Below are positions 1 through 64,000 of a stretch of 64,000 nucleotides of DNA, in pieces; within the stretch, counting starts at the first letter, position 1; the number at the start of each line of letters is the position of its first letter. The notes beneath the pieces are model-generated. The model ran no database searches and was not told the origin of the DNA. It saw nothing but the letters and a program-made list of their open reading frames with translations. The stretch is from Candidatus Woesearchaeota archaeon (lineage in GTDB: Archaea; Nanobdellota; Nanobdellia; SCGC-AAA011-G17; PNOQ01), in the NCBI GenBank assembly GCA_964587005.1, contig CAZPJW010000001.1, forward strand, positions 11,986-75,985. Reading direction: 5' to 3'. The translations under genes and the position numbers were made by a program.

Positions 1-193
1 GACCATATATTCCCTCACAATCCCGAGTCTGTCTCATTTCCCATTCTTGACATTCACCAGAACCACAACCATCATCAACCCATTCAGAACAATCTCCACA
101 ACCATAAGAAAGCTGAGGATCCTGTACATCACAAGAATTAATCAACATCAAAGAAAAGATAAAAACACTCAAATAAACAAAATTTTTTATCAT
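1..193 (-). CDS. Cys-rich secreted protein, N-terminal part (partial, runs off window start)
   Basis: Minus-strand ATG at 193..191 overlaps the TGA of the upstream gene (ATGA junction). Translation MIKNFVYLSVFIFSLMLINSCDVQDPQLSYGCGDCSEWVDDGCGSGECQEW... has a signal peptide followed by a Cys-rich region. The open frame continues to position 1. Absent from the ORF track because it has no stop inside the window. Confidence 0.4.
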   Translation of the reverse strand, partial: MIKNFVYLSVFIFSLMLINSCDVQDPQLSYGCGDCSEWVDDGCGSGECQEWEMRQTRDCEGIYG

Positions 194-675
194 TGACATT
201 TTCCAACCACTCCCGTATCAGTATCCATACACAATGGCTCAAAATTACCAGCAGAAGAGTCTGGAAGAACAATATTACAATCGAACACATCTTCCCTACA
301 TAAATCTAATCTAGCACCACTAAGGAAACTTCCATAACTTACTGTTAAGGGACCATCAAAAAAACTATTTCCTTTAACAGTCAAACTAAACATATCATGA
401 ACTTGATTATTTACCCAGTTTTGGTCAGTTATCTGAAATAAATTAGTATCCACTTCGGTTCCATAATCTCTTTTTATCACAAGAGGATCATTATAACTAG
501 CGCCCCATTCAAGTTGTCCAGGAGCCATTTCATCAAAACTATGTCCCATCACACTTGGATTTCCACCCGTACCATCGGCACTATAAGCAATCGTAAAGCC
601 AGTCAACCCAATAACAGCAATAAACAAAACTAAAAAAGCCAAATGCTTTTTTTCAACATTTATTATTATTTGCAA
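190..675 (-). CDS. Secreted or membrane-anchored hypothetical protein
   Basis: 161 aa with an N-terminal hydrophobic segment (LAFLVLFIAVIGLTGFTIAYSA). No recognisable catalytic motif. Sits in an operon-like array with surface proteins. Confidence 0.5.
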   Translation of the reverse strand: MQIIINVEKKHLAFLVLFIAVIGLTGFTIAYSADGTGGNPSVMGHSFDEMAPGQLEWGASYNDPLVIKRDYGTEVDTNLFQITDQNWVNNQVHDMFSLTVKGNSFFDGPLTVSYGSFLSGARLDLCREDVFDCNIVLPDSSAGNFEPLCMDTDTGVVGKCQ

Positions 676-681
676 ATACCC

Positions 682-2169
682 TCACCTCTCCTTTAGATTT
701 TTAAGATGTTCTTTCCTTTTAAATATTTCGCTATAAAACAACATCAGTATTATCGCTAAAACAACAAAACTACTAACACTCATGAATGGAATATCTTCAA
801 CAATTAAAAAACAATCATTCCAAAACCAACTATATCCTTCTCCTCCTTCAACTGGCTGAGGATCACCATTCTCATCAATGTACCAAACTTCAACACGCCT
901 ATCCCCAATTCCATCTGAACATTCCTCTAAGGGCAACTCTTCCCCAACCTCATGAGCGGGATTACAAACACATTCTCCCGGCCTATGAAAAACCAAACCA
1001 TCATACGGGTCATCAACAGGATCGTCATCGTCATCGCCATCAGTATCCTCAACGATAAAAGAACAGCTAGCAGAATCACTTAAAAATCCACCCTTAGTTG
1101 CAGTAGCCGTTATCTCATAATTCCCATTAGGTTCAAAAAACAAATCTCCTATCTGTGCTATATCTCCACTAGACATAGTCAAAAATGGCCCCAATGTATA
1201 AAGTTCATCTCCATCAAAGTCAAAACGAACGTTCACTTCGGCCCCTTCAGAAGGATTTGCACCATTTCCATCGTTTAAATCTTCATCAACATGAACATCC
1301 ACCGTCTCACTACTTCCTGTTTGATCCTCAAAAGGACTTCCACTACACAAACTAGAATCTAGAGTAATTTCCAAATATGCACCGCCCCCGCAAGACTCCC
1401 CCTCGAAAGTACAATCATGTAAATCATTTCCGGGACCAGAAACAACTTCACAAACTTCATTACCAAAATCACACTCTAAATGAACACAATCCGCATCAAT
1501 GGTACATTCATCACTACCTGATCCGACTTCTTCAACACACTGATCATACTGATTACATTTCATATAGGTTTCTTCCTCGGCTTCGGGACAACATAATAAA
1601 TAAGGATAACTACTAGCATAATCACAATCAGCAACATGAGCATTAGTCTCATCAGATAAAGCTATAATGCAAACATCTCCAGCATCACAACTACTTCCAG
1701 CATCAGGGTAGTAACAAGCTGTATGGTGTATGGCATTTGACCAAGAGCTAGGATGCCAATTTGCCCAAAAACTCCCATCCCTGAAAAACCAAAACTCCAA
1801 ATAAGTATATTTCCCATCCACTAAAAGACCATAATTATCATAGTTACTTTCACCAGTCAGTTCAGCATGGGCATTTGTTTGAGTAGATAAAGAAAGATAT
1901 CCAGGATCGGCCCCACCATTATTGTTCAAAATATCGGGGCAACACATTTTATATCCATATTCATCAGGACATGCACTACCAACTTCACCAACACAAATGT
2001 GAGAATTCACTTCTCCAGTCAAACCCAAATAATAAACAGTATTATAGTTCCAAGCACAATCATCATTCTCAGGAATAATCTCGCAATCGGCAGCATAAAC
2101 TAAACTAATACTAAATAAAAAAACTAACAATAACACACCCTTTTTCATGTCTTTAATTATCCTTGCCAT
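682..2169 (-). CDS. Cys-rich acidic cell-surface protein (signal peptide + C-terminal TM anchor)
   Basis: 495 aa. N-terminal signal (LLLVFLFSISLVYAADC). Many Cys, Asp and Glu residues. An Asp run (DTDGDDDDDPVDDPYDG). C-terminal hydrophobic anchor (FVVLAIILMLFYSEIFKRKEH). Confidence 0.55.
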   Translation of the reverse strand: MARIIKDMKKGVLLLVFLFSISLVYAADCEIIPENDDCAWNYNTVYYLGLTGEVNSHICVGEVGSACPDEYGYKMCCPDILNNNGGADPGYLSLSTQTNAHAELTGESNYDNYGLLVDGKYTYLEFWFFRDGSFWANWHPSSWSNAIHHTACYYPDAGSSCDAGDVCIIALSDETNAHVADCDYASSYPYLLCCPEAEEETYMKCNQYDQCVEEVGSGSDECTIDADCVHLECDFGNEVCEVVSGPGNDLHDCTFEGESCGGGAYLEITLDSSLCSGSPFEDQTGSSETVDVHVDEDLNDGNGANPSEGAEVNVRFDFDGDELYTLGPFLTMSSGDIAQIGDLFFEPNGNYEITATATKGGFLSDSASCSFIVEDTDGDDDDDPVDDPYDGLVFHRPGECVCNPAHEVGEELPLEECSDGIGDRRVEVWYIDENGDPQPVEGGEGYSWFWNDCFLIVEDIPFMSVSSFVVLAIILMLFYSEIFKRKEHLKNLKER

Positions 2170-2171
2170 AT

Positions 2172-4721
2172 TTATATACTTTTTCGTTTTATTTCTTCAA
2201 AAATAAAGTTCAACTGCTTTTCACTCCATCCTTTCTTCATCAAAGCCTTCCGAATCTCCCCTTCATTAAAACCTTCTCTAAATGCTCTCATAACAAAAGT
2301 CTCCAATTGAATTTTATCCTTTTCAATTAAAAATAATTTTCTCTTAAACAACCCAAAACTAATTTTATTACTTACATCAAAGAAATTTCCAGGACCCCTA
2401 TAGAAATTAATCCAGAAAATTCCCAAAATCAAAACTACTCCCAATAAAATATACCAAAGCCAAGGAATTACTTCACCACAATCCTGCGGACAATAATTCA
2501 AATCAGTTTCATCTTTCTCATCAACCCCAAAAACAGAATCACTAAAACACTGGCCATCTCCGCAATAACTATATGAACAACTTCCACTCTCACAATCAAA
2601 CTTATAAATTACTTCCTTTCCTTCGTACGCACTTACAGGAACAATAAAACTCGGACCAACATCTAAACTAACACTTTCAACAGCATACTTTAATTGGTAG
2701 GGAGCATTTATACAATAAATCAAACCATTAACCTCGTCATAACTACAACTTAAACCAAATAGTTTAACATCTCCCAAAACTTTCTCAACTAATTCTCCAT
2801 TACTGGAAGAAAAATTCTTAACAACATAAACATAATCCTCACTCCCTTCCAAATAATCCACATTAATATTATAATAACCATAATCAGCACTAATATCCTC
2901 ATTATAAAAATAAACTTCTTCCTTAAACTCTCTCAACTGATCCGCACTAAATCCACTTGCCTCTCCAAAAGTTGGAACATCAAAAATACTACTTGCCTTA
3001 TAATTTCTATAAACAGAAACATTTCCTAAAACCAAGTCTTCAATTATCTTGCCTTTCAAGGCAATCAAATTATTATAAATCAAAACATACTGACTATCTT
3101 TATTCATATCACTTGACCCCTTAACAATATCATATTCATTTTTCAAAACATCAACTTCACTTTTACTTACACCAAATTCCATATTTGTAAAAAATTCATC
3201 TAAAACTCCTGAAAAACTCAAATTTTCATTTAAGTTATCATAAACACTCACAAATTCAGAATCTAAAGCCTCTTCCAAATTAATAACATTAACAACAACA
3301 CTATCGGTTGATTCAATTCCTTCTGAATTCTTGACAGTCAAAATAATCGTATACTCTCCTTCTTCCAAATAACTATGACTCACACTCTCTCCATTAGCAG
3401 TTACATTATCTCCAAAATCCCAAGAATAAGAAACAACATTCCCTGTAGATTTAGAACCATCAAAAGTAATAGGAATCCCTTTAGCAGTAACACTTGAACT
3501 CACTTCAATCTTTGCAGACGGAGCATTACTTACATTAAAATATTTAGAATAGTCCTCGTCTAAAAACTCAATCTCCAACTCACAATTTGTATCGTTATCT
3601 TCTGGAGTTCTCAAATCATAAAAATAACTCAAATCCAATTCCACACCACTAACATTATACTCAACTATCTCTTTAGAAATCTCATAAACATTTTCCCTAA
3701 CTCCACCAGAACTCAAATAAATAATTGGATCAAAAAACAAAGTACTCCCCAGGGTTCCAAATATCTTAAATGGAATAACACACCAGCCATTACAATTACT
3801 ACCCATATAATCCCAAATTTTCCCCCTCAACGCAGCACTACTAAATTCTCCAGAAGCAATTCCACTATACACTCCAGGATTAGAACTAATAAAATAATAT
3901 TCCGGATCCTCCGCAATAAAAGGAACTCTAAATGCATTCCCGGAATCATCCCTACTCTCTATACAAATCTCCCTCAAAATAGTACCATTATTACCTTCTT
4001 CAACATTAATACTTAAATTACAATTAACTTCCGTCCAACTTTCTAAAACCTCTCCAAAAGTACAATCACTACTTCCAGAAGTTGCCCTCAACTCTCCACC
4101 CTCTGCAACCCTCTTAGCAACACCATTAACTTTAACTGTCAACTCATCTTGCAATTCTTCAACATCAAAAACAAACTTCGAACAAACATCATCTTGTCTT
4201 GGATTGGCTGTATTTCCCGTATCATAATTACTAGAATAGTCATCATAATCTTCACTACGTACTAAATCTCCCCAACCAGATAAACTTCCAAAAAACGCCC
4301 AATCATAACCATCCATCCCAATATCAAATTTGGGAGTAGCATCACCAATCAAAGTAAAATTAAAATAACGGATACTTTCATCAGACTTCAAATAAAGACC
4401 ATATTCTTTTTCATTAACATCAAAATCGATATTTAAAAAATCAACACCGCTTCCAACTTTTTCATATTTATAATAATTCCCAGAATAAACACTTGAATTA
4501 ACTAACAATTCATATAAACTAACTTCCTTCCAACTAGAACTTCCACAATTACTATGTTTCCCTTTTATCACTTCATCCAAATCAACAAACTCATCATCTA
4601 CAACTAAATACCCTTCAAAAGTTTCATTCGGCCCATAAACTTCTTTAGTTAAATTTAGTCCGGCATAGGCACTAGCTACAAATGCAAAAATAATCACCAA
4701 AATTATGCTTTTATTTAACAT
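2172..4721 (-). CDS. Large surface protein with PKD domain and C-terminal TM anchor
   Basis: 849 aa. N-terminal signal/TM. Classic PKD-domain sequence (ITFDGSKSTGNVVSYSWDFGDNVTANGESVSHSYLEEGEYTIILTVKNSEGIESTDSVVVNV). C-terminal TM (WLWYILLGVVLILGIFWINFY) followed by a short cytoplasmic tail. Many N-X-S/T sequons. Confidence 0.6.
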   Translation of the reverse strand: MLNKSIILVIIFAFVASAYAGLNLTKEVYGPNETFEGYLVVDDEFVDLDEVIKGKHSNCGSSSWKEVSLYELLVNSSVYSGNYYKYEKVGSGVDFLNIDFDVNEKEYGLYLKSDESIRYFNFTLIGDATPKFDIGMDGYDWAFFGSLSGWGDLVRSEDYDDYSSNYDTGNTANPRQDDVCSKFVFDVEELQDELTVKVNGVAKRVAEGGELRATSGSSDCTFGEVLESWTEVNCNLSINVEEGNNGTILREICIESRDDSGNAFRVPFIAEDPEYYFISSNPGVYSGIASGEFSSAALRGKIWDYMGSNCNGWCVIPFKIFGTLGSTLFFDPIIYLSSGGVRENVYEISKEIVEYNVSGVELDLSYFYDLRTPEDNDTNCELEIEFLDEDYSKYFNVSNAPSAKIEVSSSVTAKGIPITFDGSKSTGNVVSYSWDFGDNVTANGESVSHSYLEEGEYTIILTVKNSEGIESTDSVVVNVINLEEALDSEFVSVYDNLNENLSFSGVLDEFFTNMEFGVSKSEVDVLKNEYDIVKGSSDMNKDSQYVLIYNNLIALKGKIIEDLVLGNVSVYRNYKASSIFDVPTFGEASGFSADQLREFKEEVYFYNEDISADYGYYNINVDYLEGSEDYVYVVKNFSSSNGELVEKVLGDVKLFGLSCSYDEVNGLIYCINAPYQLKYAVESVSLDVGPSFIVPVSAYEGKEVIYKFDCESGSCSYSYCGDGQCFSDSVFGVDEKDETDLNYCPQDCGEVIPWLWYILLGVVLILGIFWINFYRGPGNFFDVSNKISFGLFKRKLFLIEKDKIQLETFVMRAFREGFNEGEIRKALMKKGWSEKQLNFIFEEIKRKSI

Positions 4722-4765
4722 AACACCTCTTATATATTCTTCAAAAAAATTCTTTATAAACTTTT

Positions 4766-5278
4766 CTAACCCATTAGCTCTTCATAAACGGCCAAAAAAC
4801 CTTTCATAGCCAAAGTAGTTTCATCAGAAATAATTTCGACCCCAATTTCTCCCGCCTGAACACGTTCAACAAGAGCATCACCCACATCTTCCTCTTGGAA
4901 AATTTCAGCAACTATTAACTGGGTACTTTTAACAACTAAATCATAACTTTCTGGAATATCTTCAGTCGCATAAGCATCATCATCAACAACCAACGCAATT
5001 TTCTTATCAATATCTGTCATCTCAAAAACAATGGCAGCAGTTTCATCTCCGTAAGTATGTAATTTATATGCACCCATCTCATTAGCAAGATATTCAACAT
5101 GTTCCTCATGAATAACTTGTACAGTGGGATCTTCCAATAATAAATCCAAATTAACTTCTGGCCTCACTAAATTTTTTTTATTTGCAAAAATATTATTTAT
5201 TTGTGTAAAATAAAATATTGCTCCACCAAGAATTAACAAAACAAAAACAATTATTATTATCCACCAAATTTTTCTCAT
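4766..5278 (-). CDS. N-terminally anchored hypothetical protein
   Basis: 170 aa. N-terminal TM (IWWIIIIVFVLLILGGAIFYF) followed by an acidic soluble domain. No known motif recognised. Confidence 0.45.
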   Translation of the reverse strand: MRKIWWIIIIVFVLLILGGAIFYFTQINNIFANKKNLVRPEVNLDLLLEDPTVQVIHEEHVEYLANEMGAYKLHTYGDETAAIVFEMTDIDKKIALVVDDDAYATEDIPESYDLVVKSTQLIVAEIFQEEDVGDALVERVQAGEIGVEIISDETTLAMKGFLAVYEELMG

Positions 5279-5303
5279 ACTACAAAAATCAAAAAAATAT
5301 TAT

Positions 5304-5798
5304 TTAAACCTTTCTAAATATCTTCTTTCCTTCAACATTAGGAATAATATCTAATTTACCTTTAAATCTAGGAAATTTAAACCTATTTAGATGATTTAAA
5401 AAAACTCCCAAGGCTGCAACTTCAGAATGCGGCTGATTCCCAACCCCCAAATTATAATCTGATAATTCATAAACTTCACCAGGAACTTTTTCACCACCAA
5501 CAACAACCAAAACCTTCCCCTTTATTTTATCAACATACTTATTAAAATCTCCGCCATACATTGTCAAATGAACAACAGTTTTTCCTTTAAACAATTTCAA
5601 ATAATCCTTAACATACTCTACTTTAAATTTTCCACCAAAATTCTTAACAATTTTATTTACAGAATCTTCCATCTCCTTATCTTTTTGCCCAGAATAATAT
5701 AATTCCGTAGCCCCAAAAGTTCTAGCAACTAAAGCTACATGTGTACTTATTCTTTTGTCTCTTGAAATTCTATGTCCTAATCTCAAAACTTCGACCAT
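5304..5798 (-). CDS. trm56: tRNA (cytidine56-2'-O)-methyltransferase aTrm56 (SPOUT)
   Basis: N-terminal motif LRLGHRISRDKRISTHVALVARTFGA matches the archaeal Trm56 signature (R..RD.R.TTHV.L.ARAFGA). Length about 165 aa. Start taken at the internal Met (MVEVLRLGHR) to avoid overlap with the divergent secF. Confidence 0.7.
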   Translation of the reverse strand: MVEVLRLGHRISRDKRISTHVALVARTFGATELYYSGQKDKEMEDSVNKIVKNFGGKFKVEYVKDYLKLFKGKTVVHLTMYGGDFNKYVDKIKGKVLVVVGGEKVPGEVYELSDYNLGVGNQPHSEVAALGVFLNHLNRFKFPRFKGKLDIIPNVEGKKIFRKV

Positions 5799-5850
5799 AC
5801 AAATAAAAAATAACAAAAACTATTTAAATACACCCTTTACTCAAAAATTC

Positions 5851-6717
5851 ATGAATATTGAGAACGTAATAACCACCAAATATAAGAAACTATTAATTAT
5901 TCCATTAGTTTTATTATTAATAAGTTTAGCAATTCTAGGAATACAATATTCAAACAAAGGATACATAATAGAAAAAGATGTAACCCTCGCGGGAGGAGTA
6001 TCCGCAACACTAATTCTAGACGATTACAACAAAGAAAGTATACAACTATTACTAGAAGAAAACTTTCCCAATTCAGATATTTCACTAAGAGAATTATCTA
6101 ATCTGGGAACTGGGCAAAACACTGGCATAATAATAGACATTTCAGAAATCACAACAAAAGAATTAACACCTGTCCTCGAAGAAAATTTAGAATACTCTGA
6201 AATATCCATTCAAGAAATCGGACCATCCTTGGGAGCTTCTTTCTTCAAAGAAATGATTGGTGCAATAATATTCGCATTTATTTTAATGGGAATAACCATT
6301 TTCATAATTTTTAGAAAACTAGTTCCTTCCCTAGCCGTAATTTTTTCAGCAATTTTAGATTTAACCGTAACTCTTGCAATAATAAGTGTACTTGGTCTTA
6401 AAATATCTTCTGCCGGAATCGCAGCATTCCTTATGGTAATTGGTTACTCTGTTGATACAGATGTTTTACTCACAACAAGACTAATCCGAAGAAAAGAACT
6501 GGGCCCATTATATGAAAGGCTAAAAGGTGCATTCAAAACTGGAATGACAATGACTCTAACAACTATCGGGGCATTAACTGTCGGCCTAATAGTAACAAAC
6601 TCAATAATAATCAAACAAATGTTTGCAATTATCCTAATAGCATTAGTTGTAGACATAATTTCAACATGGATTATGAACACGTCTCTATTAATGTGGTACA
6701 TAAAGAAAAATGATTAA
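5851..6717 (+). CDS. secF: Protein-export membrane protein SecF
   Basis: TM1, then a periplasmic domain with a GG motif (KDVTLAGGVSATLILDD), then a 5-TM SecD/F core (GPSLGASFFKEMIGAIIFAFILMGITIFIIFR...). Start moved to MNIENVITTKYKK at 5851 because the track ORF (from 5755) overlaps trm56 on the other strand. Confidence 0.75.
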   Translation: MNIENVITTKYKKLLIIPLVLLLISLAILGIQYSNKGYIIEKDVTLAGGVSATLILDDYNKESIQLLLEENFPNSDISLRELSNLGTGQNTGIIIDISEITTKELTPVLEENLEYSEISIQEIGPSLGASFFKEMIGAIIFAFILMGITIFIIFRKLVPSLAVIFSAILDLTVTLAIISVLGLKISSAGIAAFLMVIGYSVDTDVLLTTRLIRRKELGPLYERLKGAFKTGMTMTLTTIGALTVGLIVTNSIIIKQMFAIILIALVVDIISTWIMNTSLLMWYIKKND

Positions 6718-8278
6718 AAAATTATTCAAAAGTGTAAGGATATGGATATTACTCTTCTTCTTACTAATTAGTTATATCGCAATAAACCCAGCACTTTCAC
6801 CAGAAGGAGTTTCAATAAAATCTGTAGATCCAAATTCCGAAGCATACTTTGCAGGAATGAGATCTCCCCAACAAGAAATCGCTCCAACAAACTATGAAGT
6901 AATTGAAAGGATAAACGGAGAAACAATTACAAATTTGGCAGACTATCTCGATATAACATCCCAAATACAAATTCAAGAATCTGTAAGAATAGAAACAGAT
7001 AATCAAATTTATTCTCTAATAAAAGAAACAGAGGACATGGGACTAATAGTTACTGATGTAGCTGGAACAAATATAAGAAAAGGTTTAGAATTACAAGGAG
7101 GAACAAGAGTTCTTCTACAACCAAAAGAAGAAATAACAAACCAACAACGTGACGATTTAATTCAAGTAATGGATAATAGACTAAACACTTACGGCCTATC
7201 CGACATTACAATAAGAAAAACAGATGACCTTCTTGGAAATAAATATATCCTTGTAGAAATTGCGGGAGCAACAAAACAAGAAGTTTCAGAATTAATTGCT
7301 TCACAAGGAAAATTCGAAGCAAAAATTGCCAATGAAACAGTTTTCTCTGGCGGAAAAGAGGACATAACATTCGTTTGTAGAGAAGATGGAAAATGTGCGG
7401 GAGTAACTCAGTGTGCTGAAGACCCATCAACCGGAACAGAGCAATGTAGATTTGAATTTGTAATTCATTTATCTCAAAAAGCAGCAGAAAATCACGCTCG
7501 AATAACATCCGAACTAGACATAATAACACTTGAGGGCGGACACCAAGTTCTCTCTGAAAAAATTGACTTTTACCTAGATGATACTTTAATAGATTCATTA
7601 AATATTGATTCAGACCTAAAAGGTTCAACAACAACACAAATACAAATAACCGGCCCAGGAATTGGAGAAACAAGACAAGAAGCAGTCTTAGCAGCACAAC
7701 AACAAATGAATCACTTACAAACTGTTTTACTAACCGGCTCATTTCCATTTGAATTAGAAATAGTAAAACTCGATACAATCTCTCCAACATTGGGAGCTTC
7801 ATTCATAAACAACGCAATAAAAGTTGGAGCACTTGCAATCCTAACCGTAGCATTAATTATTTTCATAAGATATAGAAATCTAAAAATTGCAATTCCAATG
7901 GTAATTGGTTCTTTATCAGAAGTAATTATTATTCTAGGAATCTCCGCACTAATGAATAGAAATCTAGACATGGCAGCAATAGCCGGAATAGTTGCAGCAG
8001 TAGGAACAGGAGTAGACGATCAAATCGTAATCATAGACGAAATAGTTACAAAAGCAGAAGCATTCGCCATTTCCTGGAAACAAAGATTAAAGAAAGCTTT
8101 CTTCATTATTCTAGCTGCCTTCTTCACTACTTTAGTAGCAATGCTTCCCTTATTAAGGGCGGGAGCAGGATTGCTAAAGGGATTTGCAATCATAACAATA
8201 ATAGGTATAATAATCGGAGTATTCGTAACAAGGCCAGCCTTCGCAGTAATGATTGAAACCTTAATGAAAAAAGAATAA
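6710..8278 (+). CDS. secD: Protein-export membrane protein SecD
   Basis: 522 aa. N-terminal TM, a large extracytoplasmic domain, and a C-terminal 5-TM SecD/F-type core (LGASFINNAIKVGALAILTVALIIFIRYRN...). Overlaps secF by 8 nt, consistent with an operon. Confidence 0.75.
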   Translation: MIKKLFKSVRIWILLFFLLISYIAINPALSPEGVSIKSVDPNSEAYFAGMRSPQQEIAPTNYEVIERINGETITNLADYLDITSQIQIQESVRIETDNQIYSLIKETEDMGLIVTDVAGTNIRKGLELQGGTRVLLQPKEEITNQQRDDLIQVMDNRLNTYGLSDITIRKTDDLLGNKYILVEIAGATKQEVSELIASQGKFEAKIANETVFSGGKEDITFVCREDGKCAGVTQCAEDPSTGTEQCRFEFVIHLSQKAAENHARITSELDIITLEGGHQVLSEKIDFYLDDTLIDSLNIDSDLKGSTTTQIQITGPGIGETRQEAVLAAQQQMNHLQTVLLTGSFPFELEIVKLDTISPTLGASFINNAIKVGALAILTVALIIFIRYRNLKIAIPMVIGSLSEVIIILGISALMNRNLDMAAIAGIVAAVGTGVDDQIVIIDEIVTKAEAFAISWKQRLKKAFFIILAAFFTTLVAMLPLLRAGAGLLKGFAIITIIGIIIGVFVTRPAFAVMIETLMKKE

Positions 8279-8398
8279 TTATTTTTTCTTCTTTTTCTTT
8301 AAAGACTTAGAAAAAACATAAACAATCAATATTGCAGCTAAGACAACTAAAATCCAAGTCAAATTTCTTGCTGGTGCGTATAAAGGTTGTTCTACCAT
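8279..8398 (-). CDS. Small (39 aa) single-TM protein with poly-Lys C-terminus (unannotated small ORF)
   Basis: Reverse-complement reads ATG...TAA and encodes MVEQPLYAPARNLTWILVVLAAILIVYVFSKSLKKKKKK. One clear TM helix. Lies in the SecD / DUF4013 intergenic gap. Below the ORF-track length cutoff. Confidence 0.25.
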   Translation of the reverse strand: MVEQPLYAPARNLTWILVVLAAILIVYVFSKSLKKKKKK

Positions 8399-8470
8399 AA
8401 TAAAAACTATCTAATTTTATTTAAAAAACTTTCTAAAAAACTTTTTAAATACAACAAACATAGAAAAAAC

Positions 8471-9259
8471 ATGGATTACCTAAAAAAAGCATTTTCAAGA
8501 CCCTTTCAAGATTGGAAAAAGTTTGGAATAGCAACAGTAATCTATTTAGTTTTATTATTCTCATTAACTATGATATCAGCAGCATTCTTCGACCCTTTTG
8601 ATAATGCAATAGCCGAACTAACTGTGGGAGAATCCCAAATCGGGGGAGAATTAACAGAAGAACAAGTAGCAGCCAGATATGCAGTTCTAGTCGAATATCT
8701 TCCTTCACTTGCAATAGGGACTTTACTAATATTCTTGGTTGGATTGATAATTGCCCCATTTCTTCAAGGATGGTTTTTAAGATGCATAAACTCTGCACTA
8801 AAAAACAAAAATAAACTTCCAAATTGGAATAATTTTCTAGACTTATATAAAAAGGGATTTTTCTTAGGAATAATCCAAATAATCTACGGCATAATTCTAA
8901 TAATCCCACTCTTCTTAATAGAAGTGGCGCCAATAATCGCAACAGTACTGGCTGCAATACTACTTTTCCTACTCATATACAATCTTCCAATGATAGAAGT
9001 TTTCTACGCAAGAAACTACAAATTTAAAGATGCTTTCAAAATAAAAGAAATGTACAAAAAATCTTTCACTGGAAAATATCTTGGAAACGGCATAGTAATT
9101 TTCTTAATTTTACTCGGAATAAATTTAGCAAGTTCAATAGTTGCAGAAATCCTTGCAATCACAATAATCCTACCAATACTAGTAAACACATTTATCTATG
9201 TTTATTCTGCAATATTCTTTAGCACAGTCTTCGCTAAGTTATATCTAAAGATAAAATGA
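8471..9259 (+). CDS. Multi-TM membrane protein (DUF4013-like)
   Basis: Likely start is MDYLKKAFSRPFQDWKKFGIATVIYL. Four to six predicted TM helices. The N-terminal conserved block resembles the archaeal DUF4013 family. The family call is from memory only. Confidence 0.4.
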   Translation: MDYLKKAFSRPFQDWKKFGIATVIYLVLLFSLTMISAAFFDPFDNAIAELTVGESQIGGELTEEQVAARYAVLVEYLPSLAIGTLLIFLVGLIIAPFLQGWFLRCINSALKNKNKLPNWNNFLDLYKKGFFLGIIQIIYGIILIIPLFLIEVAPIIATVLAAILLFLLIYNLPMIEVFYARNYKFKDAFKIKEMYKKSFTGKYLGNGIVIFLILLGINLASSIVAEILAITIILPILVNTFIYVYSAIFFSTVFAKLYLKIK

Positions 9260-9879
9260 AAAAGAAGCTAACAATAGCATCGTCAATAATTCTTCTCTCA
9301 GTCATCTTAACCTACATAGGAATAACCATTGACATGGGCCCAGGTTTGATTATAATCATTCTTTTAAGATTATTTATCCCCTTAACCATTTTTAGATGGC
9401 CACTTTGGGGAACGGTAGCATCAGCAACAATAGATCTACTTGATGTAGTAATAGCAGACATTCTTGGCGCAGGAGGAATAGTTTCAAAAATCCCAAAAGG
9501 AATGTACGACAAAGGAGACAAAATATTTGATATGTATTATTTAGCAATTGCCTGCATAACAAGTCTATCTTGGAAGGACTTACTAGCAAAATGGACTTCC
9601 ATAATACTTTTCGTTTACAGAATAATTGGAGTAATTCTTTTTGAAGTCACGGGGACAAGATGGTTGTTGCTTGTCTTTCCAAATTTATTCGAACACTGGT
9701 TCCTTTTCTGGGCAGCCAGAAATAAATATTTCAAAAAATTCAAATTAAACACAAAAAAACTAATCTTGATTTTACTAGCACTCTTAATTCCTAAACTAAT
9801 TCAAGAGTATTTACTACATTATGCCGTCATAACTCCTTGGACAAGAATTAAATTACTTCTAGGTTTATTTCAAAGATAA
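9256..9879 (+). CDS. Multi-TM membrane protein, function unknown
   Basis: 207 aa with several hydrophobic helices. 4-nt overlap with the upstream gene. Confidence 0.45.
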   Translation: MKKKLTIASSIILLSVILTYIGITIDMGPGLIIIILLRLFIPLTIFRWPLWGTVASATIDLLDVVIADILGAGGIVSKIPKGMYDKGDKIFDMYYLAIACITSLSWKDLLAKWTSIILFVYRIIGVILFEVTGTRWLLLVFPNLFEHWFLFWAARNKYFKKFKLNTKKLILILLALLIPKLIQEYLLHYAVITPWTRIKLLLGLFQR

Positions 9880-9912
9880 ATTTAAATATTACATTAAACT
9901 CTCTTTTTTAAG

Positions 9913-11637
9913 ATGAAACATAAAATATTAATTCTAATTTTGGCATTATTCTTAATTACTCCTGCAGTAACAGCCGAGGAATGGTGGAATACAGATTGGC
10001 AATACAGAAAAGAAGTAAATCTATCCAACATTGAAAACATAGGCAGGGTAGATGATACAATTATAATAACCGATATCCAAGAAAAATTTCCACTGGCTCA
10101 AGAAGACTTTGGAGATTTAAGAGTAGTGGAATCAGAAAATGAAATTGCTTATGAATTATTTGATAATAACACAAAATTAAGATTTGTAACGACGATGCCT
10201 GCAAATTCAGAAAAAACAATCACTATCTATTACGGAAATTCTCAAGTAGACACTCCCGACTATTCAAATTGTGATATATGGCAACCTTGTACTCCCCTAT
10301 GGGAATATACTAAATTAATAGCCTGGTATAAATTTGATGATGGAAACGCAATAGATTACTCGGGAAATTATAACGGAGAAATAACCGGAGCAGATTGTGG
10401 AATAGAAGGCATACACGGAAATGGGTGTATATTCAATGGGGATGATTTTATACACACAAATATATATCAAACAAGCAAAACTATAAACTTCTGGGTAAAA
10501 TCTGGGGAATCACACACTACTCCGCTTGGTCAGAGTGAGGGGGGAACCCACGAATTGGGGGATTGGGCATTTAGAATAGCAGCATCACAATTAAGATTAG
10601 ACTATTTCGACCCTGGAGAAATAAACGTATATGGTGGATCAAATTCCGGCCAGTGGACAATGATAACATTAGTAGCAAATCCCGACAATAATCTTGTAAG
10701 AATCTATGTAAACAATGTTCTTCATTCAGGTATGGACTACTCTGGAAACCCTTTTGGAGATGGAAACACAGAACTAACAATAGGGAAGGCAGACGAAGGA
10801 TATTTCAGTGGAGAAATCGATGAGGTAAAACTATATGATAAATTAGTTGAAGCTCACCACACAGAAGAATTGATCCAAACAATAGCCGAAGAAGAAATAT
10901 TTTATTATACAGACTTCCAGATCCTAGAAGAAGGAATTCTATTCAGTGACGACAATCCACTAGTAAATACAACAGTAACAATCACAGCATTTTTCGAAAA
11001 CTTACTTCCAGAAGACCCAAATGAAGTTTTAGTAAGATTCTACCAAGGACCTCCAGAAAATGGAATAATAATAGGAGAAGATTTAGTTCAAATAAGAGGA
11101 AAAAGTACTTTCTTCGCACAAACTGAATATATCCCAACAGAAGACGGCCAACAAGATATCTACGTCTGGATAGATCCAGATAACTTAATCATAGAAAACA
11201 ACGAAGACAACAACATAGCATCTAAAATTCTACAAGTAAGAACAAAACCCGATTTAAGAATAAGAAATGAAGACATCGGATTCAGTAACAACAACCCAGA
11301 CGGCGGCGAAGAAATACAGATATTTGCAATGATTAGAAACCTATACAACGAACCTGCGGAAAACTTCACAGTAATCTTCTACGAAGTACCTGGATTCTCA
11401 ATAATCGGAGAAACAATAATGTCAATCGGAGGATTACAAACAGAAGTAGTAATGATGCCTTGGACGGCATGGCCATATGGAGAACGAACAATACATATAA
11501 CTGTTGACAGTGGAAGGGAAATAGACGAATGGGATGAAACAAACAACCATGCAACAAAAAACATAACCGTATGGAACCCCACTCCGGGTGGAAAAATAAG
11601 ATTTTCAGAAGAAGGGCCAATGGACCCGCCACTTTAA
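9913..11637 (+). CDS. Secreted surface protein: DUF2341 + LamG-like lectin + 2x CARDB domains
   Basis: Signal peptide. EWWNTDWQYRKEVNLSN...DFGDLRVV matches the DUF2341 signature (WW..W.YR). Middle region (IAWYKFDDGNAIDYSGNYNGEITG...EIDEVKLYD) looks like a concanavalin/LamG jelly-roll. Two CARDB-like repeats each end in ...NNEDNNIASK / ...WDETNNHATK. Confidence 0.6.
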   Translation: MKHKILILILALFLITPAVTAEEWWNTDWQYRKEVNLSNIENIGRVDDTIIITDIQEKFPLAQEDFGDLRVVESENEIAYELFDNNTKLRFVTTMPANSEKTITIYYGNSQVDTPDYSNCDIWQPCTPLWEYTKLIAWYKFDDGNAIDYSGNYNGEITGADCGIEGIHGNGCIFNGDDFIHTNIYQTSKTINFWVKSGESHTTPLGQSEGGTHELGDWAFRIAASQLRLDYFDPGEINVYGGSNSGQWTMITLVANPDNNLVRIYVNNVLHSGMDYSGNPFGDGNTELTIGKADEGYFSGEIDEVKLYDKLVEAHHTEELIQTIAEEEIFYYTDFQILEEGILFSDDNPLVNTTVTITAFFENLLPEDPNEVLVRFYQGPPENGIIIGEDLVQIRGKSTFFAQTEYIPTEDGQQDIYVWIDPDNLIIENNEDNNIASKILQVRTKPDLRIRNEDIGFSNNNPDGGEEIQIFAMIRNLYNEPAENFTVIFYEVPGFSIIGETIMSIGGLQTEVVMMPWTAWPYGERTIHITVDSGREIDEWDETNNHATKNITVWNPTPGGKIRFSEEGPMDPPL

Positions 11638-11652
11638 TTTTTTTATTAAAAA
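11638..11652. terminator. Oligo-T/oligo-A tract serving as a bidirectional archaeal terminator
   Basis: aatttttttattaaaaa lies directly after the stop of the + strand gene at 11637. It also lies directly after the 3' end of the minus-strand tRNA, giving a U5 run on the minus strand. Confidence 0.4.
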
Positions 11653-11778
11653 CGCCGGGACTGGGATTTGAACCCAGATGCCCGAAGGCCCGGTTTGCTC
11701 ACAATCTGATTCGAGATTCACCGATAATACAAATCATTGTAAAATCTCCGGTGCAATACCAGATTATGCGATCCCGGC
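11653..11778 (-). tRNA. Intron-containing tRNA (126 nt), class-II-like architecture; candidate tRNA-Ser(CGA); no encoded CCA
   Basis: Reverse-complement gives acceptor GCCGGGA / UCCCGGC (7 perfect bp) and discriminator G. D arm is GCA-UAAUCUGGUAU-UGC (3-bp stem, long loop with GG). T arm is CUGGG-UUCAAAU-CCCAG. A variable-arm hairpin GCC-UUCG-GGC precedes the T stem. The gene carries about 42 nt more than a mature class-II tRNA. A candidate anticodon loop CUCGAAU sits 37-43 nt after position 26. Exon-intron boundaries were not resolved by hand. Confidence 0.6.
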
Positions 11779-12445
11779 ATACGTATTAATTTTCATTCTT
11801 TTTACGGGATGATTAAACCCAATCAACCTTGCAAACTTTATAATATTTTCTTTTTCCGAAATAACCAAAATATAATTTGTATTCCAATTCTCATTTTTCC
11901 TTACATACATATAAAGATTAGAACTCACTCCAAGAGAAGCCAACAAAAACTTTATTTCTTCAATTCCAGATTTATTTACAGATTGTACATCTATCCTATT
12001 CTTTCCAACATATCCCTCACAATCATAAAAGGCTCTAATAAATTCAATCTTACATTCTCTAGACTCAAAAATAAATTTAGGAATTTCCCAGTTCAAAGTA
12101 CCAAACGTAGAAAGCTCTTTCAAATGAGAAGCAACAACTTTAGAATTAATGTTTACACTAAAATGATTGATCTCTTCCCTAATAGTGGGTACCTTACTAT
12201 AAATTTGACTGAATGTATCAACGTAAAGTTGAGCTAGTTCCAGCACATCTGGATAAAAAGAAATTATATATCTCATAGCATTTCTACTTTTCTCCTTACC
12301 AACAATCAAGCTACCATCACCAGCTAAAAAACCACAAAGTCTAGCTAATTTAATATCATCTGCATTTATCTTACTCTTTTCAAGTTCATGAATTTTCTTC
12401 CATCTTGAAATAGCAACATTCCTATTCCTCTCACAAATATCCATA
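11764..12445 (-). CDS. Double-motif LAGLIDADG homing endonuclease family protein (free-standing; stop codon inside the tRNA)
   Basis: Two LAGLIDADG-type motifs: LARLCGFLAGDGSL and FIRAFYDCEGYVG. Start trimmed to MDICERN (ATG at 12445), which sits about 20 nt downstream of a TATATAAAC box. The track ORF extends further 5' but would overlap aglB. The last five codons plus UAA are tRNA nt 1-15 (...TYAGIA*). Confidence 0.7.
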
Positions 12446-12465
12446 ACAATTAACCTCAAATATTG

Positions 12466-12506
12466 TTTATATACACTACGCCCGTACGTGGCAAGCTGGC
12501 AACTTA
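12466..12506 (-). promoter_or_regulatory. TATA box (12466-12474) plus conserved upstream 21-bp motif (12486-12506) of the LAGLIDADG gene
   Basis: Minus strand reads AAGTTGCCAGCTTGCCACGTAC, then 11 nt, then TATATAAAC, then 20 nt, then ATG. The same arrangement and a near-identical motif (AAGTTGTCATCTTGTCACGTAC) occur at 62444-62484 upstream of the second LAGLIDADG gene. Confidence 0.45.
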
Positions 12507-12553
12507 AAAAGAGCTTCAAAACATTTATATACCTTACCGAAATCCTATTCATA

Positions 12554-15082
12554 ATGGATGAATTAGAACTAAAATATGATTCTAAAAAAGTAAAAGAGTT
12601 TACAAAGAAATACGGAACAATTCTATTAATCTTAATCCCAATTTTCTTGGCAATATTCTTCAGAGCATACCCATATTCATTACCAATAACAGACCAAACA
12701 GCAAGAGATAGTATGGAAAACAACATAAAGGCACAAATACAAAACGAAATAATCACCCAAGCCCAAGATATAGATCAAAATACTCTAAACACTTTAACAA
12801 ATCAAAGATACCAATCATATGTTTCGGAAAATAAAGAAATAATAGAAGAACAAACAAAACTCCTCTCAGATCAAATAAAACAATTCTATAAAGACGATTC
12901 CGGACAAACATACTTACTAGCAATAGATCCCTATCATTATTTAAGACAAACAGATAACATTCTAGAAAACGGACACGTTGGCGATGAACTAATAGATGGA
13001 ACGCCTCATGACAACCATATGCTAGCACCAAACGGAAGAACTATGCATAACAGCTTCCATCCATACATAACAGCACAACTTCATAAAATTTCTCAAGTAT
13101 TTGGAAATGATTCAACTCTAAAAACCATATTTATAATCCCACTAATTTTCGCAGCATTAGCAGTTATTCCAGCATTTTTCATAACTAGAAAAATAACAGG
13201 AAAACTAGGTGCAACTGTAGCAGCAGTAACAGTAGCAATCCATCAATCATTCCTCGGAAGAACGCCTGCAGGATTTGCCGATACCGATGCATACACAATC
13301 TTCTTTCCCTTAGTTATAGTTTGGCTCTTCTTAGAATCTTTCACTAGAACAAATTCAAAACAAAAATATATTTTTGGGAGTCTTGCAGGATTAGCCACAG
13401 GACTCTTCGCATTTGCTTGGGGAGGATGGTGGTATTTATTTGATATATTGGTAGCAACATTAGGAATTTACTTCATATATTTATTAATAAAATACAAAAA
13501 AAACGTATTCAAAAAAATAAAAACAAAGAATCTCATAAAAACAACAATCTCTTACTTGGCATCTTCAACTTTATTTGTAATATTATTCACAAGTGTAGCG
13601 GACTTCTTAACATTTTATAGAAGCCCAATGGGTGTAATCTTCATAAAACAAGCAGCACACTCAACCCTATGGCCAAACGTATACACCACGGTAGCAGAAT
13701 TAAACACCATAACACTACCCCAAGTAATAAACGCACTTGGAGGAAAATTATTATTCGGAATAGCAGCACTAGGCATTTTACTAGTCTTCCTAAAGAAAAA
13801 GAAACTTCAAACAGAAATAAAATATGGAATTCTACTATTAGTGTGGTTCGCAGTTACTCTCTATACTTCAACAAAAGGAGCAAGGTTTGTAATGTACGCA
13901 GTTCCAATATTCGCAATAGGCTTGGGTATATTCTATGGAAGGATATATACTCTATTAACTAATTACGGTTCAAAAGAACTTGACCTAAACAAAAAATTAC
14001 TTTCAATAAGTCTAATCGTATTAACAATTCTTTCCTTTGTACCTATGGTCAAAACTGCACATCAAACAGCATTATATGAAGTACCTTCATTTACAGATTC
14101 ATGGTACACAGCATTAACAAAAATAAAAGAAGAAACTCCAGAAAATTCAATAGTAAATTCTTGGTGGGACTTTGGACACTGGTTCAAATACTGGACAGAT
14201 CGGGCAGTAACTTTCGATGGGGCCTCACAAGACACGCCGCCAGCACATTGGATTGGAAAAACTATGTTAACTAGTAACGAAGACGAATCAATAGCAATCT
14301 TGAGAATGTTAGACTGCGGAAGTAATGATGCATATGATTTATTACTTGAAGAATCAAACGACCCATTACTAACTAAAAAAACAATAGACAAAATCATATT
14401 ACAAGAAAAAAACACAGCAAAAAACACACTATTACAATACACAGATAATCCGGACCAAATACTAGAAAAAACTCACTGTCAACCACCAGAAGACTATTTC
14501 ATAACATCTGAAGACATGGTATCAAAAGCAGGAGTATGGGCACACTTTGGATCCTGGGATTTTGAAAGAGCATACGCATATAATACAGTTAAAGAAAACA
14601 ATAAAGAAACAGCAATAGCGCAACTACAAGAAAAACTAACTTACTCACAAGAAGAAGCAGAATCAACATTCAGACAATTAAATGGGTTAACTGACCAAGA
14701 AGCAAATCAGTGGATAGCACCATATCCTTCATATTCAAACATCGGGCAATGTTACGAACAAAATACTACAATAGCCTGTTCAAATGGAATAGTAATAGAA
14801 AACAACAGAGCATATGCACAATCAGAACAAGGCGCAATAGAAATAAAACATTACAGAGATGATAAGCAAATATACACTAGTGAAGAAGGAACAGAAGAAA
14901 TAGCAGTAGCATATGTCCCAAAATACCAAACAGTGATGATAATGGACCCAGCATTACTAGGAAGCACATTTACCGAGCTTTACTTCTATGAAGGACAAAA
15001 CTTAAATAATTTCGAGTTATTCGATTTCCAACAAGGAACTGATGGTTTTAGAATCTACACTTGGAAAGTAAAATGGACATAA
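12554..15082 (+). CDS. aglB: Archaeal oligosaccharyltransferase AglB (STT3 family)
   Basis: 13 N-terminal TM helices followed by a periplasmic domain carrying the WWDYG-type motif (SWWDFGHWFKYW). Start set at MDELELKYDSKK (12554) rather than the upstream in-frame ATG at 12488. Length about 840 aa. Confidence 0.85.
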   Translation: MDELELKYDSKKVKEFTKKYGTILLILIPIFLAIFFRAYPYSLPITDQTARDSMENNIKAQIQNEIITQAQDIDQNTLNTLTNQRYQSYVSENKEIIEEQTKLLSDQIKQFYKDDSGQTYLLAIDPYHYLRQTDNILENGHVGDELIDGTPHDNHMLAPNGRTMHNSFHPYITAQLHKISQVFGNDSTLKTIFIIPLIFAALAVIPAFFITRKITGKLGATVAAVTVAIHQSFLGRTPAGFADTDAYTIFFPLVIVWLFLESFTRTNSKQKYIFGSLAGLATGLFAFAWGGWWYLFDILVATLGIYFIYLLIKYKKNVFKKIKTKNLIKTTISYLASSTLFVILFTSVADFLTFYRSPMGVIFIKQAAHSTLWPNVYTTVAELNTITLPQVINALGGKLLFGIAALGILLVFLKKKKLQTEIKYGILLLVWFAVTLYTSTKGARFVMYAVPIFAIGLGIFYGRIYTLLTNYGSKELDLNKKLLSISLIVLTILSFVPMVKTAHQTALYEVPSFTDSWYTALTKIKEETPENSIVNSWWDFGHWFKYWTDRAVTFDGASQDTPPAHWIGKTMLTSNEDESIAILRMLDCGSNDAYDLLLEESNDPLLTKKTIDKIILQEKNTAKNTLLQYTDNPDQILEKTHCQPPEDYFITSEDMVSKAGVWAHFGSWDFERAYAYNTVKENNKETAIAQLQEKLTYSQEEAESTFRQLNGLTDQEANQWIAPYPSYSNIGQCYEQNTTIACSNGIVIENNRAYAQSEQGAIEIKHYRDDKQIYTSEEGTEEIAVAYVPKYQTVMIMDPALLGSTFTELYFYEGQNLNNFELFDFQQGTDGFRIYTWKVKWT

Positions 15083-15999
15083 CAATCTTAATCCCCGTAT
15101 ACAACGAGGAACAAAATGTAGCACTATTACACACAAAACTAACTGAAGTTCTAGAAAAATTAACAAAAAAATATGAAATAATATTCATAGACGATGGTTC
15201 AAAAGACAAAACAATCTTAGAAATAAAAAATCTAACAGAAAAAGACGATAAAACAAAACTAATCCAATTCAGAGGAAATTTCGGAAAGTCAAATGCTCTT
15301 AACATTGGGTTCAAAGAAGCACAAGGAAAAGTAGTTTTTACAATGGATGGAGATTTACAAGATGATCCAAACGAAATACCTAGATTCTTAGAGGCAATAA
15401 AGAAATATGATATAGTATCTGGATGGAAATTCAAAAGACACGACCCGATCACAAAAACCATTCCTTCAAAATTAGCAAATTATGTAACTAGAAAAGCAAC
15501 CGGAGTAAAAATCCACGATATGAATTGTGGCTTCAAAGCATATAGAAACGAAGTAACAAAAAATATAGAACTCTATGGGGACATGCATCGTTATATTCCA
15601 GCATTAGCAACATCAAAAGGTTACCGGGTAGGAGAAATAAGAGTTTTACACCACCCAAGAAAATTTGGAAAAAGCAAATACGGCTTCATGAGACTTTTCA
15701 GAGGATTATTTGACTTCATGACAATCAAATTCTTAACAAATTACTCAAATAGGCCACTACACTTCTTCGGAGGGTGGGGGATATTCCTGGGAGTAATAGG
15801 TTTTCTAGCAGAACTCTACGCAGTATACTTAAAAATATTTAGAAATGAATATTTCGCAGACCACATAGGAATAATAATCCTTGGTTTCATGCTAATCACA
15901 TTAGGATTCCAACTAATCTCAACTGGATTACTTGGAGAAATGATGATAAAACGAAAAGAAAAAGATGGATACGAAGTCAGAAGAAAAATTGGATTCTAA
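15073..15999 (+). CDS. GT2 dolichyl-phosphate hexose synthase-like glycosyltransferase (DPM1/AglD/AglJ-type) with C-terminal TM helices
   Basis: ILIPVYNEE...FIDDGSKD...MDGDLQDDP (DxD motif) then two C-terminal TM helices. The track ORF starts at a TTG at 15061. An in-frame ATG (MDITIL) lies at 15073. Confidence 0.7.
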   Translation: MDITILIPVYNEEQNVALLHTKLTEVLEKLTKKYEIIFIDDGSKDKTILEIKNLTEKDDKTKLIQFRGNFGKSNALNIGFKEAQGKVVFTMDGDLQDDPNEIPRFLEAIKKYDIVSGWKFKRHDPITKTIPSKLANYVTRKATGVKIHDMNCGFKAYRNEVTKNIELYGDMHRYIPALATSKGYRVGEIRVLHHPRKFGKSKYGFMRLFRGLFDFMTIKFLTNYSNRPLHFFGGWGIFLGVIGFLAELYAVYLKIFRNEYFADHIGIIILGFMLITLGFQLISTGLLGEMMIKRKEKDGYEVRRKIGF

Positions 16000-16975
16000 A
16001 ATCTGCTACATAGCAAGATCTTATCCTCCACAATTGGGAGGAATACAGGACTACAGTAAATCATTAATGACAAACCTACATAAAAAAAACACAAAAATAC
16101 AACTAATAGCAAACAAAAAATCAAATAAAAATCTTCCATTCTACTACGCAAGAGCTTTTCTTCAAATATTATTCTCGGATGCAGACATATACCACGTTGG
16201 AGATGGGGCATCTTGTATCCTAACTCCCGTAATCAAATTAAAAAACAAACCAATAGTCACAACCGTCCATGGGCTAGACATTACACACAATTCAAAACCC
16301 TACCAAAAAATAATAGTTCCATTAATAAAAAAATCAAATAAAATAATTGCAGTCAGCTCAAATACAAAAGAAGAAATCATAAAAAAAGGATATCCGGAAG
16401 AAAAAATAGATATAATCCCAAACGCATTAACAAAAGAAAAATACTCAAATGAATTCGAAACAGAAAAAGACCCAAATATGATGATAACAGTGGGAAGACA
16501 AGTAAAAAGAAAAGGAACATCTCACTTCATACAAACCAAATTAAACACATTAATGGAAGATAATCCAGAACTAAAATTCTATATAATTGGCTCGGGTCCA
16601 GAAGAAAACATAATAAAACAAGCAATAAAACACTCAAGATACAAAAATCAGATATATTACTTAGGAAGATTAAGTGACAAAGACCTAGAAAATTACTACA
16701 AAAAAGCAAAATTCTTTGTAATGCCAAACATCAAGGTAGACGGAGACGTAGAAGGCTTCGGAATCGTTCTTTTAGAAGCAATCCACCACAAAAACATAAT
16801 TCTAGCAAACCCAATAGAAGGCATAGCAGACGCTCTAAAGTACACAAAAAACTGGATAAACCTAAACGAAGATAAGATACTTCTCAATTCTTTAACACAC
16901 GAAGAAGAATTACCTAAAATCTACTGGAATGAAGTAATTGAAGATTATTTAACAATTTATAAAAACCTTTCGTAA
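15965..16975 (+). CDS. GT4 (group 1) glycosyltransferase
   Basis: N-terminal YPPQLGGIQDY block and C-terminal EGFGIVLLEA motif typical of GT-B GT4 enzymes. Confidence 0.65.
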   Translation: MDTKSEEKLDSKICYIARSYPPQLGGIQDYSKSLMTNLHKKNTKIQLIANKKSNKNLPFYYARAFLQILFSDADIYHVGDGASCILTPVIKLKNKPIVTTVHGLDITHNSKPYQKIIVPLIKKSNKIIAVSSNTKEEIIKKGYPEEKIDIIPNALTKEKYSNEFETEKDPNMMITVGRQVKRKGTSHFIQTKLNTLMEDNPELKFYIIGSGPEENIIKQAIKHSRYKNQIYYLGRLSDKDLENYYKKAKFFVMPNIKVDGDVEGFGIVLLEAIHHKNIILANPIEGIADALKYTKNWINLNEDKILLNSLTHEEELPKIYWNEVIEDYLTIYKNLS

Positions 16976-16988
16976 CTCCCAAAATTCT

Positions 16989-18035
16989 ATGAGAATACTA
17001 TTTATTTCAAGATCCATAAATCCTCCATGGACAGAAGGGGTAAAAAACACTATAAAACTAATAGTTGAGAATATAAACAATCATAATTTCATAGTCCCAA
17101 CAAAAGAAGAATTCTCTTTCAACCTAAAAAATGTAGAAGAATTACCCATATCGAAAGAAGAAGAACCATTCAAAGTTCCATTAAAAAGTAAAATAAATCT
17201 ATTCAAAAACTTAATCTTAAACAAAGAAGTAGATACATACCACATCTTCGGGATGCCAAAGAAACATTCATCCAACCTAATAAATTACATCTCAAAAAAA
17301 AGAAACAAAAAAACAATACAAACTCTTTCAAATATAGAAGATAAAGAAAACAAAAAACTATACTTCGCAGATAAAATCGTAGTAATGAGTAAACATTCCC
17401 AAAATAAACTAAAAAAATTAGAAATAGATTCAGAAGTAATCTACCCTAGCATAGATCTAGTAGAATTTACAAACATAAAAGACTACAGAAAAGAATTAAA
17501 CATAAAAAAAGAAAAGGTAATTCTCTATGCAGGAGACTTAGACAAAGATACAACTCAAAATCTAATAAATATAATTCTAAATACTGATAAAAAAACAAAA
17601 TTCATAATAGCAATAAGAAACAAAACAAAAGAAATTACCAACAATAAACAAATTCTAAAAAACAAAGTAAAAGAACAAAATCTAAAGAATGTAATTTTTG
17701 TAAAAAAGTCAAATATGCCAAGATTAATAAACACTTCAAGTTTAGTAATCTTCCCAGTAAAAAAAATAACATCAAAGCTAGACATTCCGATGATTCTGCT
17801 TGAAGCATTGGCACTAAAAAAACCAATATTAGTTTCAAAAAATCCAATACTGCAAGAAATACTAACACACAAAGCAGGACATTCCTTAGAAATAGAAAAG
17901 TTCCCTGAGATGATAAAAAACATAACACAAAAAGAAATAAACCAACTGTCCAAAAACTGCCGGAAAGTAATCAAAGAAAATTTCAACAAGGATATTATGA
18001 TAAAAAAATACCAAGAAATCTATAACGAACTATGA
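16989..18035 (+). CDS. GT4-like glycosyltransferase (divergent)
   Basis: N-terminus MRILFISRS...PPWTEGVKN resembles a GT4 N-domain. The C-terminal half contains KLDIPMILLEALALKKPILVSK (E..A motif). Weak similarity. Confidence 0.4.
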   Translation: MRILFISRSINPPWTEGVKNTIKLIVENINNHNFIVPTKEEFSFNLKNVEELPISKEEEPFKVPLKSKINLFKNLILNKEVDTYHIFGMPKKHSSNLINYISKKRNKKTIQTLSNIEDKENKKLYFADKIVVMSKHSQNKLKKLEIDSEVIYPSIDLVEFTNIKDYRKELNIKKEKVILYAGDLDKDTTQNLINIILNTDKKTKFIIAIRNKTKEITNNKQILKNKVKEQNLKNVIFVKKSNMPRLINTSSLVIFPVKKITSKLDIPMILLEALALKKPILVSKNPILQEILTHKAGHSLEIEKFPEMIKNITQKEINQLSKNCRKVIKENFNKDIMIKKYQEIYNEL

Positions 18036-19294
18036 AAATGTTATACTCAAAAGAAAAAATAGAAGAATATAAGGTATTGAGGAAATACTTCCTAAAAAAC
18101 AATATCCCAACGCTCCCAATAAAACTCTACACCCATGACGACGATATTGACATAGTAACCATAAATAGAAACCAATACAAAAAAGCAAAAAAACTTCTAA
18201 TAAAGCTAGGCTTCAAAGACCTAAAAAACATAAGTAGATTCAGAGAACCACTAAAAAGACAATTCATTTCAAAGGACTATAAATACATAGTTCATCTACA
18301 CTCAACTATCTCTTGGAATGGGCTAAAATATTTAGACCCAAAAATAGTTTGGAAAAGAAAAATAAAAAAATATGATATCCCAATTCCCTCGCCAGAAGAT
18401 GAGTTACTAATCATTGCAGCACACTCAGTTTTCGAAAACAAAACAATAATTTCAGACGAAAAAAAGTATCTAAAATACCTCGCACAATTCAAACTAGACT
18501 GGAATTATATAAAAAATTCAGCAAAAAAATACAATTGGGAATCCGCACTAAAATATTTTTTAACAGAAACAAAAACCAAAAATGAACTATTCAAAATAAA
18601 TAAACTTTTATTAGTCTCTTTTGATAAGTTATTCAGAGATCTACTAAACTTAAAATTAATTCAAATCCCTTGGCAACTATTCTCATATACTTTTCTAGAT
18701 TATGCATGGTGTTATAGAAACGCAAAGAAAAAAGTAAACAAGAAAAGAATTCTAGTTCTAACTGGTCTAGACGGTTCAGGAAAAACAACACAGGCAAAAT
18801 TATTACATCAATACTTAACAAAAAATAACATAAAAACAACATACAAACATCTAATAAAAAAATCAACAGCACACAAACTAAGAAAACTAGACAAAAAACA
18901 AAAAAACACAGCACTAAAAAGAACTGCAAGAAAAACTTTAGCATTCTACGATCTAATCAAATTCAAAATAGCCCTAAACAAAAACAAAGAACTAATTCTA
19001 TGTGATAGATACTTCTATGATATTCTGGTTCACATAAAATATTTCAAAGAAAAAAACAAACTATTCGAAGAAATCTATAAAAAATTCATTCCGCCAGCAA
19101 CAACAATCTTCCTAGAACTTTCCCCAGAAGAATCTCTAAAAAGAAAACCTGAAGACCCATTAGAAAAATTACAAAAAAAGTACAATCTATATTCAAAATA
19201 CAAAAACAAGTTTCATATAATTGAAACAACAACAATCCAAAAAACCCACGAGAAAATAAAAGAAATCATCGAGGAAACCTTAAATGAAGAATAA
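18032..19294 (+). CDS. Two-domain protein: unknown N-terminal domain fused to a thymidylate-kinase-like P-loop kinase
   Basis: C-terminal half has ILVLTGLDGSGKTTQAKLL (a Walker A like dTMP kinase G.DG.GKTT) and DRYFYDILVH (DRY...). N-terminal about 230 aa carries HDDDIDIV, a possible nucleotidyltransferase-like acidic motif. Embedded in the glycosylation island. Confidence 0.5.
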   Translation: MKMLYSKEKIEEYKVLRKYFLKNNIPTLPIKLYTHDDDIDIVTINRNQYKKAKKLLIKLGFKDLKNISRFREPLKRQFISKDYKYIVHLHSTISWNGLKYLDPKIVWKRKIKKYDIPIPSPEDELLIIAAHSVFENKTIISDEKKYLKYLAQFKLDWNYIKNSAKKYNWESALKYFLTETKTKNELFKINKLLLVSFDKLFRDLLNLKLIQIPWQLFSYTFLDYAWCYRNAKKKVNKKRILVLTGLDGSGKTTQAKLLHQYLTKNNIKTTYKHLIKKSTAHKLRKLDKKQKNTALKRTARKTLAFYDLIKFKIALNKNKELILCDRYFYDILVHIKYFKEKNKLFEEIYKKFIPPATTIFLELSPEESLKRKPEDPLEKLQKKYNLYSKYKNKFHIIETTTIQKTHEKIKEIIEETLNEE

Positions 19295-20168
19295 AATAAT
19301 ACAAACCTTAAAAATAACCATAATGTTAATTATATTCTCAGTAATGATTTATTATTTATCAAATAACTGGGCTTCCTTAAAAGAATACAATCTAACTTTC
19401 AATCTTGCATTCTTAATAATATCATTTGTACTCTTAGGACTTTCTCATATCCTGGCCTCAATAGGTTGGAATCTAATATTAAAATTATTAAAATCAAATA
19501 TTCCGCAAAAAAACGCTTCTGGAATCTATTTCATATCCCAATTGGGACGGTACGTCCCTGGAAAGGTTTGGTACATTCTAGGAAGAGTTGGAATGACGAG
19601 AAAATTCAACATCCCAAAAAGAATCATTCTACTTTCAGGATTTCTAGAACTAATTTTAGTGATGGCTTCCGCTTCAATAATTTTTATCTTAGCATTAATT
19701 TTCTTTCCAATAATCCCAGAAATACAAAACTACCTTCCCCACCTAACAACATTAATAATCCTCATCCTAATCGGAATTCATCCAAAATCATTAAACCTAA
19801 TATTAAAATTTCTCAAAAAAACAGAAATGAAACTCAAATTAAGCTATACAAAAATACTATTAACTTTACTTTTCTTCATAGTGATCTGGATAATCAAAGG
19901 AATAGCATTCTACTATCTAATTTCATCAATAACACTCTTAGACATTTCAAATCTATTCTGGATAATCAGCGTTTTTTCAATTTCCTGGGTCATAGGATAT
20001 TTAATTTTAATAACTCCTGGAGGAATTGGAGCAAGAGAAGGATTGATCATTTATTTACTAACTCCCTTATTCCCATTGCCCTTAACAATAGCAATCTCTC
20101 TCCTAACAAGAATTTGGATGATAATAACAGAATTCACTCTAAGTATTGTTGGTATAAAATTAAGGTAA
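19284..20168 (+). CDS. Flippase-like membrane protein (lysylphosphatidylglycerol-synthase TM region / UPF0104 family)
   Basis: 8 TM helices with the conserved C-terminal block ITPGGIGAREGLIIYLL. This family often accompanies GT2 enzymes. Confidence 0.5.
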   Translation: MKNKIIQTLKITIMLIIFSVMIYYLSNNWASLKEYNLTFNLAFLIISFVLLGLSHILASIGWNLILKLLKSNIPQKNASGIYFISQLGRYVPGKVWYILGRVGMTRKFNIPKRIILLSGFLELILVMASASIIFILALIFFPIIPEIQNYLPHLTTLIILILIGIHPKSLNLILKFLKKTEMKLKLSYTKILLTLLFFIVIWIIKGIAFYYLISSITLLDISNLFWIISVFSISWVIGYLILITPGGIGAREGLIIYLLTPLFPLPLTIAISLLTRIWMIITEFTLSIVGIKLR

Positions 20169-21848
20169 ATTAAAATAACTTAATCTCTGAGTTCCTTTGG
20201 TATACTCATAATCTTTAAACATCACCGTACTTGGATCAATTTCCGCAGCCATCTCTTGAACATTAGAGGTTCCACCATATTCAAATAAGATATAAGTTGG
20301 AGAAGTTTCCTCGCCAACTTGGTAAAATCCAACCTGGGCTATTCTAAAATTATTTTGCACATATTCCATAAACGCAGAGTCTTGTAATCTAGAAAACTCC
20401 CATTGATACAAAAATATCCATTTAAAATCGTACTCATTAACACCTAACTTAATCAACTCTAAATCATTCGGTAATCCCGTTCCTTCCCTATCTGCATGCC
20501 ATAAAGCCCCATAGCTCTGATGTTCAGAATGGAAAACTCTATCAGTTTCGCCAGCATTCTTATCAATATAATTGCCAGCAACATCCAAACCAATAAATTG
20601 AGTATCAAACATTCTATCTTTTGCATCCAAAATCCCTCCCCTATCTCCAAAAACGGGAGGATAAATCAAAAGAACAAACAAAATTAAGTAAGTAACAAAT
20701 CTCAAATAATTTTTTTTCCTATCTGTCTTAAAATAATCATTAAATAAACCAACAACAAACTTAGAAATAATTGCAAAGGCATACATCATCAAAAGCAAAA
20801 CCAGAGGAACCAAGGGATACTGGTGGTAATTATGGCCACTCAATCTCTGGGACATAATAAAAAACCAAACTACTCCACCAAGCAAATAAGACATAATGAA
20901 CTTCCTTCCAAGGGTCTTATGTTTAGATATAATGACAAACAAAACTCCTAGTAAAGCAAAAGCAATCCCTAAATAAGTAAAATTATCTGCAATATATGAT
21001 TTCAAAGGAATCCACAATTCAGAAGAAAAAGCCATAGCAAAATTAATCGTTTCCCCTGCCAAGGCCTCTTTAACTACATATTCTCCTTTCAAATTGTTAT
21101 TATACATCATCCAAATAAGAATCATAATAAAAAACGCTAAAGCAACAATAACCTGTTTACTTCTTTTCTTAACTTCTCCAAAAAATTTCTTATATGGAAA
21201 TAAAGCCAGAATAGGGAAAAACAATACGAAAAAAGTATATTTTGTTATAAAAGACAATGCAGCAAACAATGTAAATATGTAAAAATCCTTTCCCCTGTCA
21301 AATTTCTTCCACTGGATAAAATGAAAAAAACTCCCAATCATAAAAAACAGTGCAGGATTAATCAATTGCACTTGCCTTCCAAAAAAGATAGTCAAAGGAT
21401 TCAATGCAAGTAATAAAGCACCCGCTAAAGCAACATCTTCCCGCTTGAATAGTGCTTTTATCAAAAAGTAAAAATATACAACTGCCCCCAATACAAATAG
21501 AATATTAACAAATCGCGCTAAAAAAAGAGATATCCCAAAAATATTAAACAAAAACCCAACAACTAAAGAAGTAGTAGGAAAAGTATCTGGGTGTATCCCT
21601 TCATTTAATAGATTTAAATCAAAACCATCTGTTTTAGGCAACAAAAAACCATTCGCAAAAAATCCATCTTCTGCAAAGTTCCTGGCCTCACTCAAATAAT
21701 GGTATTCTTTCCAATTATGATACCCAACAACAGGGTAATCTGCGTGATATACTCTTAAAGAAAAGCCCAAAATTAAAATAAGAAATAATAACAAAAGAGA
21801 GGTATTTCTCTTAAATAGATCTGAAGAAACCCCCTTTTTCTCTGCCAT
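20160..21848 (-). CDS. GT-C superfamily membrane glycosyltransferase (ArnT/PMT-like)
   Basis: Start set at MAEKKGVSS (the track ORF begins earlier). N-terminal HNWKEYHYLSEARNF loop between TM1 and TM2. About 11 TM helices plus a C-terminal soluble domain. Confidence 0.45.
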   Translation of the reverse strand: MAEKKGVSSDLFKRNTSLLLLFLILILGFSLRVYHADYPVVGYHNWKEYHYLSEARNFAEDGFFANGFLLPKTDGFDLNLLNEGIHPDTFPTTSLVVGFLFNIFGISLFLARFVNILFVLGAVVYFYFLIKALFKREDVALAGALLLALNPLTIFFGRQVQLINPALFFMIGSFFHFIQWKKFDRGKDFYIFTLFAALSFITKYTFFVLFFPILALFPYKKFFGEVKKRSKQVIVALAFFIMILIWMMYNNNLKGEYVVKEALAGETINFAMAFSSELWIPLKSYIADNFTYLGIAFALLGVLFVIISKHKTLGRKFIMSYLLGGVVWFFIMSQRLSGHNYHQYPLVPLVLLLMMYAFAIISKFVVGLFNDYFKTDRKKNYLRFVTYLILFVLLIYPPVFGDRGGILDAKDRMFDTQFIGLDVAGNYIDKNAGETDRVFHSEHQSYGALWHADREGTGLPNDLELIKLGVNEYDFKWIFLYQWEFSRLQDSAFMEYVQNNFRIAQVGFYQVGEETSPTYILFEYGGTSNVQEMAAEIDPSTVMFKDYEYTKGTQRLSYFNLP

Positions 21849-21898
21849 AGAAAAGGTTCCTTCATAATCTATATAAAGTTTACTAAATTCCCGCAAAT

Positions 21899-22582
21899 GT
21901 GAAGAACGCACATATAATTATAGCGGCTTGGAATGAGGAGAAAAATATCGGCTCCACGATACAAGGCCTAAAAAAAGAAGGATATAATAACATCATTGTA
22001 GTGGACGATGGTTCTAAAGACAAAACCTCAGAAATAGCAGAAAAAGAAGGGGCAACAGTTTTAAGGCATATGATCAACAGAGGGCAGGGTGCAGCATTAC
22101 AAACTGGAATGACTTATTCAATCTTAAATAACGCAGAATATTTGGTGCATTTTGACGCCGATGGACAACACAATTCCAAAGAAATAAAGGATATACTCTT
22201 ACCATTAAAAAATAAAGAAGCAGAAGCAACTCTGGGTTCAAGGTTTTTGGGAGAAGAAAAGGTCCCATTCAGAAGAAAATTAACACTAAAAACCGCAATA
22301 TGGGTAATCTGGATATTTTATGGATTAAAACTAACCGACGCACACAATGGTTTCCGTGGTTTCACAAAAGAGGCAGCAAGAAAGGTAGTACTAACCTCGG
22401 ACAAGATGGAGCACGCCTCAGAAGTCATAGAAAGAATAAAGAAAAGAAATATAAAATACAAAGAAATCCCCGTAAATATAATCTATGAAGATCATCATCT
22501 AAAAGAGGGTAGAAAAGGACAAGGAAAATTTGATGCGTTCAATATTGTCCTAAAAATGTTACAAAAGAAAATATGGGAGTAA
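21899..22582 (+). CDS. GT2 glycosyltransferase (Dol-P-sugar synthase-like, soluble)
   Basis: IIAAWNEEKNI...IVVDDGSKDKT...NRGQGAALQTG...HFDADGQH are characteristic GT2 motifs. Confidence 0.7.
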   Translation: MKNAHIIIAAWNEEKNIGSTIQGLKKEGYNNIIVVDDGSKDKTSEIAEKEGATVLRHMINRGQGAALQTGMTYSILNNAEYLVHFDADGQHNSKEIKDILLPLKNKEAEATLGSRFLGEEKVPFRRKLTLKTAIWVIWIFYGLKLTDAHNGFRGFTKEAARKVVLTSDKMEHASEVIERIKKRNIKYKEIPVNIIYEDHHLKEGRKGQGKFDAFNIVLKMLQKKIWE

Positions 22583-22586
22583 AAAG

Positions 22587-22928
22587 ATGGAAACTATACA
22601 AATAATAATTTTAATTTTTAGCTTATTTGCATTAAGTAGAGTAATCATAAACATCAGACAGAGAAATTTGGGAAAACTTGAGGGAATATTCTGGCCCCTA
22701 TTCTGGATAATGGCTGCCTTTGTAGCTACATTCCCAAACATAATTGTCAGTATTGCAAATTTCTTAGGAGTTGACAGGGGAGTAGATTTAATCATCTACG
22801 GAACAATAATCATTCTAGCATACTTAATCTACCGATTATACGCACAAGTAACAACTATAGAAAGAAACATAACAAAAATAGTGAGAACAATTTCAATAAA
22901 AAAACAAAATGAAAAATCCAAAAATTAG
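22587..22928 (+). CDS. Small 3-TM membrane protein (DUF2304-like GT2 partner)
   Basis: 113 aa with three hydrophobic helices. Sandwiched between two GT2 genes, as is typical of DUF2304. Confidence 0.4.
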   Translation: METIQIIILIFSLFALSRVIINIRQRNLGKLEGIFWPLFWIMAAFVATFPNIIVSIANFLGVDRGVDLIIYGTIIILAYLIYRLYAQVTTIERNITKIVRTISIKKQNEKSKN

Positions 22929-23922
22929 TGTTCTTATACCTTGCTACAACGAAGAGAAGTACATTACAAATAGTCTAGACTCTATAATAAATCAAGACTA
23001 CAAAGGAGAAATAGAAATAATTATAGCAGACGGACACTCAACAGACAAAACGAGAGAGATAATAAAACAATTACAAAAAGTAAAAATAGAAAACAGAAAA
23101 ATAATTCTTGTAGATAACCCAAAAAAAAGCACAGCAGTAGGAAGAAATATCTGCCTTTTCAAAGCAACCGGAAAATACTCTCAAAATTTCTCAGCACACA
23201 TGTTCTTGGCACAAAAAGACATCCTATCAAAATTCGTAAATGAACTAGAAAAGGCTCCAGAAAAAGTAATCTGTGTAGGAACAAACCCAACAAGTCCAAA
23301 AAAACAAAACTTCATCCAAAAAATATCATCGGTTCTATTCCAAACTTATCTTGCAGGTGCAAAAAACCTCTACCAAAATAAAAAAGTAAGAAGTAAAACA
23401 TTTGTAAACGGTCTAACAATCGGAATGTATAGAACGGAAGCACTAAAAAAAGAAGGAGGGTTCGACCCAAAATTCTGGGTAAATCAGGATGGAGAACTCC
23501 ACTACAGATTAACAAAACTAAAAGGATACAAGCTTCTACTAATCCCAAATATCACAATTACTCAAGCAAAAAGAAGCTCACTAAAAAAACTACTAAAACA
23601 AATGTTCAGATACGGCAGAGGAGCAATGCTAAGAGTATACAAATACCCAAAATCATTCCACTTATTCCAACTAGGTCCGGCATCATTAACAATCTACTTA
23701 CTTTTCACACTAATCTCATTAATAACAATAAATCTCTTTACAAAAATTCTATTATCTGGATTAATAATTTACGCAATAATCGCAATATTTTCAACATTAC
23801 TTGCCACAAGAAACCTTTTATACATCCTACTAAGTCCAATATTCTTCCTAATTATGCACATAGCATACGGAACGGGAACAATTGTAGGATTATTCAAACC
23901 TCAAATAACGAAAAGTGAGTGA
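22909..23922 (+). CDS. GT2 glycosyltransferase with C-terminal TM helices
   Basis: ISVLIPCYNEEKYITNSLDSIINQDY...IIADGHSTDKT N-terminal GT2 fold. Three to four C-terminal TM helices. Confidence 0.65.
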   Translation: MKNPKISVLIPCYNEEKYITNSLDSIINQDYKGEIEIIIADGHSTDKTREIIKQLQKVKIENRKIILVDNPKKSTAVGRNICLFKATGKYSQNFSAHMFLAQKDILSKFVNELEKAPEKVICVGTNPTSPKKQNFIQKISSVLFQTYLAGAKNLYQNKKVRSKTFVNGLTIGMYRTEALKKEGGFDPKFWVNQDGELHYRLTKLKGYKLLLIPNITITQAKRSSLKKLLKQMFRYGRGAMLRVYKYPKSFHLFQLGPASLTIYLLFTLISLITINLFTKILLSGLIIYAIIAIFSTLLATRNLLYILLSPIFFLIMHIAYGTGTIVGLFKPQITKSE

Positions 23923-26077
23923 AATGGAAAAAATAAGATTCGGATTAGTTGGATGCGGGATGATTTCCCCAAAGCATTTCAAAGCAATAGCAGATTTGCC
24001 AGAAGCAGAATTAGTTGCAGTATGTGACACAGACAAAGAAAAGTTAAAGAACGCTTCAAACGAACAAAACTGCAAAGCATATTCAAATTATGAAGACATG
24101 GTAAACAATCCAGACATAGATGTTATTTCTATCTGCACACCAAATGGATTACACGCAGATATGTCAGTAGCCGCATTAAATGCAGGAAAACATGTTCTTT
24201 GTGAAAAACCAATGTCACTAAACATAACAGACACAAAAAGAATAATAAAAGCAGAACAAGAATCTGGAAAAAAATTCATACTCGTAAAACAAAACAGATA
24301 CAATCCGCCAGTAGCCGCCCTAAAAGACGCAGTTTACAACAACAAACTAGGAAACATCGTAATGATTGGTTCCAATGTCTATTGGAATAGAAATGATCAA
24401 TATTATGAAAACTCAAAATGGAGAGGAACAAAAGACCTAGATGGGGGAACACTATTCACTCAAGCAAGCCACTTTCTAGATTTAATGCTTTGGATAGGCG
24501 GACCGGTAGAAAGCGTACAAAGCTACATGAACAACTTCAGTCATCCACAAATTGAAATCGAAGATACTGGAGTAGTTTTAGTCAAATTCAAAAATGGAAC
24601 ACTTGGAAAAATAATATTCACAACCTGCGTATATGATCATAATCTAGAAGGAAGTATTTTTGTTTTAGGTTCAAAAGGAACAATAAAGGTAGGCGGAAAA
24701 TACCTAAACGAATTAGATCACTGGGATGTAGAAAACACAGAAAGGCCAGTATTAGAAAGCTCTGCCCCGCCAAATGAATACGGAACATACCAAGGGACAA
24801 TGTCAAATCACGACAAAGTATACAAAAACGTTCTAGAAGTTGTATTAAATAATGAAAACATAAAAGCAAACAGCATACAGGGACACGAATCTGTAGAAGT
24901 TATGCAAGCGGCTTACGAGTCTGCAAAAACAGGAAAAGAAATATTCCTTCCATTAAAAGAAGAAAATGAAATAACAGCAATCCTTCCAGCAGCAGGAAAA
25001 GGAACACGAATGTATCCCATAACAAACTCTCTACACAAATCATTAATCCACGTTAACGGAGAAACATTATTGCAAAGATCAATCTCAACATTAAAAAAAG
25101 CAGGAATAAACAAATTCATATTGGTAACTGGGCATCAAGAAGAGCAAGTAAAAAATTACATAAAAAACAATCTTTCTGAAGAAAATATTCAAACAGTAAC
25201 TCAGGAAGAAGTGCTTGGACTCCCTCACGTAATAAAAACCGCCTCACACTTAATAGATTCAGATTTCATGATTTTCTGTCCGGATAATATTTACGAAGAT
25301 CCAAAAGACATACTCAACCTAAAAGAAAATTTCCAAAAACACAAACCAATCCTTTTGCAATCTGTGACAGTAACTCCCAACTCTCAAAAAAACAGGGGAA
25401 ATCACTTCGTAAACGATCTAGAGAATATTGAAAACAATTTATTCTTAACAAAAAAACAAGAACAGACAAAAGAGGGACTTCCATTATTTACAACTGGAAT
25501 AACCTTTTTTTCAAAAAAAGTGCTAGACCTACTTCCAGATTTAAGTACTTTAACTGAAGAATATCCCTTGGCTACATTTGTTTCAAAATTAGAAGAACCA
25601 TATATGATTCAAATATTAAAAAATCTAAGACACGACATAACACAGCCTGAAGACATTGAAAAGTACACTAGACATCTCGCAATTCCAAAAACACACAAAC
25701 AAGGAATAAGCATAATCTTACTAAATAAAAATCAAGAAATCTTAATGCAGCAACGAGATAACATACCAACAATAACTTATCCTGGCTATTGGGGACTTTT
25801 CGGAGGCTCAATGGAAGACAATGAAACCCCAGAAGAAGCAATAATCCGAGAAGTAAAAGAGGAAATAAATTTCGATCTAAAAAATTTCGGACTGTTCAGA
25901 GTTTTCACACAAAACGGAAAAAAAGAATATGCATTCGTAGGTGAGATTGACAAAGAAATAGAGCAATTAAATCTAACAGAAGGCCAAAACATGAAGTTTT
26001 TTAAACCCGGGAGAATTCTCTCTCTAGACGTTAGACCAGATGATTTAGCAACAATAAAAAAATACATAGGAAAATAA
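23915..26077 (+). CDS. Tri-domain fusion: Gfo/Idh/MocA oxidoreductase + sugar-phosphate nucleotidyltransferase + NUDIX hydrolase
   Basis: Residues 1-330 have IRFGLVGCGMISPKHFKAI (a Rossmann fold) and an EKP motif (CEKPMSL). Residues 345-600 have AILPAAGKGTRMYPITNSLHKSLIHV (a G.G.R nucleotidyltransferase loop). Residues 600-720 have GYWGLFGGSMEDNETPEEAIIREVKEEINFDL (a Nudix box). Confidence 0.65.
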   Translation: MSEMEKIRFGLVGCGMISPKHFKAIADLPEAELVAVCDTDKEKLKNASNEQNCKAYSNYEDMVNNPDIDVISICTPNGLHADMSVAALNAGKHVLCEKPMSLNITDTKRIIKAEQESGKKFILVKQNRYNPPVAALKDAVYNNKLGNIVMIGSNVYWNRNDQYYENSKWRGTKDLDGGTLFTQASHFLDLMLWIGGPVESVQSYMNNFSHPQIEIEDTGVVLVKFKNGTLGKIIFTTCVYDHNLEGSIFVLGSKGTIKVGGKYLNELDHWDVENTERPVLESSAPPNEYGTYQGTMSNHDKVYKNVLEVVLNNENIKANSIQGHESVEVMQAAYESAKTGKEIFLPLKEENEITAILPAAGKGTRMYPITNSLHKSLIHVNGETLLQRSISTLKKAGINKFILVTGHQEEQVKNYIKNNLSEENIQTVTQEEVLGLPHVIKTASHLIDSDFMIFCPDNIYEDPKDILNLKENFQKHKPILLQSVTVTPNSQKNRGNHFVNDLENIENNLFLTKKQEQTKEGLPLFTTGITFFSKKVLDLLPDLSTLTEEYPLATFVSKLEEPYMIQILKNLRHDITQPEDIEKYTRHLAIPKTHKQGISIILLNKNQEILMQQRDNIPTITYPGYWGLFGGSMEDNETPEEAIIREVKEEINFDLKNFGLFRVFTQNGKKEYAFVGEIDKEIEQLNLTEGQNMKFFKPGRILSLDVRPDDLATIKKYIGK

Positions 26078-26078
26078 T

Positions 26079-26945
26079 ATGGCAACAAAATTTGAAGAAG
26101 GAGTAAGGACTCGTTTCGAAAAAAGAAAAAGAGAAGACTGGGACGGAAGAGGGAAATCCGTAACAGAAGATAGATACGGTTCTAGAAGAGGTGCTTTAGA
26201 AGATGAATTTGAAAAAGATGCTCTAAAGGCTGTCTTAAGAGGAAGAAGCTATGACTACGCTTTAGATGTCGGAATCGGAGACGGAAGATTAGCAAGAGTA
26301 TACGGCCCCCATATAAAAAGACTTCTTGGAATTGATGTATCGCCAGAACAATTAAATTATGTTGAACAAAATATAGATGGATTAGATCTTAGAGTAAGTA
26401 CAGAAGTTTGTGGTGACGCTTCAAAATTAGAAATCTTACTATATCCTGGAAAAGATGGAGCAATAGAAGGCAGGGAAGATGGAAATATAGAAATATCTTT
26501 CTACGAAAACTGGGATAATGCAGAAAGAACTCCTATTGAAAGTGAACAATTTGACTTAGTAATGTGCTCAAGAGTTCTACAACATGTATCTAGATGGAAA
26601 GATGCAATTGCAGAGCAAGCTAGAGTTCTAAAACCTGGCGGAGATTTATTACTACTATTATACAATAGATTTTCTCCATATGGCATGAAAAAACTTGTAG
26701 ATAATATTAAAGATCCAAAAAAAGGAAATTTTAGAAATCCTATAGATATAAGAATGCAATTAAGAAAAAATGGCCTAAACCCTCTCTACCACTCGGGCGC
26801 CATATTGAGTCCATTAGACCTTTTCCCAAAAGACCTTTCAGAAGGCCAAGAAAAATTTGCAAGAAGAGTAGAACAACTTGCCGGCATATCTCCATTTAAG
26901 TTCTTCGGAGCAAGACAAGTTATCCTAGCTAGAAAAGAATCATAA
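26079..26945 (+). CDS. Class I SAM-dependent methyltransferase
   Basis: Motif I LDVGIGDGRLARVY and post-I acidic residue LGIDVS. Motif II region CSRVLQHV. Confidence 0.55.
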   Translation: MATKFEEGVRTRFEKRKREDWDGRGKSVTEDRYGSRRGALEDEFEKDALKAVLRGRSYDYALDVGIGDGRLARVYGPHIKRLLGIDVSPEQLNYVEQNIDGLDLRVSTEVCGDASKLEILLYPGKDGAIEGREDGNIEISFYENWDNAERTPIESEQFDLVMCSRVLQHVSRWKDAIAEQARVLKPGGDLLLLLYNRFSPYGMKKLVDNIKDPKKGNFRNPIDIRMQLRKNGLNPLYHSGAILSPLDLFPKDLSEGQEKFARRVEQLAGISPFKFFGARQVILARKES

Positions 26946-28042
26946 TGAAAATTCCATTAGTTGATCTAAAAGCAAACTACGATTCAATAAAAGAGGAGAT
27001 AGACGAAACAATAAAACAAACGATAGATAATTCTACTTTTATTATGGGACAACCAGTAAAAGAGTTTGATAAAAACTGGGCAGAATATTGTAATTCACAA
27101 TTTTCATTTGGAGTAGCAAATGGAACAGAAGCAATAAGACTTTCACTAATAGCCTTAGGGATAAAACAAGGCGATGAAGTAATAACTTCTCCAAACACAT
27201 TCATAGCAACAACAGAAGCAATCTCATCACTGGGAGCAACTCCTGTTTTTGTAGATATAGACGAAACAACTTTCACAATAAATCCCGATTTAATAGAAGA
27301 AAAAATAACTCCAAGAACAAAAGCAATAATTCCTGTTCATTTATACGGACATCCATGCGATATGGAAAAAATAATAGAAATCGCAAGAAAAAGAGATATA
27401 AAAATCCTTGAAGACTGCGCACAATCTCACGGAGCAACATTCAAAGGCAAAAAAACAGGAACCCTTGGAAACATAGCTGGCTTCTCAATGTTCCCTGCAA
27501 AAATTTTGGGTGCTTTCGGAGACGCAGGAGCAATAATAACAGATGACGAAAGACTTGCTGAAAAAATAAATCTACTAAGAAATCACGGAAGATTTTCAAA
27601 ATATGAACATCTACAAGAAGGATTTAATTCAAGAATAGATGCACTTCAAGCAAACATTCTAAATGTAAAATTAAAACATCTTGATATTTGGATTGAAAAA
27701 AGAAGACAACTTGCAAGCAAATACAAAGAAGAACTATTAGAAGTTGTAACCTGTCCAAGAGAAAAAGACTGGGCAAAACATTCCTACTACATGTATGTCA
27801 TAAGAACAGAAAAAAGAGATGAATTAAAAGAATTTTTAGAACAAAATGAAATCTCTTGTCAAATCCATTACCCAATTCCTTTACATTTACAACCCGCATA
27901 CAAACATCTTAATTACAAAGAAGGAGATTTCCCAATAACAGAAAAAGTAGCAAAAGAAATTTTATCTATTCCTTTATACCCTGAATTAACAGAAGAACAA
28001 CAGAATTACATAATTTCTAAGATAAAGGACTTCTTTTCATAG
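26945..28042 (+). CDS. DegT/DnrJ/EryC1/StrS family PLP-dependent sugar aminotransferase
   Basis: Full-length family fold with MKIPLVDLKANY, the GDEVITSPNTFIAT block, and the FSMFPAKILGAFGDAGAI block containing the Schiff-base Lys region. Confidence 0.75.
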   Translation: MKIPLVDLKANYDSIKEEIDETIKQTIDNSTFIMGQPVKEFDKNWAEYCNSQFSFGVANGTEAIRLSLIALGIKQGDEVITSPNTFIATTEAISSLGATPVFVDIDETTFTINPDLIEEKITPRTKAIIPVHLYGHPCDMEKIIEIARKRDIKILEDCAQSHGATFKGKKTGTLGNIAGFSMFPAKILGAFGDAGAIITDDERLAEKINLLRNHGRFSKYEHLQEGFNSRIDALQANILNVKLKHLDIWIEKRRQLASKYKEELLEVVTCPREKDWAKHSYYMYVIRTEKRDELKEFLEQNEISCQIHYPIPLHLQPAYKHLNYKEGDFPITEKVAKEILSIPLYPELTEEQQNYIISKIKDFFS

Positions 28043-28048
28043 CCCACC

Positions 28049-29017
28049 TCACACGGCACCCAATGGAAAATAGTTGAATTTATGTTGTTTTGTTATTATT
28101 ACATCTTCAAAATCCCTTAAAATATCGTTAAATTGTTTCCTAATCTCATCCATTAAACTGTTTAACTCTTCTGTATTCTTCACCTCAACCTCAAAGTCAA
28201 CATCATGATTGCCAATACATCTAGGTATAAATAAAATATTTTTATTTAGTTTACAGAAAGTAATTATTTTATTCCAATTTAATTTATTTAAGTTATTGAA
28301 TGTTAAAGAAATTAAGTGAGATTCGTATCCAATTTTTTTTAAGTTTAAAACAAGTCCATAATGTTGGATAATTCCTGTTTTTTCCAGTTTTTTTAATTTA
28401 ATTCTTATCGCTTCTGAAGTTAAATCTAGTTTCTTAGCTATTTCTAATAAAGATACCCTAGAATCCTGGCATAGTAATGAAAGAATTTTTGTTTCATCTT
28501 CATTTAATTTAATTATTTCTGGCTCCCCACCATACATAAACTCTTTTTTTTCTTTTTCTTTATTTAGATATCCTCTGGAAAAGCTTGGAGCTTCTTCAAT
28601 AGCTACAACATTTCTTTCAAGAATATATTTATCATATTTATTAAGGATTTCTCGAAATAATTTGCCAAACTTTTTAGCACTTTTGGCAAAAAAAGAAACT
28701 ATAATGTCCCATCTTCCTCTAGATGATACAACCCAAAAACTATATGGATTACTATTTAAATCTTGAATAAATCTATTTTCTATTGTTGGTGAAACATTCT
28801 GCAATCTTAAATAGACCTTAAAATGAGTATACCCTAAAATTGCTGGATTAAGCAATGTAAGGGTTCTTTCAATTATTCCTTCTTCCATCAATCTATTTAT
28901 ACGATATCCTACTACTTGTTCCGATAAACCAACTTTCTTAGCTATCTTTGAATTGGGCTGTCTTGAATTAAGATCTAATTCATACAATATTTTCTGATCC
29001 TTTATATTTAAATTCAT
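28049..29017 (-). CDS. Tandem Lrp/AsnC-type transcriptional regulator (two HTH_AsnC modules)
   Basis: KILYELDLNSRQPNSKIAKKVGLSEQVVGYRINRLMEEGII. A second copy follows: TKILSLLCQDSRVSLLEIAKKLDLTSEAIRIKLKKLEKTGII. Each copy is followed by an AsnC-C-like region. Confidence 0.55.
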   Translation of the reverse strand: MNLNIKDQKILYELDLNSRQPNSKIAKKVGLSEQVVGYRINRLMEEGIIERTLTLLNPAILGYTHFKVYLRLQNVSPTIENRFIQDLNSNPYSFWVVSSRGRWDIIVSFFAKSAKKFGKLFREILNKYDKYILERNVVAIEEAPSFSRGYLNKEKEKKEFMYGGEPEIIKLNEDETKILSLLCQDSRVSLLEIAKKLDLTSEAIRIKLKKLEKTGIIQHYGLVLNLKKIGYESHLISLTFNNLNKLNWNKIITFCKLNKNILFIPRCIGNHDVDFEVEVKNTEELNSLMDEIRKQFNDILRDFEDVIITKQHKFNYFPLGAV

Positions 29018-29135
29018 ATCTTTAATAAATCAATCAATCTTTATAAATCTTTTGATTTTATAAGAAAAAATGATGATAAGTTTTATATATCTTTATTTCC
29101 ATATTACTACTACTTCATAGTAAGTAAGGAGGTTA

Positions 29136-29840
29136 ATGAAAATGGATAATAAAAAATATGAACCAATAGCCAAATGGTACTGTAGAAATATGCCTTTGTT
29201 GGGAGAAATCGCAACGCAGAATGGTTTTTCTACAATGACCTGGCTCCATGGATCAGGCATAAAATGCCCGGAACCAAACATGGATTCATCACTAGAATGG
29301 CGAGCTTTAATCCCCTCTCTCCTAGAAGATCCTTACTCTACTCCGGATCCAGAAGCGAGTTTTTCAGGAAAAGATGTTTATTTTCGTCTTCCTTGCGCAT
29401 GTAAGACGGATGGAGAAGAACCTGTTGGTTTTGGAAGAACAACAAATATAGAAATTATGGGTCTTGGATCGGAAGCAACAATTGAAGAAAGGGCAGATCA
29501 ATTACGAAGACTATCCCCTTATGAGAAATTGTTTGAAAGGCAAGGCATTCGAGGAGAATTTAAAACAATTCAACTAAGAGAAATTGGAGATAGAAGTTGG
29601 GTTTACTCTCAAAAAGATGGATCTACAAAAACTACTATTGGGATTGAGCAGGCAGACTCTTTATCTGAACTATGCAACCAGCTTAATGATCTAGTTCCTC
29701 TTGAAAGAAGGGTGCTAAAATCATTTAATTTAGAAAGGGGACCCTATAGCCTGGTTGAATCAACATATCAAGTACCAATTCAATCGCTAAATGATATAAT
29801 AGCAATCCTTCTCAATTTGGGTACAATACAAAATGCTTAA
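29136..29840 (+). CDS. Orphan hypothetical protein, compositionally atypical
   Basis: 234 aa with no recognisable motif. Visibly higher G+C and lower Lys/Asn/Ile content than all neighbours. Followed by an oligo-T tract. Confidence 0.4.
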   Translation: MKMDNKKYEPIAKWYCRNMPLLGEIATQNGFSTMTWLHGSGIKCPEPNMDSSLEWRALIPSLLEDPYSTPDPEASFSGKDVYFRLPCACKTDGEEPVGFGRTTNIEIMGLGSEATIEERADQLRRLSPYEKLFERQGIRGEFKTIQLREIGDRSWVYSQKDGSTKTTIGIEQADSLSELCNQLNDLVPLERRVLKSFNLERGPYSLVESTYQVPIQSLNDIIAILLNLGTIQNA

Positions 29841-29994
29841 TGGGAGGCTATAACTTAAAATTCTTTTTTCTTTTTTATTTCCTTTAGATTTGTATTACAT
29901 CTTAAATTTAATTTTTCAGACACCGAAGAACTAACAACGGAGCGAAAAAAACTCTTTTCACAATCCTTATAAAACAACCTTCTCTCCAAATTTT

Positions 29995-31824
29995 ATGTGT
30001 GGAATTGTCGGTTTTAACTGGAAAGATGAACCCTTACTAAAAAATATGCTAAAAGTAACAAGACATAGAGGTCCAGATGATCAAGGAACTTTCCAAAGCA
30101 AAAACATCTCATTAGGACACAACAGACTAAGCATAATAGATCTTTCAAAAAAAGGAAAAAATCCAATTTGGAATGAAAATAAAACAATCTGCGTTCTACA
30201 CAATGGAGAAATATACAACTTCAAAGAACTAAAAAAAGAATTAATAAAAAAAGGACACAAATTCAAAACAAAAACAGATACAGAAGTAATTCTAAAAGGA
30301 TATGAAGAATACAAAGAAAAAATCCTAGAAAAATTAAACGGAATGTTTGCTTTCGTAATCTACAATAAAAAAACAAACGAATTATTCATAGCAAGAGACA
30401 GACTTGGAATAAAACCATTGTACTACCACTATGAAAACAAAAAACTAATCTTTGCTTCAGAAATAAAAGCAATACTCCAAAATAAAGAAATAAAAAGAAT
30501 ACCAAACCCAGAAGCAATAACAGAATACTTATCTTTCCAAAATATTCTAGATGAAAAAACATTCTTCAAAGGAATAAATATCCTCCTACCTGGAAACTAC
30601 TTAACTCTAAAAAACAACAAATTAGAAATAAAAGAATACTGGAAACCCGAATTCAAATACAAAAAAAGAACATACAAAGAGTTAATAAAAGAATTCCAAA
30701 AAACATTCAACGACAGCGTAAAAAGACATATGATTTCAGACGTTCCCGTAGGAACCTACCTAAGCGGAGGATTCGACTCAGGATCAGTAACTACAATAGC
30801 ATCAAAAGAAACAAAAAAGAAACTAAACACATTTACATGTAAATTTGATATAAAAGGAGAATTCGATGAAACTCCTTGCGCAAGAGCAGTTGCAAAACAA
30901 GTTCAAGCAAACAATTACGAAGTTGAAGTAAACAAAGAAGACTTCCTAAAAAACATAGAAACAACATTATACCATTTAGACGAACCAAGAGTAGGAATTC
31001 CAATAATCTCACAATACCATTTATCACAATTAGTTTCACAACACGTAAAAGTAGTTTTAACCGGACATTCCGGAGATGAACTATTCGCGGGCTATCCTGT
31101 TTTCCAATCAAAACTATACAAAAGAGAATTAAAAAACCCATTTAACATTTTCAAGGTATTTTTCAAAGTTCTAAAAGATAAAAAAAGACTAAACCTAGCT
31201 TACTACTTACTTCTACCACTAATCTACCCAGAAATACAACACGGAATAGCAATAATCTTCCCAGAAAAAGAAAAAAACAAATTATTAACAAACTCTTTCA
31301 AAAACAAAACAAAGCATTATTCCCCAAATAAATCAGTAAACAAAGTTCTAAGGGGAAACAAATTAAACGAAATAGAAAAACTACAATACCTCTACCTAAA
31401 AACATATTTGCCAGGATTATTCATTGCAGAAGACAAAATGGGAATGGCACATTCAATAGAAGCAAGAATTCCACTATGTGATAAAGAAATGATAGATTTC
31501 GCATTATCTATCCCAATAAGACAAAAATTAAGAAATAACGAACTAAAAGCAACAATAAAAAACGGAATGAGAAACATAATTCCAAATATTCTTTACAAAC
31601 AAGAAAAAAGAGGATTCCCAACGCCGCTAGGACCATGGCTAAACCAAGGATTAAAAAGATATTTCGCAAAAATCCTACTAAGTAGACAAGCACTAGAGAG
31701 AAATATCTACAAAAAAGAATATGTAAAAAAACTTCTCAAAAAAACAGACTTTTGGTCAGCAAACAAACTTTGGTCATTACTAAACATAGAGCTCTGGCAT
31801 AGAATTTTCATAGATAATCAATAA
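29995..31824 (+). CDS. Asparagine synthetase (glutamine-hydrolysing)-like amidotransferase (AsnB/PseA-type)
   Basis: N-terminal MCGIVG (Cys2 Ntn nucleophile). Synthetase-domain PP-loop motif YLSGGFDSGSV. Length 609 aa. Confidence 0.75.
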   Translation: MCGIVGFNWKDEPLLKNMLKVTRHRGPDDQGTFQSKNISLGHNRLSIIDLSKKGKNPIWNENKTICVLHNGEIYNFKELKKELIKKGHKFKTKTDTEVILKGYEEYKEKILEKLNGMFAFVIYNKKTNELFIARDRLGIKPLYYHYENKKLIFASEIKAILQNKEIKRIPNPEAITEYLSFQNILDEKTFFKGINILLPGNYLTLKNNKLEIKEYWKPEFKYKKRTYKELIKEFQKTFNDSVKRHMISDVPVGTYLSGGFDSGSVTTIASKETKKKLNTFTCKFDIKGEFDETPCARAVAKQVQANNYEVEVNKEDFLKNIETTLYHLDEPRVGIPIISQYHLSQLVSQHVKVVLTGHSGDELFAGYPVFQSKLYKRELKNPFNIFKVFFKVLKDKKRLNLAYYLLLPLIYPEIQHGIAIIFPEKEKNKLLTNSFKNKTKHYSPNKSVNKVLRGNKLNEIEKLQYLYLKTYLPGLFIAEDKMGMAHSIEARIPLCDKEMIDFALSIPIRQKLRNNELKATIKNGMRNIIPNILYKQEKRGFPTPLGPWLNQGLKRYFAKILLSRQALERNIYKKEYVKKLLKKTDFWSANKLWSLLNIELWHRIFIDNQ

Positions 31825-31854
31825 TCTTATAAATTTCCCTAAAATTCCAAAAAA

Positions 31855-33780
31855 ATGGACAAGATAATCTCAATAGTAGAAAAAAAAGAAGATTTAAACA
31901 AAATCCTACCAGAATCAAACTTCATAATAACTCCTTTTGAAGAAATAAAAGACATTCTAGATAAAAAAAACATAAAATGTGAACTAATAAGCAATTACAT
32001 AACAAAAGACTCAAACAAAAAATCTTTATGGTGGCTAAAAGACTGGTCAGATAAAAAACTTCTAAATAAAAAAAACTTCAAAGAATTAATCACGTACAGA
32101 GGAATCTCATTATGGTGGTTTTCAGATTTCTGGTTTTATTATCACGTTGTACACAAAAACATCGTACAAAACATAATACACCATTGTGAAACAATTCAAA
32201 ATATTCTAGAAAAAGAAAAACCTAAGAAAATAATTATTCTAGGAAAAGAATCTCTAATAAACAAAGTAACAATCTTAGCAGCAAAAGAAAGAAATATCAA
32301 AACAAAAATAATAAACTCCCCAATCCAAGAAAGAATAAAATCAACAATTGACCACAAAAAACCATATTTCTTAGAATCATTAAAAGAAACAAAATTCATA
32401 ATCAGAAATATTCTCTCAAAAACAATCCACAAAAACTACGAACCAAATCATTCAAACAAAAAAATACTTTTCTCTACATACACTTCTTCAAAACAAAACT
32501 CAACAGATCCATTAACTGGAGAATCAAAAAAGCAAGATATCATATTCGGTCAAATTATAGATGAACTAAAAGACAAAGCAGACATAAAATTAACAGACAT
32601 AGATTACACTCCCGCCCTAGGATTAAGAACTATAAAAGAAAATAAAGAAAATTATATTCCTTTTGAACATTACTATAATAAAGAAGCAAAAAAGAGAGTA
32701 AGGCAACACAAAAAAATATTAAAAAAACAATGGAAGATTCTAAAAAATAATAAAAAATTCCAAGATTCACTAAACTACAACGGAATTCCACTCTGGCCAT
32801 TACTAAAAAATAAATTCAAGTTTTTCTTCTTAAACAGATCTCCAGAAGCAATCAAATGCATAGAAACAAGTTTAAATTTAATAAAAAAAGAATCTCCAAA
32901 AGTAGTTTTCTCAGTAGATGAAACAAGCATGTATTCAAGAGCAATAATAGTTGCAGCAAAAGCAAATAAAATCCCAACACTCGGAATACAACACGGAATG
33001 ATTTTCGATGAATCCTTTGAATACCTACATCTAAAAAATGAAGTTCATCCAAAGCTTTCAGCCAAAGCACCATTCTGCCCAATAGCAGACACAACATTTG
33101 TATATGGAAAATACACACACGACATCCTAACAAATATAGGAAACTATCCAAAGAAAAATGTAAAAATTACTGGACAACCAAGATATGACTTCCTTCCCAG
33201 AATAAACCAACTATTCAAAAAAGAAGACGTCTACAAAGACTTCAATCTAGATCCAAATAAAAAATTAGTAGTATTCACAACAGAGGCATTAGAAAAAGAA
33301 GAATGTGGAGATTTTTCAAACGCGGTCTTCAAGGGAGTAGAAGAATTAGGAGATGTAAACTTCATAGTAAAACTGCATCCAAGAGAACATGAAGACTTCC
33401 ATACCCTATCAAAAAACTATAAAATTCCATCAAAAGTAGTAAAAGACTACAATACATTCAAAATTCTGCATGCATGCGACACAGTAATAGTAATGCACTC
33501 CACAATTGGATTAGAGGCTGCAATGATTGACAAACCGGTTGTAGTTGTTAATGTAACAGGAAATCCGGACGTAATTTCTTACACAGATGAGGGCATAGCA
33601 ATAGCAGCATACAAACATTCAGACGTCGCAAAAACAATTCACAAAACACTGCATGATAAAGAAACTCTAAATAAATTGGAGAAAGGGAGAAAGGAATTCG
33701 TAAAAAGACACGTACACAGCACAGATGGAAAAGCAACACAAAGAATCTCAGAAGAAATACTCAAACTGATTAAACAATAA
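31855..33780 (+). CDS. GT-B-like glycosyl/glycerophosphotransferase-like protein (TagF/KpsS-like C-terminal domain)
   Basis: The C-terminal half has FIVKLHPREHEDF (a K.HP motif) and STIGLEAAMIDKPVVVVN, resembling CDP-glycerol glycerophosphotransferase or capsule-synthesis families. The N-terminal about 300 aa is unassigned. Confidence 0.4.
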   Translation: MDKIISIVEKKEDLNKILPESNFIITPFEEIKDILDKKNIKCELISNYITKDSNKKSLWWLKDWSDKKLLNKKNFKELITYRGISLWWFSDFWFYYHVVHKNIVQNIIHHCETIQNILEKEKPKKIIILGKESLINKVTILAAKERNIKTKIINSPIQERIKSTIDHKKPYFLESLKETKFIIRNILSKTIHKNYEPNHSNKKILFSTYTSSKQNSTDPLTGESKKQDIIFGQIIDELKDKADIKLTDIDYTPALGLRTIKENKENYIPFEHYYNKEAKKRVRQHKKILKKQWKILKNNKKFQDSLNYNGIPLWPLLKNKFKFFFLNRSPEAIKCIETSLNLIKKESPKVVFSVDETSMYSRAIIVAAKANKIPTLGIQHGMIFDESFEYLHLKNEVHPKLSAKAPFCPIADTTFVYGKYTHDILTNIGNYPKKNVKITGQPRYDFLPRINQLFKKEDVYKDFNLDPNKKLVVFTTEALEKEECGDFSNAVFKGVEELGDVNFIVKLHPREHEDFHTLSKNYKIPSKVVKDYNTFKILHACDTVIVMHSTIGLEAAMIDKPVVVVNVTGNPDVISYTDEGIAIAAYKHSDVAKTIHKTLHDKETLNKLEKGRKEFVKRHVHSTDGKATQRISEEILKLIKQ

Positions 33781-33816
33781 CAAGGTTTATAAATTACATA
33801 AAATTTCTCAAATTAC

Positions 33817-34560
33817 ATGGAAAAAAAGAGAACTTTGGCTGTAATTCCTGCTAGAGGGGGCTCAAAAGGAATTCCACGAAAAAACATAAAACCATTTCTA
33901 GGAAAACCCCTAATCCACTACACGATAAACTTAGCTCTATCCTGCCCAGAAATAGACAAAGTAATTGTTTCAACTGATGATGATGAAATAGCTCAAATCT
34001 GCAAAGAAGCAGGAGCAGATGTACCCTTCAAAAGACCGGAAGAACTAGCAACAGACACATGTCCAAGTATCCCGGTAATACAACACGCAGTCAAATTCTT
34101 AGAAGATCAAGGAGAACACTATGACAATGTATTAATGCTAGAACCCACTGCACCACTAAGAACAAAAAAGATAGTTCAAGATGCAATCTTAGCACTAGAC
34201 GATGCAGAATCAGAAACTGTAGTTAGTGTTAGAGAATATGATATTGATTTCTCAGATGTTCTAGAAGGAGATCAAAATAATTTCCTACATGTTTTCTTAG
34301 AAACAAAAACTACAACAAGAAGGCAAGACACAAAAAACATCTACATAATGGACGCAGCAGTCTACGGAGCAAAAAGAGCTGCATTAATGAACAAAGACTT
34401 AATCATGTTCAACCCATACAAAGAAATGGCAGATCTAAAAACAAAAATGGTGGTTTCAGACCCAAGAGTATCTGTAGAAATAGATGCAAATGAACATTGG
34501 GATTACGCAGAATATTTATACAAAAAATATCAAAAATTAATTGAGGGGGAAGAAGAATGA
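33817..34560 (+). CDS. CMP-nonulosonate (N-acylneuraminate-type) cytidylyltransferase, NeuA/LegF/PseF family
   Basis: LAVIPARGGSKGIPRKNIKPFLGKPLIHYTI matches the acylneuraminate cytidylyltransferase signature. Length 247 aa. Confidence 0.75.
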   Translation: MEKKRTLAVIPARGGSKGIPRKNIKPFLGKPLIHYTINLALSCPEIDKVIVSTDDDEIAQICKEAGADVPFKRPEELATDTCPSIPVIQHAVKFLEDQGEHYDNVLMLEPTAPLRTKKIVQDAILALDDAESETVVSVREYDIDFSDVLEGDQNNFLHVFLETKTTTRRQDTKNIYIMDAAVYGAKRAALMNKDLIMFNPYKEMADLKTKMVVSDPRVSVEIDANEHWDYAEYLYKKYQKLIEGEEE

Positions 34561-35864
34561 TAAAACCTAAAAAACTAAGCTTTCCAAGATCGGAAGATTA
34601 TTGGAGAAGAGCACAAAAATACATACCAAACGGTTCAATGACAATTAGCATGGGACCAATAAGTTACATAACAAAGGTATCTCCAAAATACAATTGGAAA
34701 GGAAAAGGTTGTCATGTATGGGATGTAGATGGAAATAAATTCTTAGATCTTGCCCCCGGAGGATATTTAAAACTTTTAGGTTACAATTACAAACCATTAA
34801 CAAAAACAATAATCAAACAAGTAAAAGAAGGAAGCATATTCCAAATGCCACACGCTCTAGAAGTAGAAGCGGCAGAAGCAGTAATAGATGCAATCCCTTG
34901 TGGAGAAATGGTAAAATTTGCAAGAAACGGAGCAGACGTTTTAACAATGGGAGTAAGAGCAGCAAGGGCACACACCGGAAGAGACATGGTCCTATCTCAA
35001 GGATACCATGGAATTCATGATTGGTTCATTGGAACAACAGAACTAAACAAGGGTGTTCCAAAAAAAGTCACGGATATGACCAAAACTTTTGAATATAATG
35101 AGTTAGAAACTGTAAAAAAAACTTTTGAAAAATATCCAGATAAAATAGCAACAGTAGTTTTAGAACCAATGCAGTTAACAACTCCAAAGGATAATTACTT
35201 ACACAAATTAAAAAAAATAACTCATGACAACGGAGCAATTCTAATCTTCGATGAAATAATCTCCGGATTTAGATTCGCATTAGGCGGAGCAGGAGAATAC
35301 TTCGGAGTAAAACCAGATTTAGCATGCTTCGGAAAAGCAATGTCAAATGGATATTCATGTTCTGCATTGACAGGAAAAGCAGAAATCATGGATGAATTCA
35401 ACAAAGGAGCATTTTTCTCAACAACATATGGTGGAGAAACAATTGGTCTGGCAGCAACTAAAAAAACAATAGAAATCATGAAAGAAAAGAAAGTGCAAAG
35501 ACACAATTGGAAAGTCGGAACCTTGCTAAAAAAAGGTGTAGACAAAATAATCAAAGATAAAGGATTAGAAGAACATTATTCTTGCGATGGTCTCCCAGTA
35601 TGGACAGTAATCCAACCAAAAGAAGACAAAACTGGAACAGTGAACGAAAAGAACGGAATTCTTCAACAAGAAGCAATGCAACGAGGAATGTTAGCAGGTT
35701 TATTCCACGGACCTTCCTTTGCGCACCAAAAAGAGGATATAAGAAAGGGGCTAGAAATCTACAATGAATCTTTCAAAAAAGTAAAAAGATACATTGATTC
35801 TGGTAATGTAGAAAAACATATGCTCGGTAGTTTTGGTGGCAAGGTTTTTAGGAAAGTTGGTTAA
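34557..35864 (+). CDS. Class-III PLP aminotransferase (glutamate-1-semialdehyde aminomutase-like)
   Basis: FDEIISGFRFALGGAGEYFGVKPDLACFGKAMSNGYSCSA contains the FGK PLP-lysine motif of class III aminotransferases. Confidence 0.7.
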   Translation: MIKPKKLSFPRSEDYWRRAQKYIPNGSMTISMGPISYITKVSPKYNWKGKGCHVWDVDGNKFLDLAPGGYLKLLGYNYKPLTKTIIKQVKEGSIFQMPHALEVEAAEAVIDAIPCGEMVKFARNGADVLTMGVRAARAHTGRDMVLSQGYHGIHDWFIGTTELNKGVPKKVTDMTKTFEYNELETVKKTFEKYPDKIATVVLEPMQLTTPKDNYLHKLKKITHDNGAILIFDEIISGFRFALGGAGEYFGVKPDLACFGKAMSNGYSCSALTGKAEIMDEFNKGAFFSTTYGGETIGLAATKKTIEIMKEKKVQRHNWKVGTLLKKGVDKIIKDKGLEEHYSCDGLPVWTVIQPKEDKTGTVNEKNGILQQEAMQRGMLAGLFHGPSFAHQKEDIRKGLEIYNESFKKVKRYIDSGNVEKHMLGSFGGKVFRKVG

Positions 35865-36326
35865 ATGGTTAAGTTAGATCTTGGATGTGGGAGAACAAAA
35901 CGAAGAGGACATATAGGAATAGATATCTTTGATTACTCAAGAATTTATCCTCCCGGGGAATTTATTCAACAAAATCTCTCAGAGGGAATCCCCTTCAAAG
36001 ACAATGAAGTAGAAAGACTTCACTCCTCACACCTAATAGAACACCTGCCAGATCATTTCAACAAAGAAAAGCAAATAATAGAAAATGGTGTAGATTGGTT
36101 TATGGAAGAAATCCACAGAGTCTGTAAGCCGGGAGCAATAGTAGAATTAGAAGTTCCAATCATGAACTTTTGGGAATATCACAAAACAGTCTTCAGAAAA
36201 TCAGCATTTAAATGTCACGTTGCTCAAGGAATGTTTGACGAGCTCTCAAGAAAAAAGGTTTGGAATCGTTCCTTTCATTGGTACTCCTTATTTAATGTAA
36301 AAGTAATATTAAGGGTAAAAAAATGA
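35865..36326 (+). CDS. Small class I SAM methyltransferase (Methyltransf_11-like)
   Basis: VKLDLGCGRTKRRGHIGID (motif I) and HLIEHLPD (motif II/III region). Length 153 aa. Confidence 0.45.
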   Translation: MVKLDLGCGRTKRRGHIGIDIFDYSRIYPPGEFIQQNLSEGIPFKDNEVERLHSSHLIEHLPDHFNKEKQIIENGVDWFMEEIHRVCKPGAIVELEVPIMNFWEYHKTVFRKSAFKCHVAQGMFDELSRKKVWNRSFHWYSLFNVKVILRVKK

Positions 36327-37126
36327 AATCACTGAAAGAAATGCAAGATTTAACCGGAAAAGTTGCAATAATAACTGGGGCAGCTGGAGAGCTAGGAAAA
36401 GTTCACGCAGAAACTCTAGCTGAATTCAACTGCAATATTGTTCTAACTGATATTCAAGAAGAAAAACTGAAAGAATTAATTGAAGAACTTTCCTCAAAAT
36501 ATTCTTCAAGAATAATTGGAATAAAAACAGATTTATTCAAAAAAGAATCAATAGAAGAAACATTTCAAAAAGTCTTCGAAGAATTTGGAAGATTAGATAT
36601 TCTAATTAACAACGCACAATTTACTTGTGATGAAGACATAGAACCATTAGAAACTTTTGACAAAGAAGTATGGGAAAAAGTAATGGAAGTAAACGTAACT
36701 GGAACATTCCTATGTTGCCAACAGGCACTAAAATACATGAAAGAAAACTCCTCAATTATAAACATGAGTTCAATAATGGGAGTAATTATCCCAAATAACA
36801 AAATCTACGAAGGAATGGAACACAAGGGAAGAAAAATGAATTCTCCTTTAGTTTACACAACAAGCAAAGCAGCAATCATTGGAATGACAAAGTATCTTGG
36901 AGCAGAACTAGCAAAGAAAAAAATTAGAGTAAATTGTGTTTCTCCGGGGGGATTTGAAGCAGGACAGCAAGAATTCTTCAAAGAAAGATATGGAAATAAA
37001 GTTCCTTTAGGAAGAATGGCAAAAAAAGAAGAACTAAAGGGAGCAATTTTATATTTAGCATCAGATGCATCTTCATATTTAACCGGACACAACTTAATTC
37101 TTGACGGCGGAATGTCTCTTTGGTAA
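36323..37126 (+). CDS. Short-chain dehydrogenase/reductase (SDR)
   Basis: KVAIITGAAGELG (a TGxxxGxG cofactor site). YTTSKAAIIGMTKYL (YxxxK catalytic dyad). Downstream VNCVSPGGF. Confidence 0.75.
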   Translation: MKSLKEMQDLTGKVAIITGAAGELGKVHAETLAEFNCNIVLTDIQEEKLKELIEELSSKYSSRIIGIKTDLFKKESIEETFQKVFEEFGRLDILINNAQFTCDEDIEPLETFDKEVWEKVMEVNVTGTFLCCQQALKYMKENSSIINMSSIMGVIIPNNKIYEGMEHKGRKMNSPLVYTTSKAAIIGMTKYLGAELAKKKIRVNCVSPGGFEAGQQEFFKERYGNKVPLGRMAKKEELKGAILYLASDASSYLTGHNLILDGGMSLW

Positions 37127-37157
37127 AACTTATAAACCAAATATCTTTCCCCAAAAT

Positions 37158-38216
37158 ATGGCAGGAAGTGTTTTTGACAGCTTATCATACGCAGCCCTAT
37201 ATGAATTAGATAATCTTCTATTTGATAATGGATATGGAAAAATAGCAAGAGATTCTATAAATCTAGCCGATATAGCCAAGGGTAGTAGGGGCCTAGATAT
37301 TGGTTGCGGAACCGGAATCTCTACTTGTAAACTAGTGGATATGGTTCCGGGGATTAAAGTAAAAGGAATAGAAAAATCTGGAGCATTCCTAAATCTGGCA
37401 AAAGTCAAATTTGGATATGGCGATCTAAAAAGAACTCTTGAAAATATTGGAGAAGACCGACACCTTCCTGAAATACTTAAAAAACATAGGAGAAATTTAC
37501 CCGGCTTAGCATACCATCTATTAGTGCATGAAAGAAAATATGGGCCACATTCCAAAGACGGGGTTGTTGAACTGGAATCAGGCCACGCAGCAGAAGTGGC
37601 ACTCAAGGAAGGAGAAGAACCTTTCGATTTTGCATTACTAAATCAAGTAATACATTGGTTCATAAATTCTCCGCCAGAAGGAGAATCACATCCAGAATAT
37701 CAAAGAAAGGCATTAACCGCAATAAATAACACACTAAGGCCCGGAGGAAAATTAATTTTCAATACGTCCGGAGCAGACTTCAGATTCCATGATGAAAGAA
37801 TAAACAGAGGACATTTCATGTTCCACCCATACTACCAAATCTTCAACCAAGAGGTAGCAAGAAGGTTGGGCGGAGAAATAGTTGATGCTGAAAGATTTGA
37901 AGACAGAACTTATACATTCGATGATTCAAAAATAAGAGAAATGTTAGATAATACTGGTTTTAGAGTAACCGGAACTGCAATGATTGGAAAAGACTATGAA
38001 GATTTCAGCTTAATGAGGGAGCTTTGTATTGTTGGAGCACATATGACCCTTTTCGAAACAAACTGGGAAAGATCTGGAACAGACAAACCAATGCTTTCAG
38101 AAGAAGATAGAAATCTAATCTTAGAAGAAGCATTAGAAGTGGCAGAAAGAGAAAGTTCTGTAGATGCACAACCAGTAAGAGAAGGAATAGCACACTACGT
38201 TGCTATAAAAGAATGA
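37158..38216 (+). CDS. Class I SAM-dependent methyltransferase
   Basis: GLDIGCGTGISTCKL is motif I. Start taken at the internal Met (MAGSVFDSL) to remove the 26-nt overlap with the SDR gene. An alternative start is 37101. Confidence 0.55.
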   Translation: MAGSVFDSLSYAALYELDNLLFDNGYGKIARDSINLADIAKGSRGLDIGCGTGISTCKLVDMVPGIKVKGIEKSGAFLNLAKVKFGYGDLKRTLENIGEDRHLPEILKKHRRNLPGLAYHLLVHERKYGPHSKDGVVELESGHAAEVALKEGEEPFDFALLNQVIHWFINSPPEGESHPEYQRKALTAINNTLRPGGKLIFNTSGADFRFHDERINRGHFMFHPYYQIFNQEVARRLGGEIVDAERFEDRTYTFDDSKIREMLDNTGFRVTGTAMIGKDYEDFSLMRELCIVGAHMTLFETNWERSGTDKPMLSEEDRNLILEEALEVAERESSVDAQPVREGIAHYVAIKE

Positions 38217-39193
38217 AAAAACAAGATATTCTAGATATTTTTAACAATAAGGATTTTATAGAGATATATTTAGAAGATGAGGCAACAACCAGAGCATACG
38301 AACATCATTTCGGAAGACTCGCAGAGATTATGCCCATTCAAGAAGGAAATCGAATTTTAGATGTTGGATCTGCACACGGAGTCCCATCTTTATCTTTATT
38401 TGAAAAGCAACCAAAAATAGAAGTGGTAGCTTTGGATCCGGCAACAAATTTATTAGCCATTTCAAGAGCACTATTTAAAGGAACGAACATAGAAAAATTG
38501 TTGGCTGGTTTTGCCCATAACGGAGCTGTCCTGACATATTTAGCAAATCAACATCAAAGATGTTCCCCCCATGGAGAAAGAATCTCTTATGAAGAGGGAT
38601 TTGCAGAAGACATAGCGGGCGGACGCCTTGAAGAGGGATTAAATTACATATTCCCTGGCGGATTTAATCATATAATGGGAAGTTTAGCATTACATTGGCT
38701 AATCAATCCAGAAAAAGCATTTCAAAATTTTCATGAATTACTAGCAAAAAATGGAACTGTTGGAATTTCAAGTGCCTCATGGAGATATCGGGCATCCAAT
38801 CCAGGATTAGATAACGAAAGAAGGATCGAAAACGCTCCATTTATGACAGCATTCTACGAAAACCTCGAATCTGCCTTAGACAGAGGAAAAAGCGAAAGTT
38901 CCGAAGAACCAAGAATATGGGATAAAAGCAAAGTAGAAAAATTACTCACTGAAACCGGATTTGAATTAATAGGATATTCAGAAGAAAAAGTTCCTTTCTT
39001 ATTTGGAGATATGCTAATGGCATGTAAGGGCGGGGCTTTCTATTCTAGTGACCGAATGAGCAGCACCGATAGCAAAGAATTAACCCAAATAGTAGAAGAA
39101 ACACTCGCAAAAACATTGAGAGAGGAAGACCCTTTCGAATCAATAAATCATTACTATGAAATCTGCCCATATATCTTGGCAAAAAAAGTATAA
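38213..39193 (+). CDS. Class I SAM-dependent methyltransferase
   Basis: RILDVGSAHGVPS is a motif-I-like sequence. Same size and architecture as the neighbouring methyltransferase. Confidence 0.5.
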   Translation: MKKQDILDIFNNKDFIEIYLEDEATTRAYEHHFGRLAEIMPIQEGNRILDVGSAHGVPSLSLFEKQPKIEVVALDPATNLLAISRALFKGTNIEKLLAGFAHNGAVLTYLANQHQRCSPHGERISYEEGFAEDIAGGRLEEGLNYIFPGGFNHIMGSLALHWLINPEKAFQNFHELLAKNGTVGISSASWRYRASNPGLDNERRIENAPFMTAFYENLESALDRGKSESSEEPRIWDKSKVEKLLTETGFELIGYSEEKVPFLFGDMLMACKGGAFYSSDRMSSTDSKELTQIVEETLAKTLREEDPFESINHYYEICPYILAKKV

Positions 39194-39235
39194 AGATTCA
39201 TTAAACTTATAAATCTCATTTAATTCTAAAAATTA

Positions 39236-39976
39236 ATGAAAAAGTTAGACGTGATAATTCCTTGTTTAAATGAGGAAAAAATTCTGGAACAATCCATCAC
39301 AACATTAAGAGGTTTCTTAAAAGAAAATATGTCAGATTATGATTATTCCATAACTATAGCAGATAATGGTTCAAAAGACTCAACTTTAGAAATTGCAAAA
39401 AGACTTTCGGAAGAGCATCCCGAAGTCGGATACAATAGATTAGAACAAAGGGGCAGAGGAAGAGCACTAAAAAAATCTTGGTCAGAATCAGATGCAGACA
39501 TAATAAGTTATATGGATGTGGACTTATCAACAGATCTGAAAGCATTCCGTCCAATGGTAGATGCAATAGCAAACGACAATTACCATTTAGCCACAGGAAC
39601 TAGATTAACAAAAGATTCAGAAACAAAAAGATGTTTCAAAAGAGAACTTACTTCAAGAGTCTACAACATCTTAATCAAATTAATCCTAAATACAAAATAC
39701 TCGGATGCCCAATGTGGATTTAAGGCTGTTGACAAAAAAACATTTCAAAAACTTCTTCCACATTTAAGAGACAACGAATGGTTCTTAGACACTGAATTAA
39801 TGACGATCGCAGAAAAAACAGATCATAACATATACGAAATACCTGTACTTTGGATAGAAGACATGGACTCAAGAGTAAATGTCTTAGACACCGCAGTAAA
39901 ATACATAAGAGATTTAATAAAAATAAGGTTTAGGCTAAAAAACATAAAAAATGAACTACAAAAAACTTCTGAATAA
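39236..39976 (+). CDS. GT2 glycosyltransferase
   Basis: LDVIIPCLNEEKILEQSITTL...IADNGSKDST...YMDVDLSTD (DxD motif). Confidence 0.7.
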   Translation: MKKLDVIIPCLNEEKILEQSITTLRGFLKENMSDYDYSITIADNGSKDSTLEIAKRLSEEHPEVGYNRLEQRGRGRALKKSWSESDADIISYMDVDLSTDLKAFRPMVDAIANDNYHLATGTRLTKDSETKRCFKRELTSRVYNILIKLILNTKYSDAQCGFKAVDKKTFQKLLPHLRDNEWFLDTELMTIAEKTDHNIYEIPVLWIEDMDSRVNVLDTAVKYIRDLIKIRFRLKNIKNELQKTSE

Positions 39977-41456
39977 TCCAAAATTCATAATAATCGCATT
40001 ATTTTTGTTCACCCTTCTAATTAGAATAATTTTCAAAAATGGGGGGTTATTCCATTTTGACAGTTATGCAGATGCAAAAACCGTAGAAGATATGTTGGAT
40101 ATGGGGAAAATGCAATATTCATACGCATATGGTTCTCCAACTACAATGATACTAGTATTTTTATTCTTTGTAATAGATCACTTACTAACCGGAGCAAGTC
40201 AAGCAGAAGCAGCATATTTTTTAGTAACTTTTCTAACTGCGGCATTATCAGTAGTCTTACTATACCTAATCACAAAAAAAATAACAAAAAACAATTTCAT
40301 TAGCACAAGCGCAGCGTTACTATTTTCATTAAGCCCAATCTTTCTCGCAGTAACAACTTACCCCAAAACACATGCCATATCGGTATTCTTCGGTCTACTC
40401 GGGGGATATTTGCTCTTGATCTCTTCAGAAAAATACTCATTAAAGTACTTAATTTTATCTGGCCTATCTTTCGGATTAGCAATTGGAACAAGACCATTCG
40501 CAGCACTGTATGTTTTGCCATTCGCACTGCTATACTTCGGTCCAAAAATAAAAAACAAAGCACTAATTCTAGATAAGAAAAAATTCAATCTAAAAAATAT
40601 AATAACTTTTTGCATTTCAACAGCAATAATCCCAATATTATTATTCCTACCATGGTGGCTAGAACAAGGGTTTTCAGATTTCCTTAGCAAAATAAATCCC
40701 GAAGTAGAAACGCGTGGAGGCTGGCTAGGGTTATTCTCAGAAAATACAATGCCATCATTCCTAAGTATAAAAGATTCATTTACCTGGTTTGGGATGGCAT
40801 TAGCGGGCTTAGGAAGTATCTACTTATACCTAAAAAAGAAAAAATATTTACTTTTCGTATTATTATTTTGGTTTGCAATAAATTTCTTCTTAATTGGGAA
40901 TCTAGCAAGGGTGCATGCGAGATTCCTCATACCAACATTCATCCCATTAGTAATCTTAATCGCTTTGGGACTAAGAATGATTCATCTAAAAAATAAAATG
41001 GCAGCAATAGTCATACTCATAATTTTACTTGGAAGCATGTTCTCTATTGCTTACCCAATAATCAACTACCGACATAATTACTCTGGAACAAAAGAATTCG
41101 CTTTATTCGTACAAGAAAATACTCCGGCAAATTCAGTAATAATGTCAAACGACCTAGGTTTTTTCATAGAATACTATGGAGATAGAACAAAGATAGCCCA
41201 TCCAAGAAATGGAAATGATGAAGATATCGCCACATTTGTACAAGAACTAAAGAATTATCTAAATTCTGGAACCGAAGTTTATGCAACTGAAGAAGGGTTT
41301 GGAATAGATCCCGGACAAAAAGTATTGGCATCACTTCAAGAAAATTTTGAAATAGAGTTCATCGGAGAAAAAGAATCTGAATGGTATGGCGGGAGTTCAA
41401 TAGAGTTAAAACCATATAACGAAAAGTTATTTAAACTAGTCCTAAAAAACCAATAA
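39951..41456 (+). CDS. GT-C-like multi-TM membrane glycosyltransferase (ArnT/PMT_2-like)
   Basis: 501 aa with about 11 TM helices. Has an early extracytoplasmic loop carrying acidic residues (HFDSYADAKTVEDMLDMG). Has a C-terminal soluble domain. Confidence 0.4.
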   Translation: MNYKKLLNNPKFIIIALFLFTLLIRIIFKNGGLFHFDSYADAKTVEDMLDMGKMQYSYAYGSPTTMILVFLFFVIDHLLTGASQAEAAYFLVTFLTAALSVVLLYLITKKITKNNFISTSAALLFSLSPIFLAVTTYPKTHAISVFFGLLGGYLLLISSEKYSLKYLILSGLSFGLAIGTRPFAALYVLPFALLYFGPKIKNKALILDKKKFNLKNIITFCISTAIIPILLFLPWWLEQGFSDFLSKINPEVETRGGWLGLFSENTMPSFLSIKDSFTWFGMALAGLGSIYLYLKKKKYLLFVLLFWFAINFFLIGNLARVHARFLIPTFIPLVILIALGLRMIHLKNKMAAIVILIILLGSMFSIAYPIINYRHNYSGTKEFALFVQENTPANSVIMSNDLGFFIEYYGDRTKIAHPRNGNDEDIATFVQELKNYLNSGTEVYATEEGFGIDPGQKVLASLQENFEIEFIGEKESEWYGGSSIELKPYNEKLFKLVLKNQ

Positions 41457-41459
41457 TAC

Positions 41460-42617
41460 ATGAAAATCTGCCTCTGTATAACCCGATTAAAAAGTGATTT
41501 AAGCGAAGCAATAAGCAAAAATTTCTTTAGGTTAGCCGAAGAATTGACAGACCAAGGACATGACGTAACAATGTATTCTCCGGTAAGCATTGAAACCCCA
41601 TCAAAAACAAAATTAGTAGTATACTCAAAAGAACATTCATATCAATCCAAATTCTCGGTTTTAAAAAATATGAAAGAACTCTCAAAAAGAATAAATAAAG
41701 ATCATTCCGATTTTGATGTTGTACACATCCACGCAGGATTCCTATTAGAAGCATATTTACTAAGCAAAAAGATAAACAAATTCAAAACTCCTCTTTATAT
41801 CACATTATGGCAACCATATTTTGGGTTTAAAGAGTTTAGTAAAATACCTCATTTTATATTCATAAAACCAAAGGATTATCTTTACCACTTTATACTAAAT
41901 TCATTTCTAGTGACTCATTTTATGGGAGGCAAAGTAAAAAATAAATACGATAAAATAATAGTCTCATCAAATTACCAAAAAGAGCAACTAACAAAAATTC
42001 TGCCAGAAAAAATCATAAAAACAATACCAAATGGTTTAATTGACTCAGAAATAAAAAAAGAATCTTTCAACGAACAACCAAATATACTATATATAGGACA
42101 TTTTACTTCTTACAAAGGGACAGATACACTAATAAAATCCCTATATTTTATAAAAAAAGAATACCCCGAAACAAAACTAACTCTCGCATACAGCGGATAT
42201 GGTTCAAAACAAGAAATAGTAGAATTAATAAAAAAATTAAAATTACAAAACAATGTAATTCTAAAAAACAAAATAGATGTCTATCCAGAATTAGCAAAAA
42301 ATGACTTCCTAATCATCCCATACAAAGCAACAATAGGAACAAGTCATTATCACAATGTACTTTTAGAAGCAATGTCCGTTGGTATTCCCATTCTCGCAAG
42401 CAAAATTGGTTCAATCCCCGAGCTAATTACTGATGAAGAAACAGGTATATTTATTAATCCAAAAAAACCCCACCTTATAGCAAAAAAAGTTATAAGCACA
42501 TTTTCAAATAAAGAACTAATAAAAAAATTATCTGAAAACGAAAGAAAACTATTTCGGGAAAGATTTATAATTAAAAGAGTCGCACAACAACATCTAGATA
42601 TGTACGGTGAGCAATAA
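41460..42617 (+). CDS. GT4 (group 1) glycosyltransferase
   Basis: C-terminal EAMSVGIPILASKIGSIPELITDEETGIFINP is the E..E GT4 signature. Confidence 0.65.
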   Translation: MKICLCITRLKSDLSEAISKNFFRLAEELTDQGHDVTMYSPVSIETPSKTKLVVYSKEHSYQSKFSVLKNMKELSKRINKDHSDFDVVHIHAGFLLEAYLLSKKINKFKTPLYITLWQPYFGFKEFSKIPHFIFIKPKDYLYHFILNSFLVTHFMGGKVKNKYDKIIVSSNYQKEQLTKILPEKIIKTIPNGLIDSEIKKESFNEQPNILYIGHFTSYKGTDTLIKSLYFIKKEYPETKLTLAYSGYGSKQEIVELIKKLKLQNNVILKNKIDVYPELAKNDFLIIPYKATIGTSHYHNVLLEAMSVGIPILASKIGSIPELITDEETGIFINPKKPHLIAKKVISTFSNKELIKKLSENERKLFRERFIIKRVAQQHLDMYGEQ

Positions 42618-43336
42618 TGAAGGAAGAGGGAATTAGAAAACACTATCAAAAAGAATACGTAGTAAATAAATACGAAAAAAAAAGAATTCTTTCGTACGGT
42701 GGAAAAATAGTAGATTCTAATGAAAAAGAAATAATTCTAAATTTACTAAGGGGCCCAGAAACAAAAAGGGTATTGGATTTGGGTGCAGGAACTGGGAGAA
42801 TATCACTATTAATGGCAAAAGAAGGATATGATGTAACAAGTTTTGATCAATCTGATGTAATGTTAAAAACTATAGCGGAAAAAAGTAAAGAAGAAAATTT
42901 AGATTTAACCTTAATCAAAGGAGATGCATTCAATCTACCTTTCCAAGACAACACTTTTGATGCTTGTGTAAGTCTAAGAGTATTATGGCATCTGCCACAT
43001 CCAGAAAAAGTAATAAGTGAGGTTCAAAGGGTTCTAAAAAAAGATGGAATATTTATCTTTGATCTATTAAACAAAAAAAGTCTAAGATATCCTTACACTC
43101 CATTAGCTAACTTATTTGTATACACAAAACTAATGAACATAACTGAAATGAAAGGATTGATTGCTTCACAAAATTTAGGAATAGAATCACAAAGACAACA
43201 TTTCATATTCCCATATTTACTCTACAGACATTCTCCTAAATTCATTGCAGAACCACTAAACAAATTAGAAAATAAGCTACAAAACACAAAAATGAAGAAA
43301 TACTCTTCAGTAATATACTTCAAAGCGAAAAAATGA
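42617..43336 (+). CDS. Class I SAM-dependent methyltransferase
   Basis: RVLDLGAGTGRISLLMAKEGYDVTSFDQS (motifs I and post-I). Motif II region ACVSLRVLWHL. Confidence 0.6.
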   Translation: MKEEGIRKHYQKEYVVNKYEKKRILSYGGKIVDSNEKEIILNLLRGPETKRVLDLGAGTGRISLLMAKEGYDVTSFDQSDVMLKTIAEKSKEENLDLTLIKGDAFNLPFQDNTFDACVSLRVLWHLPHPEKVISEVQRVLKKDGIFIFDLLNKKSLRYPYTPLANLFVYTKLMNITEMKGLIASQNLGIESQRQHFIFPYLLYRHSPKFIAEPLNKLENKLQNTKMKKYSSVIYFKAKK

Positions 43337-44280
43337 ACAATCCATTAACAAATAAAATGGTTTTAAGAGCAATCGGAATAATCATATTTATTTTAATAGT
43401 AATTGAATTAGACCTCACAAAAACAACCGAAATATTGAGTGAAACTAAACTAGCTTATTTTTTAGCTGGTCTGGCTTTATTCATTCCACATTTATTCTTA
43501 AAGGTATATAGGTGGAGCAGAATATTATACTTTCAAAGAATCAGAATAAAATTCAAACAACTTATCCACCCGTACGTAGGATCATATGGTCTGGGAATTA
43601 TTACTCCTTGGAAAGTTGGAGAGACCACAAGAATTTTCTATCTAAGAAGTAAAAAAGTTCCATTGGGGACCGCTTCATTTAGTGCATTAATTGATAGACT
43701 GGTAGATGTTTCATTCTTTATGTTAATTGGGGTACTCAGTATGTTTTTCTTATTTTCATATTTCAAAAGCTATTTGGTGGGCGTAACTTTAGCAATTGTC
43801 TTGATAATTGCAGGAGCAATGCTAATCATAAAATTCAGACACAAATTATTCAAATTTGCAACCAAATTTATAATCCATAAAAAAATAAGAGATAAAACAG
43901 ACATAACCATACGAGAAATTTGGGCAGAATTTAAGAAATTCAGATTCATGGCATACGTTGAATTGTTCTTGATAACTGCCTTGTCCTGGTTATTTTTCTA
44001 TTTTGAAGTATACCTATTCTCAATGGCCCTAAGTATTCCATTAACTCTCTGGCACGTAATAATCTTGGTCTCGATTGCAAGTATTGTCAACATGCTCCCA
44101 ATAACCGTATCCGGAATTGGAACAAGAGATGCAACCTTCGCATTCCTATTTGGCATATTTGGGTTTGCAACAGAACAAGCAATAGCACTGTCATTATTAA
44201 TTCTATTTATGTGGGTAGTAAATGCCCTATTCTGCCTGGTTTTCTGGTGGGAAAGACCCATACAAATTAAAAATGCATAA
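43333..44280 (+). CDS. Flippase-like membrane protein (LPG-synthase TM region / UPF0104 family), paralog of 19284..20168
   Basis: 8 TM helices with the conserved block LPITVSGIGTRDATFAFLFG. Confidence 0.5.
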   Translation: MNNPLTNKMVLRAIGIIIFILIVIELDLTKTTEILSETKLAYFLAGLALFIPHLFLKVYRWSRILYFQRIRIKFKQLIHPYVGSYGLGIITPWKVGETTRIFYLRSKKVPLGTASFSALIDRLVDVSFFMLIGVLSMFFLFSYFKSYLVGVTLAIVLIIAGAMLIIKFRHKLFKFATKFIIHKKIRDKTDITIREIWAEFKKFRFMAYVELFLITALSWLFFYFEVYLFSMALSIPLTLWHVIILVSIASIVNMLPITVSGIGTRDATFAFLFGIFGFATEQAIALSLLILFMWVVNALFCLVFWWERPIQIKNA

Positions 44281-44315
44281 ATTTTATAAAGCAAATATTT
44301 GTTCCTTTTGTATAA

Positions 44316-45431
44316 ATGGAGATAGAGGTAGCTAATAAAAAAATTGGTGAAAATCATCCAGTTCTAATTATAGCTGAGGCCGGAGTATGCCATGATGGAG
44401 ACATAGAAAAAGCTAAAGAATTAGTAGACATTGCAAAAGATTGTGGGGTAGATATAGTAAAATTCCAAACTTGGAAAACCGAAGAATTATGTCTAGAGGA
44501 CTCAGAAAAAGCAGAATATCAAAAAGAACAAACTGGCACAGATGAGAATCAATTTGATATGATAAAAAAGTTAGAACTAAGCTATGAAGATTTCATAGAA
44601 TTAAGAAGTTATTGTGATAAAAAAGGAATTATTTTCATGTCTACACCTGACGAAGAAAAAAGTGCCAAATTTTTAATAGAGTCAGTAAATATTCCTGCAA
44701 TAAAAATAGGTTCTGGAGAAATAACAAACCACCATTATCAAAAATATCTGGCAGCTTTCAAAAGACCACTGATCATTTCTACAGGAATGGGGACAATGGA
44801 AGATGTAAAAACAATTAAAGAAATAACGGATGGCCAAAACAACGATAAAGTTATTTTCTTACATTGTACAACAGATTACCCTGCAAAGTATGAAGATTCA
44901 AACATCAATGCAATGGTAACCATGAAGAAAGAACTTGGAACCATAATTGGTTATTCTGATCACACAATGGGGATATATGTTCCACTAGTTGCAGTTGCAT
45001 TAGGAGCAGAAGTAATAGAAAAACATTTCACCTACAGTAGGCTAGCTGAAGGTCCAGATCACAAAGCATCCTTAACTCCCGACCAATTAAAAGAGATGGT
45101 AGAAGAAATAAGAGAATTAGAAAAAATACCCCCAGAAGAAAGAAAAAAACATGTAAGAAATGCAATTGGAAACAAAATGTTTGATCTAATAGCCGGATCA
45201 CATGAAAAGAAAGCAACAGAAAGAGAAGAGAAAAATAAATCTTACATGCAAAAGTCAATAGTGATAAAAGAAGACACACCAGCTGGAACAAAATTAGAAG
45301 AAGGCCACTTATTGATGAAAAGAGCAGACAAGAGGGGTATCGCAGCAAACAAATACACAGAACTACTCGGAAAAGAAACCCTGAGGAACATGAAAAAAGA
45401 CGAAATAATTACATTCGACGATATAAAATAG
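44316..45431 (+). CDS. neuB: Nonulosonic acid synthase (NeuB family: N-acetylneuraminate/legionaminate/pseudaminate synthase) with C-terminal SAF domain
   Basis: ENHPVLIIAEAGVCHDGDIEKAKELVDIAKDCGVDIVKFQTWKTEEL is the NeuB TIM-barrel signature. A SAF-like domain occupies about 100 C-terminal residues. Confidence 0.8.
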   Translation: MEIEVANKKIGENHPVLIIAEAGVCHDGDIEKAKELVDIAKDCGVDIVKFQTWKTEELCLEDSEKAEYQKEQTGTDENQFDMIKKLELSYEDFIELRSYCDKKGIIFMSTPDEEKSAKFLIESVNIPAIKIGSGEITNHHYQKYLAAFKRPLIISTGMGTMEDVKTIKEITDGQNNDKVIFLHCTTDYPAKYEDSNINAMVTMKKELGTIIGYSDHTMGIYVPLVAVALGAEVIEKHFTYSRLAEGPDHKASLTPDQLKEMVEEIRELEKIPPEERKKHVRNAIGNKMFDLIAGSHEKKATEREEKNKSYMQKSIVIKEDTPAGTKLEEGHLLMKRADKRGIAANKYTELLGKETLRNMKKDEIITFDDIK

Positions 45432-45444
45432 CCATCTAAATAAA

Positions 45445-46230
45445 ATGGGAAAATTAAAAGTAAATAAATTAATTGTAAGAAGCAAAAATCTTCCAGAGAA
45501 ACTAGACGGAATAAGAATACTTCACCTTTCTGATTTCCATTTTGTGAAGGGAGATAAAATTGTAAACAAATTAATAACCAACTTAAAAAATCAAAACTAT
45601 GATCTAACTTGTCTTACAGGAGATTATGCAGATAGTGAAAAGGGATTAAAAATATTAAAACAAGTTTTTAGGGCAATAAAAACAAAAAACATCTTCGCAA
45701 TTTTGGGGAACCATGATTATAGATATTTAGATAAATTAAAAGAAATTCTAAACAATTCAAAAATCAAATTACTTGTAAACGAAGGAACAAATCTAACATT
45801 AAACAATGAAAATCTATTCATAGGTGGAACTGACGTAACTGTATATGATGATGTTCAAGCGGGGCTATCTGGCAGAGCAGACGTAGAAAAAACCATGAAA
45901 AACAGTCAAGACGGCTTCAAACTCTTACTAACTCATTCTCCAGATACAATAGAAGATGCAGTAAAAAACAATGCCGATCTGGTTTTAGCAGGCCATACTC
46001 ACGGAGGACAAATAAGACTTCCACTAATTGGAGCAATTTACGCTTCTTCAAAATATGGAACAAAATACGCATCCGGGCTATTCAAGATAAACAATACAAA
46101 AATGTATGTCACAAAAGGCATTGGAAAAGTAAAAGTCAACTTAGGGAAAAAGAGACTAAAAATCCCTTTAACAAATATAAGATTAAATTGCCCATCAGAA
46201 ATATCTATAATCACATTGAGAGGTGCTTAA
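45445..46230 (+). CDS. Calcineurin-like metallophosphoesterase
   Basis: ILHLSDFHF (motif I), GNHDY (motif III) and LAGHTHGGQ (motif V). Confidence 0.65.
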   Translation: MGKLKVNKLIVRSKNLPEKLDGIRILHLSDFHFVKGDKIVNKLITNLKNQNYDLTCLTGDYADSEKGLKILKQVFRAIKTKNIFAILGNHDYRYLDKLKEILNNSKIKLLVNEGTNLTLNNENLFIGGTDVTVYDDVQAGLSGRADVEKTMKNSQDGFKLLLTHSPDTIEDAVKNNADLVLAGHTHGGQIRLPLIGAIYASSKYGTKYASGLFKINNTKMYVTKGIGKVKVNLGKKRLKIPLTNIRLNCPSEISIITLRGA

Positions 46231-47353
46231 AATTTTACCAAAATACTCACATGACTATACAATAACAGATTTCTTCTATTGTATATCCGGACTATTCAAA
46301 GATTATTCAAAAGAACTTAACAAAGAACTATCAAAATTGTTCCCAAATAACTACTTCATATTTTTAGACAGTGGAAGATCTGCATTATCATTACTTCTAA
46401 AAACCATGCATCTACCTAAAAAAAGTGAAATAGCGATTCCAGTAAATGTATGCAGTGTAGTAGTTGAAGCAATTTTAAGAAACAATTTAACCCCACTAAT
46501 AATTGACATAGACAAAAATCTAACAATGTCTCCAAAAGATTTAACCAAAAAAATAACAAAAAAAACAAAAGTAATAATTCTAGTATATTCCTACGGGAAC
46601 ATTCCAGAAATAGAGAAGTTATCAAATATAGCAAGGGAGAATAATTGCACCATAATCGAAGACATGGCACAAACATTCAATCCAAAACACAAAAACCTAA
46701 AACTAGGAAGTTTGGGTGAAGGCAGCTTCATAAGTTTAGACGTGACAAAACATATTTCTTCTTTTAATGGAGGAATATTCATAACAAAAAATAAAGAAAC
46801 ATATAATAAAATAAAAGGAGAAATTACAAAAAAAGAAAGTATATTGAAAGATTTAGAAAGAATCTCTAAACTAAAGGCATTTTGGTTCCTGACAACTAAA
46901 TCTATCTACAATCTAATAACAAGAAAATTGATAAAAAATCTAAAGGACGCATCCTTCTACGAACCAAGTTACAAAAGACTATCAAACGTAGGAAAGGCAC
47001 TAGCATACAGTCAATTAAGAAAACTAAATAAAATAAATCACACAAGAAAGAAAAATGCCTTAACGTTCCTACATTATTTAAATAACAAAACAAAAGTATT
47101 CATCCGAAGCAAAACCAATCCTACATTTTTATTCCTTCCAATAGGAGTAAAAAACAAAAAAAGAATCCTAAACTCAGAATTAATTGATTTTCCTAGACCC
47201 TCACCATTACTAACTAACCTAAACAAATATAAAAAATATTGGACAGATTGTCCCAATGCAGAATCACTATATGAAAAACTCCTATTAATCCCCACTTATA
47301 AAAAAATAGGAACAGAAACAAAAAAAATAAGCAACATGATAACAAATGGATAA
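46223..47353 (+). CDS. DegT/DnrJ-like PLP-fold protein (divergent)
   Basis: LDSGRSALSLLL...IPVNVCSVVVEAI...IEDMAQTF...DVTKHISSFNGGIFIT parallels the order of the DegT family blocks, but is weakly conserved. Confidence 0.35.
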   Translation: MLKILPKYSHDYTITDFFYCISGLFKDYSKELNKELSKLFPNNYFIFLDSGRSALSLLLKTMHLPKKSEIAIPVNVCSVVVEAILRNNLTPLIIDIDKNLTMSPKDLTKKITKKTKVIILVYSYGNIPEIEKLSNIARENNCTIIEDMAQTFNPKHKNLKLGSLGEGSFISLDVTKHISSFNGGIFITKNKETYNKIKGEITKKESILKDLERISKLKAFWFLTTKSIYNLITRKLIKNLKDASFYEPSYKRLSNVGKALAYSQLRKLNKINHTRKKNALTFLHYLNNKTKVFIRSKTNPTFLFLPIGVKNKKRILNSELIDFPRPSPLLTNLNKYKKYWTDCPNAESLYEKLLLIPTYKKIGTETKKISNMITNG

Positions 47354-48422
47354 AATATTAAATCTAACAAAGGAAAATGAAAAATTGTGGAATAGTTTCC
47401 TTGATGAAAAAGAATCAAGTACATTTTTTCATACCCTAGAATGGAAAGAAATAGTAGAAAAAGTATATGGATTTAAACCATTATATTTCATAAATTTAAA
47501 TGAGGGCAACAAAGTATCTGCAATTTCCCCCAGCTTTTTTACAAAAAGTATCTTATTCGGGAAAAAAATAATTTCCACTCCATTCAACTTTTACAATGGC
47601 CCGATATTCAATGACGAAAACTCCGGAAAAGAAATAATACTCCGCACAATAAATGAAGCAAAAAAAAGAAATTCAAAGTATGTAGAATTTAAGTTTATGA
47701 ACGAAATCGATGAAAGTTTAGTAAGGGAGTTTGAACTAAAGAAAAACGACCATTATTTTATTTCAAACTTAAAACTTTCAAAATCATACGAAGAAATAAA
47801 AAACAACTATAATCCAAGACTTAGGAAAAATCTTAGAACATTAAGAAAAAATGCTGAGAGAGACAACATATTCACAAAAGACTTAGAAAATCTAAACGAA
47901 TTAAAACAATTGCACAATATAATGGTAAAAACTCTTAGAAATAAGCATCATATGATTTCCCAACCATTCGACTTGTTCTCAACAATGTACACTAAATTAA
48001 GAGAAAAGAATATGATAAAAATATTATTGTCAAAAAAAGACAAAAAAATCATAGCTGGCATGATAATCTTATTTTTCAAAGATAAAGCAGTCTATGCGTG
48101 GGGAGTTTCAGACTTGAATTATAAAAATTATAGCCCAAGCTCATTGCTTATAGATGACGCAATCAAATATTGTTGTGAAAACAATTGCAGGGAACTAGAT
48201 TTTGGGGTTAGCAGCCCCCAACACCCAAGTTTGATTGAATTCAAAGAAAAATGGGGATGTACTAAAAAAAAGCTTCCGTACTACATAAAATTAATAAACA
48301 CAAAAGAGGTTCCGGAAATGGATTATCACACTACATTTAAGGAATTAAGGAAACCTTTTAGATATGTTCCATTATGGCTTATAAAAAAATCATCAAAAAT
48401 AATAACAAAAAACTTGGGATAA
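47346..48422 (+). CDS. FemAB-family / GNAT-fold transferase
   Basis: N-terminal FHTLEWKEIVEKVYGFKPLYF and overall 358-aa two-lobed layout resemble FemX/FemAB-type transferases (Acetyltransf_6 / DUF482 families). Confidence 0.45.
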   Translation: MDKILNLTKENEKLWNSFLDEKESSTFFHTLEWKEIVEKVYGFKPLYFINLNEGNKVSAISPSFFTKSILFGKKIISTPFNFYNGPIFNDENSGKEIILRTINEAKKRNSKYVEFKFMNEIDESLVREFELKKNDHYFISNLKLSKSYEEIKNNYNPRLRKNLRTLRKNAERDNIFTKDLENLNELKQLHNIMVKTLRNKHHMISQPFDLFSTMYTKLREKNMIKILLSKKDKKIIAGMIILFFKDKAVYAWGVSDLNYKNYSPSSLLIDDAIKYCCENNCRELDFGVSSPQHPSLIEFKEKWGCTKKKLPYYIKLINTKEVPEMDYHTTFKELRKPFRYVPLWLIKKSSKIITKNLG

Positions 48423-48425
48423 AAA

Positions 48426-49787
48426 ATGACAGAAAAAGAGAGCCTAACAATTGAAAAAAATAGTAATTTAAAAGACGCACTATTAAATATCGAAGAAAAC
48501 GGAAAGGGAATCGTTCTAGTAAAAGAAAAGCAGAGATTTGTTGGACTATTAACAGATGGAGACATCAGAAGAGCCGTTCTTGACGGAGCAAATCTAAAAA
48601 CCCCGATAGATAGTATAGTCAACCACCATCCAAAAGTTGCAAAAGAAGAAGATTCTTTTGAAGAAATATTATCTCAAATAAATGAAACAGTAAAACACAT
48701 TCCAGTACTAAATAATAAAGGAGAACTAAAAAAATTAATTTCTGTTCCGGTGGTAAAGAGAAATCTAATCTCATTCAACCCAGACAATCTTCTAATTGGG
48801 ATAAATGACACCCTAAAAGACGCAATGCTTGTAAATGAAGAGGGGGGAATGGGAATGGTATTCATAATTGGTCCTCAAAAAAAATTCTTAGGTCTACTTA
48901 CGGACGGAGATATTAGAAGAGCAATACTAAAAGGAAATTCCTTAACTGTCCCCGTAAAAAAATTCTTAACTAAAAACATAACAATCAATGAAAAGTCAAC
49001 ATTCAAAGAAATAAACGATCTAATAAGTGATGAAATAAAAATGCTTCCAGTGTTAGATGACTCCGGCAGACTAGTAAAAATACTCACCGCCCCGGTAGCC
49101 GTAATTCTGCCAACTTATAATGAAAAGGGGAATATAAACAGACTGATAAGTAAAATATCTGAAAAACTATCTGAGAATAAAATAGGGTTTGATATAACTG
49201 TAATAGACGATGATAGTGAAGATGGCACAGCGGAAGAAGTAAAGAAGTCAAATAACAACAATACAGTCAACCTAATAGTAAGAAAAAATGAAAAGGGCCT
49301 AGCATCTGCAATAAAAACCGGAATAAAAAACTCTTTTGGAGATGTGTTAATTTTCATGGATACCGATTTCAATCACAATCCAAAAGACATTCCAAGATTA
49401 CTAGAACACTGTGATCAATATGATATTGTAAACGGCTCAAGATTCATAAAGGGCGGAGGAATGGAAGGAGCAAAACTAAGATGGGTAGCAAGTTTATTTT
49501 TCAACAAATTCTGTAGTCTATTTTTAGGGCTAAAAACAAAAGACAATCAAAGTGGATTTATAGCAATAAAAAAGTCAACTCTAGACAAATTTAATTATGA
49601 CGAAATCTTCTCAGGATATGGAGATTACGCAATAAGGTTATTTTATCTAGCTAAGAAGAAAAACTTAAAAATAAAAGAAATACCCGTTATTTATAGCAAA
49701 AGAACAAGTGGTGAAAGTAAAACGAGATTTGTCAAACACACTATTCAATATCTTAAAACAATTCTAAATCTAAAGGGAGGAATCTAA
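48426..49787 (+). CDS. Fusion: two CBS-pair modules + GT2 Dol-P-sugar synthase-like glycosyltransferase
   Basis: N-terminal repeated blocks LLTDGDIRRAVLDG and LLTDGDIRRAILKG (CBS pairs). C-terminal GT2 region VILPTYNEKGNI...VIDDDSEDGT...FMDTDFNHNP. Confidence 0.65.
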   Translation: MTEKESLTIEKNSNLKDALLNIEENGKGIVLVKEKQRFVGLLTDGDIRRAVLDGANLKTPIDSIVNHHPKVAKEEDSFEEILSQINETVKHIPVLNNKGELKKLISVPVVKRNLISFNPDNLLIGINDTLKDAMLVNEEGGMGMVFIIGPQKKFLGLLTDGDIRRAILKGNSLTVPVKKFLTKNITINEKSTFKEINDLISDEIKMLPVLDDSGRLVKILTAPVAVILPTYNEKGNINRLISKISEKLSENKIGFDITVIDDDSEDGTAEEVKKSNNNNTVNLIVRKNEKGLASAIKTGIKNSFGDVLIFMDTDFNHNPKDIPRLLEHCDQYDIVNGSRFIKGGGMEGAKLRWVASLFFNKFCSLFLGLKTKDNQSGFIAIKKSTLDKFNYDEIFSGYGDYAIRLFYLAKKKNLKIKEIPVIYSKRTSGESKTRFVKHTIQYLKTILNLKGGI

Positions 49788-49788
49788 A

Positions 49789-50832
49789 GTGAAAAGAGCA
49801 TTAATCACTGGAATAACTGGACAAGATGGAGCATACTTGTCAAAATTTTTATTGGAAAAGGGATACCAAGTATTTGGAACCTATAGAAGAATCTCAAGTC
49901 CCAATTTTTGGAGACTCCAGTCAATGGGAGTATTAAACAAAGTAACATTAATACCCGCAGATATGGCAGATAAATCCTCATTATTAGAAGCAATAAAACT
50001 ATCTAATCCTGAAGAAGTATATAATCTAGCAGCACAAAGCTATGTAGAGGCATCTTTTGATCAACCACTATTAACAACAGAAATAGATGGAAGTGGAGCA
50101 ACAAGAGTACTAGAAATAATAAGACATCTAGACAGAAACATAAAATTTTATCAGGCTTCAACAAGCGAGCTATACGGACAAGTAGTAGAAAGCCCTCAAA
50201 GCGAGAGAACTACATTTAACCCAAATTCTCCCTATGCAACGGCAAAATTGCTTTCATTCCATAACACAAAAATCTACAGAAAGGCATATGGAATTTTTGC
50301 ATGTAATGGAATATTGTTCAACCATGAATCCCCATTAAGAGGATTAGAATTTGTAACAAGAAAGATCACAAATGCCGTGGCTAGAATAAAATTAGGACTC
50401 CAAAAAGATCTTGTTTTAGGAAATCTAGAAGCAAAAAGGGATTGGGGTTACGCAAAAGAGTATGTGGAAGCAATGTGGAGAATGCTACAATCTGAAAAAC
50501 CTGAAGATTATGTTGTAGCAACTGGAGAAACTCACTCGGTCAGAGAATTTGTAGAAAAAGCATTCGGCCATGCAAATCTAAACTACGAAGATTATGTAAA
50601 AACCAATAGTGTATTCAAGCGACCCCATGATGTAGAGTTATTATGCGGAAACCCAAGAAAAATAAACGAAGAACTTGGCTGGAAATGCAATGTTAAATTC
50701 GAAGAGTTAGTAAAAATAATGCTAGACGAAGATCTAAACAGGTGGAAAAAATTCCAAAATGGGGAAATGTTCGCTTGGGATGCACCAAACCATCCCCATG
50801 AAATAAACCTGATGCGGAGAGGATCAAAATGA
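49789..50832 (+). CDS. gmd: GDP-mannose 4,6-dehydratase
   Basis: ALITGITGQDGAYLSKFLLEKGYQVFGTYRR with a catalytic YxxxK region. GTG start at 49789, preceded by GGAGG 9 nt upstream. Confidence 0.85.
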   Translation: MKRALITGITGQDGAYLSKFLLEKGYQVFGTYRRISSPNFWRLQSMGVLNKVTLIPADMADKSSLLEAIKLSNPEEVYNLAAQSYVEASFDQPLLTTEIDGSGATRVLEIIRHLDRNIKFYQASTSELYGQVVESPQSERTTFNPNSPYATAKLLSFHNTKIYRKAYGIFACNGILFNHESPLRGLEFVTRKITNAVARIKLGLQKDLVLGNLEAKRDWGYAKEYVEAMWRMLQSEKPEDYVVATGETHSVREFVEKAFGHANLNYEDYVKTNSVFKRPHDVELLCGNPRKINEELGWKCNVKFEELVKIMLDEDLNRWKKFQNGEMFAWDAPNHPHEINLMRRGSK

Positions 50833-51290
50833 ATGGATGGGTTTCGGAGGAAGAATACAAAACAATAGTAAAAAACGTACCTATTTGTTGTGTAGATTTA
50901 GTTATTAGAAATAATGAAGGAAAAGTCCTTTTAGTAAAAAGAAAAAACCACCCCTTAAAAGGCGAATGGTGTGTTCCTGGTGGAAGAATTCTTAGGGGAG
51001 AAAAGATAAAAGATGCTGCCAAAAGAAAAGCAAAAGATGAGTTAGGATTAGATCTAGAAGTAAAAGATAAAATAGGTACATATGAGTTATTCTTCGAAAA
51101 ATCCGCACACGGACCAGAAATTGGCGCACACTCAATTTGCATCGCGGTAGAAACAACACCCACAAACTCAGAAGAAATAACTCTAGATGGAGATCACTCA
51201 GAATATGAGTTCTTCGATAAAATAGAAGAAGACTGGCACCCATATGTAAAGGAAATCATAAAAAAAAGTGGAAACGATACGAATAGCTGA
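50829..51290 (+). CDS. NUDIX hydrolase (GDP-mannose mannosyl hydrolase-like)
   Basis: GEWCVPGGRILRGEKIKDAAKRKAKDELGL is a Nudix box. Length 153 aa. Directly downstream of gmd. Confidence 0.65.
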   Translation: MNGWVSEEEYKTIVKNVPICCVDLVIRNNEGKVLLVKRKNHPLKGEWCVPGGRILRGEKIKDAAKRKAKDELGLDLEVKDKIGTYELFFEKSAHGPEIGAHSICIAVETTPTNSEEITLDGDHSEYEFFDKIEEDWHPYVKEIIKKSGNDTNS

Positions 51291-52374
51291 ACCGGACATA
51301 AGTGGAAATGAACTAAAATATTTAACAGAATGTATAGAAACTAATTGGATCTCCTCTTCAGGAAGTTTTGTAAAAAAGTTTGAAGAAAAGTTTGCAGAAT
51401 ATTGTGGAACAAAATACGCAACAAGCTGTAGCAATGGAACAGCGGCACTCCAATTATCATTACTAGCACTAGGAGTAAAGAAAGGCGATGAAGTAATAAC
51501 CCCAAATTTAACATTTGGAGCAACTGTGAGTGTAATAAAACATTGTAATGCCACTCCAATTCTAGCAGACATTGACAAAAAAACATGGAACATTTCTGGG
51601 AGGGAAATAGAGAGAAATATCACACCAAAAACAAAGGCAATAATGCCAGTACATTTATATGGAAATTCTTGTAATATGAAAGAAATCCAAGAAATCGCAC
51701 AAAAATATGATCTAAAAGTAATTGAAGATGCAGCAGAAGCTCACGGAGCGGAGTATGACTCAAAAAAAGTAGGGAGTATTGGAGATGTAGGATGCTTTAG
51801 TTTCTTTGGAAATAAAATCATAACAACTGGAGAAGGCGGAATCTGTACATCAAATGACAAAGAATTAATCAAAAAAATAGATCTTCTAAAAAATCATGGC
51901 ATGACTAAAGAAAAAAGATATTGGCATGACGTAATCGGTCACAATTTCAGACTAACAAATATCCAAGCAGCAATCGGATTAGCACAAATAGAAAAGATAG
52001 AAGAATTCAACAAAAAAAGAGATTCATTAGCAAAGTTATACAAAGAAAACCTAAAAAATTTAAGTGAGATAGAATTCCAAGAGATTACAGAAAATTCAAA
52101 ACCCGTTTATTGGATGTTTCCAATATCATTAACTGAAGATGCAAATATCAACGTAGATCAATTAGCAGAAAAATTAAGAGAAAATGGAATAGAAACAAGA
52201 AAAATATTCCACCCATTGCACAAAATGCCAGTATATCTTGACTTATCAGAATACCCCCATTCAGAACTAGTCTACAAAAAAGGGCTAATCCTGCCCATGC
52301 ATAACCTACTAAAAGAAGAACAAGTAAATTATATTTGCGAAACTCTAAAGAAAATAATCACCGGGTTCCACTAA
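51268..52374 (+). CDS. DegT-family aminotransferase, probable GDP-perosamine synthase
   Basis: Full DegT fold (GDEVITPNLTFGATVSVI...DAAEAHGAEY...FSFFGNKIITTGEGG). Position after gmd and the NUDIX gene fits GDP-4-keto-6-deoxymannose 4-aminotransferase. Confidence 0.7.
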   Translation: METIRIAEPDISGNELKYLTECIETNWISSSGSFVKKFEEKFAEYCGTKYATSCSNGTAALQLSLLALGVKKGDEVITPNLTFGATVSVIKHCNATPILADIDKKTWNISGREIERNITPKTKAIMPVHLYGNSCNMKEIQEIAQKYDLKVIEDAAEAHGAEYDSKKVGSIGDVGCFSFFGNKIITTGEGGICTSNDKELIKKIDLLKNHGMTKEKRYWHDVIGHNFRLTNIQAAIGLAQIEKIEEFNKKRDSLAKLYKENLKNLSEIEFQEITENSKPVYWMFPISLTEDANINVDQLAEKLRENGIETRKIFHPLHKMPVYLDLSEYPHSELVYKKGLILPMHNLLKEEQVNYICETLKKIITGFH

Positions 52375-53830
52375 CTAATTCCTTTATTTCTCCAAAACTA
52401 ACCACTTTTAAAATTAATATAAACATTAAATAAACAATCCCTCCCAAGAACAAAATAAAAGCAAACTCGAAGATATTATTTACCTCAATCAAATTTCTCA
52501 GATAAAAAACAACCCAAACAAAAATTATTCCACTAATGAAGGTCTTTACCCAATCAAAAAAAGGCAAACTCACATTAACAAATTTTCCAACCCTTTTGGA
52601 AGACATTATCAAAACAGTAAGATATGCCAGACTAGTAGCAATCGCAGCACCATTTATCCCAAAAGAAGGTATCAAAACCAAATTCAAAAATATATTAAGA
52701 ACGGCAGCAATCAAAACAAATTTAGTAACTAATCTTGGCCTACCAACTGCAGAAATAATGCTATTATTTATTGTAGCTACAGAAAATAAAATCATTCCAA
52801 TAGAAAGAATTTGTAGAGACAAAGAACCAACAACAAATGCTTCTCCAAATAAATATCTTAAAATAGAATCCGAAAAAGTAAAAACAATCAAACTTAATGG
52901 AACGACTACTACAAATATATTTTTATAAATAGTTTTTATTATCCGACTTAACTCTTCAAATTTCTTGCTTGCCCAATATTCCGAAACAAAAGGCAACATA
53001 ACTAAAGCTAAAGAACTTCCTAAACTAATTAACAACATTGCAGTTGGCAAAACAACATTATAAATTCCAACTTCTTCTAATGTTCTAAAACTAGTCAACA
53101 TCAAAGTATCAATCTGAGCAATAACAGTAAACCCAATAGCAGCAAGTAACAAAGGAAACCCATAATTAAGTAGCTTTTTCTTTAATTTGCCAGAAAAATC
53201 ATCTTTATATTTAAAATAGCTAAATATCTTCAAAAACATAAATATCCCAAAAATCAAACAAATAGTCACAGAAATCAAATAAGCAACAGCAGGAGCTAAA
53301 ACCCCATACTTAGAAAAAATAAACACTCCAAACAAAACAAAAAGATTAACTAAAAACATATCTAATGAATACAATTTACTCTTCTGAAAACCAAAAAATA
53401 TAGATACTATGGTCCCATACAAAGAATAAATAATAAAGAAAACAGAAAGAATATATAGCATTGGCTTTGCATCCGCAATTCCAAAATAATTCTTAACTAG
53501 AAAGTCAGAAAATAAAATAAAAAATAATGAAATAATCAAAGTGACAACAAAATTAATTAACAAAACAAATTTAATAGAGGATTTTATCCTCCCATATTGC
53601 TTATTAACTAAAAACTCTGGAATAAATTTTCTCAAAGAATAATCCGTTCCAAAGTCTCTAATAACTAAAAAGAAAGAAACAAATGTAAAAACTGCATAAA
53701 ATAAACCAAATTCTTCTAAACTCAACTGTCTAGACAATACCATCCTAATAAAATATCCTAAGAAATAAGCTATAAACCCGACAAAGAAAACAAGAACTGC
53801 ATCCAATACCAGTTTTTTACCTCTAGCCAT
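52358..53830 (-). CDS. Oligosaccharide flippase (Wzx / MOP superfamily polysaccharide biosynthesis protein)
   Basis: 490 aa with 12-14 TM helices. Polysaccharide-biosynthesis-protein family topology. Confidence 0.6.
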   Translation of the reverse strand: MARGKKLVLDAVLVFFVGFIAYFLGYFIRMVLSRQLSLEEFGLFYAVFTFVSFFLVIRDFGTDYSLRKFIPEFLVNKQYGRIKSSIKFVLLINFVVTLIISLFFILFSDFLVKNYFGIADAKPMLYILSVFFIIYSLYGTIVSIFFGFQKSKLYSLDMFLVNLFVLFGVFIFSKYGVLAPAVAYLISVTICLIFGIFMFLKIFSYFKYKDDFSGKLKKKLLNYGFPLLLAAIGFTVIAQIDTLMLTSFRTLEEVGIYNVVLPTAMLLISLGSSLALVMLPFVSEYWASKKFEELSRIIKTIYKNIFVVVVPLSLIVFTFSDSILRYLFGEAFVVGSLSLQILSIGMILFSVATINNSIISAVGRPRLVTKFVLIAAVLNIFLNLVLIPSFGINGAAIATSLAYLTVLIMSSKRVGKFVNVSLPFFDWVKTFISGIIFVWVVFYLRNLIEVNNIFEFAFILFLGGIVYLMFILILKVVSFGEIKELVSGTR

Positions 53831-53870
53831 ACAAAATTGGACTTAGAAGCGGTTTAAAAATCTTATGAAA

Positions 53871-54722
53871 TTAGAAAAATAAGGGTGTTAGATAAACTTC
53901 AATAAACGCAGCAATAATCAAAATAGCAACAGCAATTAAGCTCAAATCTAGAGCATCCTTCAAAATCCCTTTAAATTTTGCTCCCTCCAAATCTCTATTA
54001 ATCATAGCAACAGAGATTATCCCTCCTGCCAAACCTGCAATAAAATATGCCGCAATCTCCGGAATACCATGTAGGGCGTATCTAAACAGCCCGAGTGACA
54101 AAAATTGAAAATAATGAAATATATTAGTGGCTCCCGCCGCTAAAGCAACCTCTGCCAGTTTATCTTTAACAAATGTACCAATTGCTGCACCAATAACAGA
54201 AGCATTCCAAGTCAGAATAAATATTGCCCCGGCACCATAAAAGAAAGAAAAAAACAAACAAAACAACATAACTTTAAAATTATTAAAAAATATTTGTAAA
54301 AAAACTCCTCCCGAACTAATTGCTGCTCCCGAAATCTGATTATTTATCGCCTCTATTGTTTGAAGTTGTGAAGAAAACAAATTCTGAACCATAGAACCAG
54401 GCAAAACTATAAACCACAAAGAATACGCCAAAACATAACCCATAAACAAAGCCAACAAGTATTTTATAACATGGGCATGTTCTTTTAAAATTTCCCCCTC
54501 ATTTTTTAACTCAATATCAACTTTCTCTTCCCTCTTAATAGATTTATACATAAAAGGAATAGAAGCAATTACAGTAAGAAAAACCATAATCATACTTGGA
54601 GAGCTTCTAAAAATCCAGGTAGCTAAAAACAAAGCTATGCTAGCATATAAAAACCCCACAAAAAACATCCTACTGGGATGTTGAGCAGCCTTACTTGGGT
54701 TAATAATTGACTCCAAAGCCAT
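53871..54722 (-). CDS. Membrane protein, DUF95/SpoIIM-like
   Basis: 283 aa with 6 TM helices. Layout resembles the SpoIIM (DUF95) family. Confidence 0.4.
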   Translation of the reverse strand: MALESIINPSKAAQHPSRMFFVGFLYASIALFLATWIFRSSPSMIMVFLTVIASIPFMYKSIKREEKVDIELKNEGEILKEHAHVIKYLLALFMGYVLAYSLWFIVLPGSMVQNLFSSQLQTIEAINNQISGAAISSGGVFLQIFFNNFKVMLFCLFFSFFYGAGAIFILTWNASVIGAAIGTFVKDKLAEVALAAGATNIFHYFQFLSLGLFRYALHGIPEIAAYFIAGLAGGIISVAMINRDLEGAKFKGILKDALDLSLIAVAILIIAAFIEVYLTPLFF

Positions 54723-54887
54723 ATTCTTGTAATTTACTAAATCAATTTATATAACTTTTGGTAATGCTAAATCAAAACAGTTATAAGTATATTCTTTCTA
54801 AAAAAATAGTAAATGCTAGTTAATTCTAGTAAAAAAGAGGTGTGAAAAGATTATAAAAAAACAAGTTTTTTAATAATTGCGACGTTA

Positions 54888-56426
54888 GTGATCGCAGCAT
54901 ATTTAGTTTACGCTGCAGCAGGAGTATCTTCGACAACACCATTTGAACCAGTAAACAAAACAGTATCTACTACAGGAAACATAACTTTTAATTGTACAGC
55001 AACAGCAAATGCAACAGGATTCATTCACAACATTACGTTATTCATATGGAATGAAAGTGAAACCCCTGTACTGTACAATGTAACAAGTAACACAACTAAT
55101 GGAAGTGTTGGTGGAACGGTAACTGCAATCTGGGAAGCATCCGCAGTACCAGATATGCATGAAGAAGTAGACGGCCAATTTGGAGCTGGTGCCAATTACT
55201 CATATACATGGGGCTGTTATGCTCTTTCAAACGAAAGTGCAACGGGAGATTGGTCCGCAAACAGATCGTTCCAAGTTGATTGGGACCCAGTAAATCTTAT
55301 CTACCCACCAAACAAGACCTGGTTTACAACTGATTCAATAAGTGTATTTGCTTGTAATGCAACAACATATTTGACATCAACATTGATAAACACAACACTA
55401 TATGTATGGAACAATAGTGCAGATTACGATGTATTTAATGTGTCAAGTAATACAACAAATGGAACAGACGATACAGCTGAAACACTATTAAGAAACTACA
55501 CGGTATACAACTTCTCTGAAAAGAGAGGTTTAAACTACACATGGACATGTTTAGCAGAAGATAACCATTCGGCTAACAGATCTATCGACCACCTAAATAT
55601 GACATGGGGATACCAAAACTACACATTTGGTGTGGATTTGACAAATCCAAACGTATCTATATGGGCACCAAATAATGGAAGCTCCTACAGTGGACCAGTA
55701 AACTTTATCTTCAATGTAAGTGACTTAAACAACGTATCAAATTGTAGTTTATACATTGACGGAACCGAACAAGTATTCAAAGGAAACTCCACAAAAGGAT
55801 TCAATATAACAGTTTCTGCAGAGCCAGCCCAGTCTAGTTTAAATAGCTGGCATATTGGTTGTTATGACGAATCTGGAAGACAAGGTAACTCAACTACATG
55901 GACCCTATACTACGCACAAAGTAGTGGTGGAAGTGACAATGGCGGATCAAGTGGTACGAATCATGACGTGGAAATTTCAACAAGTGGAATAACTAAAACA
56001 ATGCAAAGAAGAGACTCACTGACTTTCGACTCCAACGGAGATTCACATAAACTAACTATAGACACAATCTACACAGATAGTGTAAAGGTAAAAATAGAAT
56101 CAAACCCAGTTTATGTAATCCTAGATGACGGAGAAACAATAAACTACGACTTAGATGGAGATGCAAACCACGACATAACTGTAACTTCAAATCGAATAAG
56201 CAGTAGCAAGGTAAGCATAACTCTAAAGAAATATGTAGAACCTTCCGGAACAGATACAACAGAAGAAACTGAAGAAGACGAGATAACTGGAGAAGTAATT
56301 TCAGATTCGCCTGAAGAAGACGCAGAGGAAGGGGAAACAACAAGTTATACATTCGTTTGGTGGATTATTGGAGCAATAGTTATTCTTGCAATAGTATACA
56401 CACTAAGGAAGAAGAAACGTCGTTAA
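54888..56426 (+). CDS. Heavily N-glycosylatable surface protein with C-terminal TM anchor and basic tail
   Basis: About 35 N-X-S/T sequons in 512 aa (NKTVSTTGNITFNCTATANATGFIHNITLFIWNESETPVLYNVTSNTTNGS...). C-terminus has an acidic linker, then TM (FVWWIIGAIVILAIVYTL), then RKKKRR. The track start is a GTG. The in-frame upstream codons KDYKKTSFLIIATLV would give a better signal peptide but lack ATG/GTG/TTG. Confidence 0.55.
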   Translation: MIAAYLVYAAAGVSSTTPFEPVNKTVSTTGNITFNCTATANATGFIHNITLFIWNESETPVLYNVTSNTTNGSVGGTVTAIWEASAVPDMHEEVDGQFGAGANYSYTWGCYALSNESATGDWSANRSFQVDWDPVNLIYPPNKTWFTTDSISVFACNATTYLTSTLINTTLYVWNNSADYDVFNVSSNTTNGTDDTAETLLRNYTVYNFSEKRGLNYTWTCLAEDNHSANRSIDHLNMTWGYQNYTFGVDLTNPNVSIWAPNNGSSYSGPVNFIFNVSDLNNVSNCSLYIDGTEQVFKGNSTKGFNITVSAEPAQSSLNSWHIGCYDESGRQGNSTTWTLYYAQSSGGSDNGGSSGTNHDVEISTSGITKTMQRRDSLTFDSNGDSHKLTIDTIYTDSVKVKIESNPVYVILDDGETINYDLDGDANHDITVTSNRISSSKVSITLKKYVEPSGTDTTEETEEDEITGEVISDSPEEDAEEGETTSYTFVWWIIGAIVILAIVYTLRKKKRR

Positions 56427-56429
56427 AAT

Positions 56430-56455
56430 TTCTTTTTTCTTTTTTTTTCTAAGAA
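56430..56455 (+). terminator. Oligo-T archaeal terminator
   Basis: tttcttttttctttttttttct lies immediately after the surface-protein stop. Confidence 0.45.
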
Positions 56456-56487
56456 ACTTTTTTAAACCCAAAAAATAAAATTTACTT

Positions 56488-57291
56488 ATGAATAAATTCA
56501 ATAAAATTTACAAAGACATAAAATCTCTAAAAACACAGGGGGCCAACAATATAGCACTGGCCGGGTTAAGTGCATTAGAATTAAATCCTTCTAAAAAATC
56601 AATAAAGAAGATATTATCCACGAGACCAACAGAACCCACTCTAAAAAATGCAATAACTTTTGCTAGATTAACTGATATAGAAACTGCGAAAAATTATTTA
56701 TTAGATTCAAAAAAAAGGACAATTGAACTAACATCATCACTCATAAAAAATAATCAAAAAATATTCACCCACTGCCATTCATCTACTATAGTGGATGCTC
56801 TAAAAGAAGCCAAAAAACAAGGAAAGAAGTTTGAAGTACTAAACACAGAAACAAGACCAATATACCAAGGTAGAAAAACTTCTTTAGAATTAGCAAAAGC
56901 AAAAATAAAGAATACTCATTTCGTAGACTCTGGGGCAGAAGAAGCGATTTCCCGGTCAGACATAATCCTTCTTGGGGCAGATATGATTGCTCCTACGGGA
57001 GAAATTGCAAATAAAATAGGCTCGGAATTAATAGCGAAGCTAGCAAAACAACATAAAGTCCCAGTGTACATAGTAACAAGTGCATGGAAATACTCTCCAA
57101 AAAAACTAAAAATAGAAGAAAGAGACCCAAAAGAAGTATGGAACAAAAAAAATAAATTCATAAACATACGAAATCCAGCATTCGAACTAATAAATCCAAA
57201 AGACATAACTGCGATAATCTCAGGATTAGGAATTCTAAAACCAAAAAAACTAACAAAAAAAATCAAAAAAACATATTCTTGGATAAAATGA
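56488..57291 (+). CDS. eIF-2B alpha/beta/delta-family protein, probable ribose-1,5-bisphosphate isomerase
   Basis: N-terminal GANNIALAGLSALEL and C-terminal LGADMIAPTGEIANKIGSELIAKLAKQHKVPVYIVTSAWKY match the IF-2B / MtnA family. Confidence 0.55.
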   Translation: MNKFNKIYKDIKSLKTQGANNIALAGLSALELNPSKKSIKKILSTRPTEPTLKNAITFARLTDIETAKNYLLDSKKRTIELTSSLIKNNQKIFTHCHSSTIVDALKEAKKQGKKFEVLNTETRPIYQGRKTSLELAKAKIKNTHFVDSGAEEAISRSDIILLGADMIAPTGEIANKIGSELIAKLAKQHKVPVYIVTSAWKYSPKKLKIEERDPKEVWNKKNKFINIRNPAFELINPKDITAIISGLGILKPKKLTKKIKKTYSWIK

Positions 57292-57923
57292 TAATTTGCT
57301 TCGATTTAGATGGAACTTTAGTAAATACAGAAAAATGGATAGTTGACGCAACAATAGCCGCCCTAAAAAAACATAATCTAAAAATAAAAAAAGAAGATTT
57401 ATACAAACAATGGGGGGAGGTCTTACATACTGCATTAAAGAAATCATATCCAAAACTAACAAAAGCAGAGATAGAAGAAATAATTATAGATTTCGAAATA
57501 GAACGAAAAAACACAATACATAAAATAAAACCTTTCAAAAATACAAAAAAAATTCTAAAAGAATTATCAAAAAAGTATACGCTATGTATACTAAGTAACA
57601 ATCCTCACCCAGTTATAACCAAAATATTAAAAATTGCAAAGATAGATAAAAATTTATTTTCAATAATCATAGGGGATGATGAAGTAAAACGACCAAAACC
57701 ATTTCCAGATGAGATATATAAAGCAGAGAGAAAATTCAAAAAAAAGATACAGTTCATGGTTGGAGACTCAAAACAAGATATAAAAACTGCAAAAGCAGCA
57801 AGAGTAAAATCTATAATTATCTTAACCACTCCAAAACCATACTGGAAAAATTTAAAAGAAGCAGACTACAAAATTAAAGATATAAAAGAAATTCCCAAAC
57901 TAATAAAAGAGGTAATCAGATGA
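57279..57923 (+). CDS. HAD-superfamily phosphatase
   Basis: MIICFDLDGTLVNT is HAD motif I (DxDGT). Downstream LSNN and GD motifs. Confidence 0.7.
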   Translation: MDKMIICFDLDGTLVNTEKWIVDATIAALKKHNLKIKKEDLYKQWGEVLHTALKKSYPKLTKAEIEEIIIDFEIERKNTIHKIKPFKNTKKILKELSKKYTLCILSNNPHPVITKILKIAKIDKNLFSIIIGDDEVKRPKPFPDEIYKAERKFKKKIQFMVGDSKQDIKTAKAARVKSIIILTTPKPYWKNLKEADYKIKDIKEIPKLIKEVIR

Positions 57924-59212
57924 GTCAATATTTAGATTTCGTAGATTTAAAATACAAACCAAGAAAAACAGATCTAATTTGCACATTTAGATTTGAACAA
58001 GCCAAGGGTATTTCAAAGAAAGAAGCAATTGGTAGAATAGCAGCAGAATCTTCGAATGGTACTTGGACAACCTTATCCACATTAAGACCCCATATAAGAA
58101 GAATAAGGGCAAGAGCATATAATGTGCAATCAAACTATGTAAAAATAGCATACCCCTTAGAACTATTCGAACTTGGAAACATGCCTCAATTGTTGAGCTC
58201 AATCGCTGGAAATATATTTGGTATGAAAGCAATAACTAATTTAAGACTAGAAGACATCTCATTCCCAAAAAAATATATAAATTCTTTCAGGGGTCCACAA
58301 TATGGAATAAAAGGCATCAGAAAATACATGAAAATAAAAAAGAGGCCAATGACTGCAACCGTTCCAAAGCCAAAAGTGGGCATGACAACAAAAGAACACA
58401 CCAAGGTGGCTTACGACGCATGGTCGGGGGGAATAGACTTTTTGAAAGACGATGAAAACTTAACTTCTCAAAACTTCAACAAATTCGAGAAAAGAGTAAA
58501 AACATGTTCAAGAGCAAGAGACAAAGCAGAAAAAGAAACAGGTGAAAAGAAAGACTATTTCATAAATGTTTCCGCAGAAACAAAAGAAATGCTAAAAAGA
58601 ACAGAACTAGCAAAAATTCATGGATTCAAGTATGTGATGTGTGATATTCTAACAGTTGGCTGGTCTGGACTCCAAACATTAAGAGACGAAACCAAAAAAT
58701 TAAAAATGGCAATTCATGCCCACAGAGCATTCCATGCGGCATTTGATAGAAACCCAAAACACGGAATGTCAATGTTAGCAATAGCAAAATTATCAAGATT
58801 AATTGGCGTAGACAATATCCACATAGGAACCGTTATTGGAAAGTTAGTTGGAACAAAAGACGAAGTTTTACAAATCGAAGATGAGATAACACAACAGGTA
58901 GAAAAACCACTAAAATCAGAAAAGAGCATACTCAACCAGTCTTGGTATGGACTAAAAGATACAATTCCAGTTTCATCAGGAGGTCTACATCCTGGATTAA
59001 TTCCCCAAATAACAAAAATGTTGGGAAATGATATCGTACTCCAATTAGGTGGAGGAATTCATGGGCATCCAAATGGGACTTACGAAGGGTCAAAAGCAAC
59101 TAGACAAGCAATAACTGCTACAATAAATAAAATTTCTTTAAAAAATTACTCACAAAAAAACAAAGAATTAAAATTTGCCCTAAACAAATGGGGATACACA
59201 AAACCAATATAA
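57920..59212 (+). CDS. rbcL: Ribulose-1,5-bisphosphate carboxylase/oxygenase large subunit, archaeal form III-like
   Basis: AAESSNGTWTT. TVPKPKVG (KPK). GGIDFLKDDENLTSQNF carries the carbamylated Lys and the Mg-ligand Asp/Glu. IHAHRAFHAA. GGGIHGHPNG. Length 430 aa. Confidence 0.85.
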   Translation: MSQYLDFVDLKYKPRKTDLICTFRFEQAKGISKKEAIGRIAAESSNGTWTTLSTLRPHIRRIRARAYNVQSNYVKIAYPLELFELGNMPQLLSSIAGNIFGMKAITNLRLEDISFPKKYINSFRGPQYGIKGIRKYMKIKKRPMTATVPKPKVGMTTKEHTKVAYDAWSGGIDFLKDDENLTSQNFNKFEKRVKTCSRARDKAEKETGEKKDYFINVSAETKEMLKRTELAKIHGFKYVMCDILTVGWSGLQTLRDETKKLKMAIHAHRAFHAAFDRNPKHGMSMLAIAKLSRLIGVDNIHIGTVIGKLVGTKDEVLQIEDEITQQVEKPLKSEKSILNQSWYGLKDTIPVSSGGLHPGLIPQITKMLGNDIVLQLGGGIHGHPNGTYEGSKATRQAITATINKISLKNYSQKNKELKFALNKWGYTKPI

Positions 59213-59249
59213 CAAAAAGGTTTATAAATTTACCAACCAAACTCTAATC

Positions 59250-60272
59250 ATGAAACTACTAAAATTTGCAGATTATGGAAGATTCTTATTCTTCGCAGCA
59301 CTAATAGTATTTCTGTATGGGACATACAAAATAATCGCCCCATTCATTGCAGCAATAATGGCAGCAATTGTATTATCCATAGTATGTTATCCAGTATATA
59401 CAAAAATAAACAACAAACTAAAGAAAAAAAACATTTCCGCAATAATAGTAGTTGTATTGCTTCTCTTATTAATAACCATCCCCGGAATATTCTTTGCAAA
59501 TACTCTTTTACATGAAGCAATAAATATCTACAACTCGGTAGGAAGTCTGGATCTCCCGGTTTACTCAGAAAAACTAAAAGAAATAACTGGGCTAAACATA
59601 GAATTCGATAGATACCTCTCTGAAACAATAAAAGATTTCTCCAATATCTTTATCCAGTCTAGTACAAATATGATAAGATTTCTCGCAACGGGCTTCATTC
59701 ACATATTCATAGCGTTCTTCACAATGTTCTTCTTGCTAAGGGATGGAAAAAAACTATCAGAATCACTAAAAAAAGGAATCCCTCTTTCTGCCTACCAAAA
59801 AATAAGATTCTTCAAGGGAACAGTAGATAGAATAAATGGTATCTTTCTCGGCTTCTTAGGAATAGGTATAGCAGAATTTCTTGCAGCGTTGATAGGGTTT
59901 ACAATCTTTAAGGTGCCAAATCCCCTATTGTGGGCACTGATGATAGCAATTTTTGCATATATCCCATTACTCGGGCCCGCAGCAATATGGCTCCCCTCAG
60001 CAATATATCTTTTCATACAAGGAGAAACAACCAGTGCAATATTACTAGCTGTATACTTCGGAGCAATACTTAGTTTTTACATGGACAATATACTAAGGGC
60101 CCAATTAATAGGAAAGACTGCCAAAATCCATCCAGCCGTATCAATAATAGGTATTTTTGGAGGACTAAAATTATTCGGAATAGTTGGGCTTGTTGTAGGT
60201 CCATTAATACTTTCTTTATTTGTACTTTTGTATACTCTCTACCTCGAAGAAAATGATAACACTAAAAGCTAA
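59250..60272 (+). CDS. AI-2E family transporter (UPF0118/PerM-like permease)
   Basis: 340 aa, 7-8 TM helices. Family-typical layout with a long central helix pair and the C-terminal LFGIVGLVVGPLIL. Confidence 0.6.
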   Translation: MKLLKFADYGRFLFFAALIVFLYGTYKIIAPFIAAIMAAIVLSIVCYPVYTKINNKLKKKNISAIIVVVLLLLLITIPGIFFANTLLHEAINIYNSVGSLDLPVYSEKLKEITGLNIEFDRYLSETIKDFSNIFIQSSTNMIRFLATGFIHIFIAFFTMFFLLRDGKKLSESLKKGIPLSAYQKIRFFKGTVDRINGIFLGFLGIGIAEFLAALIGFTIFKVPNPLLWALMIAIFAYIPLLGPAAIWLPSAIYLFIQGETTSAILLAVYFGAILSFYMDNILRAQLIGKTAKIHPAVSIIGIFGGLKLFGIVGLVVGPLILSLFVLLYTLYLEENDNTKS

Positions 60273-61725
60273 AGATGTAAAGTTGTCTACGGGTGGCCCC
60301 TTAATTGCAATACTCAACCAAAAGGACGCACAAAGGCTAAATCTACAAGCACTAGATAGGATAAAAATAACTCGTGGTAAAAAAGAAGTAGTCGCAGCAG
60401 TAGACATATCAGAATCAACAGGAATAAAAAAGGGCCAAATAGGTTTATTCAAAGAACTTATAGAAGAACTTGAATTAAAGAAACCCATTCTATTAAAGAT
60501 TTCAACATCTCAAGTACCAGAATCAATTGAAATAATAAAAAAGAAATTAGACAAAAAAGAATTATCAAAGAAAGAAATTTTTATGGTAATTGATAATCTC
60601 ACAAAAAATGAACTAACAGAAATAGAAATAACTTATTTTGTATCATCCTGTTACCTAAATGGGTTAACCGATGATGAAACTAGATATTTAACTCAAGCAA
60701 TAGTAAAATATGGAGATAAATTAGACCTCAATAAAAAAATAATCGCAGATAAACATTGTATTGGGGGAATTCCTAATAACAGAACAACGATGCTTGTCGT
60801 ACCAATTGTAGCGGCCGCAGGAATCACTATGGTAAAAACAAGCTCTAGGTCAATAACTTCCCCTGCAGGAACAGCAGACACAATGGAGTCGCTAGCAAAA
60901 GTAGAATTCACAACCCCGGAAATAAAAAAAATAATAAAAAAAATAAACAGCTGCATAGTATGGGGCGGAGCAATAGATTTAGCAAATGCTGATGAGAAAC
61001 TAATCAAAGTTCGACACCCATTAAGAATAGATCCAAAAGGTTTAATGTTGGCCTCAATTTTGGCAAAAAAAGCTGCCGTAAATTCAACGCACTTATTAAT
61101 TGACATACCGATAGGAAAAACAGCAAAAATCCAAACAAAAAAGCAAGCAAAGTCATTAAAAAAACACTTTGAAAAACTGGGAAAACAACTAAAGATAAAA
61201 ACAAAGGTCATAATCACAAATGGATCCCAACCTATAGGAAATGGAATTGGTCCAAATCTAGAAGCAAGAGATGTTTTATACATATTAAGAAAAGATTCCC
61301 AAGCACCAAAAGACCTAGAAAATAAATCTATTACTATGGCAGATGAAATATTTAAAATCACAAAAACAAAAGCATCCGCTAAAGATATTTTAAATTCTGG
61401 AAAAGCATATCAAAAATTCATAGAAATAATAGGTGCGCAAAGAGGAAACTCAAAAATTAAGCCAACCGACCTAAAATTGGGAAAACTTCAATCCACTATT
61501 AAATCACCTAGGGCAGGAAAAGTAGTAGAAATAGATAACAGAAAAATATCTAAGATAGCAAGACTTGCTGGATCACCTTATGATAAAGAAGCAGGAGTAT
61601 ATTTAAATATAAAATTAAAAGATAAAATTAAAAAAAATCAACCACTAATGACAATCTACTCAAATTCTAAAGCAAAATTAAATTCTGCAAAATCTGAAGT
61701 TAAAGGCGCAATAAAAATAAAATAA
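60253..61725 (+). CDS. deoA: AMP phosphorylase (thymidine-phosphorylase family with N-terminal extension)
   Basis: N-terminal MITLKAKDVKLSTGGPLIAILNQKDAQ. Pyrimidine-nucleoside-phosphorylase core HCIGGIPNNRTTMLVVPIVAAAG...SSRSITSPAGTADTME. Start moved to the internal Met at 60253 to remove overlap with the permease. Confidence 0.75.
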   Translation: MITLKAKDVKLSTGGPLIAILNQKDAQRLNLQALDRIKITRGKKEVVAAVDISESTGIKKGQIGLFKELIEELELKKPILLKISTSQVPESIEIIKKKLDKKELSKKEIFMVIDNLTKNELTEIEITYFVSSCYLNGLTDDETRYLTQAIVKYGDKLDLNKKIIADKHCIGGIPNNRTTMLVVPIVAAAGITMVKTSSRSITSPAGTADTMESLAKVEFTTPEIKKIIKKINSCIVWGGAIDLANADEKLIKVRHPLRIDPKGLMLASILAKKAAVNSTHLLIDIPIGKTAKIQTKKQAKSLKKHFEKLGKQLKIKTKVIITNGSQPIGNGIGPNLEARDVLYILRKDSQAPKDLENKSITMADEIFKITKTKASAKDILNSGKAYQKFIEIIGAQRGNSKIKPTDLKLGKLQSTIKSPRAGKVVEIDNRKISKIARLAGSPYDKEAGVYLNIKLKDKIKKNQPLMTIYSNSKAKLNSAKSEVKGAIKIK

Positions 61726-61726
61726 A

Positions 61727-61854
61727 CGCCGGGACTGGGATTTGAACCCAGATGCCCTTTCGGGCCTGGCTAACCTGTGTATTATTTCAAGGCTTACACT
61801 TCAGAGAGACTAACTCAGCTGAATCAGTGCAATACCAGATTATGCGATCCCGGC
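61727..61854 (-). tRNA. Intron-containing tRNA (128 nt), paralog of 11653..11778; candidate tRNA-Ser(UGA); no encoded CCA
   Basis: First 27 nt (acceptor GCCGGGA, D arm) and last 31 nt (GGGCAU + T arm CUGGG-UUCAAAU-CCCAG + UCCCGGC + G73) are identical to the first tRNA. Variable-arm hairpin GCCC-GAAA-GGGC differs compensatorily from GCC-UUCG-GGC. Candidate anticodon loop CUUGAAA sits at the same offset (37-43 nt after position 26) as CUCGAAU in the paralog. Confidence 0.6.
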
Positions 61855-62422
61855 ATAAGTTTTGTAATACAACGCTACTTTCATCTATATTTAAATTTAA
61901 CTGATAAGAGAAATATTTATTTTTTTGTATAACATTTTTAACTTCCTTGTTAAATCCCCAAATCTCTTCAATCATATGACTCAATCCCAATAATAACTCC
62001 TTACTAGCCATATGGAAATGGAGATTTCCTCGCTTATTTAATCCTCCATCTGTTAAAAACAAACCAAGAAAAAAAGATTTCTTAATGTCCTTATTTGCTT
62101 TAAGTATCAACTCCGGAACCTTTACTATTGCAGCTTTTTTGCCGAATGGAATTCCAATATTATAAACAAGATAATCAAAGATAGGTTTGGAGTAAATACG
62201 AAATTCATAAAGTATTTTTTTATTTGGCCTATGTCTTGAGTTTATCTTACCCTTTGACCCAAATAACTCAGAGTTAAGGTTTGAGAATAAATCTACATAT
62301 TCCCTCCGGGTATTCCAAAAAGCAATTGAATAAGTAGGATATCCAAAACCATTTTTTCTGTTTGATATAGAACCATCTCCAACAAGCATACCTAAAAATA
62401 AAGCCAGTTTATTCAAATCCAT
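61787..62422 (-). CDS. Double-motif LAGLIDADG homing endonuclease family protein; C-terminal 22 codons read through the tRNA
   Basis: Motifs LALFLGMLVGDGSI and FFLGLFLTDGGL. ATG at 62422 is 21 nt downstream of TTTATAAAC. The ORF terminates at a UGA formed by tRNA nt 66-68, in a different frame from the first cassette. Confidence 0.65.
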   Translation of the reverse strand: MDLNKLALFLGMLVGDGSISNRKNGFGYPTYSIAFWNTRREYVDLFSNLNSELFGSKGKINSRHRPNKKILYEFRIYSKPIFDYLVYNIGIPFGKKAAIVKVPELILKANKDIKKSFFLGLFLTDGGLNKRGNLHFHMASKELLLGLSHMIEEIWGFNKEVKNVIQKNKYFSYQLNLNIDESSVVLQNLCRDRIIWYCTDSAELVSLKCKP

Positions 62423-62443
62423 ATAAGAAAAAAACTAGAAATA

Positions 62444-62484
62444 GTTTATAAATTATTTCTCTGTACGTGACAAGATGACAACTT
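62444..62484 (-). promoter_or_regulatory. TATA box (62444-62452) plus conserved upstream 22-bp motif (62463-62484), copy 2
   Basis: Minus strand reads AAGTTGTCATCTTGTCACGTAC, then 10 nt, then TTTATAAAC, then 21 nt, then ATG. Same spacing as at 12466-12506. Contains a direct hexamer repeat TTGTCA-TC-TTGTCA (TTGCCA-GC-TTGCCA in copy 1). Confidence 0.45.
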
Positions 62485-63136
62485 ACAAAACGCCCATAAT
62501 GTGATATGTCAAAGCAGTTCCAATTTTTATAGGATTATCTCCACTTTCAAATTCGGCAACAACACAATAATCATTCCCCTTATAAATTTGATTTGCACTT
62601 CCTTCTTTAAACCAAATAACAAACCTATTCTCATTAGCATTATTACATGTAAGAACAGGTAACTTTAATTCTCTAGTCCGTTCATTATCCTCAATAGAAG
62701 CCAATAAAGTAGGTATATTAAACGGAGCAGGTTCCAACATCTTCTGTCCAACAACCCTTTCAACAGTTAAAAGAGCAACAATCATTTTATTTTCATTTTC
62801 CAAGTCCAAATAAACATCCCTTGTAATATAAATGCTCTTAGCATTCTGAATATCATATCTAACCTTCTCAATAGGAATATCTTCCAACTCTTCAGGACCA
62901 TATTCAAAAGGAATTAAATATTTCTGCCAAAAATACCCAAATAATTTTTCATATTGCAAAATATGTACTTCATTCCCAGTGTGTTTGTCTAAAATAAAAT
63001 CAAAATCTGCAGTGACTCCTCCATAAATATATTCTGAATTTGTTCTGGAGTATATAGTATAGGTAACAGCAAAAGCAACAATAAATACAAGAACTATAAG
63101 GACTGCTGCTATAGATTTTTCTTGTTTTTTATCCAT
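62483..63136 (-). CDS. Small N-terminally anchored secreted protein (paralog pair, member 1)
   Basis: 217 aa. K/E-rich N-terminus then TM (IAAVLIVLVFIVAFAVTYTIY). C-terminus ...ALTYHIMGVL resembles the neighbour's ...GLFYKILGVI. Confidence 0.45.
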   Translation of the reverse strand: MDKKQEKSIAAVLIVLVFIVAFAVTYTIYSRTNSEYIYGGVTADFDFILDKHTGNEVHILQYEKLFGYFWQKYLIPFEYGPEELEDIPIEKVRYDIQNAKSIYITRDVYLDLENENKMIVALLTVERVVGQKMLEPAPFNIPTLLASIEDNERTRELKLPVLTCNNANENRFVIWFKEGSANQIYKGNDYCVVAEFESGDNPIKIGTALTYHIMGVL

Positions 63137-63631
63137 TTAAATCACACCAAGTATTTTATAAAATAATCCATCCATTAATTTTATTTCATTATTTCCTTCT
63201 AAATAGACACAATTCTCTTCTTTATAAATTTTATTATACCCTTCTCCAGAAAACACAAAATTAATAGATTCAGAAGAACAATCCAAATCCCCCTCATCAA
63301 GCCTAGTCACCAAAACTCCCAATAAAGCAAACCTATTGCTAAACTCATAGTAATACAAATCGCTCATATCCCCCACTAAATAAACAACTCCACCAATCTC
63401 TCCACCCACATTAACATCAAAATCAATCTCACTAGGTAAATAATTAAATAAAAAATCCTGGTTTAATTCCTTTATATAAACGGACCAACCATTGCCGGTA
63501 TTCTTAAACTTATAATCATTAATTGTCTTAGTTTCACCAGAACCACCATACATAAAACCCACTGTACTAGAAATCATTAAAAAAGCCACAAAAATGCCCA
63601 TATAAACTTTTTTCTTATCTTCCTTTTTCAT
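63137..63631 (-). CDS. Small N-terminally anchored secreted protein (paralog pair, member 2)
   Basis: 164 aa. MKKEDKKK N-terminus then TM (VYMGIFVAFLMISSTVGFMY). Shared C-terminal motif with 62483..63136. Confidence 0.45.
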   Translation of the reverse strand: MKKEDKKKVYMGIFVAFLMISSTVGFMYGGSGETKTINDYKFKNTGNGWSVYIKELNQDFLFNYLPSEIDFDVNVGGEIGGVVYLVGDMSDLYYYEFSNRFALLGVLVTRLDEGDLDCSSESINFVFSGEGYNKIYKEENCVYLEGNNEIKLMDGLFYKILGVI

Positions 63632-63708
63632 AATAGAATAATGAATAAATCTCTATTTAAAAATCTTTTCAAAAATCAAACAAAAAAAGAAAGAAAAAGT
63701 GTAGAGTT

Positions 63709-64000
63709 TTACTCTACAATTACTTCTGTACCAGTTAGGCCACCTGCGGCTAATTTCTCTGCTGCTTTCTTGGTATCTTCTATTTCCCATCCAGCAACAA
63801 TCAGAGCAGTTTTACCTGCATCTTCAATTAACTTTAGCAATCCTTTGTTCTCTGTTATCGTTGAAGCAGCTTCACATGCAGGGTATGTTAGTCCCATGTA
63901 ATCAGCTGTTAAGCTATTTACACATGGCCCACCTACAAGGATTAAGTTATCGTATCCTGCAGCACCACTTTCAGTAGTCAACATTGCTTCTACAGTAGAT
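63709..64000 (-). CDS. Cell-surface (possibly S-layer-related) protein, C-terminal fragment (gene continues past window end)
   Basis: Open minus-strand frame from the window end to a stop at 63709. C-terminal sequence ...NLILVGGPCVNSLTADYMGLTYP...LAAGGLTGTEVIVE. The VGGP-x-VN pattern is reminiscent of archaeal surface-layer proteins, recalled only loosely. Confidence 0.3.
   Translation of the reverse strand, partial: STVEAMLTTESGAAGYDNLILVGGPCVNSLTADYMGLTYPACEAASTITENKGLLKLIEDAGKTALIVAGWEIEDTKKAAEKLAAGGLTGTEVIVE

Follow-up and report, generated by a model that had tools for sequence, protein, structure and literature searches.

How does an open reading frame (ORF) for a LAGLIDADG protein come to end inside a tRNA gene, and to do so twice in one stretch of archaeal DNA? 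The window, by which we mean the whole stretch of 64,000 nucleotides that was analysed, stems from a Woesearchaeota-type (DPANN) archaeon and contains two such arrangements, here called copy 1 and copy 2, of which copy 2 is our main subject. The original prediction had described both as a motif, a TATA box, a LAGLIDADG ORF, an intron-containing tRNA and an oligo-U tract; in copy 2 all of these are present, at the coordinates given below.

Organization of the copy-2 cassette

62463..62484 (-): upstream motif AAGTTGTCATCTTGTCACGTAC (that is, AAGTTGTCATCTTGTCAC followed by GTAC), its last 4 nt being the start of the cassette spacer
62445..62452 (-): TATA box 1 TTTATAAA, putative promoter of the ORF, with 22 nt between its end and the ATG at 62422
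61787..62422 (-): LAGLIDADG endonuclease ORF, from the ORF listing, with stop codon TGA at 61789..61787
62366-62401 (-): LAGLIDADG motif 1 LFLGMLVGDGSI, residues 8-19
62039-62074 (-): LAGLIDADG motif 2 FFLGLFLTDGGL, residues 117-128
61888..61895 (-): candidate TATA box 2 (tRNA promoter) TTTAAATA, inside the ORF codons for SYQLNLN (61889-61909) and starting at -41 from tRNA +1
61790-61855 (-): ORF tail, the last 22 codons CRDRIIWYCTDSAELVSLKCKP, tRNA nt 1-65 including intron sequence, with the stop at nt 66-68
61787..61789 (-): TGA, at once the ORF stop codon and the tRNA anticodon (U34 G35 A36)
61727..61854 (-): pre-tRNA-Ser(UGA), 128 nt, its spliced form called as tRNA-Ser(tga) by ARAGORN
61708..61726 (-): oligo-T tract TTTATTTTATTTTTATT, likely a terminator common to ORF and tRNA, overlapping the 3' end of the convergent deoA

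The ORF of copy 2 encodes 211 aa without interruption (62422..61787, minus strand) and overlaps the tRNA gene (61854..61727) by 68 nt; as had been predicted, it reads 22 codons of tRNA sequence before it stops at the UGA of tRNA nt 66-68. The peptide from this tRNA-encoded end runs ...NLCRDRIIWYCTDSAELVSLK. The ORF is free-standing, with its own TATA box and ATG upstream of tRNA +1, and does not lie inside a self-splicing intron or intein. Since TATA box 1 ends 22 nt before the ATG, the mRNA of copy 2 would be leaderless, and this spacing (21-23 nt from TATA end to ATG) is kept throughout the family. The whole cassette measures about 0.74 kb (window ~62466..61727) and consists of a 14-nt spacer, the TATA box, the ORF and tRNA-Ser(UGA); the similarity of the near-identical cassette at locus L010 to the window ends at the tRNA 3' end or oligo-T tract. 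The motif AAGTTGTCATCTTGTCACGTAC occurs twice in the window, against 0 occurrences expected, once upstream of each cassette.

The tRNA may have a promoter within the ORF. The window, L001, L004, L033 and L037 agree in every nucleotide of the stretch TATCAGTTAA(A/G)TTTAAATA, although the proteins are only 44-69% identical, and we infer that TTTAAATA serves both as ORF codons and as the TATA box of the tRNA. In unlinked tRNA-Ser genes the TATA box mostly starts at -31 to -35, within a range of -24 to -46. Given this range, we dropped the idea that the tRNAs are strictly leaderless in the manner of a host without RNase P, so that a co-transcript would never mature; as a rule it finds no support.

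The tRNA-Ser(UGA) gene and its two introns

61825-61854 (-): exon 1, tRNA positions 1-29
61794..61824 (-): intron 1, 31 nt, at the non-canonical position 29/30, found by hand and by a splice-site scan
61786-61793 (-): exon 2, tRNA positions 30-37
61772..61785 (-): intron 2, 14 nt, at the canonical position 37/38, found by hand, with central helix CUUG/CAGG and bulges AA^A and UU^A
61727-61771 (-): exon 3, tRNA positions 38-73

Where a single tRNA intron had been claimed, we find two (61824..61794 and 61785..61772), and their removal leaves a tRNA-Ser(UGA) with 0 mismatches to the intronless gene of L011; likewise, the spliced tRNA-Ser(CGA) of copy 1 has 0 mismatches to its counterpart in L014. 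Both introns fit the BHB pattern of a 4-bp central helix and two 3-nt bulges on opposite strands, the predicted cut (^) following the second nucleotide of each bulge. In intron 1 the central helix is GCAC/GUGU, the bulges are UG^A and AA^G and the outer helix is UUCAG/CUGAA; the weakness of the flanking helix on the exon side makes this the relaxed HBh' form. Its central helix covaries among relatives (GCAC/GTGT, GCGC/GCGT, CACC/GGTG, CGTC/GACG, CGGC/GCCG). Intron 2 is missing from the orthologous tRNA of L001 and from the intronless genes of L009 and L011.

ARAGORN in default mode and Rfam scans at the gathering threshold both return 0 tRNAs in the whole window, so standard annotation would miss both tRNA genes, and genomes of this kind would appear to lack tRNA-Ser isoacceptors; gene callers, in turn, append tRNA-encoded tails to the proteins. 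With introns enabled, ARAGORN makes wrong calls, Cys(aca) and Lys(ttt), and the structure was solved by hand and with the intronless orthologues. Minimum-free-energy folds of the pre-tRNAs, in which the D-arm is paired with intron 2, were treated as non-native alternatives. We also rejected a single-intron structure with anticodon GCU, probably the basis on which serine had originally been proposed: this GCU sits in intron 1 and varies (GUU in L001).

The sister cassette

11653..12535 (-): copy-1 cassette, from sequence and comparison with empty sites
12522-12535 (-): old tRNA promoter AAGGTATATAAATG; the same promoter fronts the intronless tRNA-Ser(CGA) in L014, L022 and L028
12484-12505 (-): relic motif
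12466-12473 (-): TATA box 1
11764-12444 (-): LAGLIDADG ORF, 226 aa, with stop TAA at tRNA nt 13-15
11653-11778 (-): tRNA-Ser(CGA)
11717-11747 and 11696-11709 (-): tRNA introns, at positions 30/31 and 37/38

The copy-1 ORF enters its tRNA in another frame and ends at the TAA of tRNA nt 13-15, just as predicted. The claim that the exonic parts of the two tRNAs are identical holds for the first 28 and the last 31 nt alone; the anticodon arm and the variable arm differ, and the two genes are different isoacceptors, UGA in copy 2 and CGA in copy 1.

The putative endonuclease and its selection

Both ORFs match Pfam LAGLIDADG_3 (PF14528), with E=2e-12 for copy 2 and E=4e-19 for copy 1. A profile built from 14 homologues of copy 2 finds the endonuclease domains of archaeal V-ATPase subunit inteins (E=2.6e-10) and PI-PkoII (E=3e-7), and the profile of the copy-1 family finds PI-PfuI (1dq3, E=1.6e-20) and I-DmoI (E=8e-7). 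The acidic residues of LVGDG (D16) and LTDGG (D125) in copy 2 are conserved in the 14 homologues, one of which has E at the first position, and in copy 1 GDG and DCEG are invariant among 28 sequences. Judged by its motifs, its profile matches and the signs of mobility described below, the copy-2 protein is probably a single-chain, two-motif LAGLIDADG homing endonuclease.

The dN/dS ratio that the original prediction had proposed as a check amounts to 0.14-0.23 for the copy-2 ORF. The ORF is intact and, by this measure, under purifying selection, and the suspicion that a closer look might turn it into a pseudogene is not borne out. Decayed copies occur elsewhere: L013 retains the C-terminus of the ORF only, and L045 and L107 have truncated ORFs, which is what a selfish gene would be expected to show.

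Empty sites and movement of the cassette

Related genomes contain the empty site for which a search had been suggested. At L009 and L011 the orthologous upstream genes, of 217 aa and 164 aa, are followed after about 40 nt by an intronless tRNA-Ser(UGA), and the ORF and the motif are both absent; the downstream flank is 82% identical between L009 (empty) and L010 (filled). Comparison thus shows the cassette to fill a site which in related genomes holds only a promoter-bearing intronless tRNA-Ser(UGA). Empty sites of copy 1 are found in L014, L022 and L028, where the intronless tRNA-Ser(CGA) stands directly behind the promoter that is kept upstream of the relic in the window. In L024 there is no ORF and a 45-nt intron at 37/38, and the divergent upstream gene of copy 1 is still beside the tRNA in L022 and L024.

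The cassette and its flanks have discordant histories. Between the window and L010, the deoA proteins are 68% identical with a dS of 1.2, whereas the 3' half of the ORF together with the tRNA and both its introns shows 90-100% nucleotide identity. The reverse is seen with L004, where the flanks are 91-96% identical as proteins (dS 0.57-0.77), the ORF is only 69% identical (dS 1.5) and the tRNA introns are different. We thus find presence/absence polymorphism at one site (L009, L011, L014, L022, L028) as well as a history at odds with the flanks, and the comparison shows that ORF and intron-bearing tRNA move between lineages as a single unit. A long-lived association with tRNA-Ser and repeated homing had originally been offered as alternatives; the empty sites, together with the discordant similarities of cassette and flanks, indicate that the association is both old and renewed by movement. 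Copy-2-type ORFs are intact at the same syntenic site in at least four lineages.

The junction and the relics of the resident gene

For our survey, the copy-1 ORF family served to collect 80 metagenomic loci. In at least 62 of them the ORF adjoins a class-II tRNA with G73, and in most of the others such a tRNA is recognisable by eye. The ORF stop falls between -44 and +73 nt from the tRNA start in the 62 loci, in some members inside the tRNA TATA box, and the abutment is kept in all three frames, with tails such as CRDRI.WYCTDS..KCKP, PGSHNLVLHRP and AGIA. The earlier proposal that overlap with the tRNA is retained through frame drift thus agrees with the relatives as far as the abutment goes; the junction, which was held to be the conserved element, is not a conserved coordinate, as the spread of stops in the copy-1 family demonstrates.

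Many of the 80 loci retain a promoter-bearing 5' fragment of the resident tRNA, ending 12-15 nt upstream of the ORF TATA. When 40 loci were compared with the TATA as anchor, a full-length tRNA-Ser 5' part was found in L041, L053, L092, L110, L112 and L116, and the same slot in other loci holds a 5' part shortened to ..GGTAYTGCRC; the 5' relics are significant against shuffles in 14 of the 62 loci. Relics of the 3' part lie immediately behind the intact tRNA in L041, L117, L076, L095, L059, L051, L050 and L043. The two relics of L041, 5' and 3', have acceptor strands that fit one another but do not fit the intact tRNA, and the gap between the relics comprises nt 28-30 only. For the better-preserved copy-1-family relatives, the comparison shows the cassette inside a resident tRNA-Ser, with a promoter-bearing 5' part (nt 1-27) on one side and a 3' part (nt 31-end) on the other. 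The cassettes had been placed next to tRNA-Ser genes; going by the relatives with relics, they lie within the resident gene, at nt ~27-31. The end of the 5' relic (nt ~27), the start of the 3' relic (nt 31) and the intron position (29/30 or 30/31) coincide.

For the window itself, we infer that the upstream motif is a decayed 5' remnant of the resident tRNA-Ser (about nt 16-27, aTCTGGTATTGCAC) followed by 4 nt of cassette spacer, and it is best read as such a remnant and not as a separate promoter motif. Aligned directly with the tRNA, this degenerate relic of ~15 nt is not significant against shuffles; a statistical homology to the tRNA 5' part was accordingly dropped, and the assignment relies on positional homology. 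A 3' relic is absent from both window cassettes, and no well-preserved relic was seen at a copy-2-family locus, the sequence upstream of the distant relative L033 being ambiguous. Since its relic is short and a 3' relic is lacking, the reading of copy 2 as an insertion into a gene draws on positional homology with loci that are nearly all of the copy-1 family. For neutral DNA the relic motif is too well conserved, a hint at some function for which the cassette model makes no provision. Pairing of the motif with the ORF/tRNA junction, which would form a BHB and excise the ORF, was also considered, and no complementarity was found.

Of the 62 ORF-linked tRNAs, about 37 have a BHB intron at 29/30 or 30/31 whose central helix covaries; among unlinked tRNAs the number is 9 of 22. 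Within tRNAs of the same type, the enrichment that goes with ORF linkage is weak (Fisher p = 0.04-0.08) and comes from loci that are not phylogenetically independent. The notion that ORF-linked tRNAs always bear an intron is ruled out by the 14 of 62 that are intronless. The loci L053, L110 and L112 have a relic similar to the cassette tRNA and lack the 29/30 intron.

A proposed mechanism

From these sequence comparisons we consider it probable that copy 2 is a mobile homing-endonuclease cassette, which inserted at nt ~27-31 of a tRNA-Ser gene and brought a replacement tRNA with it. The putative endonuclease would cut ORF-less tRNA-Ser genes near nt 28-31, in the 5' strand of the anticodon stem, and the break would be repaired off a cassette-bearing copy, for which the tRNA-derived flanks would provide the homology. 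Repair would insert the nuclease gene and a working tRNA in place of the broken one. The tRNA of the cassette would stay uncut, the cut position being occupied by the BHB intron (29/30) or, in other members, differing in sequence. It is the positional coincidence of relic ends and intron that points to this cleavage position and to a protective role of the intron. The complete tRNA-Ser(UGA) gene would begin where the endonuclease fold ends, and the ORF would have no need of a stop of its own: it would read into the tRNA up to a chance stop, here the anticodon UGA, and the 22-residue tail would thus be a by-product. The tRNA is probably transcribed from the TATA-like element in the last codons of the ORF, or else it is made as part of a read-through transcript whose 5' end is then processed. 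Should the upstream relic recombine with the tRNA, the nuclease gene would be lost and an intron-bearing tRNA would stay behind.

One could also speculate about a naturally occurring "cleave-and-rescue" gene drive with an essential RNA gene as its target: the cassette would cut intronless tRNA-Ser at nt 28-31 and carry a rescue tRNA made uncuttable by the BHB intron at the cut site. We put this forward tentatively, as a possibility that we would not yet call probable. If it were true, every homing event would add a non-canonical intron and give rise to tRNA half-genes with a promoter, a later deletion of the nuclease gene between repeats would produce an "orphan" intron, and there would be a concrete, testable mechanism for the gain of non-canonical introns and for split archaeal tRNA genes.

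The strongest competitor of the mobile cassette is a domesticated host factor, in which homing has been lost or was never used. Its task could be to assist the tRNA-Ser introns in the manner of a maturase, or to bind the upstream TTGYCA repeats like the transcription factor WhiA, with adjacency serving co-expression. The purifying selection (dN/dS 0.14-0.23) is in keeping with this, as are the intact ORFs that the window, L001, L004, L010 and L037 share at one syntenic position, a weak Pfam match to the WhiA LAGLIDADG-like domain (E=0.006), the conservation of the upstream repeat motif and the introns in most linked tRNAs; a host-beneficial role would also account for the persistence of copy-2-type ORFs at one site in at least four lineages. 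We nevertheless judge it unlikely, since orthologous sites in related genomes have a normal tRNA-Ser and no ORF, the histories of cassette and flanks disagree, relics of the disrupted resident tRNA flank the cassette in relatives, a maturase would find no intron in 14 of the 62 linked tRNAs, some ORFs have decayed, and the catalytic acidic residues are kept.

Alternatively, an integrative element with an integrase (pNOB8/SSV-like) could have targeted the tRNA gene, the rest of the element being lost since and the LAGLIDADG gene staying on as a passenger. Caldiarchaeum has a recombinase element of such an architecture (PMC3293823), in which the insert lies between a 5' fragment of the tRNA and a reconstituted tRNA with an additional intron. 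As to direct repeats of part of the tRNA at the two borders, they are clear in L041, L053, L092, L110, L112 and L116, and the window has only its degenerate relic of ~15 nt. A remnant of this kind is very improbable in our view: at every locus examined the LAGLIDADG ORF (~0.7 kb) is the sole ORF from relic to tRNA, with no integrase, and the same minimal unit recurs at more than 70 loci with a fixed spacing of relic, TATA and ATG, which makes independent decay products unlikely. We rate just as low a giant BHB intron, in which the relic would be the true 5' exon and splicing would remove everything from there through intron 1, the ORF and the second 5' part included, as in LAGLIDADG-containing archaeal rRNA introns. 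The relic does end (tRNA nt ~27-29) where intron 1 starts in the downstream copy, and an intact GCAC upstream would in principle be a pairing partner for GUGUAA^G, the 3' half of the intron-1 BHB; yet the window relic lacks the acceptor and the D-arm and the central helix cannot properly form, the acceptor strand of the L041 relic mismatches the 3' strand of the intact tRNA, and the downstream tRNA is complete by itself. Such an intron could be an ancestral rather than the present state. Chance adjacency, or an artefact of assembly or gene calling, deserves next to no weight: any ORF without a stop runs into whatever lies downstream, but there are two cassettes in one window, the architecture recurs in many independent assemblies at more than 70 loci, and an identical copy-1 ORF is found on at least 12 contigs. 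Collapsed repeats, which the original prediction had named as a danger, are thereby not borne out either.

If the mobile cassette is the right reading, it bears on a long debate, namely how archaeal tRNAs gain non-canonical introns and how split tRNA genes arise, and points to one way in which archaeal tRNA genes may gain odd introns and be fragmented. A minimal unit of nuclease and tRNA is found in dozens of DPANN lineages, with filled, empty and decayed sites and relics all visible. Since the insertion point is also a common non-canonical intron position, the idea that mobile elements create tRNA introns and fragments becomes directly testable.

Comparison with known systems

In a literature search of limited extent we found no description of an association between a LAGLIDADG ORF and a tRNA-Ser cassette. 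I-DmoI, PI-PfuI and PI-PkoII belong to the same fold family, likewise have two motifs per chain and come from archaeal hosts with BHB splicing; they reside inside the intron or intein that they mobilise, whereas the ORF of the window stands alone under a promoter of its own, in fusion with a tRNA gene. Closer in logic is collaborative homing by free-standing endonucleases, as with mobE/seg of the phage T4 type or F-CphI and the cyanophage psbA intron. There, too, the nuclease gene lies outside an intron or intein and adjoins the gene that it presumably targets, the linked allele would be protected by an ORF-less intron where cleavage is presumed to occur, and nuclease and intron would be inherited together. 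Those systems are found in phage and involve GIY-YIG or HNH-type enzymes and group I introns in protein-coding genes, whereas here we have a LAGLIDADG enzyme, a protein-spliced BHB intron and a cellular tRNA target, and a complete replacement gene arrives with the cassette while fragments of the resident gene stay behind.

Split tRNA genes are known from Nanoarchaeum equitans, whose genus is related to the host lineage of the window, and from Caldivirga. The promoter-bearing 5' pieces in L041, L092, L110 and L116 resemble them in that they end near a known split or intron position and are physically separate from the 3' piece. In the window a complete tRNA is present, the relic has no acceptor strand, and on inspection no complementary leaders for trans-splicing were seen between motif and junction. 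Because the cassette supplies an intact tRNA, the pieces in the relatives look like decaying relics.

The sole population-level case that we found in the searched literature comes from one species, Caldiarchaeum subterraneum: at its tRNA-Thr(GGU) locus a mobile element of the recombinase type, with a 1.8-kb insert and a putative site-specific recombinase, integrated by attP/attB logic (Sugahara et al. 2012, PMC3293823). The likeness is considerable: an upstream 5' tRNA fragment is followed by an enzyme gene on the same strand immediately before a reconstituted complete tRNA, and the latter has an extra non-canonical intron, at 24/25 in Caldiarchaeum and at 29/30 in the window cassette (PMC3293823). 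Here, by contrast, the insert is about 0.7 kb, its only gene encodes a LAGLIDADG endonuclease, which argues for break and repair rather than site-specific recombination, and the ORF physically overlaps the tRNA. Each of the two has been put forward as a way for tRNA genes to gain introns and scatter fragments (for Caldiarchaeum, PMC3293823), and the cassette described here recurs across many DPANN lineages, always at tRNA-Ser.

An ORF that ends inside a tRNA-Ser gene

In copy 2 of the cassette, a 22-nt motif and a TATA box precede a LAGLIDADG ORF that runs into a tRNA gene, and deoA follows convergently.

Features of the copy-2 locus and its neighbours
62484..62463, minus strand: 22-nt motif AAGTTGTCATCTTGTCACGTAC, read from the sequence
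62452..62445, minus strand: TATA box TTTATAAA of the ORF, read from the sequence
62422, minus strand: ATG start of the ORF, 22 nt past the TATA box
62422 to TGA 61789..61787, minus strand: ORF of 211 codons, open throughout (ORF listing)
61824..61794, minus strand: tRNA intron 1, 31 nt, between positions 29 and 30, derived by hand
61785..61772, minus strand: tRNA intron 2, 14 nt, canonical 37/38 position, derived by hand
60220-61725, plus strand: AMP phosphorylase-type deoA (Glycos_trans_3N/Glycos_transf_3/PYNP_C domains)
57920-59212, plus strand: form-III-like RuBisCO large subunit

The copy-2 protein has two LAGLIDADG motifs, LFLGMLVGDGSI and FFLGLFLTDGGL, and matches Pfam LAGLIDADG_3 (E=2e-12). 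At ~61.8 kb and ~11.7 kb the window has its two copies of GCCGGGATCGCATAATCTGGTATTGC and of the T-arm/acceptor sequence, and the 22-nt motif is confined to the same two places, copies 1 and 2. The copy-1 protein (ORF 12444..11764, minus strand), also of the LAGLIDADG type, has diverged strongly: a single 62-residue stretch is 35% identical to copy 2. The original prediction, that copy 2 ends in 22 tRNA-encoded codons at a UGA at tRNA nt 66-68 and copy 1, in another frame, at a UAA at nt 13-15, is correct for the tail and both stops, and the observation as a whole is confirmed. Its interpretation, a conserved junction in a long-lived or repeatedly homing association, is supported in part and much extended by comparison with related loci in other genomes and metagenomes (L001-L119).

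As a side observation, the RuBisCO and deoA genes, separated by a gene for a 340-aa AI-2E-transporter-like membrane protein, look by sequence like an archaeal AMP-salvage pair, in keeping with the DPANN/Woesearchaeota origin to which the related loci point.

The tRNA genes and their introns

Neither default ARAGORN nor Rfam finds a tRNA in the 64-kb window, and the intron-enabled ARAGORN calls were rejected as implausible; both bulge-helix-bulge (BHB) introns of the copy-2 tRNA were derived by hand. Since this tRNA has a 7-bp acceptor stem, normal D- and T-arms, a long variable arm and G73, it belongs to class II (serine-type). Intron 1 has a GCAC/GUGU central helix, UG^A and AA^G bulges and a UUCAG/CUGAA outer helix, and intron 2 a CUUG/CAGG central helix with AA^A and UU^A bulges. 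The copy-1 tRNA contains both introns as well, at 30/31 and 37/38. The spliced products, an 83-nt tRNA-Ser(UGA) for copy 2 and an 81-nt tRNA-Ser(CGA) for copy 1, are called tRNA-Ser by ARAGORN and show 0 mismatches to the intronless genes of the related genomes L011 and L014. When all related tRNAs were scanned, many proved to have an intron of this kind at 29/30 or 30/31; its central helix covaries (GCAC/GTGT, GCGC/GCGT, CACC/GGTG, CGTC/GACG, CGGC/GCCG), and its bulges, NN^A plus AA^G or AA^T, do not vary.

The anticodon UGA of the copy-2 tRNA is the stop codon of the copy-2 ORF. The L004 ORF runs into the tRNA shifted by one frame, but the 31-nt intron is missing there, so that the ORF again stops at the anticodon; we regard this as a coincidence of frames. 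The 22-residue tail is probably a by-product of an ORF without its own stop codon.

In minimum-free-energy folds of 61727-61854 and 11653-11778, the D-arm (GCAUAAUCUG) of either copy pairs with part of intron 2 (partners CAGGUUAGC and CAGAUUGUG), even though intron 2 has a different sequence in each copy; this predicted pairing may be fortuitous or represent an alternative fold of the pre-tRNA. Elsewhere, tRNA-Ser genes with long insertions inside the T-loop or D-loop (L007, L032, L052/L064, L098, L115/L118; in L032, GGTTCAAAAAAAACTTTTGAG...GAAAGTCCCAG) escape the tRNA finder used here, and these insertions are presumably further non-canonical introns.

ORF ends overlap the putative tRNA promoter

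In 14 copy-2 homologues (40-88% identity), too, the tail is the translated tRNA 5' part, read in one of two frames as CRDRI.WYCTDS..KCKP or PGSHNLVLHRP; among copy-1 homologues the endings are AGIA, AGVA, AGVPERLMGQSRELV... and similar. The neighbourhood common to L001-L006 and L037-L039 comprises an S-layer protein gene, 164-aa and 217-aa genes, the LAGLIDADG ORF, the tRNA, variable genes and deoA. A metagenome scan using an alignment of copy-1 relatives as query gave 80 loci at 34-56% identity. By automated search, 62 of the 80 have a class-II tRNA with G73 starting -44 to +73 nt from the ORF stop, most of the others being contig ends, tRNAs with T- or D-loop introns, ORFs reading through the whole tRNA, or broken ORFs. 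The anticodon loops (CUCGAA, CUGGAA or CUUGAA) specify Ser CGA, GGA or UGA, and the stops of these copy-1-family metagenomic loci have their mode at +13, on the TAA within the D-arm sequence GCATAA.

One ORF subfamily ends in ...LGL, its TAA stop falling within a TTTATAAA box at -33 that is the tRNA's promoter. At other loci KLKKL codons form CTTAAAAAA at the same distance from the tRNA, and in the copy-2 family SYQLNLN codons form TTTAAATA at -39 to -41, kept at the nucleotide level while the proteins are only 44-69% identical. Given these TATA-like ends and the range of stops, the ORF 3' end overlaps the putative tRNA promoter and the tRNA 5' part, and the exact stop position is free. The proposed retention of the overlap through frame drift extends to the relatives; the stop itself is not fixed, ranging in the copy-1 ORF family from -44 to +73. 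In L063, L101, L103, L104, L113, L116 and L119 the sequence ..TTA GGT TTA TAA A is both ORF end and tRNA TATA box TTTATAAA; in this subfamily the box lies at the canonical ~30 nt before tRNA +1, and stop codon and promoter element share bases.

Empty sites and movement of the cassette

The tRNA 5' exon, scanned against one genome per species, gave 26 loci, all in Woesearchaeota, Pacearchaeota or Nanoarchaeia MAGs, most of them tRNA-Ser without the ORF and with a TATA box starting at -31 to -35. In L009 and L011 the 217-aa and 164-aa genes of the window have orthologues, with an intronless tRNA-Ser(UGA) ~40 nt beyond them; the downstream flanks of the empty L009 and the filled L010, which has both introns, are 82% identical in nucleotides. 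At the copy-1 site, L014, L022 and L028 have AAGGTATATAAATGTT(G/T)TGAAGG... directly 5' of an intronless tRNA-Ser(CGA), and the window still has this promoter, at 12535..12522, upstream of its motif. Because the promoter directly precedes the tRNA in empty sites, the ~0.8 kb that follows it in the window is an insertion. The empty site that the original prediction proposed to seek thus exists at L009, L011, L014, L022 and L028. A divergent STT3-type gene adjoins the tRNA in L022 and L024, as in the window; L024 lacks the ORF, yet has a 45-nt intron at 37/38.

Between the window and L004, flanking proteins are 91-96% identical (dS 0.57-0.77), but the ORF just 69% (dS 1.5). Between about 62360 and the tRNA, identity at the nucleotide level drops from ~90% to 55-78%, and the intron sets differ. 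Against L010, deoA is 68% identical (dS 1.2), whereas the ORF 3' half and the tRNA with both introns show 90-100% nucleotide identity, which breaks off abruptly past the tRNA 3' end. This discordance with the flanks identifies the ORF plus intron-bearing tRNA as the moving unit. The ORF has a dN/dS of 0.14-0.23 and therefore encodes a protein under selection.

The DNA just 3' of the tRNA (window 61726) differs in every relative compared, and this flank of the copy-2-site tRNA appears to be a second insertion hot spot.

DNA just downstream of the copy-2-site tRNA
L001, 2862-3430: PemK toxin pair
L004, 3682-4182: 166-aa gene
L010, 435-3000, and also L037: other genes
Window, 61726: nothing

Relics of a resident tRNA gene

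When 40 non-redundant loci were aligned on the ORF TATA box, a tRNA-Ser 5' part was seen to end 12-15 nt upstream of it. This part is full-length (nt 1-27), with its own TATA box ~32 nt further upstream, in L041-44, L051, L053, L059, L092, L110, L112 and L116, and reduced to ..GGTAYTGCRC in the remaining loci; in 14 of 62 loci, 5' relic and downstream tRNA are more alike than in all or nearly all (99% or more) of 200 shuffles. Several loci have a tRNA 3' part directly after the intact tRNA. L041 reads promoter, 5' relic GCCCGGATGGCACAATGGTACTGCGC, 13-nt spacer, TATA box, ORF, intact 83-nt tRNA-Ser(CGA) (GCCGGTG...CACCGGCG) and 3' relic (nt 31-83, ending TCCGGGCG). Since its relics match each other and not the intact tRNA, with a gap of nt 28-30 only, the cassette of spacer, TATA box, ORF and complete tRNA-Ser lies inside a resident tRNA-Ser at nt ~27-31.

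The window motif, ..CTTGTCAC followed by GTAC.., lies in the 5'-relic slot, 14 nt before the TATA box; it is too decayed for a significant alignment to the tRNA 5' part, and its reading as a relic is thus one of positional homology. In the window, no 3' relic follows either cassette, since the tRNAs adjoin convergent genes directly. Well-preserved relics occur in copy-1 ORF family loci only, and extending the insertion model to copy 2 would be a further step.

The relic motif (62463-62484, 12484-12505) is in the window an internal tandem repeat, TTGYCA-N2-TTGYCA; L047, L097, L108 and L073 have ACTGGACA-ACTGGACA or similar. It is conserved above neutral expectation when loci with synonymous saturation of their ORFs are compared; it may serve as a nuclease half-site, an operator or a homology arm. 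The complete tRNA of L111, downstream of the ORF, is immediately followed by another variable-arm/T-arm/acceptor fragment, and in L075 (2139-2341) a gap of 38 nt separates tandem tRNA-Ser(CGA) and tRNA-Ser(UGA) genes; either arrangement may stem from repeated activity of the cassette at a single site. Upstream of tRNA-Ser(GGA) in L013, the last ~20 codons of a copy-1-type ORF (VGFNHTAKFKRLNEILSSG and stop) directly precede the tRNA, with an unrelated 230-aa gene further upstream; here the endonuclease gene seems to have decayed and its intron-bearing tRNA to have survived.

A model for homing

As far as sequence comparison can establish, the cassette is polymorphic between insertion and empty site, moves horizontally as a unit and encodes a selected two-motif LAGLIDADG protein; its exclusive associate is tRNA-Ser, relics bracket it, and the BHB intron sits where the relics end. 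The enzyme would cut tRNA-Ser genes without the ORF near nt 28-31, and the cut would be repaired from a cassette-bearing copy via the tRNA-derived homologies. The cassette tRNA would be shielded by its intron at that site or, where intronless, by sequence divergence. Later recombination between relic and tRNA could delete the ORF and leave the intron-bearing tRNA, as perhaps in L013, where only the last codons of the ORF are kept. Intron enrichment among ORF-linked tRNAs is marginal (p = 0.04-0.08, for loci that are not independent), L053, L110 and L112 are exceptions, and homing does not account for relic-motif conservation. The model could possibly help explain tRNA intron gain and tRNA gene splitting.

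Comparison with known systems

Profile matches place the cassette proteins in the LAGLIDADG fold family of PI-PfuI, I-DmoI and PI-PkoII; unlike these, they are not encoded within an intron or intein. In its way of working, the cassette seems most like those free-standing phage homing endonucleases that act together with an intron lacking an ORF. Our limited literature search found no report of a LAGLIDADG/tRNA-Ser cassette. The closest published anatomy found, at the Caldiarchaeum tRNA-Thr locus (PMC3293823), combines a 5' fragment, an insert of 1.8 kb that carries a recombinase, and a reconstituted tRNA containing an extra intron; the cassette differs in being without a recombinase. We group the cassette, with its unusual engine, among the mobile elements that regenerate the archaeal tRNA genes into which they integrate.
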